Assembly (NCBI GenBank): GCA_965240325.2
Contig: OZ251228.1
Location: 1,984,001-2,048,000 of the forward strand
Source: Rebecca billardiae RCC1528
Taxonomy: Eukaryota; Protista; Haptophyta
DNA: 64,000 nt
Reading direction: 5' to 3'
Below, piece after piece: positions 1 to 64,000 of the stretch. How positions within the stretch are numbered: the stretch's first letter is position 1; each line of letters opens with the position of its first letter. The notes beneath the pieces were generated by a model. That model was not told the DNA's origin. It saw nothing but the letters and a program-made list of their open reading frames with translations, and searched no databases. A program made the position numbers and the translations under genes.

Positions 1-31
1 TAAAAGAATTCTACGTACTACACACGTGCGC

Positions 32-963
32 GCGCCCACCCGGCCTGTTTTATTTCTACCAGATTCCATTTACTATGTCACGGCGACAAACCCGTGCTCG
101 CCAGTGGGAATCGGTGTCACGCTCCGTTGGGTGTACCTCTCACGGCCGATGGCGGCCCCCACGTGCGCAAGGAATGCGATTCGTGCACTCCTCGGTGACC
201 GGTGAGTGCACGAATCCAGTTGCGGCGCTCGTCCGCCTCGTCGTTGTCGCACACGAGGTACACCCAACACCATGGGTCGGATCCCAGAACTCTCCGCGCG
301 CTCGCGCCTGCGCGGCACTGGCAGGCTTGTTCTCATCATCTTGGCCAAGACTGCAGCCTGAAAGATGCGCGAGGGCGCGTGTGCACGCCTTTCCGCGCGT
401 CATGGGTGCGCGTGGCACGCACCTTGTAATATTATACGCCGAGGAGGCCTGAGCATCCGGCCTACTAACCTTCCGCGATCACGTTCAAATGCAGGCAGCA
501 AGCTGCAAGCAAGCGCACGCCGAACGGAAGCATCTCAAGCTCGACAAGGTAGTGGCGGCGGAGCGTTTAGAGCTGGTGGCGATTGCAGTCCATCTGGCTG
601 TGAACTGGTCGCTAACTGACACGGGTGCGACGCAGCAGCCAAGGCAGAGTGCTTGCAGCTTGCAGAGGGCCTCCAGCTGCAGCGCCGGTTTGCCGCCGCT
701 CGCCGCCGCTGCATCGTGCACACTGCCGTGCACCGCGAGTGACCCCTGTGTCAAGGCGAAGCACCACGGCAAGGCGAATCAGCATGTCTGACAACACCCT
801 TCGCCACAGCGCAGCGCCTCAACACGAGAATGCGCGAATGACGTGCCATCACTTCTCCGGACTAGCTCCGGGGCCCGCACCAGCGGGCAAGCCGCCATTG
901 TACCGCGTTTTGGCGAATGTCGCCTTTGGGCTCTCGTAGAAATAAAACAGGCCCCCGTGGGCG
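32..963. mobile_element. Degenerate TIR (MITE-like) element
   Basis: cgcccacccggcctgtttttatttctac (32-59) is the imperfect inverted repeat of gtagaaataaaacaggcccccgtgggcg (936-963). ggcgaca (~82) and tgtcgcc (~918) extend the symmetry. No clear TSD and no coding capacity. Confidence 0.5.
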
Positions 964-1048
964 TGGGCCGCACGGCCTGTCATCACACTGTGTGCGCGCC
1001 ATCCGGGCGGGCATCCGATGCTGATAAGTGATACCAGCAGCATCATGA

Positions 1049-3928
1049 TCAGTCCGCCCACTCGTCTGGCGGCGTAGTCGGTGGTCCTGCACGCTTCGTC
1101 GCGCCGCCCGCGGCACGGCTGATGTCCATCGGCGCAGCGCCGGGCTCTGCTGATGCGGTTCCGACCCCTGAGCCGTCGCGGGCCACGCTGAACAAGTTCG
1201 TGCCGCGCACGCGGTTGAATGCGGCCGCGAGCTCGAGCCGGCGCGGCCGCGCGAGCGCACCCGACGTGCGCATGCCCACCGCCTCGCCGAGCGCGCGCGC
1301 GTCCATCGCGCCCTCGATCTCGTCAAGTATCTCGGGCAGCGAGCGGCCGGGGCGCATGAGCGTGCTCGCCGCGAGCTCGAGCGCGCCGCCGATCGCGCGC
1401 GCCTGCGCGCCCTCGACCAGCTGCTCGCACGCGCTCAGCTCAAGCACGCTCTCGGCGGGCGCAAACGCGGCAGCAGCCGCGCTCGAGCCGAAGCCCGCGC
1501 CCGCGCCCGCGCCCGCGGCGGAGGCTGGCTCCTCCGCCGCGCCGTCCTCGGCGTCAGCACCGCCGCCGCCGCCGCCGCCGCCGCGGCCTGTGGCCCACGC
1601 GAGCGTGCGCTCCCCACGCAGCTGCAGCCGCCCGCGCAGCAACGGCGCGAACGACGCGCCACTCGGACAGCGGCGCGCCGGTTGCCACGGCGGCTGCGCC
1701 TCGCCGCGCTCCGCCGGCGAGAGCGCGGCACATGCCAGCGGCAGCTGCGGTGCGAGCGCTGCCTCGCCTCCGCCGCGCGCCGCGATCTCCTTCGCGCGCG
1801 CCGTCGCGTCCGACGCCGCGTACTCCGTCAGCAGAATCACGCAGTCGGCCACCGCCAAGAAGTCGCCGCAGCCGCCGACGGCGATCACCACCGACACGCC
1901 CCGCTCCGAGCGCAGCGCGCGCACCTTGCTCAGCAGCGGCGTGATCGGCTCGCGCGACGACGGGACGAGCTCCCGCATGCGCCCGTCGCGGCTCCTGCGC
2001 GCGCGTGCCCACGCCGCCGCCGCGTCCGCATCGCACGCGGCGCGCACGCGCGCGCGCGCGCGCGCGAGGGCGGCGGCAGGGCGCGTTGTGAGTCGGGAGT
2101 GTGCCCGGCGAGCGCGCGCGCGCGCGTTTGCGATCGGCCGCGCGCGCCGCGCGCGCCACGCGCCGCTGCCGCGCACATGAAGTTGGTTGCACACGAGTCC
2201 TCGTCGAGCAGCAGCACGCGCGCGCCCGCCTCGAGTCCCTCCGCCACGGCGGCCGCCTGGCTGGTCGAGCCCGACGCGGCCGTGGTGCTCCACACCGCCG
2301 GCGGCCGCCCGTCCGAGAAGGGCAGCGGGCCGATGAAAGGCGAGATGTCGGTGCCACTGACCGCGCGCCCGTCCTCCGTACGCACCTTGAGGGCGGTGCT
2401 GTCTGCCACGACAAGCTCGCGCCCGTCGCCGCGCGCCTTGTCGTACACGCCGAGCTCGAGCGCGCGCAGCAGCGTGCTCTTCCCGTGGAACCCGCCGCCG
2501 ACGATCAGCGTCAGCCCCTCTCGCACGCCGAGGCCGCGCACGCGCACGGGACCGTCAGAGGCGGAGGCGGCGGCGGAGGCGGAGGGCGGCTGCGAGCGCG
2601 GGCCGACCTCGGCCGCGCCGAGCTGCAGGTGCTCGCTCAGGTCTGCGGGGCGGAGGGATGGCGCACGGCGGTGTGCGCGTCGGCGTGGTCAGCCGCATCG
2701 GCGCCCGCGCGCGAGGGGCCGCGGCGGTCATCCCGACGAGGCACAGCCATATGGGCACAACGATTCAATCATCGTGCGCGGGGCGCGGGGCGCGGAGCGC
2801 GGGGCGTGCGTGCGCGCGGCGCGGGGCGGCGCGCGGCTGAGGACAGGTGGCGCGGGCACCCACCCACGCGCACACTTGGCACACGGCGCGCGCGGGCGCT
2901 GGGGCGCAGGCGGCGCCGGGGCTTCCCCCCACCCGCGCGCGCGCACCGGTGCGCGGGATCTCCAGCTCGACGGCGAGCGAGGGCGGCGCCTCGCTCGGCC
3001 GTGCCGCGTCCGCTGGCAGTGGTGCGTCGGAGGCTCCGCTCGCGCGCGGCAAGATGGCGCCGTCGCCGACGAAGGCGACGAGGCCGTGTGCGCGCAGCGC
3101 GTCGCGGAGGGCGGACTGCGCCTCGGAGGAGGCGACGTGCGCGTAGAGCGCGTGCGAGCTCAGCGAGCGCGTGACGAGCGCGGCGCTCACCAGCGCAGGC
3201 AGCGTGCCCGTGAGCACACGCGCCGCCCACGCGCCGAGCGCGGTGCGCCCTGCCGCGGGCAGCCCGACGCCGAAGCGGGCGTGCACGCGGCCGTCGGCGG
3301 TGAGCTCGACGGCGGAGCGCTCGAGGACGTGCTGCGACGGCCGCGCGATCACGATCTCCCCGCCCTTCCCGCCCCGCCACCCGCCCGCGTCCGCGCGCTC
3401 ATGCGCGCCCGCGGCCGCGGCCGCTCCGAAGAAAACTCGAAGCATGAAGTCAGCGACGGCGGTGCGGCGCACGCGCGTGGAGAGGAGGGCGGGCGGCACG
3501 CCGGCGTGCGCGGCGTCCACCACCACGCGCGCCGCCGACGGCGGCGCGTACGCGTCCGACTGCACCCGCTCGAACGCCAGCTCGAAACCGCCGAGCGCCC
3601 AGCGCGCGCGCGTCAGGTCCTTGTATGCGCCGTACGGTTTGCCGTCGATGCGCTGGAGCTCGGCGGTGAGCGCGGCGGCGTCGAGGGTTGGGAGAGCGTC
3701 GACGGAGACGCCCTGCGGCCCGCCGCCGTCCGCGCCGAAGCCGCCGTGCCGACCGCCGCCACCGCCGCCGCGCCCGCCACCCGACCAGCCGCCGCCGCCG
3801 CCGCCGTATCCAGACCCACCGCCAGCGCCACCGCGCCCTCGGCCGCCGCCACCGTACCCGCCGCCACCGCCGCGCGCGCCGCGCCCGCCCCCGTACTTGT
3901 TACGGTAGTACTCGCCCCGGCCAGACAT
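1049..3928 (-). CDS. Predicted ATPase of the ABC class (ABC_ATPase / MRB1590-like) with N-terminal RGG-rich tail; introns 2643-2946 and 1995-2176
   Basis: Motifs IDGKPYGAYKDL, VQSDAYAPPS, LVAFVGDGAILPRASG, Walker A IVGGGFHGKSTLL, ASGSTSQAA, Walker B LLLDEDSCATNFM-SRDGRM, and LARPRRLELAAAFNRVR. GT-AG introns join three ORF-track frames. Confidence 0.9.
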
Positions 3929-4027
3929 CCCGCGTCGCGCTTGCCGGATTCGGCGTCGCGTGGGCGTGTGACGACGCGACGAACGGCGGGCACGCTTCGC
4001 GCGCTGGACGCGAGGCCATTCGGTAGG

Positions 4028-5788
4028 ATGGCGGCGGAGCACTTCGATCCATGGCGCTGCAGCGACACGCGCGAGGCGCTCTTGAATGCCCTCGCGCAGC
4101 GTGGCCTCGATGAGAGTGGCGCATGCGCACTGCTACTCGACCTTCGCACGAGCATGCGCGACAGCGCCGACGACGCTGACGCCGATGCCCACACAGCCAC
4201 CGCCACATCAGCCGCGCACGGACCGACGGGTGCAGACGCCTCCGAGCTCCACAATCCCGTGGAGCCTCCGCTCGTTCGCGCCGAGCTCGCGTTGGCGCTC
4301 GCGCTCGCGCATGGGCTCGATCCGCGGCCGACCGCCCTCGCCCTGGTCGACGAGCGCGGCCGCACAATCTGCCGCGCGTGCGCATTCCGCGCGGACGGGG
4401 AGTGCGGCGGTGTGAAGCGGCTTGGCACGCGCAGCAGGCTCGTGCACGCGCCGACCGAGCGCGCGCGCGAGCTCGCCAAGGCGAGCGTCTCATCGGCGAA
4501 GGCCGAGGCGCTGGCCGCCGCGGCCGCCGCGGAGGCCGCGGCCGCGGCCGCGCTGCGCATGCCCCAGCCCGCGTGGCTCGAGGCGCGGCGCTCGTTCCAC
4601 GTTGTCCGGTTCGACACGCGCGCACACCCGCTGCGCGAAGCCATGGCGGCGGTGCTGGAGCTCGAGCGCTGGTTCGGCGCGTACGGCGCCGATGGGGGCG
4701 GAGGAGAGGCGTCGGCGGACGAGCTCGAGCGCCGGCTGTGCGCATTGCACACGATCCCGCTCGGCGGCCCGGTGCCGCGCAGCCCGGCGCTGCTGCGTGG
4801 CCTGACGCTGGCCGGGGCGCGACTGCCGACCGGCTGGCGCGCGGCGCGCCGGCCTGGGCAGAAGCGCGCGCGGCAGCTCGCGGCGCTGCACGCGTCGAGC
4901 GAGTGGCAGCGGCTCGTGGACGTGGTGGACGGCCTCGTCGCGTGCGTCCTCGGCCCGCTCAGCACGCGCGCCTCGAGCCCCGTCGGCAGCTGCGCCGCGG
5001 TCGATGTGACGACGCAGCACTGGCCGTGGCCGCGCAACGGCGGCGAGGCTGCAGCACGCGAGGACGGCGGCGTGGCCGAGGCCGCGGCAGCGAGCGCAGC
5101 AGAGGCGGGCGGCTGCGCGCCGGCCGTGCCTGCGCGCCCGCGCCGGCTGCTCGTCGCCTCCTCGAAGGGGCAGCCAGACAGCCGCGCGCCAGCTCCCCCC
5201 GACCCCTCGCCCACGGCCGCAGCGGCAGCCATTGCCCCCGCGGAGGGCCCGCCCACGGCCGCAGCAGCAGCCATCGCTCCCGCGGAGGGCCCGCCGACGG
5301 AGCGCGGCGCCGGCGCTGGGAACGCCGATGCGCCGGCGGCCGAGCGAGCGCTCGCCGACTCTGCGGCGGTGGCGGGCTCGCCGCGCGCACTCGCGCCCGC
5401 CTCGCCCAGCGCCGTCGTGTACCAGCGCCCTCCGAGCGTGCGCGTGCACTGCGCGGGTGGCCAGCCCACGATCGGCCTCCACTGCGACTCGGAGTACCCT
5501 CAGCACGAGGGGTGCGAGGTCAACTGGTGGCTGCCGCTCACGCGCGCGGCCGGGACGAGCGCGCTGTGGCTGGAGTCCGCGCCTGGCGCGGGCGACTTCG
5601 CGCCGATCGAGGTGGAGTACGGCAGCGCCGTGCGCTTCAACGGCTGCCGCTGCCGCCACTTTGCGATGCGCAACGAGACCGGGCGCACGCGCGTCTCGGT
5701 CGACCTCCGCATCGCGCCCGCCGAGCTGTGGCAGGGGCACCACGGGGACCGGATCGGGGACTACCCGGCAGCGCGCGCTGAGTTGTAA
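4028..5788 (+). CDS. 2OG-Fe(II) dioxygenase-like protein (StrG/PhyH-like C-terminal domain), intronless
   Basis: C-terminal YQRPPSVRVH...IGLHCDSEY...EVNWWLPLT...RHFAMRNETGRTRVSVDLRI gives the HxD...H...RxS pattern. Start placed at ATG 4028, because the ORF upstream of it is antisense to the ATPase gene. Confidence 0.7.
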   Translation: MAAEHFDPWRCSDTREALLNALAQRGLDESGACALLLDLRTSMRDSADDADADAHTATATSAAHGPTGADASELHNPVEPPLVRAELALALALAHGLDPRPTALALVDERGRTICRACAFRADGECGGVKRLGTRSRLVHAPTERARELAKASVSSAKAEALAAAAAAEAAAAAALRMPQPAWLEARRSFHVVRFDTRAHPLREAMAAVLELERWFGAYGADGGGGEASADELERRLCALHTIPLGGPVPRSPALLRGLTLAGARLPTGWRAARRPGQKRARQLAALHASSEWQRLVDVVDGLVACVLGPLSTRASSPVGSCAAVDVTTQHWPWPRNGGEAAAREDGGVAEAAAASAAEAGGCAPAVPARPRRLLVASSKGQPDSRAPAPPDPSPTAAAAAIAPAEGPPTAAAAAIAPAEGPPTERGAGAGNADAPAAERALADSAAVAGSPRALAPASPSAVVYQRPPSVRVHCAGGQPTIGLHCDSEYPQHEGCEVNWWLPLTRAAGTSALWLESAPGAGDFAPIEVEYGSAVRFNGCRCRHFAMRNETGRTRVSVDLRIAPAELWQGHHGDRIGDYPAARAEL

Positions 5789-6014
5789 TAAATAAATAAC
5801 GATTCACTCATCACTACTACGACTGATGAAATATATATTGTTAACTATATCATCATTGGCCGATTGGGCTTGGCGCCGGACAGTCTCACGGTCGGGTCCC
5901 ACGCCGGTAATAATATCGGTACTTGACTCGCCGCGCGCGTGCGGCGGCGGCGGCGGCGTCAGACGGAGCTGCGCGCGTGCGATGGCGTGGCCCCGCGGCA
6001 GGTGCCTGTCAGGC

Positions 6015-6855
6015 TCACAGCACACGCACCTTGTCCATGCCCTGCCGCACCTTGGGGTAGTCCCCCGGCCGCACGGTCGGCGTGGTGCCGATCGTCCGCA
6101 GCACGCTGTCACCCTCGATCATCTTGCCGAATGTTGTGTACTTGCCGTCCAGGCTGCGGTGGCGGGGGGCGAGGCGCGGTGGGACGGGCCATCGTCATGG
6201 CGGGCGGGGCGGCAAGGGGCGGTCGCGGCCACGCGCGCTCGGCGCACGCCAGCCGCGCACTCGCCCCGCACGCGCGCGGCGCGCACCTAGGCAGGTCGCC
6301 AAGGCAGACGAAGAACTGGCTGCCGGCCGAGTTCGGGTCTGCGGCGCGCGCCATGCTGAGCACGCCGAACGTGTGCTTGCGCTCGTTGAACTCCGCGTTC
6401 ACGTTGTACCCGGGGCCGCCGGTGCCGAGCCGACGGATCGCGCCAAAGTCCGTCCCAAGCCAGTTCCCGTTCGAGTCGTACAGGCTTCCGTTCTTGCTGT
6501 TGGGGTCGCCGCCCTGGATCACGAAGCCCGGGATGATGCGGTGGAACATCTGGCCGTCGAAGAATCCCTCGTTTGCGAGCTTGATGAAGTTCTCCACGGT
6601 CTTCGGAGCGACGTCAGGCCAGAGCTCAAATCGCATCACGCCAGCATTTGTCTCGATGGACACGCGAGGCGCGTTGGCGAGCTCGCCATCGGCTGCGCCT
6701 GCCGCCCCAGGGAGCACGTGAGCGACAGCGGCGGCGCCGCCAGCCGCCGCCACCTCCCGGCGCGTGCGCCCCCCTCCATGCGCATGCCCGTGGCCGTGCC
6801 CGTGACGGGACGACACAAGCCCGAGGGCGGCAAGCAAGAGCGCGCTGGCCGCCAT
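6015..6855 (-). CDS. Cyclophilin-type peptidyl-prolyl cis-trans isomerase with N-terminal signal/targeting peptide; intron 6154-6286
   Basis: APKTVENF, FHRIIPGFVIQGGDP, GVLSMARAADPNSAGSQFFV. After splicing it reads LPSLDGKYTTFGKMIEG...DYPKVRQGMDKVRVL*. Confidence 0.93.
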
Positions 6856-6990
6856 AGCGCCCGAGATTTGCTGGCCTGTTCGGCGCCTCGCCGCTGGGAT
6901 CTGCGGTCGCGAACCTGGGTTGCGGCAACTGACACGACGGGTAATAAGTAAGCCAAAAAAGACGCGAAATCACGATTCACGAAAATACAT

Positions 6991-8118
6991 ATGGCCTACA
7001 ACGATGGCGGCGGCTCGCGCAGGCTGTTCCTCGTGAGCCTGGTTGGTTGCTGGCCGCGCGCAGGTGCGGCGCCGAGGTGCACGTGCGGCTCGACATGGCT
7101 GAACTTTGCGCAGTGCATCGACGCGCGTGGGCAGACGGCCCCGTCCGCTCGGCGCTTCATACAAGTCGGCGCTTACGGCGGCAGCAGCCCTAACGCAGAG
7201 ATGGGCCGCGTGCTCGCGGGCTGGGAGGGCCTGCTCATCGAGGCGGATCCGGACACGTTCGAGGCGCTGACGCGCACGCGCTGCGCCAGCGGTAGCCCGC
7301 ACCTCTGCGTCAATCGGGCCATCTGCCCCGAGGGCGGCGGCAATCGCACTTTCTTCCGGCTCAGCCCCGATGTCGACCGCAGGACGCTCGTCGACCGGCG
7401 CACGGGCGCCACGTTCCCGCCGTACGTGGCGCAGCTCGGCTCTTTCGTCGAGGGCCACATCGAGTCGCACTGGCGCGCGTGGCGGGCTGAGTACCCGCGC
7501 ATCAACATCAGCGAGTACGTCGTGCGCACGCCCGTCCGGTGCGCGAGCGTCGCCGAGCTGCTGGAGGAGCCGCCGATGCGACGGTTCCGCTCGGCAGAGC
7601 TCCTGCTGATTGACACGGAGGGGATGGACGGCGAGATCGCGCGCAGCGCGCTGGCGGCGATGGCTCGCGGCGGTTCCGCCGATGCCACCGCGCGCGGCTT
7701 CGCCCCAACCTTTCTTGTCTTCGAGCGCCGCCACCTGAGCGCCGACGATGCCGAGAGCGCGCTGCGAGCGCTGCGCGCGCGGGGCTTCCGAACGGCGCGC
7801 ACACGCGCCGACATTGTGCGCGCGCTCGGAGCGCGCGTGGAGGGCGAGGCGCTGCCCTCCGAGCTGGCGCGCGCGTTCCACACCATCCGCTCCCGCTCGC
7901 GCAAGGCGTGGCGCCGGAGGCCATGCGGGCCGTTCCGTGCAGAGATGGGCGGCTTTGAGAACATTCTCGCGTACCACGCGCGCCGTGCGAACGCGACTGG
8001 CGCGGAGACGTGTGCGCACCTGCGCTGTCGAGAGCCGTCGCCCAGCGAGCTGCGCGCAATCGCAGCGCACCTGCTCTCCGATGTGCCCATCGACGTCGCC
8101 CCCGCGTCTGGACGCTGA
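6991..8118 (+). CDS. FkbM-family (Methyltransf_21-like) SAM-dependent methyltransferase, intronless
   Basis: FIQVGAYGG, WEGLLIEADP, VNRAI, LLLIDTEGMD and PTFLVFE motifs; hydrophobic N-terminus. Confidence 0.75.
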   Translation: MAYNDGGGSRRLFLVSLVGCWPRAGAAPRCTCGSTWLNFAQCIDARGQTAPSARRFIQVGAYGGSSPNAEMGRVLAGWEGLLIEADPDTFEALTRTRCASGSPHLCVNRAICPEGGGNRTFFRLSPDVDRRTLVDRRTGATFPPYVAQLGSFVEGHIESHWRAWRAEYPRINISEYVVRTPVRCASVAELLEEPPMRRFRSAELLLIDTEGMDGEIARSALAAMARGGSADATARGFAPTFLVFERRHLSADDAESALRALRARGFRTARTRADIVRALGARVEGEALPSELARAFHTIRSRSRKAWRRRPCGPFRAEMGGFENILAYHARRANATGAETCAHLRCREPSPSELRAIAAHLLSDVPIDVAPASGR

Positions 8119-8366
8119 CGCCTGACGGCTCAGGGAGCGACACCTGGGTACATCAGTAGCCGACGACTTCATACTTATTCACTCTCTTAGCCGTCACTAG
8201 TAGCAGTAGTAGTCTGTAGTACAGTATCGTCACTGCGGCCGGGTAAAAAAGCACCACGACTTCGTCCACGTCTCCACGAGGCAACGTTTTCCGACTTTCA
8301 ACTTCCGAGACGAGACTCACGAGACGGCCGGAGCACCGTCCAGGGTCCAGCGAGGCGGATTCCGCC

Positions 8367-8801
8367 ATGATGCTCCGTGCCGTCTATGGTCGCCGGCAGT
8401 CGATGCTCCGCCTCGGGCGCCGATGGGCCTCGCAGCCATCAAAGGGCGGACAGCAGGTTGACGAGGAAACCGTGCGACGGCTCGCCGAGGAGAATCGCCG
8501 CGCGGAGCAGATGTGGAACACGCTCGTACCCGAGCGCCAGATTGACAAGCGTGGTGTCGGCTTGCTGATTGTGGCGATCATCGCGCTGCACACGTACAAC
8601 AGGTACAACATGCAGCGGGAAGCCGAGGTAGACAGCCTACCGGAAGGTGCGAAGGAGCAGCTCCCGAACGGCTCTTACCTGATGAAGGATGGCTCCATCC
8701 AACAAATCGACCACACACCCACGAAGATGACGGTCGTGGAGACGCCAAAGGAATCGACACTGATGCTCGACAAAATGATCTCCTGGGCGCGCAAGGACTA
8801 G
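8367..8801 (+). CDS. Small single-pass membrane protein, probably mitochondrial; function unknown
   Basis: 144-aa ORF with protein-like composition, an Arg/Ser-rich presequence (MLRAVYGRRQSMLRLGRRWAS) and one hydrophobic helix (GVGLLIVAIIALHTY). Confidence 0.7.
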   Translation: MMLRAVYGRRQSMLRLGRRWASQPSKGGQQVDEETVRRLAEENRRAEQMWNTLVPERQIDKRGVGLLIVAIIALHTYNRYNMQREAEVDSLPEGAKEQLPNGSYLMKDGSIQQIDHTPTKMTVVETPKESTLMLDKMISWARKD

Positions 8802-9476
8802 CACGCCGGCTTACAGCCGATGGCGCGCTCCTACAGTGCCATCGGACCCGCGCACCCTCGCCGCTAGGCCCTTGGCGTCGACCAACTGCTAGGATCGGCG
8901 CTGGCTGCTGCATCGGGCGCATCCCGCGGCATTAACGGACAGTGAGTCCGAATGGCACAGTGTAAACTCGGTGAAGGACCCTGCTAAGCGTGCCAGGGGC
9001 AGACTAATGTTGCACAGCCATCATCACCGCTGCAGATGCTTGATGCAAATGCTGCTACCGCGCGCATCATCGTGTTGCCATAGTCCTCAGTGCGACTCCG
9101 ACTATAACGTTCCGGGTGCGCCGCAACGCTAGGTCGCCGCTAGGCTGTGTCTAAGCGCATTTAAGTCCGGTAGGCGGCACGTATACAATCTCGATTATAG
9201 TCGTTATATCATATATACCGTTATTGCTATATATAATCATGGTATATATATAGCATGTTACTAATAATGCCCCGGCGCGTGCTCACTAGCTGGGTGACAG
9301 CTGTCAGAGTGGGCGTCAAGTCTCGCCTGCCTGAGCCACGGCTGAGCTGTGTGCGTCCGCCTTATTCATTAGTCAGCTAGAAACTGATGTCACACTGCGT
9401 GTTGTGTCTTGTGAGGCGCGGGCAACTGCCAACAGCAACTCCGCAACTCAGGCGCCGAGTGACGATGCATATCATT

Positions 9477-9479
<3 letters not shown>

Positions 9480-9551
<72 letters not shown>
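9480..9551. repeat. (TA)n microsatellite
   Basis: About 35 perfect TA units. Confidence 0.98.
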
Positions 9552-9554
<3 letters not shown>

Positions 9555-9767
9555 ATCTTCGACTAGTGACGACGCGGACTGTCTGATCGGACTCGCGCCG
9601 TATTCTGTATCAGTAACATAGTTAGTAAGCTCGTAAGTAGTAACTAGTGTGCGCGCATTCTTGCACATGCAATGATAATGCACTTGCAGGTCCATCAGCC
9701 GGCTAGGTCGCGAAACGATAAATAATATATCGATCCCCAGCAGATGCGGAGGCTGGCACGTCCCCCC

Positions 9768-11459
9768 TCAGTTGACAGCGGGCTCCCATTGAGCGGGGAG
9801 GAACTTGACATAGGTCGCCCCGAGGGCGTCGATTTTCGTGCCGGACCTGCCCTTCAGTGCGATCAGTACATAGTCCTCATCTGGCGGGCTGAGGGAGAAT
9901 GGGCCGCCTCCGCCATTTCCCCCTGCAATGAACGGGGCCCTGCCGTCGTTGAACTTGACCTCAATCTTGTCGACAAAAGCGCCAGTCCAAAGGTCGACCT
10001 TGCTGATGCCAGAACCGGAATGATCAAAATGGCCCGACTCATGCCCCACTCGATCGCCGTAGTGCATCTCTCGCAGGTTGCCCTTGTGCTCATAGACGAT
10101 GTGCAGCTGCCTCCAGTATGCCATCGGACCGTCTAGGAAGACCCAGAAGTTCTTCAGAGGTAGCTTGTTGTTGAGTGTGACTAGCACGTCGCCGCCGCCG
10201 AGATCGTGCAGGTTGTCCCAAGTGACTCCGCCTGGCCCGCCCTCGATGTGCGTGCGGTGCGTGAGCACTTCAAGTTGCGGGGTGCCCTTGTGTGCGTAGC
10301 TCACATCGGGCCGAGTCACCTCATAGAAAGGGTTGCTGAAGTAGGTGTTCATCAGATTCACTATCTCGTCCGCTTGCGCCACCGCTGCAGCCCGATGGTC
10401 CTTCAGCTCGGGGTCTGCATGGCTCTTCTCGTATGCCTCGTATACCTCCTCGATCGACTTGATCGAGCCGACCACAGCGTCGATCCTGGCCAGGCAGTTG
10501 ATGAGCGGAAGCTTCTCCTGCGGCTGACGGTGCGCGTCTGCAAACTTGAGCGCGTTGAGCTCGATCTGCTCGAAGCGTGCGCGCGGCAGCGACGAGAGCG
10601 TCGAGTAGAACCGGGTGTTCCAGTCCAGCGTTGCGTCGCCGTCCTTGGCCTTTTCTGGGAACTCGAGCGCGTACGCCACGATGCCGTCCTTGTCAGGCAT
10701 GGCACCGTTGTACCCAAAAGCCTGCTGCTCAAAGTGTGTGTGTGTGAAGGTTTCCTTCACGTAGTTGTTGAGCTCAGTGCTGACCTGAGCACTGAGCGTG
10801 GCGCCTCCCACGATGCCTTTCGCCTTCAGCTCCCCTGTGATCCTCGTCTGCTCCTCGCGCGTCGTCGAGCGCAGGATGTAGGTCGCGTAGTATGCGGCAC
10901 CTCTGTTCACCTCAAAGACGTAGCTGTCGCCGTGCGTGCGGTACCACGCGCGAACTGACTCGTCGTCGTCGGCAGGCGGCTCGCCGACCAGCTTCGGCTC
11001 AGACGTCAGGCGATGCCGCCGCGACACCACCGACTTCACCACGATGGCCACGTTGTGGCTCTTGACGTTGAGCTTCTTGAAATAAGAGGCCTTGGTGCCG
11101 GCAGAGAATGTGAGGTAGGAGACCTCTGCCTGTGCGTTGATCTCGAGAGAAGACGCGACCTCACTCTCCGAGGTGCACACGTCAATCACCACGGTGGTCC
11201 GGCTGTCCTGCGTCACCTCATCGCCGTCTTGCACTGCCTTCGTCATCGCCTGCGAGAAGACCGAGTTCACGCCCTCACGCAAGGACACGGGCGGGCTGAT
11301 GATTTGGGAGAGGGTCTGGTTGCTCGCGTGCTGCCCGCCATTCGGGCTCGAGTCAAGTCGACCAGGCGGCGCCGCGGAGGCCAGGCCGCGCAGTACGACC
11401 AGCGCGAGCGCGAGGACCGTGGCCACGGCGGCCGTGACGAGCAGGTCGGAGCGCTTCAT
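9768..11459 (-). CDS. Secreted/anchored protein with MACPF-like N-terminal domain and C-terminal jacalin-like lectin domain, intronless
   Basis: N-terminal hydrophobic segment. WYRTHGDSYVFEVNRGAAYY resembles the MACPF Y/W-G-T/S-H-F/Y-x6-GG signature. The C-terminus has jacalin motifs GGPGG...W, GGNGGGPFSL and IALKGRSGTKIDALGATY. Confidence 0.75.
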   Translation of the reverse strand: MKRSDLLVTAAVATVLALALVVLRGLASAAPPGRLDSSPNGGQHASNQTLSQIISPPVSLREGVNSVFSQAMTKAVQDGDEVTQDSRTTVVIDVCTSESEVASSLEINAQAEVSYLTFSAGTKASYFKKLNVKSHNVAIVVKSVVSRRHRLTSEPKLVGEPPADDDESVRAWYRTHGDSYVFEVNRGAAYYATYILRSTTREEQTRITGELKAKGIVGGATLSAQVSTELNNYVKETFTHTHFEQQAFGYNGAMPDKDGIVAYALEFPEKAKDGDATLDWNTRFYSTLSSLPRARFEQIELNALKFADAHRQPQEKLPLINCLARIDAVVGSIKSIEEVYEAYEKSHADPELKDHRAAAVAQADEIVNLMNTYFSNPFYEVTRPDVSYAHKGTPQLEVLTHRTHIEGGPGGVTWDNLHDLGGGDVLVTLNNKLPLKNFWVFLDGPMAYWRQLHIVYEHKGNLREMHYGDRVGHESGHFDHSGSGISKVDLWTGAFVDKIEVKFNDGRAPFIAGGNGGGGPFSLSPPDEDYVLIALKGRSGTKIDALGATYVKFLPAQWEPAVN

Positions 11460-11545
11460 CAAGGGTGATCGGACGGGTCAAGCAAGGCGGGGCCGCGGTG
11501 GGTCGGGGGGTGACGACGTCAGGGGAGAGGTGACGTCAACGGACG

Positions 11546-12599
11546 GAGGCCGCTCGAGCGACTTCGTGTCTGGCGAGGCAGATCGCGCCAGTGCGTGGCG
11601 AGGCAGACGCTCGCCTGCCTCGCCGCTTGGCGAGGCAGCTAAGCTAGTAAAGCCGCGGCCGAACTTTACGAAAGCCAAATGTCTGCCGGTGCGCCGCCCG
11701 TCTTTTGCGCACGGTGACAAGGGCGCGCGAGGGCGCTTCCTCACGATCCCGAAGAGCGCTGCGCGCGGCGTCGCGTTGGCGGCGGCAGCGGCGCTGGGGT
11801 GTATCTTGCCCATTCTGCGTGGCGGCGCGCTCTCATGACGCCTCGGCCGCCGCCACGCCATGCGCGACCGGGCGTGTCGCCTTCTTGACGGGCAGTGCAC
11901 ACGCCCTTGCAAGCGCACAGCCGTGAAGAGCCGAGAGCGTCCGTCGCGAGCACGCCGCCCACGCGGGATGCGTTATGCTGTCACCGAAGCCACCTTGCGC
12001 ATGCGCTTCGCCGAGTTCGCCATGCGTTCAGAGCAGTCAAGATCGCTGAACGAGAGGATGTCATCGGCTGAAATGCAGGTTAGCAGTGCTCATCGTAGCT
12101 GCTACCCATGGTCATCCTGGCTCGCACATGCCAGAGCGCGAGCACCCAGTGTCATACGAATAGCCCTGGCAACGCATCCCGCGTGGGCGGCGTGCTCGCG
12201 ACGGACGCTCTCGGCTCTTCACGGCTGTGCGCTTGCAAGGGCGTGTGCACTGCCCGTCAAGAAGGCGACACGCCCGGTCGCGCATGGCGTGGCGGCGGCC
12301 GAGGCGTCATGAGAGCGCGCCGCCACGCAGAATGGGCAAGATACACCCCAGCGCCGCTGCCGCCGCCAACGCGACGCCGCGCGCAGCGCTCTTCGGGATC
12401 GTGAGGAAGCGCCCTCGCGCGCCCTTGTCACCGTGCGCAAAAGACGGGCGGCGCACCGGCAGACATTTGGCTTTCGTAAAGTTTGGCCGCGGCGTTACTA
12501 GCTTAGCTGCCTCGCCAAGCGGCGAGGCAGGCGAGCGTCTGCCTCGCCACGCACTGGCGCGATCTGCCTCGCCAGACACGAAGTCGCTCGAGTGGCCTC
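11546..12599. mobile_element. Non-autonomous foldback DNA transposon: 429-bp TIRs, 196-bp spacer, 5-bp TSD GGACG
   Basis: Arms 11546-11974 and 12171-12599 are reverse complements with about 3 mismatches. Termini are GAGGCC...GGCCTC. ggacg lies at 11541-11545 and 12600-12604. Confidence 0.9.
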
Positions 12600-13034
12600 G
12601 GACGCGGAGCGCCGGACTTCTCTCTTGGTGAGCAGTCCGGCTGCCCAGGTGGTTGAGCAGCTTGGTCCAATTCAGAATGGAGGCCGGCCGCAAGTGCATG
12701 CGCGGGAGTGTGGACTCGCACGTCTCGATGGCGTCGGCCTGGCAGGTCCATATGTGCCATTGTCGATCCTCGAGCGCGTTTGGGCCCCCATCTCCGGCGC
12801 TTGTACTGCAAGAGTTGAGGCGCCAGTCCGCGGCTAGAGTCCCGGACTTGGCATGAGCGGGTTGCTGTGCACGCGCAACGGTACGGCCGGGTGGACAGAG
12901 AGTCTAGAAAGAGGTCACCTGCGTTCTGCAACAGACCTGGTAACTACTGCCATCACCCGGCGTGCGCGTGTCGTCAGTAGCAGCTTGGAATTGATTCCCG
13001 CCAACTGTGAACAGCGTGCACCTACTCCTGAGTA

Positions 13035-13088
13035 CGCGCCCCTCGCCTGCCTGTGCGCCGGTCTGTTTTGTGGCGGTGTCTTTGTGCA
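13035..13088. repeat. Dispersed ~50-bp repeat (second copy ~48357-48409)
   Basis: cgcgcccctc(g/a)cctgcctg(tg)cgccggtctgttttgtggcggtgtctttgtgca occurs at both sites. Confidence 0.8.
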
Positions 13089-13611
13089 GTGTTGGATGGC
13101 GTCAATCACGCCCTAGCCAAGTGTGCAGGATAAATCATACTAAACTGCATGATCAGAGTGCAGGATTAATTTCAGTGACTGTCTCAGTTCTTAGCCGGCG
13201 TATGTAGACTCACAAGTGACGATGACGGTACAGATAACTTCAGTATGAAGTACGATCATCCCGTCGGCCGCGGCACCGCTCAGACCCGCCGACTGACATA
13301 GTGGCTGTCCTGGCGACGATGACGATCCTGACAGTGACGAGCCCAGGCTGCCAGCAGCAGATATAAATGCACTGACCGGATGCGGCGGCAACCAGCCTGC
13401 TGTCTGCGCACTCTGCAGTCAGACTCAGAGGCAATAAGATCGATCACGATGGGCGATGCCACGCCCACTGCCGATTGCCGCCCACTTGGCGCGACGAAGA
13501 AAATATACCGCCAGTCGTAATATTACCGCGCGCCACCCCGCAAGGTGTGCTCACTGTTGGCCGCATGGCAGAGGCTGTGCACACGACTGTACCGCCTGCA
13601 CGAGATCTACA

Positions 13612-16600
13612 TTAACTGTTAAGAGTAGAAAGGCACGAGCCGATCGCCTTGGCAACGCCGGTCGCCAGGAGCTCCTGCACGACGCTCGCAATGGCCTCGT
13701 TGGCGTAGAGCGCGTCCATCAGCCAGGGCAGCGCCTGCGAGAGCGCGATGAGTAACGGCTCCTCCAGGGCGAAGGTCTGCGCCAGCGCGACCCCCCACAC
13801 GCCCACGAGCGCGCGGAACTTGTGCTCGCCAAACGTGCGCGCATACGCAATCACCAGCACGTGGAAGACGGCGCAGCTGCTGAGCATGAAGCCCCACGCG
13901 CACAGCCGGCGCACCGGCCGCGACGGCGTGCAGCGCGCAAGCATCACGGCGCGGACGGTGCGCTTCTCCTCCGCCTGGCGCGGGTGCGAGCATGATGAGA
14001 GCGCGGGGGCGCGGGGTGCTGCACGAGTGAGCAGGGGGGCGTCTGCGGTTCGGGCTGCACGCGCGCGCCCATGCGTCCCCGCGGGGCGCGAGCTCGCGCG
14101 GTGTGGGCCCGCCGCACTCGGCCGCGCGCGCGCGCGCGCGCGTGCGCACCTCGCGCCGCGCCGTGTACCAAGCCTCGAGCTCGGCGAGCTGCACGCGCCC
14201 GTCGCCGTCCGTGTCCAGCTGGCGCGCCACGCGCGCGGCCTCTGCGCGGCTCAGTGAGAGCCGGCGCTTCTGGCGGAAGGAGGGCGAGGCGTCAGAGAGC
14301 CTTCGGCCGTTCGAGCCTCGGCGCGCGGGCGAGCCCTCGCGAGCGCCCGCCAGCGCTCTGAGAAGCTCGCCCACCTCCTCGCGATCGATGCTGCCGGAAC
14401 GGTCCAGGTCGGCCGCGGCGAAGAGCGCGCGCAGCTGCGCGAGCTCGGCCTCGATCTGCACCGACGAGCGCCGGCGCTGCGCGCGCGTGCCGCTGCCCGG
14501 CTCGTACCCGTCTGAGGCCGCGTCGGCGGCGGGCGCGGGCACTCGGCGAGGCGGAGGCGAAGGCGTCGTGCCTGGCGAGTCTGCGGGCCGCGAGTGCACC
14601 GGGGCCCAGCTCGTCGGCGGCGTCGACACCGGCGGCGGCGGCGATGGCGGCGGGGACGGCTCGCTCCCTGAGGTGTAGTCCCGCACCGCGTCCACGTCCA
14701 GCGGGCTCGAGCGGCCCGCGGCGAGAGGGGTCGAGCGGCCCGCGCCGAGCGGACTGCGGCTGCCCGGCGTGCCGAGCGGGCTGCAGCCCGCTGCCACCAG
14801 CGCGCTGGAGCTGCCGCCAGCCAGCACCCTCGGGCTGCCCGCCGGCGGCGGGCTCGAGCACACGGAGAGGATCGGGCTGCCTTTGTCAGGGCAGTGGTCG
14901 GCGGCGACGGCGGTGCTGATGGCGAGCTTGGCGGCGCTGCTGGGGCCAGCGCCGGGCTGCAAGAGCGGAGGCGGCAGCGGCTCCGGAGGTGAAGGCAGCC
15001 CCGCGCGAACGGCGCCGGCCGAGGCGCGCGCGGGGCGCGGAGGCGGCACCGGCCTCACCAGCGGCGGCGTGACCGTCGCGCGCCGCGGGCGCGGAGGGCT
15101 CGTGGGCGGCGGGGCCGGGCGCTCCTTTGCTCGGAGCATCACGGGCGCGGAGGTGCGGCGGCTGGGCGTGACGCGGCCAGGCGTGAAGGCGGCACCTGGC
15201 TTGTTGCCGTGGCCGCTGTCGCACCGCTCACCGCCCACCCACTCGTCGGGCGTCGCGTGCGCCCGGCGGCCGCGAGCGGCGCCGGCGGTGCCGCCATCCG
15301 CCGAGCCGCTCCCGCCGCCCGCGTCAGCCACGCCCAGCTTGCTCGCTCGCGTGCTCAGCTCGCTCGAGCGCCGACTGCGCCGGCCGGTGCGGCTGGCGAA
15401 GCTGGCGCGCGAGCTGGGCGACGGCGACGGCATCCGCACTGCCGATGAGAGCGCGCGCACGCCGCTGTAGATCCTGTCGAGGGCCTGCGGGCGGCGCGCG
15501 TGGCCCAGCGCGAACGCGGCGTGGAAGAGGGAGAGCGCGGGCGCGGCGACGAGCGCGACGACGAGGGCGACCAGCACGAGCGGCAGCAGCTCGATCGGCT
15601 CGTCCGTCTCGTCCACGCCGCCTTGGAAGTAGGCGCACTCCAGCACCGCCTCAAGCGCGAGCATGTTGAAGAAGATCTGCACGAGCTCGGCGCGCGTGAG
15701 CGACGACTCGTCGAAGGGCGAGAAGGCGAGCGCGAGCAGCGTGTGCTCCGTGAACAGCGCGGAGAGGAACGCGCGCACGCGCGCGCCGACGGGCACGGCG
15801 GCCTGCGAGGAGAGCACGGAGGAGGCGCGACGGCGCACCGAGCTCTCGGCCGATGGTGCGAGGCCCTCGTCATGCGCGCTGCTGCCCGCGCGCGCCGGCG
15901 TCGGCCGTCGCTCCTCCGCACCCGTGGGCTCGCCGTGCGCAGCGGCTCCGCCCTCCTCGGCCGCGAGCGAGTCGCGGCGCGAGTGCACGAAGATCAGGAT
16001 GGGCTCCGCGGTGCTGGACGCGTGCGAGGCGCGCGCGCTCCGACTAGCGAGCGCAAGCCCGCCCGCCGCCGCCGCGCCCGACGGCGGCGCGCTCAAGCTG
16101 CCCGGGGCGCTGCAGCGCGCCGTGCGGCCCGTCCCGCCCGACGCCGCGGCGGAGACGGCCTCCGTCGCGCCCGCGTGCTGCCTCGTGGTCGGCGTGCCGG
16201 CGCCTGAGCTCCGGGCCGACGCACCGCCGCCAACGCTGCCGCTGGAGTTGGGCTTCCGCCCCGACGACGACGTCGGCGTGACGGTGCCTGACCTGCGCGC
16301 CGAGGCGGCGCCGCCAAAGCTCGAGGCCGGCGTGGAGCAGCCGGCGCTCGACACGCTGCCGGAGCGCTGGGAGCGTCGCGCGTGCTCGGTGCGCATCCAC
16401 GCGGCCGCCTCCTCGGCGGTGGCGTCCGCGTCGCCCTCGTCGGAGGCGCTGACGGACGAGCGCCTGCGCGCGGCGGAGGAGGCCGCGCCGGCCGCCGAGC
16501 GCCGATCGAGCGCGCACGCGCACGCGAGCGCCAGCAGGTTGGCACCGGCGAGCGCAAAGACGAGGGTGAAGGCGGCGGGGTTGTCGCGGACGGTGCTCGC

Positions 16601-19600
16601 GCTCGCGCCCGTCTGCAGCGCGGCGTTCACGTCGTCGGCGCCGAGGGTGTTGATCGCAATCGCCTCCGCCGCGCCCTCCTCCGCCGCGCCCTCCGAATCT
16701 GGCACCACGACGCCGGCAAAATGGGTCAGGTGGTTGCACGCGCACGCCAGCGCGGCGGACGCGTCCGCCCCAGCGCGGGGCGCGCGCGCCTCGCACCCGC
16801 GCCCGTCCCACGTGCCCGCGCTCTCGTTCCAGAAGCGGCACGCGCGGCCGAGCCCCGCGCCGCCGTCCGCGCCGCCCTCGCCGCCCGGCTCGGCCAGCAG
16901 CAGTGGGATGTGCAGCTCGACTGGCTCTGGCAGCTCGCTCACTCTGATCGCAGCCCCCGCCCCACCGTCCGCCGCGGGCGCGCCCAGCTCGACGGCGAGC
17001 ACGCGCGTGCCCAGCGTGCCGTGCTCGCCGCCGCCGTGCACGTCCGAGCTGAACAGCACGAGGTGCACGTCCACGCCGTGCGGCAGCGCGCGCGCGCCGC
17101 CCGCGCGCGCGAGCGCCGCCTGCGGCAGCTGCACGCCTCCGGCCGCCGCGCCCGGCGCGCGGAACTCGAGCTCGGCGAGCGCGCGCGCGCGCGCGCGCGT
17201 CGCCGAGACGTTGAGTCGAGCGGAGAGCGCCGCGCGCGGCGCCTCGCCGGGCAGGAGCCCGCGCGCGAGGGCTCGCGAGACGGAGGCAGCGGCGTGCGCG
17301 ACCGAGGCATCGCGCGCCGAGCCGGCCGCGCCGACGCTCGCCGGCGGCACGTCGGTGCCGTTCGCTGAGAGCAGCGAGGAGAGCGTGGCAGCGAGCAGCG
17401 CGGCGGCCGCGTCGGCGATGCCCGCCGCCTCGGCCGCGACGGCGAGCACGTGCGCGAGCTGCGCGCCCTCCGCCTGCGCGCTGGCGGAGAGCTGCTCCGG
17501 CGTGCGGAGCGCAGCGTGCGCAGCCTCAACGCGCGCGCGGACGGGACTCTCGCTCGGCGTGGCGGGCGCGGCCGAGGCCGCCGCCACGCTGCGGAGCGCG
17601 CGGATCATCAGCAGCCGCGCGTGCTGCGCGTCGCGTGCGCCCACGACGTCGCTCGCGCCGCCCTCCGCCTCGCCAGCCTCCTTGCCCTCCGCTGTGGCGG
17701 GAAGTCCCTCAAGCGCGCCGCCGAGCGCGAGGCTGAGCTGCTGCGCGCGCTCCGCGTCGTCCTCCGACGCGGCGGCGCCGAGGGCGGCGAGCAGCGCGCG
17801 GAGCGTGTGCGCGTCGAGCGTCGGCGCGTCGACGGGGGTGGGCTGCGCGGCACGCGCGAGCACGCTCACGCCCAGAGCGTCCGTCACCCGCGCGAGCGCG
17901 CGGTGCGCCCCCGCCGGGAGGACTGCCTTGCAGGCTGCCGAGAGCTGCGCGCGCGCCGTGAGCGCGCGCGCGCCCTCGGCCTCGGCAGCGCCTGCTGCGT
18001 CGGCCTCCTCAGCCGCCGCCGGCTCGTAAGCAAATTCGTACCGAAGCGGCAGGCCCTCCAAGCCCTCGTCAGAGACCCAGCCAGCCGCTCTGAGCTGGAA
18101 CAGCGTCTGCCCGGCGAGGCCAGAGGCGGGCGTCGCCGTGACCGAGCCCCCCCACGGCTCTCGGCCGAGCGTCACGGTCACGCTCGCCAGCGCCGCGCTC
18201 GCGAGCGCCTCCGCGCCGCGCGGCGGTGTGACCGTGAGCTCGAAGACGTACGCCGCTCCCGGCGCGAGCACGCCCGCGCGCACGGCGAGGGCGGGCTGCG
18301 CGTCGCCCGTCGTCGTCACGCGTACCTGGTCAGCCAGATCGACGAGGGTGAGGAGGCCGCCCGCCGCAGCGTGCTCGGCGCCGAGCCCCCCTCCGTCGTC
18401 GTACTCGCCCGCGCCCTCGTCGGCGGCGTCGGCCGCGGGCAGTCGCGCGCCGCGCCACGCGTACTGCCACGGAACGTCCGCAGCGCTCAGGTTGCGAGCC
18501 AGCGCCTCCTCGACACCGCTCACCACGCCGGCGTGCGCGAGCAGAGCGGCTGCGTCTGCCGGTGTGGGCAGCCGCACCTCAAGCGCTTCCAGGCCGAGCT
18601 TGTCGAGCGCGCTGAACGCCGAGCGCGCGAGCGGAGCGAGCGAGATCGTAGGCAGCGGCGCGGTGCCGTTGCCAGCGCCGCCGCCGCCGCCCTCGCGCAC
18701 GACAAGAGTGACTGCGGCGGACGCGGCGCGGCCGTCCGCGGAGCGCACGACAACAGTCGCGCGATACACGCCCGTCTCGAGCGCGCCGCCAGCGACGCGC
18801 AGCACGGCCGCCGACGCGGCGGATGGTTCGAGCGCCACGCGCGTCGGGCTGCTGCCGCCCGGCGCGATCTCGCCGCCGGCGCCCACGCGCACGGCCGCCA
18901 CGCCACCGTGCCGCTCGAGGGCCCACGCGAACGACAGGCTTGGGCCGCCGCCCGCGCCAGTGCCGCCCGCGCCGACGCCCGCGCCGGGCGGCAGCCGGCT
19001 TGGGTCGTACGAGGCGGACGCGTCGAGCACGAGCTCGTCGTCCGCGCGCGCGGTGCGCAGGGTGCCCCCGTCGACGCGCGCCACCACGCGCTCCGCGAGC
19101 ACCGCCACGCGCACCGAGAGCTCCGTGCGCGCCAGAGGGTCGGCCTGCTCGGCGACGCGCGCCACGAACGCGTACGTCCGCCCTGCGCACAGCGTGCCGC
19201 GCGGCAGCGAGAGTGTCGGGCCGCGCTGCTCGCTCAGCTCGAGCGGCGGGACGTCCGCCGCGGGCTCGTCGGTGTCCGTGACTGCCGTGCCCGCGTGCTC
19301 CCACGCCCACGCGAAAGCGCGCTCGCCGCCCGCGCCGCCACTCGCCGGCGGGCTGACGCACGGCGAGCGCGCCGCGCGCGCGCGCAGGACCAGAGGCTCA
19401 GACGAGCGCGCGACGCGCCGCGCCGGCCCGTCCACCTCAAGCGTCGGCGTGTCCTGCCGGTCGGAGCGACGGACGCGCACGGCCGCGGGAGCGGAGCGCG
19501 TGCCAAAGCTCAGCGAGCAGACGACCAGCGTGAAGATCAGCTCCGAGCCGGCGCCGTGCAGCCCGTGGGCGCGGCCGAGGGTCAGCATGGCCGCCTCCGG

Positions 19601-22600
19601 CGGGCGCGCGCTCAGGGCCGCCTGCAGCGCGGAGACATTGCCATCGGCCGACGCGCCGACCGCCCACTCGAAGGCGAGGCCGCCGGCGCCGCCGCCCGTG
19701 GACATGGAGCCGTCGAGGGTCAGCTCCGCGTCCGCGCAGGTTGAGATGAGCGCCGCCGCGCTGAGCACCGCCTCGGGCGACGGGCAGTCGTGGCCGTCAC
19801 ACGGCCGCGTCTCGTTGATGGCCGCCGACTGGTTGGTGGCGCACAGCGCGTGCGGGCAGCTCAGCCCCGCAGCCGCGAGGCCGCGCGGGCCGAGCACCTG
19901 GTCCCGCAGGCCGATCCGATCGCCGGGGCGCACGCCGCTGGTGACGGCGAGCCGCACGGCGAGCGTGCTGCCTGCGGTGTCCCACTCGCACGCCGGAGAG
20001 TCGGCGCCAGCCCCGCGCACCAACCGGAGGGACGCGTCGTCGAGCACGGCCGCGCACGCCGAGGGCACGCCGGGCGCCATGCCCGCGCGGTCGGTGCGCG
20101 CGCCGGCGGCGAAGCGCAGCAGCAGCCGCGTGCCGGCGGCGCTGAAGGTGGCCTCAGCGAGCGTCGGCGCGCGCAGCTCCTCTGCAGGGGGCTGCGGGGG
20201 CGCTGGAGGCGGGCTCAAGGGCTGCGCGCTCGGCGGGGTCGGCGGGAGTGAGCTCGGAGGCGTCGATGGCGGTGGCTGGGCCGGCGGCCCGGATGGCAAT
20301 GGTGGGAGCAGTGAGGATGGCGGAGGGCTTGGTGGCGGCTGTGACGGCCGTGGGCTCGGCGGCGGGCTTGGCGGTCGTGACGGTGGCTCGCTTGGAGGTG
20401 GCGCCGATGGCGGCGCGGGCGGAGGCGATGGCGGTTGTGCCGGTGGAGTTGTTGGCGGGCTTGGCGGGGGGCTAGGTGGCGGCGGGGGCGGGGGCGGGCT
20501 GGGTGGCGGGTTTGGCGGTGGTGGTGGCGGCTGGCTCGGCGGTGGCGGTGGTGGGGGCGAGGGCGGAGGCAACGGCGGTGGCGACGGCGGCGGAGATGGT
20601 GGTGACGGTGGCGGGAACGGCTCCACGCGTGGTGGTGGTGGCGGCGCTGGTGGCAGAGATGGCGGAGGACTCGGCGGCGGCGGCGGCGGCGGCAATGGCG
20701 GCGGCGATGGCGGAGGGTTCGGGGGCGGAGCTGGTGGCAACCGTGGCGGCGGGCTCGGCGGCGGGCTCAGCGGCGGGCTGGGTGGCGGCAGGCTCGGCGG
20801 CGCCGATGGCGGAGGGCTCGGCGGCGGACTCGGTGGTGGTGGGCTCGGCGGGGGGAATGGCGGTGGGCTGGGCGGCAAGCGCGGTGGCAGGCTTGGTGGG
20901 GACGATGGTGGCGGCGACGGTGGTGGGCTTGGCGGTGGTGACGGTGGCAGCAATGGCGGCGGTGATGGCGGAGGGCTCGGTGGCGGGCTCGGTGGTGGTG
21001 GGCTCGGCGGTGGGCTCGGTGGTGGTGAGGGCGGTGGTGAGGGCAGCGGGCGCGGCGGTGGCGGACTCGGTGGCGGTGATGGCGGTGGCGAGGGCGGTGG
21101 ACTCGGTGGCGGGCTCGGCGACGGCGGGCTCGGCGGCGGGCTCGGTGGCGGCGATGGCGGAGGGCTTGGCGGCGGGCTTGGCGGTGGGCTCGGCGGTGGT
21201 GGGCTCGGCGGTGGTGACGGTGGTGGGCTCGGTGGTGGTCTGGGTGGCGGACTCGGTGGTGGCGATGGCGGTGGGCTCGGCGGTGGGCTTGGCGGTGAGC
21301 TCGGCGGCGGCGATGGCGGCGGTGATGGCGGAGGGCTTGGCAGTGGGCTCGGCGGCGGCGATGGCGGCGGTAATGGCGGAGGGCTCGGCGGCGGGCTCGG
21401 CGGCGGCGATGGCGGCGATGATGGCGGAGGGCTCGGCGGCGGGCTCGGCGGCGGCGGGCTCGGCGGCAGCGATGGCGTTGGTGACAGCGGAGGGCTCGGT
21501 GGTGGTCTGGGTGGCGGACTCGGTGGTGGCGATGGCGGTGGGCTCGGCGGTGGGCTTGGCGGCGGCGATGGCGGCTGCGATGGCGGCGGTGATGGCGGAG
21601 GGCTCGGCGGCGGGCTCGGCGGCGGCGGGCTCGGCGGTGGGCTCGGCGGATGCGATGGCGGCGGTGATGGCGGTGGGCTGGGCGGCGGACTCGGCGGCGG
21701 TGGGCTTGGGGGCGGTGATGGTGGTGGCGAGGGCGGTGGACTCGGCGGCGAGCTCGGCGGCGGCGGACTTGGAGGCGGTGATGGCGGTGGTGACGGCGGA
21801 GGGCTCGGCGGCGGTGGGCTTGGTGGTGGGCTCGGTGGCGATGAGGGTGGTGGTGAGGGCGGTGGATTTGGCGGTGGCGGGCTGGGTGGCGGCGATGGCG
21901 GTGGGCTTGGCTGTGGGCTTGGCGGAGGGCTCGGTGGTGGTGGGCTCGGCGGTGGTGACGGTGGTGGGCTCGGTGGTGGTCTGGGAGGTGGACTCGGCGG
22001 TGGTGATGGCGGTGGCGACGGCGGCGGGCTCGGTGGCGGGCTGGGCGGCGGCGGGCTCGGCGGCGGCGATGGCGTTGGTGACGGCGGAGGGCTCGGTGGT
22101 GGTCTGGGTGGCGGACTCGGTGGTGGCGATGGCGGTGGGCTCGGCGGTGGGCTTGGCGGTGAGCTCGGCGGCGGCGATGGCGGCGGTGATGGTGGAGGGC
22201 TTGGCGGTGGGCTCAGCGGCGGCGATGGCGGCGGTGATGGCGGAGGGCTTGGTGGTGGGCTCGGTGGCGGCGATGGCGGCGATGATGGCGGAGGGCTCGG
22301 TGGCGGGCTCGGCGGCGGCGGGCTCGGCAGTGGGCTCGGTGGTGGTGAGGGCGGTGGTGACGGCGGAGGGCTCGGCGGTGGCGGACTCGGTGGTGGCGAT
22401 GGCGGTGGCGAGGGCGGCGGGCTCGGCGGAGGGCTCGGCGGAGGGCTCGGCGGCGGTGGAGTCGGTGGCGGGCTCGGTGGTGGTGAAGGCGGTGGCGCGG
22501 GCGGCGGGCTGGGCGGTGGTGGGCTCGGTGGCGGCGATGGCGGTGGGCCAGGTGGCGGGCTCGGCGGCGGGTTTGGTGGTGGTGGGCTTGGCGGTGGTGA

Positions 22601-24868
22601 TGGTGGGGGGCTCGGCGGTGGGCTCGGTGGATGCGATGGCGGCGGTGATGGCGGTGGGCTGGGCGGCGGACTCGGCGGCGGTGGGCTCGGGGGCGGTGAT
22701 GGTGGTGGCGAGGGCGGTGGACTCGGCGGCGAGCTCGGCGGCGGCGGACTTGGAGGCGGTGATGGCGGTGGTGACGGCGGAGGGCTCGGCGGCGGTGGGC
22801 TTGGTGGTGGGCTCGGTGGCGATGAGGGTGGTGGTGAGGGCGGTGGATTTGGCGGTGGCGGGCTGGGTGGCGGCGATGGCGGTGGGCTTGGCTGTGGGCT
22901 TGGCGGAGGGCTCGGTGGTGGTGGGCTCGGCGGTGGTGACGGTGGTGGGCTCGGTGGTGGTCTGGGAGGTGGACTCGGCGGTGGTGATGGCGGTGGCGAC
23001 GGCGGCGGGCTCGGTGGCGGGCTCGGCGGTGGCGGGCTCGGCGGTGGCGATGGCGGTGGGCTTGGCGGTGGGCTTGGCGGAGGGCTCGGTGGTGGTGGGC
23101 TCGGCGGTGGTGACGGTGGTGGGCTCGGTGGTGGTCTGGGAGGTGGACTCGGCGGTGGTGATGGCGGCGGCGACGGCGGCGGGCTCGGTGGCGGGCTCGG
23201 CGGTGGCGGGCTCGGCGGTGGCGATGGCGGTGGGCTTGGCGGTGGGCTTGGCGGAGGGCTCGGTGGTGGTGGGCTCGGCGGTGGTGACGGTGGTGGGCTC
23301 GGTGGTGGTCTGGGAGGTGGACTCGGCGGTGGTGATGGCGGTGGCGACGGCGGCGGGCTCGGTGGCGGGCTCGGCGGTGGCGGGCTCGGCGGTGGCGATG
23401 GCGGTGGGCTTGGCGGAGGGCTTGGCGGAGGGCTCGGTGGTGGCGGGCTCGGCGGTGGTGACGGTGGTGGGCTCGGTGGTGGTCTGGGAGGTGGACTCGG
23501 CGGTGGTGATGGCGGTGGCGACGGCGGCGGGCTCGGTGGCGGGCTCGGCGGTGGCGGGCTCGGCGGTGGCGATGGCGGTGGGCTTGGCGGTGGGCTTGGC
23601 GGAGGGCTCGGTGGTGGTGGGCTCGGCGGTGGTGACGGTGGTGGGCTCGGTGGTGGTCTGGGAGGTGGACTCGGCGGTGGTGATGGCGGTGGCGACGGCG
23701 GCGGGCTCGGTGGCGGGCTCGGCGGTGGCGGGCTCGGCGGTGGCGATGGCGGTGGGCTTGGCGGTGGGCTTGGCGGAGGGCTCGGTGGTGGTGGGCTCGG
23801 CGGTGGTGACGGTGGTGGGCTCGGTGGTGGTCTGGGAGGTGGACTCGGCGGTGGTGATGGCGGTGGCGACGGCGGCGGGCTCGGTGGCGGGCTCGGCGGT
23901 GGCGGGCTCGGCGGTGGCGATGGCGGTGGGCTTGGCGGAGGGCTTGGCGGAGGGCTCGGCGGTGGTGGGCTTGGCGGTGGTGATGGTGGTGGGCTCGGCG
24001 GCGGCGATGGCGGTGGTGACGGCGGTGGGCTCGGCGGCGGGTTCGGCGGTGGCGGGCTCGGTGGTGGGCTCGGTGGCGGCGGGCTCGGCGGCGGGCTCGG
24101 TGGCGGTGATGGCGGAGGGCTCGGCGGCGGGCTAGGAGGCGGCGGGCTCGGTGGCGGGCTCGGTGGTGGGCTCGGTGGGGGCGATGGCGGTGGTGAGGGC
24201 GGCGGGCTTGGTGGTGGTGGGCTCGGTGGCGGTGATGGTGGTGGGTTCGGCGGTGGGCTTGGCGGTGGGCTCGGCGGTGGACTGGGTGGCGGACCTGGCG
24301 GTGGTGATGGCGGTGGTGCTGGTGGTGGGCTCGGCGGTGGCCTCGGCGGCGGCGATGGCGGCGGTGACGGCGGAGGGCTCGGCGGCGGGCTCGGAGGCGG
24401 TGGGCTCGGAGGCGGTGATGGCGGTGGCGAGGGTGGAGGGCTCGGCGGCGGGCCCGGCGGTGGCGGGCTTGGTGAAGGCGGCGGTGGTGGCGGCTGTGGT
24501 GAAGGCGGCGGTGATGGCGGCGGTGGTGGCGGTGGTGAAGGTGGTGGTGCCGGCGTCGGCGTCGGTGGAAGAGGTGGCGATGGCGGTGACGGCGGTGATG
24601 GAGGCGGGGAGGGCGGATTCGACGGCGGACTGGGTGGCGACGGTGGCGACGGTGGCGATGGTGGCGACGGCGGAGGCGGTGCAAGCGGTGGTGACGGTGG
24701 GGGCGATGGCGGAGGTTGCGGCGGCGGATGCGGCGGCTGAAATGGCTGTCCACCGCGAAGCATCATCGGCTGCAGCAGCAGGACCAGCCCAAACAGACTC
24801 TGGGCCTGCCGTGGCCGCGCTCTCGCGCGCGTTGTGCACGCGCATGTCATCCCGCGGCCGGACATCAT
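13612..24868 (-). CDS. Giant polycystin-1-like membrane protein: signal peptide, ~1450-aa (Ser-Pro3-4)n stalk, REJ/PKD region, GAIN/GPS motif, TM helices, EF-hand pair; intron 13975-14149
   Basis: REJ motifs LTLDGSMS, LVLDASASYDP and GSVTATPASGLAGQTLFQLRAAGWV. GPS motif CRFWNESAGTWDGRGC...CACNHLTHF is followed by a TM helix. EF loops DLDRSGSIDREE and DTDGDGRVQLAE. The last exon carries further TM segments. Confidence 0.85.
20290..24740 (-). repeat. Coding Ser-Pro (extensin-like) repeat with a higher-order 174-bp tandem unit
   Basis: The marker tctgggaggtggactc recurs at 22961, 23135, 23309, 23483, 23657 and 23831 (period 174 bp), and again at 21980. Confidence 0.95.
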
Positions 24869-25345
24869 GGTCGTGGCCGGAAGGGATACTGGCGCCGTGT
24901 GACGTGTGTGCCTTCACGTCTTCACGTTCACGAAGTGGACAGCTGGTGTCCACTTTCCGTCCCGCTTTCCTGTTGACTTCGCGAGCTGCCTATTTACGGA
25001 GTATTTTTACACCATCCTACTATGATACTACCTGCTATGTATCCATACTACTAAAGTACCATGCCACTACACTCTACAGTCATAAGAGACGCACACACTT
25101 CCTGTACTCTAGTGGTGAGAGTATGATAGATGGAATCCGAACCGCCCGAACGACATCCCATCGAATATAGACAACTTTATTTGAGATGCCCTCCGAGATC
25201 ATCGAGAGCTACCCCTTGGCCGGGCCTTGCCGATCGAGATGGCCGCGAGAGCGCCGCAGATCTCACAGTCATCTGCGGCGAGACGCGCAACGACCGGTCT
25301 CGCCGCAGGACCCCGAGCCATCAGCTGCCTGCCTGGAGTCACGCT

Positions 25346-27412
25346 TCACATGATGGCGCACGGCTTCTTTGCGCCCGTGCTGCCCGCGCTACGAGTGCTG
25401 CCGCTCGATTGGCGCCGCGGCGTGCCACCCCCACCCCGCGACCCGCGCCCAGACGGGCCCGCCGGCTGTCCCATCGGGACGCGCGTCTGCTGCATCGGGA
25501 ACGAGTCCGACGGGTACGCGAACGGCTCGAGCGGCGGTGCGCCCTGGACCGGCCGCGACTGCGCGACGGGTGGCTGCTGCTGCGGCGCCGGCGCCGGCTG
25601 CTGCGGCGCCGCGGCCTGCGCCGCGGCCTGCGCCGCGGCCTGGCGCGCCTGCGCTTCCCTCGCATCCTCCGCATCGAGCTCAGCCTGCAGCTGCATGGCC
25701 AGCGCGAGGTCGGCGTCCACGCTTGGCGTCGCGGCGGTCGCCGCGCCGCCGCCGCCCGCCGCTGCGCCCGAGGGCCCGACGGGCGCGCTCAGGAACGGGT
25801 TGTGCTCTGGCTGCTGCTGCTGCTGCTGCAGCTGCGCGGCTGCCACCGGCGGCGCGCCCGGCTGAATGGCGCTCGCGTTGGCAGTCGGCAGCCCGCCCGG
25901 CTGTGCTGCCGAGCTCTGCTGCTCCTGCTGCTGGCGCTGCTGGTGCGCGCGCTGCAGCCGCTCCAGCTGCTCGAGCTGCTGCTGCTGCTGCGCCTGCAGC
26001 TCGCGCTGCTCGGCCTCCGGCAGGGCGAGGAACTCGGGCGGCAGCGGCAGCGCGGCCGGCTGCGCGTGTGCCTCAGGCGGCACCACGTCGCCCTGCACGG
26101 CGCAGATCTCGTGGTCGCGCTGGCGCTGGGAGATGTCGCACAGCTGGAAGTCGGCGCTGCACAGCGTCGTGTCCCCGTCCACCTGGTCCAGCCGCTCCCA
26201 CACCGCCTGCTCGTGCAGGTACCCCAGGTCCGTGATGAGCACATACAGATCGCCCTCGTGCTTGTAAATGGTCGAAAAGTGATTGTTGCGGAAAAAGGCG
26301 GCGAGCTCGTTCTCCTTCATCGTGGTGTGCAGCTCGACGAGGCCGAGATACGTGAGCTGGGTCGCGCTCGTGTTGAGGAACTCCTGCGCGATCAGGCCGT
26401 CGTGCATGATGCGCTCGCGCTCCGCGTCGCTCAGGCCCGCGTCAGGCGGCGGCGGCGTCGGAGGCGGGGTGGGCGGCGGGGGCAGCGGCGGCAGCGTGGG
26501 CGCAGCAGCAGGCACCGCAGCCGCCACGGCCTCCGACGCTGGTGCGGCGGCGTGCACCGGCGCGGGGCTCGGCTCCGCGACGGGCGACGCCGCGACCGCG
26601 GCCTCGTACGGCGGCGGCGGCGGCGGTGATGCGGCGGCTGGCGCGGGCGCGGCGGGTGCACCAATCGCGGCCGCTGCCGGCTGCGGGGACGCCGCAGTTG
26701 CCGTGGCTGTTGCCGAGCTGCCGACGTCGTCGTCGCTGGGCAGCAGCGAGTTCATCGCGATGACCTTCTCGATCAGCTGGTTGTACGTGCTGTTCCCAAT
26801 CACGCGCATCGCGTCCCGATCCTGCGGGTCGATGATCCAGCCGTGCAGCATGCGCACGCCCACCAGGTCAAACACGATGTGCTCCGCGGTGTACTCAAAC
26901 TTGTCCACGCTGCGCGGCGCGAGGGGGAGGGCGAGAGGCGGCGCGCGGCGGCGCGCGGGCGCGTGAGCAGGGTGCGATCGCGCCGGCGGTGCCGCCCGGC
27001 GGCGTACGCCTCCACCTGCATCGTTTGCGGCCGCGGCGCGTGTGCGAGAGCGCAGCGGCGCACACCCGCCAAAGTTCACGTTCACGTCGATGCCACGGCA
27101 CAGGTTCGGGAAGATGGCCATGCAGTCGGTGATATTCTGCTGCTGGTTGGCCCGCACCTCCTCGTCGTCAGACAGCCGGATCGCCTTGAGCAGGTAGTCC
27201 CCCACGAGCTCGACCAGCTCGTCGTACGACACCTGCGGCCGGTCTGGGTGGATGTCGATCGCGCCGCGGAGCAGCAGGATGTTGGCGATGGCGATCAGCG
27301 GGCACGGCCCGTTCTCGTTCTGCGCGAGGATCGGCACGTTGCGCCCGCCGAAGCCGATCGCCTTCAGGCGGAAGATCGAGTTGTCGTCCACGTCGTGGAA
27401 GGCCAGCGCCAT
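25346..27412 (-). CDS. MINDY-1/2 (FAM63)-family K48 deubiquitinase with MIU motif and C-terminal CaaX; intron 26910-27065
   Basis: ILAQNENGPCPLIAIANILLLRG (catalytic Cys), GIDVNVNF, LHGWIIDPQ, FFRNNHFST, LITDLGY, MIU DADLALAMQLQ, and C-terminal CAIM. Confidence 0.93.
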   Translation of the reverse strand: MALAFHDVDDNSIFRLKAIGFGGRNVPILAQNENGPCPLIAIANILLLRGAIDIHPDRPQVSYDELVELVGDYLLKAIRLSDDEEVRANQQQNITDCMAIFPNLCRGIDVNVNFGGCAPLRSRTRAAAANDAGGGVRRRAAPPARSHPAHAPARRRAPPLALPLAPRSVDKFEYTAEHIVFDLVGVRMLHGWIIDPQDRDAMRVIGNSTYNQLIEKVIAMNSLLPSDDDVGSSATATATAASPQPAAAAIGAPAAPAPAAASPPPPPPYEAAVAASPVAEPSPAPVHAAAPASEAVAAAVPAAAPTLPPLPPPPTPPPTPPPPDAGLSDAERERIMHDGLIAQEFLNTSATQLTYLGLVELHTTMKENELAAFFRNNHFSTIYKHEGDLYVLITDLGYLHEQAVWERLDQVDGDTTLCSADFQLCDISQRQRDHEICAVQGDVVPPEAHAQPAALPLPPEFLALPEAEQRELQAQQQQQLEQLERLQRAHQQRQQQEQQSSAAQPGGLPTANASAIQPGAPPVAAAQLQQQQQQPEHNPFLSAPVGPSGAAAGGGGAATAATPSVDADLALAMQLQAELDAEDAREAQARQAAAQAAAQAAAPQQPAPAPQQQPPVAQSRPVQGAPPLEPFAYPSDSFPMQQTRVPMGQPAGPSGRGSRGGGGTPRRQSSGSTRSAGSTGAKKPCAIM

Positions 27413-27515
27413 TGTCACCAACCGGCCCGGGTGCGGGCGGCAGCAGCGGAACAGCAGCAGAAAAGACCTGTACCGTGACGGTATCAATCGCGACGAAGCT
27501 CGGGCGGAGTACTCG

Positions 27516-29435
27516 ATGGCGGCACGCGCGGGGCTGCTCGCCCTCTGGGTCGGCGCTCTGCCGGCCGCATCGAGCGCGGCGACGCCTCGCGTGGCCGTCT
27601 GCCTGATCGGGTCATTGCCACAAGGGGACACCTTCGCGCTGCGCCGCTCGATCAACGCCACCGTCCTCAGCGTCGCCGACGGCGCGTGGAGCGCTGACAC
27701 TTTCATCGAGTCGTGGCTGCCTGCGCGGCCCGCCGGCACCAACGAGCCGGACCCGCTGTGGCACGACCTCTTCCCGGGGATCATCTCGCTTGGCGTCGAA
27801 CTGCCCGGCCCGCGCACCCCGCCGCAGTGCGAGCGGCTTCGCCGCGTGCACGCATGCGCCGACGCTAAGCGCGCGTGGGAGGATTCGCACCATTTCACCT
27901 ACGACGCTGTCGTCGAGCTCGAGCTCGATGGCGGGTGCGGTGAGGCGCAGTGGGGTGGCATCGGGCAGGCAGTGCGCGCGGCGGTGCTCTCCGGTGGCCT
28001 GCGCGACCGCCCGCTCGAGCGCTGGCTCCGCCCGGGCGGCACGGCGTGCTGTGCGCTCGGCCACTCTGCTGGCTTTGACGCGTACGCGCGCGCGTGGGAG
28101 CTGAGCGTGAGCAAGCCGTGCCGCGGCAAGAAGCTGCCGCGCAGGAGCTCGGGGGATGGGGCGCGGGCGGACGCGCTGGTCGCCACCGCTGCCAAGCCAG
28201 CCCCGAGCGCTGCCGCTCTCGGCGCCGCGCTGCTTGAGCGGCTTGACGCCCACCTGCGCACAGCGCTGCCGGGTGCCCACACTCACGAGATCGAGACCGC
28301 GGCGGCGGCGCGGCCGCCAGCCGCGCCGCCGCCGACGGAGGCGGTCGCGTCTGCGGGCTCGTCCGCGTTGCCGCGCGTCGCGGTGTGCGTCGCTGGGCTC
28401 TTCCGCGGGCACCGCAAGGCCATGCTCCCCTCCCTCCGCGCCAAGGTGCTCCACAACAACTCGTGGCAGGCGGACCTCTTCGTGGAGACTTGGCTGCACG
28501 AGGGCGCGGATCGCATTACGCGCATGCGGCACAGACGCGAGGGCCACGGCCGGATCGTCAACGAGCGCTGGCGCTTCCTGTACCCGGAGGCGGTGTCGGT
28601 GCGCCAGCTTCGGACGCCGCAGAACGTGTCGCGCCACTTCCGTGGGCTCTCCCTCCCGGCCGGCCTCGCCATCGCTCACGCAAATCGCTTCATGAGCACG
28701 CTGCCCAACCTGGGACGGATCTCAGACTGCGCCCGCGCGATTCGGCGCTGGCAGGCAGCGACGGGCCTGGCGTACGACGTCGTTGTGAAGCTCCGGCCGG
28801 ACAAGCCGTGCGGCGGCACCTCATGGCGCTCGCTGCGCGACGCTGTGCAGGCGGTCCTCGACTCGCAGCGCGCGGTGCGCGCCGCCGCCGCCGTCGCCGG
28901 TGGTGCTGGCGGCTCCGGAGACGGCGGCTCTCGAGGCGCAGCGTCGCCGCAGGCGGCGCGCCGGCAGACGCGCGCGTGGCCAGCGCCGCGCGCCGCACCC
29001 GTGGTGCACGGGCGGCAGCTCATGCCCAAGGCGGTGCTGGTCGCGCCGGGCTCGGTCGGCGTGAACCGCTCGGTCGGCATCCAGTTCGTCCACGGCAACC
29101 GCTGGCCGCACATGCAGGTGTCGGACGAGTGGGCGGTGGGCACACCCGCCGCCATGCAATTCTACATGGGCGCATTCGACGCGATTGGGCGGTTGTGGCG
29201 GTCGGCGGAGATGCAGCGCCAGCTGCGCAACGTCAGGCCCCAAGCGTATAACTGGGCGCTCGACGAGGGCTTCATGTTGGTGCACATGGCACAGTCGCCG
29301 GGCTACTACCCGCACGGCAGCCGGTACACCATGTGTTGCGAGTATCCGCAGGCGCGCAAGCACTACGGAGCGTGCGGAACCTACTACCGCGCGCTGGTCG
29401 CGGGCAATCAGACGAGCGTGTTAGCCTGGCCTTGA
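27516..29435 (+). CDS. Secreted/Golgi protein with two tandem glycosyltransferase-like domains, intronless
   Basis: Signal peptide. The unit is repeated: RVAVCLIG...ADTFIESW...YDAVVELELD and RVAVCVAGLFR...ADLFVETW...YDVVVKLRPD...SDEWAVG. Confidence 0.65.
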   Translation: MAARAGLLALWVGALPAASSAATPRVAVCLIGSLPQGDTFALRRSINATVLSVADGAWSADTFIESWLPARPAGTNEPDPLWHDLFPGIISLGVELPGPRTPPQCERLRRVHACADAKRAWEDSHHFTYDAVVELELDGGCGEAQWGGIGQAVRAAVLSGGLRDRPLERWLRPGGTACCALGHSAGFDAYARAWELSVSKPCRGKKLPRRSSGDGARADALVATAAKPAPSAAALGAALLERLDAHLRTALPGAHTHEIETAAAARPPAAPPPTEAVASAGSSALPRVAVCVAGLFRGHRKAMLPSLRAKVLHNNSWQADLFVETWLHEGADRITRMRHRREGHGRIVNERWRFLYPEAVSVRQLRTPQNVSRHFRGLSLPAGLAIAHANRFMSTLPNLGRISDCARAIRRWQAATGLAYDVVVKLRPDKPCGGTSWRSLRDAVQAVLDSQRAVRAAAAVAGGAGGSGDGGSRGAASPQAARRQTRAWPAPRAAPVVHGRQLMPKAVLVAPGSVGVNRSVGIQFVHGNRWPHMQVSDEWAVGTPAAMQFYMGAFDAIGRLWRSAEMQRQLRNVRPQAYNWALDEGFMLVHMAQSPGYYPHGSRYTMCCEYPQARKHYGACGTYYRALVAGNQTSVLAWP

Positions 29436-30642
29436 TCGCGCGCAATCGTCGGTGATAAATTCCGACAGCTGCTAGGCCTATGGTCCGGGATAAATGGTCC
29501 GGTAACTAGGCGCGCGCGGAGTTTCCATCAATTATAATACGACGAGTAGACGACGACAGCAGCAGCTGAGACAGTAGTCAGTAGCAGTCTAAGTCAGTCA
29601 AGTGAGACCTGGTATGTGCCGTGTGGCGACGGCGTGCCTGTGGCATCGCAACGGTGTGTGTCACAGTGTCACACTTCTTTCATCAGAGAGCTCTTAATCC
29701 TCGCAGATAGATGAGATGTCGAATCCCACCCGCATTGGGCCAAGAAGGCCAAGGCCATTTGTGCTATATTCAGCGAGGGAATTGTCCTATTAGTGTCTAT
29801 GCCTGCAAAAAGAGATTATTAATACGAGCAGGGGAATCGGATAGTACGAACGCAATCAAGCGTCATTAAGGGGTTAGGGGGTTGAATGCCATTCACTCAA
29901 GGCTCAAGCAGCTCTCCCCCTGCTACAAGTACAAAATCCCCACCAGCATCACGCGCGCCATTATCATTATATTTTTTATTTTGCGGAGCACGTGCGCCGC
30001 CCCCCCCCCCCCCCCGGCTTTCGCTCACGCTCAGACCTTTCGGGGGGGGCCGTGCGCCATAAGTCGACTATTCACCATGTCGAGTCCCGGGTCCGGGAGC
30101 GCGCAGCGGCAGCATATGCCGATGTATGGACTGACGATGGTGCGGAGCCCGCGCCGTGCCGCCCGTGGGCCGCCCTCAGCGGCCTCAGCCCCTCATTAGT
30201 CCTACGACTCAGTCGAATCTTGGACAGTCTTAGCACTGGGCCTCAAGCAACATTCTCCGTGTAGTCAAAATGACTAGGACCGCCGCCGTGTATTAGTTCA
30301 GCGGTCCGTCGTAGCAGTTATGAATATGACCGCGTTCCGCGGTTCTTTTTCTGCATAGAGATCACCCGGAGCCCGTTATAAAGGGAAAAAAAAATAGAAT
30401 CAACGCAGTTGGGGGCCCGCGGTGGCCGTGCAATCGCGCCTCTCCGCAGTGGCAGTTCGCCAGTTGAAGTACGGTTCTGAACGTCCGACCGTCGCCTGCT
30501 TGCGACTTGCGAGACTCACTCACTCACACTTCACAGCAGCGCGAGACTCACTCACACTTCACACAATCACAGCAGCGGACCTGAGACCGCACGGTCAAAT
30601 CGGACGTCCGTCTGACAACTGCACGTTAAATCATAGTAAACT

Positions 30643-31772
30643 CAAGGGCGGTAAGGGCTGTCAACTCCCAGTGGCGCCGAGTGGCGGAGGTTGGTTGCCC
30701 CTCAACTCGTGCGGCCTCGCGGCGCAGCGGCTAAGTCTCCTGGGGCGCCGCCCAGGAGGGCGCGTGGGGTGCGCACGCCGCGGGCTCCTGCGGCCGCGGC
30801 AGCGGCCGCGGACACGGCGCGCGTGGTTGGTCGCATGCTAGACAGTATGTAGTACCCTCCCACGCCGCGCGCCGTGCTCGCCGGTGCCCTCGCCGTGCCT
30901 CAGGCCAGCCGCGCACGCGCGCCGCACCAATGGCCAGCCGTGGCCACGCGCCAGCCGCCGGCGCGCGCGCGGTGCGCGGTGCGGTCGGCGCGGGTCGGGC
31001 GCGCGCCCGGGGCGAGGCTTGTGTATGATGGGCGCGCGTCATGCCGCCTCGCGCCGCCGCACACGAGCTTGATCACGTTCCACGCGGCTGCTGAAGGGTG
31101 CTCGTCGAGCATTCCTCGGCCATCAGAAATGAGCTTGGACAAGCGGCTGTGAGCGCACTGAGTGCGAGGAACGCGAGCACTTGGGGGCTCGCGTGCCATA
31201 GTATGATGCTAGTCGTGCTCATATCAGTGGTCTGCGCTTGTCTATCACGCGTCGCTGCCTTCCCATGATCGTCTCAACATGAGCATTTTCAAACATGGCA
31301 ATGCACACTCGACAGCATGAGAACGCGTGCGCGCCGACCCATGCGGGCTCCAGCGCGGCGGCGCGAGGCGGCATGACGCGCGCCCAACATACACAAGCCT
31401 CGCCCCGGGCGCGCGCCCGACCCGCGCCGACCGCACCGCGCACCGCGCGCGCGCCGGCGGCTGGCGCGTGGCCACGGCTGGCCATTGGTGCGGCGCGCGT
31501 GCGCGGCTGGCCTGAGGCACGGCGAGGGCACCGGCGAGCACGGCGCGCGGCGTGGGAGGGTACTACATACTGTCTAGCATGCGACCAACCACGTGCGCCG
31601 TGTCCGCGGCCGCTGCCGCGGCCGCAGGAGCACGCGGCGTGCGCACCCCACGCGCCCTCCTGGGCGGCGCCCCAGGAGACTTAGCCGCTGCGCCGCGAGG
31701 CCGCACGAGTTGAGGGGCAACCAACCTCCGCCACTCGGCGCCACTGGGAGTTGACAGCCCTTACCGCCCTTG
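30643..31772. mobile_element. Non-autonomous P-superfamily-like foldback element: 418-bp TIRs, 7-bp TSD GTAAACT
   Basis: Arms 30643-31060 and 31355-31772 are reverse complements with about 3 mismatches. Termini are CAAGGG...CCCTTG. gtaaact lies at 30636-30642 and 31773-31779. Confidence 0.92.
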
Positions 31773-32304
31773 GTAAACTGTAGCTGCCAAAAGCATACGG
31801 GGAAAGCGCGACGAGATAGTAGGCGCCGCGCGCGCCGAGGCGCTTCGCGCTTCCTCGTACGTCGCACCCGGACGCGTGGCACGCGACTCACGCGGCTGCG
31901 CATCGGCGCTGAGGTACAAGGGTCCATCCGCGCCGATCGCGCGCGTGCGCACGCCCTGCCTCGCCGCTGCGGCGGGCGCACGCGCTTCGCGAGCCGCCAT
32001 GCGTGCGCTGTGAGGCAAAAGCGCACGCGCGCGGCGAGGCACGTTGAACGCCCCAGACGCAGCGATGTGGCGTATAGCGTAGCACATGTCACACACGTGC
32101 CCTCAGCTTCGTGTGGCGCCGCGCGTGTGCACGGTCTCGGCGGTGCGCGTCGCGCACTTTGCGCAGCCGTCAGCACACAGCCAGCTGACCCACGTGCGCC
32201 CGGCGTCGTCGAGTGAGCTGTGCACTGCGCGCACGAGGCGTGGCGCTGCGTGCGTGGGCGCGTGGCGCTGCGTGCGTGGTCGACAGCGGGCGCGAAGATT
32301 GACG

Positions 32305-33450
32305 ATGGCGGATTTTCCCCCAAGCGCCGCATCCATGCGCTCGGCATCAGCGCGCACGAAGAGCGCCTCCGCCGCACGGGACGGGTGCACCATCCACAAC
32401 CGACGAGTCTGTCTCTCCCAGTCCAATGCCACCGCTCGCCGGCACCGCACACGCACGACGCAGCTGCCCCAGCAGTGGTTGGGGGCCGTCGGCCTCGCGA
32501 CACTTGCATGCGCCGCACTCGCATCCGCGGCCGACCTCCCACCGCCGGCGAAAGGCTGCCGGCCCCTGGCGACTGTCGTGCAGAACGCCACCCTGCCACC
32601 GCCTCCCACGCGCGCGGCCATCGATCGCGCGCTCGACGCGAGCGCGGCCGTTATGGCCGAGCGCGCCACCTACTTTGAGACCCTCCAGCGCGACCCTGAG
32701 GCCAGGGCGTGGACGAGCAGGCCGTTCATCGACTCGGGCATGAAGCTGGCGCCTGTGCCGGGGTGTGGTGATAAGCCGGGGATGGTTTGCATCTGCGGCG
32801 ACAGCGTGTCGCGCGAGATCACGCATCGCGTGGCGGCAGCGCTGCAGCCAGCGGTGAAGCGGCTGGTGATCCACACGCAGTGGCTCGACTGCCAGCGGGA
32901 GCGGGGCGCCAAGCACGCGCTGGGGATCACATCGCGCTGGGAGACGTGCAGCATCGCTCTTGTGGGCATGCCAGGGCTGCACACGCTGACCAGAGATGGC
33001 TGGGCCAAAGGCCTCCAAGGCCTACATAGCCGGGGCAACTGGCACCGCGCCTTGTTCAATGATCTGTACTCGAGGGTGACGGGCCTCGCTGACAAGATGC
33101 GCATCCCCTTTGTCTTCATCGGCACGGCTCCGGCGAATGGCAACCTGATCGTTCGTAATCCACCAAAGATCGACGCGGAGAAATTCCTCCCATTCGAGCT
33201 TGCGGACCTGTTCGCACGCTCCGAGAGCAGCATCATGGCCAAGAAGCCGCCCCACCCGTGGGTGCACTTTATGGACGTGAGCCGGCTCGTGCACAACTAC
33301 TTTGGGATCCGCTGCGACGGCATGCACTTCGAGTCCGACTTCCTGTACCCCGTGACAGGTGAGAATCGCACCGTGCACTGCCACAAGAGTCCCGCGCTGT
33401 ACGATAAAGTCGTGCTCGACACACTCCGCCGAGCCGGGCTTGTGGTGTAG
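32305..33450 (+). CDS. SGNH-hydrolase / PC-esterase-like (putative polysaccharide acyl-modifying) protein, intronless; start uncertain
   Basis: GDS motif (ICGDSVSRE) and C-terminal DxxH (RCDGMHF); hydrophobic segment WLGAVGLATLACAALA. Confidence 0.65.
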   Translation: MADFPPSAASMRSASARTKSASAARDGCTIHNRRVCLSQSNATARRHRTRTTQLPQQWLGAVGLATLACAALASAADLPPPAKGCRPLATVVQNATLPPPPTRAAIDRALDASAAVMAERATYFETLQRDPEARAWTSRPFIDSGMKLAPVPGCGDKPGMVCICGDSVSREITHRVAAALQPAVKRLVIHTQWLDCQRERGAKHALGITSRWETCSIALVGMPGLHTLTRDGWAKGLQGLHSRGNWHRALFNDLYSRVTGLADKMRIPFVFIGTAPANGNLIVRNPPKIDAEKFLPFELADLFARSESSIMAKKPPHPWVHFMDVSRLVHNYFGIRCDGMHFESDFLYPVTGENRTVHCHKSPALYDKVVLDTLRRAGLVV

Positions 33451-34382
33451 ACAGTTCCGGACGTCATCTTGCACGTCGGGCCGTCGGCGTGCGCGGGTCG
33501 AGGCTCGTCACTCGGCACTCACGACAGCGCTTCAAGTCTCACAGACGTAAACATGCGCAGTCCTCTCGTCAGCGACTCAGCGTTTCCATCAGTCTGATGC
33601 CGCGCCCTCATCGCGCTCATTGATGAGCAGCAGGCGGCAAAACTTTGACTTTAAAATCTTTAAATCAGCATTGTGACAGAGTGAATCAGCACTAGTTAGT
33701 AGAGAGTGTAGAGACACGGACATACGACCAGGTAATGTAACTGAATGTCATATACGACGACTGACTATATATCTGCTCCTTCGCGTCGCGCACGGCCGGT
33801 GTCGCAGTCCTCACCGCTGCTGCACCTCCGCGTCGCCGTCGACCGAGTTGAGGAGGAGCTCGCGCTCGGCGTCGAGGAGCGAGCTCGCGTGCTCGAGCTC
33901 GCCCTTCCGAGCGCGGCACCGCGTATGCTCTGCAGCGCGGCGCGGTGCGCGCGCTGCGCGGCCTGCGAGGCGACAGACAGGCTGCGCGCTCGGGGAGGCT
34001 GCGCCGGTGGCGCCCCCACGCTTATTTCATTCATCGGTGCGGCTGCGTGAGATCATCCTGGTGCGATCAACCTTTGATCAGTCAAACGTCGTCGCTGCTG
34101 GAAGAATCTCATTACTGGCCGGAAAAATCGCTCGTAACGGTTTGTTACGTTACGCATCCTGAAGGGCGTGCGTTTTTTGGACGGACGGGCGTCACACCGG
34201 CGCGCTTTACGTATGGGGAATCTTGTGGGCGGGCCCGTTATTTCTCGTGAATACGCATCATGTGTTAAGGCGGGGAGTCTAAAAATTGAAACTCGCCCGC
34301 TCGGTCTCCGCTAGCCCTGAAAATCGTCCCCGTCCCTTTTTCTTGCTGATCAAAGATCTTTTTGAACTAATAACGTGGTTAG

Positions 34383-35707
34383 GGCTCTGGCTCCGGTTGA
34401 CCCAGGCTGCCAGTCCGGTCATAGAAACCGGGCGTACCGAAAATGATCATCGCATTCCTGCGGCCGAATGAGCCCCCGAAGTGTCCCGCAGGGCCCCAAG
34501 TGGTGTTGCCATGGATGGCCAATAAGTGCCCAGGGTGTGAAAATCAGTTTGTGACTAGTTCAGGCTCTATTGTTCATAGCTATTTACCCAGTCCGGTGAC
34601 ATATTCCCAATAGCTACGTATGCATCCGGCTCGCTCCCCGGGGACCGTGTTCTGACCAGAGTCTGAAATGGGTACATACATATATAGTAAAAACATATAT
34701 AGTAAAAGTAGAGTCTGGACTATAGAGGTAGTGCGCTTGTTTTTGGCCCAATAATAGTATCGCTCTGAAGTCATCATCTACAGTCCTCTCAAGTGACTCA
34801 ACAATTGATTACCCTATGGAGAGCACACCTGCACATCACACCTTCTCCTGGCCGCCTAGGCTTGCATGACGGGCACCTGCGGCCCCAGCACTCTCCATTC
34901 AGTCGAGCTGCACCCACCCATCATGACTAATGACTTCAGCCGGGTGGGTGACAATTGGAGGACTCCTCTGGGCAGCACGTGAAGCCGGCCAGCTCGGACG
35001 TGACCGTGGCCGACAGGCTCTCGACTGGCTCCCACACCTCTTGAGTCTTTCAGCTCAGCTTGTAGCACAGCGCGCCGCTGATTTTCGGCGGAGCCTCGTG
35101 TGCTGTGCTACAGGGCATACTCCCAATCAGCAGGTGGGCCGCTGGCAGGCTAGGTGCATCTGGTGCACTGTGGTGGCCATTCCCCGACCACCACCCGCAG
35201 AGACGTGGCCTGCGCACTGAAACCGCACTGCTCACGCCAGACTGTACTGCTAGACTGGCTGCTAGGCAGTATCAAAGGCCATCCAGCTGCAGCGCCAGGG
35301 CCCACTATACTACAGCCAGCCCACAGCCTGCTCCGGGGGTGGTTTTCCATCCCCGCCTGCCCTCGTGGTGGTCCAGCACCCCCGCGCAGCACCTGTCAGC
35401 CGGTTGTGCACCTGCATTCAATTTCTCTGATTGACTCAGCCCACACACCCGCCCAGCTCATACCCACCTGGTCTGTTGAGGGCTATAGGTGCAGTAACAG
35501 ATAGCATGCAGCAGTGGGCCTCAAACAGTGACTGAGCTGGTATAGACAGCCAAACATCACAAGGGTAACCAATTGTTGAGGGGACTGTCATAGCTACTAG
35601 CTAGGCAGCATCCATTGAGGTCCTCCAGTACGTGCAGTTTTCACGAGTGACTTCATAAAGGAGCTCACAGTGCCCGTCTCTGGCAGGGGTCAACCGAAGC
35701 CAGAGCC
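34383..35707. mobile_element. 1.3-kb non-autonomous TIR transposon with 4-bp TSD TTAG (GG...CC termini, Kolobok-like geometry)
   Basis: TIRs ggctctggctccggttgacc / ggtcaaccgaagccagagcc, flanked by ttag on both sides. The empty site gtggttagggccc is present in the paralogous copy near 40555. Confidence 0.85.
34781..35587. mobile_element. Degenerate Tc1/mariner-like MITE nested in the TTAG element
   Basis: Left end ta|cagtcctctcaa..ctcaacaattgattaccct, right end agggtaaccaattgttgaggggactg. The interior is CpG-poor. The right-hand TA is not intact. Confidence 0.65.
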
Positions 35708-35780
35708 TTAGGGCCCGCAGGCGCAGTGCGGACTCCACGCTGCGCGCTCCGCCCCGGCACCGCGGGCGACATACATATAT

Positions 35781-37524
35781 GTCTAGCCGTCCTCGTGAAC
35801 GCCGACGCCAACTGCTGGCCGAAGGTGGGCACGCCGCCTGGCATGTCGATGCCGAGGCGGCTGCGTGTGTTCCTACTCAGTGGGATTTACGTGTCCTCAT
35901 GCCTTGGCGAGCGGCAGCAGATGCGGTGGGCATGCCGCTCGCCGTCGACGAGACGCGGTGCGTGAGTGATCCCGCGCGGACGTCCGCTGACGGAAGGCTG
36001 AGCGCCTGCGGACTCGTCGACTGAACCTCCACCTGACCGCCCGGGAGCAGCACTGCTGGGGACCTAACCTGAAAAACCCAATCGTGTTGGGAGGCAGGGG
36101 GTCACATGAGCCCTAAGTGCAGCGCCGCAAGACCGGGCGGTCGGACGGCGGGTGTTGTGATCCCGCCGCCCGAGCACCAGACCAACGGGCCCTGGGTGGG
36201 CGGGTTGCCGAAAGATGTTGGTCGGTGCACGCGACGCGCCACCCGCGTGCGAGCCGCCGCCGCCGGCGACGCAGGACGAGCTTGGCTGGAGCCATCTCGC
36301 ACGCCGCGCCTGGCGAAGCAGGCGGCAGAGGCCGGCGCCGGAAATCGATCTCCTGGGCGGCAGAACAACCCGGACAGACTGTTTGTCCGGGAGCAGCGCC
36401 CTTTGAGGCGAAGGTCTGGTAGAGGGCGATGTGGCTGATGAGCGGCGCTGGCGCCCGGCGTTCTTGTCGTCCTCTTAGACAATCAGTTATTGTACCAATA
36501 ACCCCACGTCTAGCCGTCCTCGTGAACGCCGACGCCAACTGCTGGCCGAAGGTGGGCACGCCGCCTGGCATGTCGATGCCGAGGCGGCTGCGTGTGTTCC
36601 TACTCAGTGGGATTTACGTGTCCTCATGCCTTGGCGAGCGGCAGCAGATGCGGTGGGCATGCCGCTCGCCGTCGACGAGACGCGGTGCGTGAGTGATCCC
36701 GTTTCATGGTGTGTTGGGGAGCACCGCGTGGAGGAGAATCCCATTGAGTGATGGGAAGGAAAGGGGGCAAGGCACGTGTGAGTCGCGCACGCACGAGGGC
36801 CGGCCAGCGGGGGCTGGGCAGGTGGGGCAGTGCGAGTGAGACGGAACCCGAATAGGAGAGATAGCAGGCAGCCGGCCCCGAGGCGCGGCGCTGCGGAAGC
36901 AGGAGAAGGCTAGACGGCCTTTGCGGATGCTGTGAATGGCCCGCGGGTGCGCACGGGGCCCGGCGCGCGGTGTGCCGCCAGCGGTCCTTGTGTAGGAGCC
37001 GGCTGGCGTTGGCACCGGGGCGATCCCGAGGCAGGGCGGGAGAGATGGAGCAGCGATCCGCGTGGGGGCGCACCCACGGAGGAGGAGGCATGTGGCGAAG
37101 AGGGAACGGTGCGATCGGGGCGGGTGCGGAAGAGCCACAGGGTGCGCACGCACACAGAGAGAGAAGAGGCGGTGGCCCGAAGCGCGAGGGGGCGCGATGC
37201 GGAGCGTTGCTTACCGCCGAGTTGCCGAAAGATGTTGGTCGGTGCACGCGACGCGCCACCCGCGTGCGAGCCGCCGCCGCCGGCGACGCAGGACGAGCTT
37301 GGCTGGAGCCATCTCGCACGCCGCGCCTGGCGAAGCAGGCGGCAGAGGCCGGCGCCGGAAATCGATCTCCTGGGCGGCAGAACAACCCGGACAGACTGTT
37401 TGTCCGGGAGCAGCGCCCTTTGAGGCGATGGTCTGGTAGAGGGCGATGTGGCTGATGAGCGGCGCTGGCGCCCGGCGTTCTTGTCGTCCTCTTAGACAAT
37501 CAGTTATTGTACCAATAACCCCAC
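35781..37524. mobile_element. Non-autonomous split-direct-repeat element (A-x-B-A-y-B), PAT/Ngaro/TOC1-type tyrosine-recombinase retrotransposon structure
   Basis: A1 35781-35974 equals A2 36508-36701 (194 bp). B1 36204-36507 equals B2 37221-37524 (304 bp, one mismatch seen). B1 abuts A2 exactly. The element sits in an (AT)n tract. Confidence 0.82.
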
Positions 37525-37851
37525 ATATATATACATATATAAAAAACTAGCGCTACAGTATATATATATATATATACATATATACATTAGTAGATTGAAG
37601 CAAGCCAAGCCCCGCGTATCAGAGTACACTACTCTCTGTCAAGTGCCTCATCACTTACACCCGTCGGATTCCAATTTCCACCAGCAGGTTGTTACGGTTC
37701 GTATAAGGCGGCCGTTGAGCGGGAGGCGGCCCGACTCCGCCGTTCACATTAATCGGCAGGCTCGAGATGGTAACCGCGCGCGCTCGAATCTCAAATCTTG
37801 CGACACGGTCGCGTCGTTGCTCAGCAGAGTCTCACAGGGATGACAGGGAGT

Positions 37852-38786
37852 TCACGAACCGACGAGATCTCCGCACGGCGCAGGGTCGAGCCGTCGGCGT
37901 GCTTCTCGCGTGTGGGCCAGCTCGCGGTATTGCGCCTTTGGTCGCCGATATAGTGCGCACATCACATCACACACCTCGTCGATGTCTGTGAACAGCCGCA
38001 GCCGGCGGCACAAGCGCGCACATGGATGGCGGAAAGCGCATTGGGTCAGCCAGCCAGGCCATGCGGTGCGGCACGTTGGGCGCCCGACGTGCGCGGAAGG
38101 CACTGCGGGCTGCACGCACCGGTCTTCTTGACTTCGAAGATCTCCCACCACGGTGGCTCCTTGGGCAGCGCGAGCTGCAGCGAGCGCGCCGCCATGCTGA
38201 GCGCTGCGCAGCAGATCACCTCGGGCGCAAAGCGGAGGCAAAGGTTTGTGCGCGCCGAGTCGTTGATCGTGTTCCACGCCAGCTGCGCGAGCTGCTTCTC
38301 GACGGCTGAGTCGACGCTGATCAGCTTGACGTAGTTCAGGATGAACTTGTGCGGGTGCTCCGTGTACAGGATGAAGCCGAGCTCCTGGAGGACATCATGC
38401 TCAGCCTTGGTTACAACCAGCTTCAGGTTGGCGTAGTGATCCGAGTGGATGTCGAGGGGTTCGAGGGAGCCGAGCCCACCCTGTCTGTACTGGAACAGAG
38501 CGTTAAAAACGTTCAGCACCTCACGAAGCCTCCGCGGGCACTCCTCCACCTTGGCCGACAGGAAGAGCACTCCCATCGCCACGTGCCGCACATCGTGGCG
38601 CACAAACGACCGTCGCGCGTAGAACCGATGGAAGAGCACCTGCGCCGTCGCCGCTGCCACTTGCGGTAGCTCGAGCATGATTGCCGCCTCCTGGATCAGG
38701 TCGCAGCCGTATATGCGCTGCTCGACTATCTCATCCGTCTCCTCATCAGGTCCATCGGCCGCCGCGGGAGCAGCGGCGGCCTCCAT
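37852..38786 (-). CDS. CCNL: Cyclin L; intron 37986-38119
   Basis: RIYGCDLIQEAAIMLELPQVAAATAQVLFHRFY, FLSAKVEECPRRLREV, LQELGFILYTEHPHKF, AWNTINDSART and LPKEPPWW. The spliced last exon begins DIDEVCDVMCALY. Confidence 0.92.
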
Positions 38787-38870
38787 CGTCGTGCGCGAAA
38801 CACGAGAGTCAAGCAGAGCCAACTGCCACGCGCCCGGCCCTCGGAGCAAGGGGGTTCTCGGAGGTGCGCG

Positions 38871-40409
38871 ATGCCGATCGCGCCCACCCGCCCGGCCGCG
38901 CTCGCATTCGCGCTGAGCGTCGTGCTCGTCCAGTCGGTGAAGGGGCACCCGCTCGATGACGCGTGCGCCGAGGGTCGCACTGACGATGCGCGTCGCATCG
39001 CCAACGAGCTCGCGGCACGCGCCCACGGCGCCTGGGACCGCGACGAGTACGCAGACGCGATCCCCCTGTACGACGAGCTGCTTGTGGCTTCGTGCGGCTG
39101 CAATGGCACCGTGACGTGCGCCGCGCTCCCGCGAATGGAGCAGCTGCAGGTACACGCCAACATGGCCTCGTCGCTCATGATGCGCGCGCGGGACAAGACA
39201 GTTCCAACCGCCGAGCGGGGCCGAATGCTCGCACGCTCCGCCTTCCACTGGCAGGTGCCGCTCTCGATCGTGCCACAAGACGCGCACCTGCAGTACTTCT
39301 CGCAGCTCGTCGGGGCCGACCATGGGCTCGCTGCCGCGCTCGCCTCGCGTGCGGACGAGGTCGCCGTGGCTGAGCGCGAAGGCGCGCTCATGCGCGTCGA
39401 ACCGATCGAGCGGCGCGCTGCCGCATCGATCACACGCGAACAATTTGTGACGGAGTTCGCCACGCCGCGCCGTCCGGTCGTGCTCACGGGCGTGCTCGAC
39501 GGCGTGAGGGACGACGATCGGCCCTCGCTGCAGGAGATCATGCGTGTCTGCGGCGAGAAGCTCGTGACCGTCCAGCGTCGCCGTCCGGCTGCGGCCGCGG
39601 GCGCCGCTGACCTCGGCGCTTGGGCGGGGCTGGAGTCGGCGCTGTCGGAGATCAGCCTGAACGAGTATTACGCTGCGGCCGAGGAGGAGCGCGCCGACGG
39701 GTGGCAGGTCTTCGACTGGTCGCTCCCGCGGCACTGCCCGGAGTGGGCGGCGCGCTGGCGCGCGCCCGAGCTGCTCAGCGGAGCGAATCTTCTCGACGGA
39801 CTCCCGCTGGGGGCGGAGGGCCGCGCTGAGTACGCGCTGGGCGGCGGCTGGCCGAGCCTGTTTGTGCAGCCGGTCGGCTCGTCGTGCGGCGCGCACATCG
39901 ACGCGTACGGCACGCACTTCTGGCAGCTGCCGCTCAACGGTACCAAGCGGTGGCGCGTCGTTCACGTCGCGGACGCGCACCTGCTCGCGCCGGTGCCACC
40001 GCGCACGCGCACCCTGCAGGTGGAGGAGCTGTTCGAGCCGGACTATGCGGCGCACCCGCAGCTCAGGCTGGCGCGCGTCCGTGAGGCATACGTGCAGCCT
40101 GGGGAGGCCATCTTCGTGCCCGCAGGAGCGGCGCACCAGGTGGCCAACGTGGGGGCCAGCCCCCACGGCGCCAGCCCTACCACTCTCGACGGGGCAGCCC
40201 CGCTTGTCGCCGCGCTCTCGGGCAACCTGATCGACGGCACGAATGCGGAGGAGGCGCTGCGCGAGCTGTTCTTCGGGGCTGAGCTAGGCACGCGCGACGA
40301 CGTCGCCCGCACACTCGAATATGTCAAGGAGGCCGCTGCCAAGCTCGCTACGCAAGGAGGACCATCCGCCTCCACTATGCCACAGCAGTCGTCGCAGTGT
40401 GAGTCGTAA
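38871..40409 (+). CDS. JmjC (cupin_8, JMJD-like) hydroxylase with signal peptide, intronless
   Basis: RPVVLTG, FDWSLPRHCP, WPSLFVQP, HIDAYGTHFW, GTKRWRV, QPGEAIFVPAGAAHQVAN. Confidence 0.88.
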   Translation: MPIAPTRPAALAFALSVVLVQSVKGHPLDDACAEGRTDDARRIANELAARAHGAWDRDEYADAIPLYDELLVASCGCNGTVTCAALPRMEQLQVHANMASSLMMRARDKTVPTAERGRMLARSAFHWQVPLSIVPQDAHLQYFSQLVGADHGLAAALASRADEVAVAEREGALMRVEPIERRAAASITREQFVTEFATPRRPVVLTGVLDGVRDDDRPSLQEIMRVCGEKLVTVQRRRPAAAAGAADLGAWAGLESALSEISLNEYYAAAEEERADGWQVFDWSLPRHCPEWAARWRAPELLSGANLLDGLPLGAEGRAEYALGGGWPSLFVQPVGSSCGAHIDAYGTHFWQLPLNGTKRWRVVHVADAHLLAPVPPRTRTLQVEELFEPDYAAHPQLRLARVREAYVQPGEAIFVPAGAAHQVANVGASPHGASPTTLDGAAPLVAALSGNLIDGTNAEEALRELFFGAELGTRDDVARTLEYVKEAAAKLATQGGPSASTMPQQSSQCES

Positions 40410-41797
40410 TAACTTACTTAGCGAGTCGAGTCGTACTACTCGTGACACTATTCACTATATAATAACAGTCATCGTCGTAGACTCTCAAAGACCATATATA
40501 TTATGGCCCGCGGTGCAGGGCGGAACGCGCAGCGTGGAGCCCGCTCCGTGGGCCCTAACCACGTTTCAAAAAGATCTTTGATCAAAGAAAAAAGGGACGG
40601 GGCGGTGTTTTCCGGAGTGGAGGAGGCCGAGTTTCGATTTTTTGAGACCTCCTTACAGTACACATGGATTAGCGTCGAAAAAGGGCGCGTCCGCCGTCTT
40701 GAATAGTGAACAGAGGAATCAACGAAACCCACGCCCAAGTGTGCGAGGCTGGGTAATTGTGGGTAGACTCTCGTTAATGTAGTGTGACCATAGTAAAATA
40801 ATATGGCCTCGCCGCCGCAAGATGCCAAGAACGACCGTTGACATAATCGTCCAACCAACTCCAATAGTGCGAGACATTGAAAAATACCCGCCGTAGCTAT
40901 CCGTATAGTCGGAGCCCGAGGGGGCGCGCGCGGCGTGTTACATCCCCGCGTTTTGTACATCCGGGAGACGAGGCGTCGTCCCGAAGGCGCCCTCGTCGCG
41001 CCCCTCGCCGAGCCGACCCCCGCCGCCCGGGGGCGGGCTGCTGGGCGCACGAGCGCGAGCTGGCCACCGGCGTGAAGCCGAGGTCGAGCCAACTCGTCCT
41101 TCAGCTCGCAGGCGGCCCGGCTCCTGCGGCCGACCGCCCTGCTCGGGCATCCGCCTGCCTGCTTTGGCGCGGAGGCAAAACCGTACGGCCTAGCCCGCCG
41201 CCGCCACGCGGCGGCCAGTCGGGGTGTCGTGTCGCGATTTGCGGGTGCGCGCCTCGCGGGGCAGGTGGCACTGTCCCGCCCGAGCGGTTCCGACCCCCGA
41301 AATTCCCTCGCAAGCGCCCGCGAACGCGGATCCTCGCCGCGGGCTCGCCGGGGCCCATGTGCGCACCCGGGTGCCCCTGTCGAGCCAGTCTGGTGCGAGC
41401 ACCGAAGGATGGTGCGGGCCGGGAGGCGTGGTGCGCGACGCCACCGAGGCCGCGGGCCAGCTAGGCACCGCTTGCGCGCCCACCAGTAGCCTGTGGCCCG
41501 ACCACGCGTTCAACCGTGGCACCCGATGGCAGTCACGGTGCTCTGCGCCTCGGCTGGAGCGCGCTGTGCGCTCAGTAACGCGAGCGGCCGCCAAGTTGCC
41601 GGGTAGACGCCGTGCGCACGCTCTGGCAGCTGCGGATCAGCATCCTGCGAAGCTCTGCTGCCCCCACCTGAATGCTCGCACCACCCACCACGCGGCCCAG
41701 CCGGCCGCGCGCGCCGCCGCGGCCACCTCACCCGACGACTGCGAGCCTTGGGATACTGCGCGTATATTGTGTGCTCAACGTGGGTGACAGCACAGCT

Positions 41798-42339
41798 GCG
41801 CCGCGGGCCCCCAACTACGTTGGTTCTGACGGAAGAGGACCGCGGAACGCGGTCATTATTGTCTAGCGATATAGCTTCAGCATCATATATTCCCGCGCCT
41901 CGTCATCTTCGGCTCGGTCTCGCCTCTCGGTGCGCGGCTGCGCAGCGCCGTCGGTCCGTGAGCGCACGGGCCGCGGGCGCGGGGGCAGGGCCAGCCGAGT
42001 GGCGCGCGCTCTCGCTCTGCCGGCACGAGGCGCGCCGGCTGAGCGACCAGCGGCCCGTCGTCGAGCGCATGGCGCAGCGCGAGCACCTGAAGGCAGGTGC
42101 GCCCGCACGCGCGCACGCGCCGGCCCGCGCCGCGCGGCGCCTCTCAGTCTCGGAGTCTCGCTCGCCCTGCGCGCGCGCGCCGCCGCCCGGCCGGGCCGCT
42201 TCTCCTCGCGGCCCGCGGCGACAGTCCTCATCGGCCCGCCATGTCAGACTGAGACAGCAGCCGACGGAGGGTGCACCGCGAGCCCCTAACTACGTTGGTT
42301 CTACGGAAGGACCGCGGAACGCGGTCATCATATAACTAT
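41798..42339 (+). repeat. Two direct copies of a ~58-bp Helitron-like 3' terminus (hairpin + CTAG/CTAT)
   Basis: Copies at 41798-41856 and 42273-42328. The hairpin GACCGCG-GAA-CGCGGTC is followed 8-9 nt later by ctag (41863) or ctat (42336). A third inverted hairpin copy lies at 30328-30343. Confidence 0.6.
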
Positions 42340-42547
42340 ATATAAGTATATATATATATTATTGCTGATGCTGTATTATAAAGTTCAGTTTTATTAGTCT
42401 TATAAAAAGTCTGGCAGCCTGCTGGCCACTGCGACTGTAGTAGTGTCAACTGGCGGCGCGGCGGAATGTAGCGATGATGCGCTGATGATAATCACCTGAT
42501 GAGCTAGTCGCGATCGTCGTGCGCACATTCAGCCTTAGACGCGATCA

Positions 42548-44162
42548 TCAGATCATGCGCAGCCACTCACCCTCCCTGGCCTCTGCCATCGCGTCATCCT
42601 CGAGCTCGCCAGACTCCGAGCTCATCTCGCTCTCCTCGGCCTCGACGAAGCGGTTCATGAGCGGAGGCACGCGCTGGAATTTGAGCCCGTTCGTGAATGC
42701 GGTGCCCCCGTTCGGCGGCAGGCTGAGCGCCCACGGCGGCACGCCGCGCGTGAACGCGCTGTGCAGGTGCGGTGGCTGCGGCGCGCGCACGAGCTCGATG
42801 TTGTTGGTGGACCACCGTGAGTGCACCACGCTCTGCACAACTCGCAGCTGCCACGGCGCGGCGGCACTGGGGCGCTGGCTGAGCGAGACCGCGGCGTACA
42901 GGTCGGCGGTGGTCAGCCGGCGCTTCGAGGTCGGGCGCGGCGCCGGGGGCGCGCTTGACGTCGGCGCTGGGCTGCCGCCACCAGCGGATGTGGAGGCAGC
43001 TGCTGCGCTCGCGGGCGCGCCTGCCGGCACGGCCGTGCTCTGACTCCCGGCCGCGCCCGGCTTGGGCGCGGCCGCGCTCGGCGCGGGATCCTTCGCGTCT
43101 GTCGCCGGAGCAGCGGCCCCGGTGGCAGCGGCAGGCGCGGCGGCGCTCGGCTTGCGCGCCGTGCCCTCCTCCTCCGCCTTGACCACAGGCCACTCCGCCG
43201 GCGCCGCGGCCGCGACCATGGGTTGGGCGGGTGCGGCAGCGGGCGCCGCACCAGCCGCGCGGCCGGTCGGCGTCGGCGCCGCGGCGGGCGCGGCGATTAA
43301 GGGCCCGCTGGGCTGCCTCGTGGGTTGCGGCGGTTGCGCCTGCGGCTGCGCCCGTGCCCGGCTCGCGCCCGCGTGCTGCGGCTTGGGCACCGCGAGCACG
43401 GCCGCAGACAGCAGGCTGCGCACGTGGCAGTGCACCGCCTGTGTAAGCATCAGCAGGCACTCCTCCGACACGTCGCGGAGCATCGACGTGTCGGAGGGCA
43501 CCGCACTGAGCACGCGGCGGCGTAGCGCGAGCAGCTGCGCGCGCGACGGGTGCGGCATGAACGCACAGCTGCGCACGCGCCCGCGGCTCACTGTCGGGAG
43601 CCGCATGAGCCCGCTGCCCGACTGCGGGCGCCGCCACGCGCGCGGCGCGGTGTACGCAGGGCCGATGGCGGGGGGTGCGGCGGGCGACGCGGCGCGCGGG
43701 CGTGAGTGGCAGGCTCCGCGCACGCTCCACCGCGCGCGTGCCGCGGCCGCGCGGCGCGCGCACGCGCGCGCGCACCTTGAAGCGCATCGCGTTCTTGGTG
43801 AGCGACAGCACCTGCCCACGCTCGCCAGAGACCGCCTGCGAGCTCGCCTGCAGCAGGCCGGGGAGCGCCGGCCGGACGGAGCCCCACGTCCCGCGGAACG
43901 GGTTCGCGCTCGCCGGCTGCGTGCGCCGTCGGACGCTGGGCAGCGAGCGGCTCGCACTCGCGAATATGGCGCGGAAGAAATCGTTGTGAGCGCGCAGCTC
44001 ATCCTCGCTGAGCGTCTCGCGGAGGAACGAGTCGAGCTCGCGCTTGGAGAGCTTGGCGACGAGGAAGGAGCGGAGGAAGGACCAGTACCGGGCGCCGCGC
44101 TGCTCGCCGAGCGACGCGAGCAGCGAGTCGCGCGCGTTGCACGGGTCGACAAGCCGCTCCAT
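42548..44162 (-). CDS. TADA1: SAGA complex subunit Ada1/Tada1-like; introns 43622-43775 and probably 43535-43591
   Basis: N-terminal LGEQRGARYWSFLRSFLVAKLSKRELD...HNDFFRAIF and histone-fold-like LRDVSEECLLMLTQAVHCHVRSLL...RLTTADLYAAV. Confidence 0.8.
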
Positions 44163-44309
44163 CGCACTTGCCAGCGGGCGAGACGCCGGCCGGGGCAGCC
44201 TCGCTGCCCTCGCTGCCAGAGGCCACTCGAGCCAGACATCGTCGTGTTCATCAGCGAGCCATTGTCAGCCTCATCTGCTACGTATGGTAACAGAGATGGC
44301 GGGGGAAGA

Positions 44310-45311
44310 ATGCTAGTTGACAATGGGGCCGCGCTAATCTTCATGGCCATGCACCGCAGGAGCACCTGGCGCGCCGTCGTCGTGATCATCGGTCTGGGCT
44401 CACGAGCGCACGTGGCAGCGGGCTCGGCATCAGGCGAGCTCAACTCTGCCCCCGGCGTCGCGCGCGCTCGGCAGCTCGCGCAGAGCGCCAGCTGCCAGCA
44501 AGCGGTCCACGAGACGCGCCGCGAATTCATGTGGCACCACACGATCAACGACGTGTACGTGAACGCGCCGCTGAAGCTTGTATTCATTCGAAACCCTAAG
44601 GCCGCGAGCACCGCGGTCTTGCGCCTCATGGTCAAGTACTCTGGTACGCACAGCAAAAGCCTGCAGGCGCCATACCTAGCCTTCCGAGATCGTACGATCG
44701 GCCGGCGCCGGAGGAGGATCGGCGCGTGGTGGCTGCCCGGTTTCGTCTGGGCGGAGAATATGACCGTCTTCACGGTCATCCGCGAGCCCATCGACGCCTT
44801 CGTTTCTGGGTACGCCGAGACCATGCGCCGGTGGCACAGGTGGGGCGGCCAGGCGCAGCCGCCGGAAAAGAGCAGCAGTGGCGTGTGCAAATCATTTGGC
44901 GTTGACTGCCTCGCGAGCGCGCGCGGCGCGGTGGACCGGTTCGAGACGTTCATCGACGACATGCGCGCGGGGCACGACTGCGGCCCGCAGGCGTACCACG
45001 CCTGGCCACAGATGATGAAGCTGGATATGGCCCTCCGCATCGACTTCATCGCGACGCTCCCGACGCTCGCCTCCGACTTTGAGGATTTAGTTCATCTCTC
45101 CACGGGCAGAAAACGGGCGCGCGTGCGATCTGCGCCTAAGAAGAATGCCGCCGCGACGAGCGACAAGTGCATCGCGGCGACGGAGAAGTGGGCGCTGCGC
45201 AACGCGTCCGAGGCAGCGCTCGACAAGCTGCACGCGTACCTTGCATCCGATCTGGAGTGCTTCCGGGGCATGCAGTTGAGCAGCTCCCGCCAATTGTCTA
45301 CTAGAGCCTAG
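44310..45311 (+). CDS. Golgi-type carbohydrate sulfotransferase (Sulfotransfer_2 family), intronless; start 44310 or 44343
   Basis: 5'-PSB motif FIRNPKAASTAV, 3'-PB motif FTVIREPIDAFVSGY, HAWPQ and YLASDLECF; N-terminal hydrophobic anchor. Confidence 0.85.
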   Translation: MLVDNGAALIFMAMHRRSTWRAVVVIIGLGSRAHVAAGSASGELNSAPGVARARQLAQSASCQQAVHETRREFMWHHTINDVYVNAPLKLVFIRNPKAASTAVLRLMVKYSGTHSKSLQAPYLAFRDRTIGRRRRRIGAWWLPGFVWAENMTVFTVIREPIDAFVSGYAETMRRWHRWGGQAQPPEKSSSGVCKSFGVDCLASARGAVDRFETFIDDMRAGHDCGPQAYHAWPQMMKLDMALRIDFIATLPTLASDFEDLVHLSTGRKRARVRSAPKKNAAATSDKCIAATEKWALRNASEAALDKLHAYLASDLECFRGMQLSSSRQLSTRA

Positions 45312-45777
45312 TATGAGCCCGAACCGCCCGCTTGTACACGCGAATATAACAGTAGGTATATGATATCCGCCCGAGTAGCGGTCTCCGGCCCGGCGGTTCG
45401 GACGGTGTCCGAGCCGAACTCGAAGCCGTCTTCTGGGCTACCGCGGCCGAGTACTACGGGGCGGTACGGGCTCAGGGGCTTTAGGCTGTCACCTTCTATC
45501 TGCTGGGACGGGTGGCAGCCCTGTCAGGTACCCTCCCTCTGCAGCTGGCCAGCCCCCAAGGCAGCGGTGTACCGGTACTTGCAGTGAAGCTGTGAAGTAC
45601 GTACTAACTCTATGATTTAAATTTTTATTAAAAACACAGGCACGAGGGCGCAGCTCTCCTGATTCGTCTGTCGAAGTACTGATTGGAGACAGAGGGTGTG
45701 AGCGCGTTGGCCGCGGGTGAGGACCTAGTCGTCGCCGATGCTGATCACTGCTTATTCATCAGTAGTAACTACATAAT

Positions 45778-48206
45778 AATTCCCCCTTATTTAAGTTATT
45801 TATAATAACGGGCTCCGGGTGATCGGACCGGCGTCCGAAAGTGACCTCCAGCCCTACCCTGCCCCTGGCCAGCCCCCCGCAACTGAACCACCACTGCCCG
45901 CCACCCAACCCGTCAAACCACGACTGATGGCCACTTAGTAGCCTGGTCCAAACGCACTGGAGCACTTTCGGGGATTTTATCGCCAAATGAATGCGGGCCC
46001 CTAGGCGCGCGCTCACACCCGGAAACAGCGTAGCAAATGGGCCCAGCCCGGGCGGAGCAAAAGTTTCGGCCTAAAAATCGCATCCGCGGCCCGTCGTGAG
46101 CGTGCGCGCGCGCGCCGCGGACAACTACGGACACATAGAGAATCGTCAGTCTGAATGTGGGTAAGTACTTAGCCGAAATGAGCCCAAACGCACGAACTTA
46201 CTTATTGGCGTACGTCGAGGCGAACATGAACCTTGGTACAGGCCATTAGGATGGGCTCTGGTCTGTGCGCAAGTGGCCGTACTCAACTACTGCAAGATTG
46301 ACTATATTACCCATTTGTACCCGCATAATATGGGAAATTTACCCGCATAAATATGCGTTCTGAGTCTGTGTAATTAAATGCCAGTATGTCGTTACATATT
46401 CGCCATAGGTGGGTAGCTGTCCCAGGCTGCACGATTAGTGCGGCGCTCGGGGTGCAGTGGTCGGACGAGGCTCCGCCTGGCCTTCCGCGCACTCCTGCAG
46501 ACAAGAAGAGGGCCGGACTCCCACCCGGCCAGGCGTGCGACAGTCGGTCAGGTGCTGGACCTGGTCTGGAGACCATCTCCTGCGTGGCGACTGGCCGATG
46601 TGCGGCACAACGCGCGCCGCCGTGAGCCACACGGCAGGTTCGCAACGGATCCGGATCGCGTGTCCATGGCGGCGTGCATCGAGTCATTCAAGCTGTCAAG
46701 TCGCGTGCCACGCCCGCCCATTCACTTGGGGCATCCGTACTGCCTACAACGACGACATGTGCGTCCTTAGACGAGGCATAATCGCGGTTCTAGCTGCTCG
46801 TCCAAGGGTCAGATCGCACGTCCTTGCTCGCCCGACAGCCTCAACGGCGGACTGATGTGATCCGCGGGTGACGATGCGACCGCTTCGAGTGCGCCTACGG
46901 CCACCACCGGGGTGGGGATCGTTCATGGGCACCCTCCGCGTGCCATGACATGCTCTGGCCGTGCGTGGTGACTTGACCCACCGCACGTAAACGGGGAAGA
47001 CACCCGAGCACGTGCTTCCGAGCCACCCGAATGGCACAATGTGCCACCCATGGACACCAAACACGTGCCAAAGCGCGAGCCTTGCGTGCTGGAGTAGCCG
47101 CACGACACCAAGGAAGACGTACGAGCGCTCTCAACCATCTTCAAGCGACGACTCCGTCGACTCTGCCTCGCAGACCGCGGTACGATCCTCGACCTTGTGC
47201 TCGCAGCAAAGGCCACGACGGTAAAGCAGCACCCAGGGGATGGGAGTCAGCCGGCAGCCACTACAATGTAACTGTACATACCCAGCCCCGCAAGGCGAGC
47301 CGTCCTGATCGCCCCCAGCCCGTCATACAGCTCCACGAGAAGCACAAATCGACTGCCGCCGCCTTGGGCGACCCATGCGCAAACGTGACGGGACTGGCCG
47401 GATGAAGCGTTGGCGATGCGCAGCGCGCCCAACGCTGGTGGTGGCATCGAGTACATGCTAGGGGTAGGCGGTGCCCCATGCGAGCCGTCGCGTGCCGCGC
47501 ATATTCCCGGAGGTGCCCCTTCTCGAAGGCGCAGCGCAACCCAGCAGCTGAGCGTTCGACGCGCGCCGTCGGGCGAGAAGTCGACCTGGCGACGGACCGC
47601 GGGCGGCGGAAGCAACGCAGACATGTCGCTTAAGGTGTGCACGCACACCGCCGGGGCACCCGAACGATGTGTCCAGCACTACACCTGACATGAGGCGGCG
47701 CAGTCGTCCAGTCGAGGCTCTCGAGCCCCTTCCGACCTCGTCGCGGCGAGCCGTCGGACGGCCGGTGGCGATTTTTGACGAGCGCGACGAGCGACGAGAA
47801 AAATCGGGAGAAATGAGGCGCCCAAAATCCGAAAAAGGCTTTTTCAGTGGCGACAATCGGGATGGACCAGGCTACACTTAGACCGAGACTGGCACCTTAA
47901 TTGCCTTATTGCCTCAGTGACACCACTCCACTGTGAGTGTGAGTCTGTGGACAGCCCGCCTCCACTCTCCAGAGGCAGAGTGAGAGGGGGCGGGGGTATG
48001 CCATTGGTTAGTGCCATTCACCATTGCCCATTGGCCATTGCCAACCAACGACACTCAACAGGAGTGGTGTCAAGACACTAGGTGTCTCGGTCAGTGGTTT
48101 GATGAGGTTGGGTGCCAGGGTGGTGGTTGGTTGGGGGCTGGCCAGGGTAGGGCTGGAGGCTTCGGCCGCCAGCCTGATCACCCGGAGCCCGTTATAAAGG
48201 GGAATT
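45778..48206. mobile_element. Degenerate TIR element (host), interrupted in its left arm; extra right-end copy ~48421-48535 and fragment ~30360-30388
   Basis: 45778-45930 is the reverse complement of ~48090-48206 (ggctggccagggtagggctggagg..gatcacccggagcccgttataaagggg). Homology resumes after the nested insertion (gaccgagac at 47881). Confidence 0.7.
45939..47874. mobile_element. 1.9-kb non-autonomous TIR element with TAG...CTA (Academ-like) termini and 7-bp TSD CACTTAG
   Basis: Termini tagcctggtcca ... tggaccaggcta. cacttag lies at 45932-45938 and 47875-47881. An alternative reading is GTAG termini with a 5-bp ACTTA TSD. Confidence 0.8.
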
Positions 48207-48634
48207 TTAAAAAGGACAACAGCCAGGGGTGCCCTGCCTACAGTGTCGACTGCTCATCTTATTCTTACTAAACGGTGTCAGAGCGCGCTCTCGAGCGCGT
48301 GCCTCCGAGCGCGGGGCGGCCGCTTGCTGCAATGGCCGCCTCGATGAGGTGCGGCAACGCGCCCCTCACCTGCCTGCGCCGGTCTGTTTTGTGGCGGTGT
48401 CTTTGTGCAATCATAGTAAGTTTGAGGTTGGGTGAGGGTGGTGGTTGGTTGGGGTTGGTTGGGGGCTGGCCAGGGTAGGGCTGGAGGCTTCGGCCGCCAG
48501 CCTGATCACCCGGAGCCCGTTATAAAGGGGAATTTGAAAAAACAACTGTAGACTCGATATGGGGGTACCACGGGACTACGTAGTACGTACGCAGGATAGT
48601 AGCAATGGCGCCGGGCGGGCTTGGGTTCGACAGC

Positions 48635-51600
48635 TCAGCCGTCGACGAGCGCGGCGAGCACCGCGTGGAGCAGCGACGCCGTCTCGCTCCGGCCGCTGCC
48701 CTTCTGCTTGCCGCCCCGGGGCGTGCGCGGACCACTCGGCCGGCCGAACGTCGCCTGCGCCGGCTTCTTCGTGGGCGTGCGCGGGCCGCCCTTCAGCCCG
48801 CCGCCGAATCCGATTGACGGCCGCGAGCCCGCGGTGCGCGCCATCGCGTGGTTCTTGCGCTCGATGGCGATGGCGAGGGACTGCAGCCGGCTGCTCGCAA
48901 ACGCACGCGCGCGTGGCGTGGGCGATGCCGTGAGCATGAGCACGCGCTCGCCCCCAGGCGCGGGCCTCGCGCGGCGCGGCGCGGCGCGGCACGGCGCGGC
49001 GCGGCGCACGCACCCGACTGACTCCTTGCGGCCGCGCATCTGCCGCGCGTACTCGGCGCGGCCTGCAAAGGCGCGCAGCGCGATGAGGCACGGCGTGGTC
49101 ACCTCCGGCTTCTCGCGGTGGATGGCGAGTAGCTCGGTCAGCACGTCCACCACGTCGGGCGCCGCAAACACCACGGGCATCATGTAGTCGTACCGGCACA
49201 CGTTGCGCAGCGCGCTCACCTGCGCGGCGTGCGCGGCCGGGCGGCGCGGCGGGTGGGGAGCAGCGCGGGGCAGGTCGGCGCGGCGTGTGGCCGGGCGCGC
49301 GTGAGCGCGGCGCTCGAGGCGCGCGCGCCTCGGCCGACCGACACCGGCCGCGCTTGCGCTTGCGCTTGCGCGCGGCCACGCACCGCATGAGTTGCCACCT
49401 GCACGTGCGGCGCTGAGCGGTTGCAGGTGCGCACGAGCTTGACGAGGACCGGGATGGCGCCCGAGCCGACGAGCTGCTCGCAGCACGAGGCGGAGGCGGA
49501 GGTGGAGAGGTCGAGGAGCTGCACCGCCTTGAGCACGAAGCCCAGGTTCGTCGAGGTGAGCAGCACCTGCACGCGCGCGCGCCGACGCGTCGACCAGTGG
49601 GCAGGCGGGTGGGGTGCGCGTGCGCGTGTGATTGGCGTGTCAGGAGCGAGGACGGGGCGCGGGTGCGGTGGCGCAAGGGTGCCCGGCTCTGGGCGAGTGG
49701 CGGGAAGCACGCGCACGCGCACGCGCGAGCGCGCGCGGCGCGCACCTGGAGCGAGCTCGCCGTCGCCTCGCCGATCTTGGGCTTGTGCGCCGCGGCCGCG
49801 TGCGCCGCGCGCAGCGCATCGCGCATCAGCCGCAGCTTGCGGCCCGCGCCCCGCTGCACGCGCCGTGCGCGCCACACGGACTGCACGCGAGTGACGCGCC
49901 AGCCGAGCTTGCGCACGCGCGAGCGCGCGACCGCGCCGCGCGCGAAGCGGTTGATCACCGCCGCGGCGGCGTGCGCGAAGCGGGCCCGGCGCACGCGGCG
50001 CGCGCGCGCGCGCGCCTCGCGCTGGATAGCCACGGCCGCGCGCCGCGCCGCGCGCGCGCCGACGCAGGCCAGGCTGAGTGCGGCGAGCGCGCGCGCCGTG
50101 GCGGCGTGCACGCGCGTGTACGCCCACGCGGTGAGCGTGCGCGCGGCGACGCGGCGGCGGACCTCGCGCAGCCGCAGCTCGCGCCGCGCGCGCGCGAGCT
50201 CGCGCCGCGCGAGCGCGCCGCGAGCAGCGGCCTGCACTGCGCGCGCCGCAGCCGTCTGCCGCAGTGCCAGTGCGCGCCGCGCGCCGCGCTGCAAGGCGCG
50301 CGCCGCGGAGTCGCGGCGCGCGCGCTCCATTCGCGCGGCGCGGCGCGCTGGCAGGGCGGCGAGCACGGCGCCGACGGCGCTCTCGCGCTCGAGCGCGCCG
50401 CGCCGAGCTGCCATGCCTCGGCCAATGCGCTGCAGCGCAACGGCAGCGTGCCGCGCGCGCTCCGCCGTGCGCCGGTCGCGCACAATCGCGCGACCGGCCG
50501 CGCCGCGCGCTGCGGCCTGCAGCGCGATGAGAGCGCGCGTGCGCGTGCGCGCGGCGTGCCGGGCGCGCATCCGGCGCGCGGCGGCCTGGAGGAGCAGCAC
50601 GCGCGCGCGCGAGCCGAGGAACGCGCGGCGTGCGAGCGTGGCGCGAGCCGCCGCCTGCACCGCCGTCGCCGCCGCGTCCGCGCGCCGAGCTGCTACGATG
50701 GCTCGAAGCATGGCGCGCACGCGCCGCGCGCCGAGCGCGCGCGCGGACGACTGCAGCCGCGTGGCCGCGCGCACGGCGCAGCGCAGCGCGTTGCGCGCCG
50801 CGAGGCGCCGAGCGTGCGCCTGCGCGAGCGTGGCCGCACGCCGCGCGCGCAAGAGCCCGGCCCGTGCGCGAGCGCGGCGTGCAGCGGCTGCGATGCGCGT
50901 GGCCGCCGAGCGCGCGGCGCGCAGCTGCCTCTTCGCCGCGAGCGTGCGCGCGGCCGCCTGCACGGCAGTCACGGCCGAGCGAGCCCTCGTCAGCTTGGCC
51001 ACGGCGGCACGCATGCGCGCGTGCGCGGCCAGCCGCACCTGCGCCGCCACGGCCGTGCGCAGCATGCCCATGGCGATGGCACCGCGGATGGCCGCCTGCA
51101 CCGCCGTCGCCGCCTCGGCCGCGCGCTTCGCGTCGGCGATGGCGGCGAGCGTGGCGCGCACACGCCGTGCGTGGAGCGCGCGCGCGGCCGCCTGCATCGA
51201 CACGGCCGCTGCAATAGCAGCACGGAGCGCCGTCCGCGCCGCGCGCCGGCGTGCGGCCGCCTGCACGCGCGTGGCCGCGGCACGCGCCGCGCGCAGCACG
51301 CACACCGCCGCGTGTCGGCGCGCCGCCGCCTCGAGCAGCGTCGCCGCAGCCCGCGCCGCAGTCAGCCGAGCCACCGCGGAGCGGCGGCGCGCGGCTGCAG
51401 CCAGCATGATCTGCGCCACGCGTGCGGTCTCGAGCTGCCACCACGCGCTGCGCCGGCGTGCAGCGGCTGCGATGCGCGTGGCCGCCGAGCGCGCGGCCCG
51501 CAGCTGCCTCTTCGCCGCGAGCGTGCGCGCGGCCGCCTGCATGGCAGTCGCGGCGGTGCGTGCCGCGGCCATCACGGCAACAGCGGCACGCATGCGCGCG

Positions 51601-54600
51601 TGCGCGGCCAGCCGCACCTGCGCCGCGATAGCCGTGCGCAGGGTGCGGACTGCAAGCGCGCCGCGCATCGCCGCCTGCACCGTCGTCGCCGCCTCGGCCG
51701 CGCGCTTCGCGTCGGCGATGGCGGCGAGCGTGGCGCGCACACGCCGTGCGTGGAGCGCGCGCGCGGCCGCCTGCATCGACACGGCCGCTGCAATAGCAGC
51801 ACGCAGCGCCGTCCGCGCCGCGCGCCGGCGTGCGGCCGCCTGCACGCGCGTGGCCGCGGCACGCGCCGCGCGCAGCACGCACACCGCCGCGTGTCGGCGC
51901 GCCGCCGCCTCGAGCAGCGTCGCCGCAGCCCGCGCCGCAGTCAGCCGAGCCACCGCGGAGCGGCGGCGCGCGGCTGCAGCCAGCATGATCTGCGCCACGC
52001 GTGCGGTCTCGAGCTGCCACCACGCGCTGCGCCGGCGTGCAGCGGCTGCGATGCGCGTGGCCGCCGAGCGCGCGGCCCGCAGCTGCCTCTTCGCCGCGAG
52101 CGTGCGCGCGGCCGCCTGCATGGCAGTCGCGGCGGTGCGTGCCGCGGCCATCACGGCAACAGCGGCACGCATGCGCGCGTGCGCGGCCAGCCGCACCTGC
52201 GCCGCGATAGCCGTGCGCAGGGTGCGGACTGCAAGCGCGCCGCGCATCGCCGCCTGCACCGTCGTCGCCGCCTCGGCCGCGCGCTTCGCGTCGGCGATGG
52301 CGGCGAGCGTGGCGCGCACACGCCGTGCGTGGAGCGCGCGCGCGGCCGCCTGCATCGACACGGCCGCTGCAATAGCAGCACGCAGCGCCGTCCGCGCCGC
52401 GCGCCGGCGTGCGGCCGCCTGCACGCGCGTGGCCGAAGCACGCGCCGCGCGCAGCGCGCACACCGCCGCGTGCCGGCGCGCCGCCGCCTCGAGCAGCGTC
52501 GCCGCAGCCCGCGCCGAAGTCAGCCGAGCCACCGCGGAGCGGCGACGCGCGGCCGCAGCCAGCATGATCTGCGCCACGCGTGCGGTCTCGAGCTGCCACC
52601 ACGCGCTGCGCCGGCGTGCAGCGGCTGCGACGCGCGTGGCCGCCGAGCGCGCGGCGCGCAGCTGCCTCTTCGCCGCGAGCGTGCGCGCGGCCGCCTGCAC
52701 GGCAGTCGCGGCCGAGCGAGCCCTCGCCAGCTTGGCCACGGCGGCACGCATTCGAGCGTGCGCGGCCAGCCGCACCTGCGCAGCCACGGCCGTGCGCAGG
52801 GCGCGGACCGCAAGCGCGCCGCGCATCGCCGCCTGCACCGTCGTCGCCGCCTCGGCCGCGCGCTTTGCGTCCGCGATGGCGGCGAGCGTGGCGCGCACAC
52901 GCCGTGCGTGGAGCGCGCGCGCGGCCGCCTGCATCGACACGGCCGCTGCAATAGCAGCACGGAGCGCCGTCCGCGCCGCGCGCCGGCGTGCGGCCGCCTG
53001 CACGCGCGTGGCCGAAGCACGCGCCGCGCGCAGCGCGCACACCGCCGCGTGCCGGCGCGCCGCCGCCTCGAGCAGCGTTGCCGCAGCCCGCGCCGCAGTC
53101 AGCCGAGCCACCGCGGAGCGGCGGCGCGCGGCCGCGGCCAGCATGATCTGCGCAACGCGTGCGGTCTCGAGCTGCCACCACGCGCTGCGCCGGCGTGCAG
53201 CGGCCGCGATGCGCGTGGCCGCCGAGCGCGCGGCCCGCAGCTGCCTCTTCGCCGCGAGCGTGCGCGCGGCCGCCTGCACGGCAGTCGCGGCCGAGCGAGC
53301 TGTCGTCAGCTTGGCCACGGCGGCACGCATGCGAGCGTGCGCGGCCAGCCGCACCTGCGCCGCGATAGCCGTGCGCAGGGTGCGGACTGCAAGCGCGCCG
53401 CGCATCGCCGCCTGCACCGTCGTCGCCGCCTCGGCCGCGCGCTTTGCGTCCGCGATGGCGGCGAGCGTGGCGCGCACACGCCGTGCGTGGAGCGCGCGCG
53501 CGGCCGCCTGCATCGACACGGCCGCCGCCACCGCAGCACGGAGCGCCGTCCGCGCCGCGCGCCGGCGTGCGGCCGCCTGCACGCGCGTGGCCGCGGCACG
53601 CGCCGTGCGCAGCAGCGCCGTTGCTGCGTGCCGGCGCGCCGCCGCCTCGAGCAGCGTCGCCGCAGCCCGCGCCGAAGACAGCCGAGCCACGGCCGCGCGC
53701 CGCAGTGAGGCGGCGCGCGCCGCCGCGTGCAGTGTTGCTACAGCCGCGCGGCGGCGCGCCGCGAGCGCGCGCGCGATGCGGCGGCGCGCGGCAGCGGCGA
53801 GGACGACCTGGCTCGCGCGCGCCGCGCGCAGCAGCGCACGCTCGCGCATGCCGCGCGCCGCGCGCTGCACGTACTCCGCGGCCGCTCGGCGCGCGGCGCG
53901 CGCGGCCGCGGCCGCGGCAACGGCCGTGGCATAGGCGAGCTCGCGTCGCGCGCGCAGCTCGGCGGCGGCGGCGCGCATGGCGAGCATGCCACGCGCGGCG
54001 AGGCCGATGCGCGCTGCGGCAGCTTCGCGTGCGCCGCACCGCGCGCGCCGCGCCGCGCGTGCGCGCCACGTGCACTGCACGCCGAGCGCCGCGCGCGCGC
54101 GCACGGCGGCGGCGAGCCTTGGGCGGTCGGCACTTGGCCGTGGCATGCCCGCGGCGCGCGCGCGCGCGCGCGCCTGCAGCGAGGCGGCGGCGGCGTGGGC
54201 GCGGCCGGCGTGCGTGAGGCGGTCGAAGAGGAAGGCGGTGAAGAGCACGACCATCCGCTCGTCCGGCACCGTGCCCACCGCGTCCGCTGCGCCCATCAGC
54301 ACGGGCACGCCGCCGAGCGCGCGCACGGCGCCGGCGAGCGCGCGGAAGTTCGACCGTTCGCCCTCACGCGCGGCGCGGTACTCGTCGTCGCTCGCGGCCA
54401 TGTTGAAGGTCTGCACCCAGCGGCCGGAGGCGGCGGCTTCGCGCTCCGCCGCCGCCTCGCGCGCCGAGTACGCGCCCTCGAGCGTGCTCACCGTCCCCTT
54501 GATCGCCTCGCGCGGCAGCAGCCACGGCGTGTACGCGTGCACGAGGCAGCAGAGCGCGCGCCCGTCTGCGAACGAGGTCGAGAGATTGCGCACGCTCACG

Positions 54601-57518
54601 CCGAGGGGCGCGCACGCGGCGCGCGCCCAGCGGAGGAGGAGGTGGAGCTGATCGTCGTCTACCAGGTACTCCAGGCTGCCGTCGAGCGCCTCGAGCTCGT
54701 CCGCCGCGGAGCCGTCCGCCGCGCGCGCGCGCGCCGACGCGGCGCGCAGTCGCTCGAGCTCGCGCCGCAGCGCCGAGGCCGGCAGCAGCCGCCGCAGCTC
54801 AAAGTGGGTGACGACGCGCCAGAGCACGTTGAGCGTGACCTGGCAGTCGCCGTCGGCGATCGCGCGCACCTCCAGCTCGAGCGGCGCAGCCGGCGCGCCG
54901 TCCGCCGCGAGCGCGCTCAGCGCCACTCGCACGTTGTGCAGCTTCTGCAGCCGCGAGCTCGCCGGCACGCGCAGCTCGGCCGCGAGCGCGGCGAGCGCGG
55001 CCGCGCCGCCGCCGGTGGTGGCGGCGGCGGCGGCGGCGGTGCCGGCGGCGGCGTCGGCGCGCGCGGCGGCGAGCCGGCGCACCAGCTCCGCCAGCCGCAC
55101 GCCGTCGCGCAGGTCCACCGCCAGGTTGGACACGCCGAAGTTGAACTCGTCGAGTGCGGACTGCGCGGCGCGCAGCTCGTGTCCGAGCAGAGACACGTGC
55201 CGCGCGATGTCGCCGCCGCCGGCGGAGACGTGGTCGCGCGCGAAGGCCTGGAGGAGCTCCTTGGTCGACTTGATCCGCGCGCCCACCTCGAAGAGGCACG
55301 GGTCCGCCGCGCCGAGCAGCGCCGCGCGCTTCGCCGCGTCGAGGAAGACGACGAGCTGCAGCGTGGCGCGCAGCGTGTGCGCGCGCGCGCCCGCGGCCGC
55401 GGCGCGCGCGTCCGCGGCGCCGGGCCCGGCTGCGGGCGGCGGCGCGCCGAGCACGCGCTGCTCGAGGGCGCGGCGCAGCGCGGCGGCGTCCAGCGGCCCG
55501 CCGGGCATCAGCACCATCTCGCCGAGCACCGCCTCCAGCGCCGGGCGCAGCCATAGCGGGTTGACGGTAAGGAAGAGATTGACGAAGTTGGCGCGCAGCC
55601 CGACGTCGGCGAGCAGGTCCGGACTCTCGCGCATCCGGACCGCGCCCTCGGCGACGGCGGCCTCGAGCTTTGCGAGGGTGCGCGCGAGGGGCTGCGAGCG
55701 CGCGAGCGCGAGCGCGTCGCGCCGCAGCTTGCCCTCCGCGCGCCAGCGCTCCAGCTCCGCCACGGCGCTCAGCTGCCGCGCGCACGCGCCCTCAGCACCC
55801 TCCGCGCCGCTGCCGCAGTCGTCGCCGCGCCGAAGCGCCCAGTTCATGTACCGCGCGAAGAGGCGCTCCTGCTTCTCGCGCCAGTGCACGTCGTACAGCG
55901 CCTTGCGCGCCTCGGGCGGCGGCGCGCGCGTCGCGCCCGCCGGCTTCTTCAGCACGAGCGCGCCGCCGCCGCGCGCCGCGCCGCCGCGCGCCGCGCCGCC
56001 CGCGCCGCCGCCAGCGCCGCCTCCGGCCGCGCGGCTCGCGGCCTCGTGCTTCTTGCGCAGCGCGGCGCCCTCGAGGTGGCGCACGGCGGCGGAGGTGGTG
56101 GCGCGCGCGACGCGGCTCTCGCCGCGCGCGCCGCACTCCCCCTCCGCCTCCGCCGCGCCCTCCGCCGCCGGCGGCGGCGGCGCGGCCGTCGCTGGCGTCG
56201 GCACGGCCGCGGGCCCGGCGGCAGGCTCCAGCCTGGCAGGCGCGGGCGTCGCCGCCACGGCCGCCGTGCCGCCGGCTCGGTACGACTCGAACGTGGCGAA
56301 GTCGGCACCGCGCTCGAGCGTGAGCGGCGCGACGGCGGACGTGCGCGGCGGCGCCGCGCTGCCCGCGCCGCGCCCCGCCACGAGCGCCGCTGCCTCGCGC
56401 TGCTTGCGCGCGCCCGGCCCGCCCCAGTCTGAGGGGCGCTTCGGCTCGAGCACCAGAGAGGGCGCCGGCGCGACCGAGACGCGGCGCGCGCGGGGCTGGG
56501 CGCGCGGCCCGGGCGCGGGCGGCTTGCCCGACGCGCCGCTCGGCCGTGCCGCCGCGCCCGACGGCGCACCCCGCTGCGCCGGCGCCGGCTGCGGCTTCGC
56601 CTCGCCGCGCACGGTGACGGCCAGCGAGCGCTTTCCCTTCCAAGAGAAGGATACCTTGGAGCAGAGCGCGCCGTGCTGGCGCGCGGCCCACGCGAGGAGC
56701 ACGCGCGCGGTGCCGTGCGGCGCGAGGCGCAGCGGGAACGTCGGCGACTCGACGCTCACGCCCTTGGGCAGCGACTCGGTCACGAGATCTGCGCGGAACG
56801 GCGCGGGACGGCGCGAGACGGCGCGAGCGCGTGAGTGCGGCTCGGCTCGGCTCGGCGCGGCGCGGTAAGCGCGGCGGCACGCACCGATGACCTGACTCGT
56901 CGCCGACGGGTTGTGCACCGTGAACGCGGCGAGCGCCTGGCTCGTGCCGACGGGCACGCTCCCAAAGTCCACCCAGGGAGAGGGCGCGAAATGCGCGATC
57001 TGCAGGACTGGGCCTCCCTCCGCCTCCTCCGCCTGCTCGCAGGCGCCCCCGGCGACGTCGGCGATGGGCGCGGCGGCGTCTGCGGCCGGCGGGTGCGGAG
57101 CGGGCTTGCGGGAGATCGGAACCATGACGACCACACCGTCCACGCTTTCGAGCTCGGCCTTTGTCCGCGCGAGCCCACCGCGCGCCGGCTGCTGCGCGGA
57201 GGCGTCGAGGGCCCGAGGCTCGGCGTGGAGCGCGGTCTCGACGGGCTTGCGCGCCGCGTCGCTGCGCGCGGTCGGCGGCGTGCGCGCGCGAGCGTTGGTG
57301 CTGATCAGCGAGAGCTTGGCCGCGGGCGCGCGCGAGCGCATGCGCGCGCACCCATCGGTGCGCGTCTCGTCGTCCGCGTGGGCATTCTCCTTGTCAGCGG
57401 CGCTCGCGCCCGCGGCCACGGCCACGAAGGGCGAGGGCCCGAGCGCGACCTTGGGCGAGTTGGCGGCCGTCAGGGACGCGCCGCTGAGCGCGTTGCGCGG
57501 CGTGAGCACGTCGGGCAT
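48635..57518 (-). CDS. ASPM: Abnormal spindle / ASPM homolog (ASH-Hydin domain, CH domains, IQ array, ARM-like C-terminus); introns 57262-57351, 56789-56884, 49567-49745, 49220-49398, 48891-49013
   Basis: HFAPSPWVDFGSVPVG, WREKQERLFARYMN, DVGLRANFVNLFLTVNPLWLRPALE, DEFNFGVSNLAVDLRDGVRL, SRLQKLHNVRVAL, SFADGRALCCLVHAY, many IQ motifs, and VRTCNRSAPH. Confidence 0.93.
50880..53690 (-). repeat. Coding tandem repeat of 579 bp (193 aa), ~4.8 near-identical copies forming the IQ array
   Basis: Identical small ORFs start at 51422, 52001, 52580 and 53159 (period 579). The peptide SAWWQLETARVAQIML occurs four times. Confidence 0.95.
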
Positions 57519-57825
57519 CCGCGCGAGTGGCGGGCGCCTCCTCGCGGAAGCTCGGTGCGCGCGTGTGCACGGCCACTCTGGGCACGGCCGCGGGAAGCGC
57601 GCAGCGAATCGCGCGCGAGTTTGAAAGGCCGGCCGCGGGAAAGCGTTACCGCGGAAATCGGCCATCCGGATTCATCCTGGACAGGTCCGGGCCGGGCCAA
57701 GCCGCCGCCATCGCTGCGCGGACAGCAACCTGCAAAAGGGGGACGAGCGGCCCAAGCCGCCGACGGCCGGCGCCGTTCGCGCCGCTGCGCGCGCGCTGCG
57801 CAGCTGCGGCGGCGGCGGGGCGGCC

Positions 57826-60800
57826 ATGCTGCCCTCGTCGTTCGCCGGGCTCGGCTCCATCGGCTCGCCCATGGCCCTCCTCGAGAAGGCCAACGCCGCG
57901 CTCGCCGACATCAGCCACGACCTCGACCAGACGATGAGCGCCAACCAAGGCGACGACGCGGCGGCCGGAGCGGACGCCACCGCCGCGCACGCGGGCGCGG
58001 GCGAGGGCGCGGCGATGCTGCCCGCCGCCGAGACGCCCGTGCGATGCACGCCCGAGCCGGCACACCTCTCCGCCCGCGCGGACACGCCGCGCACCGCCGC
58101 GCCCTCCGGCTCGCGCGGCGCGGAGGCAGGGTCCCCACTCACGCCGGCCGTCGTGGGCGAAACGACACCGCCGCCGCCGCCGCCGCGGGCCGCGCCGGCC
58201 GACGCGGCGGAGGCGGCGTCGCTGCGCGCGCAGAACGCGAAGCTCAAAGGGATGCTGAAGCAGCTCGCGGACAAGCGCGCGGGGCTCCAGGCCGAGCTGC
58301 AGGCCAGGACGGCCGAGCTGGACAACGTGCGCGAGCGGCTGGACGAGGCGCAGCGGCGGCAGCGGCTGCAGCAGGAGCAGCAGGAGCGGCGGCAGGAGCA
58401 GGAGCAGCAGGAGGAGGAGGCGCAGCGGCAGCAGCAGCGGCGGCAGCAGGAGCAGCAGGAGCGGCAGCAGGGCGGCGCGCCGCCAGCGTCGTCCACGCCC
58501 CCGAACGGCGCGCAGCCCACGGGCGCAGCCGCGGCGGCTGCCTCCGCTGCGCGCGTGCGCGAGCTCGAGGTGCACAACACCAAGCTGAAGGGGCTGCTGC
58601 AGAAGCTGAACGAGGCGAAGAAGGCCGCCGAGGCGGAGCGCGACGCGCTGCTCGAGCGGACCGCCTCGGACGCGCGCGCGCTCGAGGCGGTGTACGCGGA
58701 GCTCGGCCGCTCGCGGGAGGAGCCTGCGTGCGCGGAGGGCGGCAGCGCCGCAGCCGCCGCCGCCGCCGCGGAGCTCGGCGCCGCGCGCGGCACCATCGCG
58801 CAGCTCCGCTGGGCGACGGTGGTGCGCGCGGCGGCGGCGCGCGCGGCGGCGGCGCGCGAGGCTGCGGAGGCGCGCGCGGCGCGCGAGGAGCGCGCGCGCG
58901 CGGCGAGCGCGCTCGCGGCCGAGTGCGATGGGCTGCGCGCCGAGCTCGCGCAGGCGCGGCGGCAAGCGGCGGCGCTCGAGGCTGCGCGCGCCGACGCGGC
59001 CGCCGAGCGCGCGCACGCGGGCGAGGCGGCGGCCGCAAGCGCTGCGGCCGCGGATGCCGACGCGGCCGCGGCCGCGCAGCGCGCGCAGCTGAGCGCGGAG
59101 CTCGAGGCCGTGCGCTGCGCGCTCGACGACGCGCGCGCGGACGCGGACCGGCAGCGCGCCGAGGCCGAGGCGGCGCGCGCGCGCTGCCTCGACGCCGAGC
59201 GCGACGCGGCGGCGGCGCGCGCCCGCGCGGGCGTGGCGGCCGAGGCCGAGGAGGCCGCGCGGCGCGGCGCGGCCGACGCGGAGGCGAGCGCGCGCGGCGG
59301 CGCGGAGCACCTAGCTGAGGTGCGCGCCGAGCTCGCCGCCGCGCGCGCCGCGCGGGACGAGGCCGAGCCAGGCGCGCACGCGCTCAGCGCCGCCGCGCAA
59401 GTGCGCGCGCTCGAGGCGGCGCGCGCGGCCGCGGCCGCCGAGGCGCGCTCCCTCCGGGCGCAGCTGGAGGGCGCGCGCGCAGATGTGCGGCACGCGCGCG
59501 ACGCGGCGCAGGCTGCTGCGGAGGGGCGCGGCGCGCCCGGCAGCGCCGAGCCCGCGCCCGGCAGAAGCGCCGCACCACCCGCCGCCGCGCCCGCACCCGC
59601 CGCGCTCGCCGCCACCGCCGCCGCGCCCGCCTCCGCCTCCGCCTCCTCCGCGCCCCTCGGCGCCGCCAGCCCGGCCGGCAGCCCTGCGCGCGTGCGCGAG
59701 CTCGAGGCGCACAACGCCAAGCTCAAGTTCTTGCTGCAGAAGCTGAACGAGTCGAAGAAGCAGCTCGAGGCGAGCGCGGCGGAGGCCTCGGCGGCCGCAG
59801 CGGACGAGCTCAAAGCCGAGCGCGCGCGCGCCGCCGCCGCGCACGCCGACGCGGCCGCGGCGCGCGACGACCTCGCGAGCGCACGCGCGGCGCTCGAGGC
59901 GGCTGCGGCGACGGGCGCGCAGCAGGCGGGCGCGCTCGATGCGATCAAGGCCAAGTCGAAGGAGTTCATCCAGCGCCTGTCCGACGAGAAGCGCGCGCTC
60001 GAGGCTGAACTCGACGGCGCAAAGCGCGCCGCGCACGCCGCCGATGCCGCGCTCGCCGACGCTCGTCAGCAGCTGAGCGGCGGCGACGCGGCGCGCGCCG
60101 CCTCGGAGCAGCGCGCGGCCCGCGAGGCGGCGAGCGCCGAGCACGCGGCGCGCGAGCTGGCGATCGCCGAGACGACGGTGGCCAACCTGCGCGAGGAGCT
60201 GCGCCGTTACAAGGCGCACGCGGCAAAGGCGCTGCGCGACCGAGACGACGCCGCCGCGTCCGCGCGCGCCGACGCCGACGCGGCGCGCGCGGACGCGGAC
60301 GGCGCGCGCGCCGAGCTGAGCACACTCAGCGCCGCGCTCGAGCAAGCCGCTGCGGCCTCCCAGGAGGAGTGGCGCGCGCGCGTGGAGGCGGCGAGCGCGG
60401 AGCTGGGCAGCGCGCGCGCCGAGCTGGGCGCCGAGCGCGCCGCGCGCGCGCAGCTGCAGACCGCCCTCGACGAGCTCACCCGCGAGATTGAGATCTCCAG
60501 ATCGGAGGCAGATCGGTCCGAGGCGCGCGCGCGCGAGCTGCGCGCGCGCGCGGACGAGGCGCGTGCGGCGGCTGAGCACGACTCGACCGCGCGGCGCGCG
60601 GCGGAGGCGGCGGCGGAGCGCGCGGCGGAGCGCGGCGCGCGCGCGCTCGCCATACACGAGGCCGAGGTCTACGCACTGCGACGCGCGCTGCAGGCGGCCG
60701 ACGCCGACCTCGGCACCGCGGCCGCCGCGTCGGGCGCGGCGCGCGCCGACGCGGACGCGGCGCGCGCGGACGCGAGGGAGGCGGCCGCGCGCGCCGCGAG

Positions 60801-61856
60801 CGCCGAGCGCGAGGCGCAGGTACGCGCACGCGCGCGCGCGGGGCGCCAGCGCGCGGTGGGCGAGGGCGCAACGCGCCGCCCGACGCGCGCGCCGCGTGCT
60901 CAGCCGCGCGCCGCGCCGCCGTGCCCGCCTGCCCGACCCGCGCCTCGCGCGCGGCCGCGCAGGAGCACGGCCGCGCGGCGCAGGCGGCTGCGGCGCGCGC
61001 GCAGCCGCAGCGCGCGGCGCCCGGCGGCACGGACGTGCTTGACGCCCTGCACACGCTCCGGACGGCCGCAGCGGCAGGGGCGCGAGCAGGGGGCGGCGGA
61101 TGCGGCGGCGGCGGGGCGACGGACGCGGACGCGGCGCAAGCTGGCACAGACGCGGACGCCGCCGCCGCCGCCGCGGACGGCGACGCAGGCGGCGCGAGCG
61201 TGCTAGCCTCAGTGTTGGCGCGAGCCACCCCGCCGCCCGCAGCCTTGCGAGGCGCGCCGAGGGGCGCCGACGGCGGCAGCGGCCGCGAGTGGGCGGCGGC
61301 GGCGCGCCCGCCGCCGCCGCCGCCGCCGCCCGGCGCCACCCGCGCCTCCGCCTCCGGCTCCGCGCCCGCCCCGGCCGCGCGCGAGCTCGAGGCCATGCGG
61401 CGAGAAGTGCTCGAGCTGCGCGAGAGCGTCTCCGAGCACGAGACGCGCGAGCGGCTGCTGCACGAGCAGTCCGCCTTCCTCAAGGCCGAGCTGCGCGAGA
61501 TGGCGCGGAACCAGGCGCGCGAGGCGACGGACGTGCAGTACCTGAAGAACGTGGTCGTCAAGTGCGCGCGCGCCGGCTGCGCACCGCCCTCCGCCGCGCG
61601 AGCTCCCGCATGCGCGCACGCGCACGCACACGCGCTGCGCCGGCCCCGCGCGCCGCGCGCCCGCGCGCCGTGCACCCACGCGCCGCGCGCCTGCGCGCCG
61701 TGCGCCCGCGCTCCGCGCAGGTACATGGAGACGCACGACCTCGCCGGCCTGCTGCCCGTGATCGCCGAGACGCTGCATCTGGCGCCGGAGGAGGTCGAGC
61801 GCATCCGCGAGTACCGGCGCGCGGGCGGCGGGCTGCTCGGCCGCTTGCTGGGGTAG
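57826..61856 (+). CDS. GRIP-domain coiled-coil golgin; introns 60820-60962 and 61562-61720
   Basis: Long coiled-coil. The spliced C-terminus DVQYLKNVVVKYMETHDLAGLLPVIAETLHLAPEE is a GRIP domain. Confidence 0.88.
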
Positions 61857-62256
61857 CCGCCGGAGGACGTGCCGTGCACTCGTCGTACGGCCCAGCAGTC
61901 AGCAGCCAGCGGAACTTGGACGACACCATTTGTTAGGCCAGGCCAGGTGAGATGAGCCAGCAGATTGTCACCTGATGAGCCGCGAATCGTGTGTGTTGAT
62001 CAAGGCGGAGGTGAGCCGACGCCCCCGGTCCGCGTCCTCTTCCAGGCACCGCCGCCATTTCCCGTGGGCGACACCGTTCCGCGTTTCGTCTGCACCCAGT
62101 CACCCTTTCACCCACAAAGAAACAGATGAAGGCAGACGACGAAATGCTGCAGTGGGCAAACGCCGCAAACAGCTCTCCGGCTGCTGGCCGGCCGTGAGCC
62201 GCGAACGTCGAACGAGCCCAAGCCGCCCGAGGCCGCCGCCGGCCGGCTTGCGGACA

Positions 62257-63186
62257 ATGGGTGCTCCGTCGCCACGCCTCGAGTCGCGCATCGACGTGCC
62301 GTTCGAGTGCATCTGCGGCTTCTCGTGCGGCACGTCGCACGCTCTCAAGTCCCACCTGCGCCGAGGCCAGCTCTCCGGCGCCAACCACCTTGCGGTCGCA
62401 GGCCGCGTCTCTCCGGTGCCGCTCGCGACCGTCGACCTGCCCGCGACAGCGGACGGCCGCGTGCGCCTGCTGTTCGTGCGGCACGGCGAGTCGGCGAACA
62501 AGTCAATGGCCTGCCAGACACACGTCGAAGACGCGCCCCTCTCCCCCCTGGGCTACAGGCAGGCGGAGGCGCTCGGCGCGGCGCTCGGCGCGCAGCTCAG
62601 TCCGTCTCAGACGCTCGTTGTGGTCAGCCCGATGAGGCGAGCGCTGCTCACGGCAGCCCCGCTGATCTCGCGGCTCGGCCTCGCGCGTGGGCGCGTCATC
62701 TGCCACGGCGAGCTGTGGGAATGGCGCGGCGCCCACCCGGCCTACCCGGGGCGTTCGGCCGCTGCGACCGAAGCGGACAAGCAGATGCCCTCCGTGCGCT
62801 GCGAGTGCTTCGGCGAGGGCGGAACGACGTGGCAGTTCCACGGGCACGGGCACCTGGAGAACGAGACGGACATGCGCCGGCGCGCGCACTCGTTCCGCCG
62901 CTGGCTGCACGCCCAGATGCCCCGCCGCCTCGACGGCGACACGGTCCACACGGCCGTGATTGTCGGCCACCTTCACTTCTTCGACCTGCTGCTGCAGATC
63001 CTGCTCAAGGGCACGGCGGAGGACTGGTACGCCTCGCTGCGCGAGTACGCGCTGCGCAACGCGGCGGTGACCGAGGTCATGTACGACTTTGGCACGGGCT
63101 GCGCCATCCTGGGCACGGAGAACAGCGTCGTCCATCTCAAGGAGCGCGGGGTGGCCGTGACAGGGGGTGCGCACGATTCCTCTTGA
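62257..63186 (+). CDS. Histidine phosphatase (phosphoglycerate mutase) family protein with N-terminal Zn-finger-like motif
   Basis: LLFVRHGESAN, DAPLSPLGYRQAEAL, VVSPMRRALLTA, VIVGH and LRNAAVT; N-terminal FECICGFSCGTSHALKSHL. Confidence 0.87.
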   Translation: MGAPSPRLESRIDVPFECICGFSCGTSHALKSHLRRGQLSGANHLAVAGRVSPVPLATVDLPATADGRVRLLFVRHGESANKSMACQTHVEDAPLSPLGYRQAEALGAALGAQLSPSQTLVVVSPMRRALLTAAPLISRLGLARGRVICHGELWEWRGAHPAYPGRSAAATEADKQMPSVRCECFGEGGTTWQFHGHGHLENETDMRRRAHSFRRWLHAQMPRRLDGDTVHTAVIVGHLHFFDLLLQILLKGTAEDWYASLREYALRNAAVTEVMYDFGTGCAILGTENSVVHLKERGVAVTGGAHDSS

Positions 63187-63209
63187 TGAGTTCAATATAG
63201 TCACTCATC

Positions 63210-63349
63210 GTCATCGCCGATTTAGTGAATAGACAATAGCAGTAGTGATGATGACGCGCTGACTAGCTAGCTAGTAGCTGTCATCGCCGATTTAGTGAAT
63301 AGACAATAGCAGTAGTGATGATGACGCGCTGACTAGCTAGCTAGTAGCT
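63210..63349. repeat. Perfect 70-bp tandem duplication
   Basis: gtcatcgccgatttagtgaat...ctagtagct starts at 63210 and again at 63280. Confidence 0.95.
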
Positions 63350-63530
63350 AGCAGCTTAGATACCGCGCTAGTACTGCGTCCGATCACTCGCGGACGACTG
63401 ATCAGACACTCGGCCGCCTCACACTCAATGCTACGGTCACAGAGTACGGACAGATCGGATGCATGCTGCCGCCTGAGCCACTCAGCCTGAGGCCGTTAGA
63501 ATGGCAGTTTAGTAGTATAAGTCTTGTCAG

Positions 63531-63532
<2 letters not shown>

Positions 63533-63610
<78 letters not shown>
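63533..63610. repeat. (TA)n microsatellite
   Basis: About 39 perfect units. Confidence 0.98.
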
Positions 63611-63612
<2 letters not shown>

Positions 63613-63829
63613 TCGGCAACACTCGCTCATTCTCAGCAGTGACAGTTGGCCTACTGTCAGTGATGGTGCCATGGCATCATCCGACCGCAGTGGGCGAGTG
63701 CGGAGTGGCTCGGTTCAGCCGCCACAATCCTCGGCCAACTGGCATCACTGAGCTTCACTATACGTCACAGACCCACGACCGGCCGGAGTCGGATCGCAGC
63801 CGCGCCGGAGCCCGTGCTGCTGCAGCCAC

Positions 63830-64000
63830 TCACTCGCGGTGGGGGAGCTCCGCTCGGCGCATCAGGCTCGCCTTCTTCCGCGCCTTGTCATGGGACGCCT
63901 GCCGCGTGGATTGCGTCACCTTTGCCATCCTGACCACGGCGGTGGCCGGCTTCTCGAACAGGAGCTCCGTCGGGTCGACCGCGCGCACCGCGTCGAGGTA
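63830..64000 (-). CDS. 3' end of an unidentified gene running in from beyond the window
   Basis: Open frame YLDAVRAVDPTELLFEKPATAVVRMAKVTQSTRQASHDKARKKASLMRRAELPHRE* with GC3-rich codons. Confidence 0.55.
   Translation of the reverse strand, partial: YLDAVRAVDPTELLFEKPATAVVRMAKVTQSTRQASHDKARKKASLMRRAELPHRE

Follow-up and report, generated by a model that had tools for sequence, protein, structure and literature searches.

A candidate secreted MACPF-jacalin protein, probably a lectin-guided pore-former, encoded by a chlorophyll-c alga

The window considered here, the whole 64,000-nucleotide stretch of DNA that was analysed, contains an open reading frame that does not resemble its neighbours in composition. 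This raises the question of what kind of protein the frame encodes, and whether the gene belongs to the alga or represents foreign DNA. MACPF proteins are pore-forming effectors in animal immunity, in apicomplexan egress, and among fungal and bacterial toxins, and fusion to a lectin is a proven route by which a pore module is aimed at a given cell surface. A first-pass annotation, made from the sequence letters, proposed a protein of this sort, i.e. a MACPF-like domain followed by a jacalin domain, and considered that the gene might have been acquired horizontally.

The reading frame and its genomic setting

The minus-strand frame is open without interruption between positions 9768 and 11462 and encodes 564 amino acids from a TTG codon, or 563 from the ATG at position 11459 (Table 1). 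The intronless frame of about 563 amino acids with a leader peptide, as originally described, is thus confirmed. The C-terminal tail F-x-P-A-x-W, which is common to the protein and its homologues, is found at the end of the frame, and therefore the entire protein lies within one exon. There is one copy of the gene in the 72-Mb genome (41 contigs), some 2 Mb from the start of a contig several megabases long. The genome also has a small number of other, unrelated jacalin genes.

Table 1. Features of the MACPF-jacalin gene and its flanks (positions are those of the window)
Feature	Residues	Position	Strand	Remarks
(TA)n microsatellite		9481..9551	.	about 215 nt downstream of stop codon; flank
MACPF-jacalin CDS, complete, single exon	563 aa	9771..11459	-	stop codon 9768-9770
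Jacalin-type beta-prism lectin domain	396-553	9801..10274	-	
Jacalin G-x-x-x-D loop	540-544	9828-9842	-	G-T-K-I-D
Jacalin GG loop	405-409	10233-10247	-	G-G-P-G-G
Helical connector	291-395	10275..10589	-	helices 293-307, 319-342, 350-375
MACPF/CDC-fold core (predicted)	54-290	10590..11300	-	bent central sheet, strands 81-95, 137-151, 179-196, 241-248
TMH2, second helical cluster	197-240 (44 aa)	10740..10871	-	helices 201-213, 224-236 between strands 3 and 4
Degenerate MACPF signature	176-188	10896..10934	-	H-G-D-S-Y-x6-G-A
TMH1, first helical cluster	96-136 (41 aa)	11052..11174	-	helices 98-104, 121-130 between strands 1 and 2
Disordered spacer	30-53	11301..11372	-	pLDDT <50; unaligned to homologues
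Signal peptide	1-29	11373..11459	-	MKRSD, 18-residue hydrophobic core, A-S-A (27-29), Ala at +1
Foldback non-coding transposon, long terminal inverted repeats		11546..12599	.	87 nt upstream of ATG; flank

The compositional contrast is real: the ORF has a GC content of 0.61 against 0.71 for the window, and the protein is far richer in Lys, Asn, Tyr, Phe and Ile than its neighbours, which are Ala/Gly/Arg/Pro-rich. The deficit in GC is located at codon position 2 (GC2 0.42), and GC3 (0.80) is that of the neighbours (0.77-0.88); a small adjacent ORF shows the same codon-position profile. Low GC at position 2 together with a host-like GC3 means that the contrast reflects the kind of protein encoded and not foreign DNA. 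Thus the distinct composition first noted holds as a description (lower GC, rich in Lys, Asn, Tyr and Phe) but fails as a sign of recent acquisition. Nor is the single exon a sign of foreignness, since large genes in this genome are commonly intronless, for example the neighbour that encodes a 3749-amino acid protein with REJ, GPS and EF-hand domains.

The (TA)n tract and the young transposon that were said to bound the gene are both present (Table 1). The transposon is a foldback element of 1054 bp, with arms of 429 nt that are 99% complementary and a centre of 196 nt. Many contigs carry full copies of it, at least 40 in all, with identities of 95-100%; these copies fall into two age classes, at about 99-100% and about 96% identity. 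In a second strain, the contig that covers the gene has other simple repeats at about the position of the (TA)n tract, beyond the aligned stretch, the last of them being (CT)n, and the microsatellite therefore appears to evolve fast between strains.

Two further frames lie nearby. The REJ/GPS/EF-hand frame, on the minus strand at 13622-24868, resembles a polycystin-1-like receptor; Ala, Gly, Arg and Pro make up 60% of its translation, its GC1, GC2 and GC3 are nearly equal, and the frame may be partly low-complexity or mis-framed. A plus-strand ORF at 8367-8798 (144 amino acids, GC3 0.79, as in the host) is unmatched in Pfam; its product has an Arg-rich N-terminus and a single hydrophobic segment, and could be a small membrane protein targeted to an organelle.

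With respect to the host, the genome has at least 61 matches to light-harvesting proteins, mostly in one piece. Two of these proteins were checked and are of the fucoxanthin chlorophyll a/c type, the nearest relatives being diatom Lhcf (E 1e-72) and FCPI/ACPI-type Lhcr. On the basis of these two proteins the host is a chlorophyll-c alga that most resembles ochrophytes, and a green-alga host is ruled out. Many of the light-harvesting genes are identical copies arranged in tandem or head to head (contigs C7, C12, C13 and others; e.g. C12:667121-669893 and C7:3299001-3307727).

The second strain (Logan ERR14847151) carries the MACPF-jacalin gene with 99% identity. The Logan contig is 2007 bp in length and ends near the upstream transposon on one side and in simple repeats downstream, and is thus read as sister-strain genomic DNA and not as a transcript. 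Between the two strains there are eight synonymous and three non-synonymous differences (binomial P 0.0009 for the synonymous excess), and divergence in the coding sequence is 0.65%, against 3.8% with three indel runs in the 3′ flank. The resulting pN/pS of 0.12 shows that the gene is under purifying selection. This bears on whether the gene is a silent relic, which would be intact but unexpressed and bound to decay, the transposon next to it having perhaps silenced it. A search for RNA evidence of the gene found none (one run has small fragments as contigs, but its library type is not given and it says nothing either way), and the foldback element next to the ATG is young. A relic is nevertheless quite unlikely, as the frame has remained open over 563 codons and its pN/pS is low while the flank has diverged and accumulated indels.

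Predicted structure of the two domains

AlphaFold modelling with an alignment of 150 sequences gives a pLDDT of 87.6 and a pTM of 0.82, with disorder only in the signal peptide, which is modelled as a single helix of low pLDDT, and in residues 30-53. Modelling from the single sequence yields noise (pLDDT 35). In the predicted model the N-terminal domain has a central bent four-stranded antiparallel sheet with two flanking helical clusters, the arrangement for which structure prediction followed by a Foldseek search had been suggested as a check. The model was aligned exhaustively against all 48,161 PDB representatives, and Foldseek independently found perforin, MPEG-1, Mpf2Ba1, TgPLP1 and stonustoxin at E values of 1e-7 to 1e-6. 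The N-domain relatives come from this wide search; a second look at PDB structures was swamped by jacalins. A fold search of the ESM atlas produced a TM score of 0.72 over 498 residues to a jacalin-bearing cluster of 547 amino acids, and the remaining rows are MACPF, SNTX or perforin entries. Language-model features agree with the MACPF assignment.

Profile comparisons point the same way. A profile restricted to the N-domain matches Aeg-L, a MACPF toxin of Alternaria (PDB 9uj0), at E 1e-8, and its sub-threshold matches are all MACPFs except for two chance matches to bromodomains. GNIP1Aa, astrotactin-2 and C9 align with this profile over the signature, and stonustoxin aligns nearer the N-terminus. 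The Pfam MACPF model (PF01823) has no match in the query, and the canonical model has none in a six-frame scan of the genome; 15 of 90 family members match it at E values up to 0.01 (best 2e-6). The confident model, the structure search, the Aeg-L match and the Pfam matches in relatives together support a MACPF/CDC fold for the N-terminal domain, as had been surmised.

The degenerate MACPF signature that was first pointed out is found at residues 176-188. Its spacing is exactly that of the canonical motif Y/W-G-T/S-H-F/Y-x6-G-G; G177, Y180 and G187 agree with this motif, and H176, D178, S179 and A188 deviate from it. In the family consensus, Y-G-D-S-F-x6-G-G, five of the seven positions agree. 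G177 is invariant in the family, conservation of D178 and G187 reaches 90% or more, and the query signature aligns to YGDRF...KGG of Aeg-L.

The two helical clusters, TMH1 and TMH2, display strict hydrophobic/polar alternation and beta hydrophobic moments in the top decile. The amphipathic strand-like segments seen in the first reading correspond to residues 103-126 and 217-229, and fall within these clusters. The core is followed by the helical connector, which is conserved in the family and is partly included in MACPF matches extending as far as residues 380-397.

The C-terminal domain is of the jacalin type, in agreement with the original assignment. Taken alone, the query reaches 19.5 bits with Pfam Jacalin (PF01419), below the gathering cut-off of 22, and shows weak matches to ZG16 and griffithsin among PDB sequences. 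The family profile matches plant jacalins in PDB at E 7e-27, and of the 90 family members, 77 have a Pfam Jacalin match at E values up to 0.01 (best 3e-21). The three-fold beta-prism of four-stranded Greek keys is present in the predicted model. Both the GG loop and the G-x-x-x-D loop line up with their counterparts in ZG16 and are retained across family members; together they form the sugar site of mannose-type jacalin lectins. An Hsp33 match, obtained by Pfam/NCBIfam with the query alone, was judged spurious.

Family distribution and origin

An exhaustive HMMER search reveals 485 cluster representatives at E ≤1e-3, 34 of them at E ≤1e-30. A word-indexed protein search, with the query or with a 90-sequence profile, returned only the near-identical copy of the second strain. 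Most clusters encode proteins of about 500 amino acids that align to residues 55-559 of the query, i.e. they have the same two-domain layout. Named members are mostly bacterial, e.g. from Thalassospira, Sorangium, Acinetobacter and Massilia/Pseudoduganella, and NCBI labels for the bacterial members read only "jacalin-like lectin" or hypothetical. One peptide pattern, built from 12 sequences, detects family loci in at least 33 bacterial species genomes (a lower bound), including Alpha-, Beta- and Gammaproteobacteria, Bacteroidota, Acidobacteriota, Myxococcota and Eremiobacterota. Among bacterial members the family tree conflicts with taxonomy, with Bacteroidota beside Sphingomonas and Neisseriaceae beside Burkholderia; this topology suggests that the family is mobile among bacteria.

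Three proteins of about 500 amino acids, WP_085590869 (Thalassospira), WP_018678992 (Acinetobacter tjernbergiae) and WP_272095295 (Sorangium), are true members, which align end to end (query 55-559) and share the layout of MACPF domain, connector and jacalin domain. They differ from the algal protein in that identity is just 24-30% and the signal peptide is missing, as it is from the bacterial homologues in general; no published function was found for them.

Among eukaryotes, a protein of 968 amino acids assigned to the fern Adiantum nelumboides (MCO5548249.1) has a Pfam MACPF match at 130-192 followed by a full MACPF-jacalin unit at 459-968, which by sequence looks like a tandem MACPF arrangement. 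Ascomycota clusters appear as family members in the atlas searches. In addition, two poly-A transcripts of a marine protist, both from one MMETSP culture (JGI 3300016936), encode family members with signal peptides. The algal protein groups with these two transcripts with a support of 97 in FastTree, 96 in a quick IQ-TREE run and 100/99 (UFBoot/SH-aLRT) in a careful IQ-TREE run, both IQ-TREE runs using a mixture model. All three are long branches, with at most 28% identity.

Is the gene, then, a recently transferred bacterial gene, or a contaminant of the assembly? The mostly bacterial family, and an intronless, single-copy gene with a GC content below that of its neighbours, might suggest so. 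It should be pointed out, however, that the gene sits far inside a long contig, with a dispersed repeat of the alga on one side and the REJ/GPS/EF-hand gene, which is of eukaryote type, on the other, that its GC3 is host-like in a genome where intronless genes are usual, and that the signal peptide is of eukaryotic style. No bacterial homologue exceeds about 30% identity to the query, the gene is present in the second strain, and the grouping with eukaryotic transcripts is strongly supported. Recent transfer is thus not supported, and taken jointly with contamination it is very improbable.

If there was a transfer, it is old. A single long branch, at the midpoint, connects the algal clade with the bacterial tree, and so nesting within bacteria cannot be shown. 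A tree in which the fern is forced together with the algal clade is not rejected and is even slightly better (AU test, p-AU 0.585); independent transfers to the fern and the alga were accordingly dropped as a firm claim. The suggestion of horizontal acquisition therefore survives in reduced form: the phylogeny reveals no bacterial donor and does not reject a single eukaryotic clade. Because the family is patchily distributed in eukaryotes and broadly in bacteria, an ancient transfer from a bacterium to a eukaryote is plausible, with the chances perhaps evenly balanced. The alternative is an old eukaryotic gene with many losses, and the data do not choose between the two.

Proposed function and its significance

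The gene product is probably a secreted single-chain, lectin-guided pore-former of the MACPF/CDC superfamily. In algae with secondary plastids, the residue after the signal cleavage site decides between plastid and secretory fate (the ASAFAP rule), with Phe, Trp, Tyr or Leu specifying the plastid. By this rule, the Ala at +1 after A-S-A argues against plastid import, and the signal peptide would lead the protein into the secretory pathway. Outside the cell, the beta-prism might bind a mannose/glucose-type glycan on a target surface via its GG and G-x-x-x-D loops. Monomers concentrated at the membrane in this way could oligomerise through the MACPF domain, whereupon the helical clusters 96-136 and 197-240 would refold into amphipathic beta-hairpins and insert as a large beta-barrel pore. 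The likely targets would be other cells, for example those of grazers or parasites, of algal competitors, or of bacteria.

Proteins with a MACPF pore-forming domain and a carbohydrate- or membrane-binding C-terminal domain are already known. Aeg-L of Alternaria alternata and proteins of the pleurotolysin B (PlyB) type (PDB 9uj0, 9do6) are fungal MACPF partners of aegerolysins, in two-component systems where the separate aegerolysin supplies lipid targeting (PMC9505663). Unlike the algal protein, they have no jacalin domain, and in the algal protein the cis-fused lectin plausibly does the targeting job that the aegerolysin does for Aeg-L. One may ask instead whether the algal protein is itself half of a two-component toxin, with a MACPF domain that needs a separate small membrane-binding partner and a jacalin domain that is accessory. 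Aeg-L, the closest solved homologue by sequence, does act with the aegerolysin Aeg-S (PMC13341504; PMC9505663). Such an arrangement is improbable here, as a targeting domain is fused in cis in 77 of the 90 family members and the surroundings of the algal gene show no small conserved gene that might encode a partner. The aegerolysin model (PF06355) is also unmatched in the 72-Mb genome, which is a weak test, since control genomes are unmatched too.

Other relatives of the layout are more distant. Plu-MACPF of Photorhabdus (2qp2) and MPEG-1/perforin-2 (6u23) have a beta-prism whose sequence is not that of a jacalin and whose presumed ligand is lipid and not sugar, and they show no sequence-level similarity to the MACPF-jacalin family. 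The bacterial pesticidal MACPF proteins Mpf1Aa (GNIP1Aa, 6fbm) and Mpf2Ba1 (8b6v) target insects and have different C-terminal domains, which are not jacalin. In the natterin-like jacalin-aerolysin proteins, zebrafish Dln1/Aep1 (4znq) and lamprey LIP (5zu4), the pore module is of the aerolysin type and the lectin is N-terminal. Dln1, lamprey LIP and the MACPF proteins with a C-terminal beta-prism nonetheless follow the same targeting-plus-pore logic as is proposed for the algal protein, and the two jacalin-aerolysin proteins bear out the initial remark that a pore domain joined to a lectin is a recurrent toxin or immune design.

Perhaps the protein does not lyse cells at all. A secreted or surface-bound MACPF-lectin might serve adhesion, the organisation of cell wall or mucilage, or signalling, with the MACPF domain as a scaffold for membrane binding or oligomerisation, as is the case for astrotactins or the plant regulators CAD1/NSL1. 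Astrotactin-2 is among both the structural and the profile matches, the signature of the query has degenerated further than that of the family consensus, and toxicity of the protein is inferred only. We consider a non-lytic role rather unlikely, although a more serious contender than a relic or a two-component toxin, because both TMH regions retain the length and the strict amphipathic alternation needed for hairpin insertion. Moreover, the nearest sequence-detectable solved relative, Aeg-L, is a proven pore (a 36-chain pore entry), and the combination of lectin and pore module recurs in toxins.

The first-pass annotation knew of no earlier description. As a sequence family, these proteins are by no means new: the 485 clusters make it a large one, and a survey of jacalin proteins from 2017 (PMC5536079) already includes MACPF-jacalin chimeras. 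A search of the literature found no functional study of the family, and no publication that deals with algal or bacterial MACPF-jacalin proteins; a paper on horizontal transfer in Marchantia mentions MACPF just generically. What is new is the recognition that the N-terminal half of the family is MACPF, which annotation had missed, together with a signal peptide-bearing lineage in eukaryotic phytoplankton and a selectively maintained single-copy gene in a chlorophyll-c alga.

A broader proposal, which is tentative and which we hold with less confidence than pore formation itself, is that chlorophyll-c phytoplankton have their own old lineage of signal peptide-bearing MACPF-jacalin proteins, represented by the alga and at least two expressed paralogues of one MMETSP protist. 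This lineage could serve as a glycan-addressed protein weapon against grazers, parasites, competitors or bacteria, and might be of ancient bacterial origin, with a eukaryotic secretion signal added.

Annotated only as "jacalin-like lectin", a large family of this layout has had its pore-forming half hidden from view, and the correction would be useful for several hundred protein clusters even if the algal protein is non-lytic. The family is also seen to extend to eukaryotic phytoplankton, as a single-copy gene that is maintained by selection and whose product is predicted to be secreted. A lytic protein would be a tractable candidate for allelopathy, or for anti-grazer or anti-parasite defence, in a microalga, and a natural and simple single-chain model of glycan-directed MACPF pore formation. 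Should the interpretation as a weapon be true, it would bring a proteinaceous pore-forming toxin into the chemical ecology of phytoplankton, which is otherwise dominated by small-molecule toxins.
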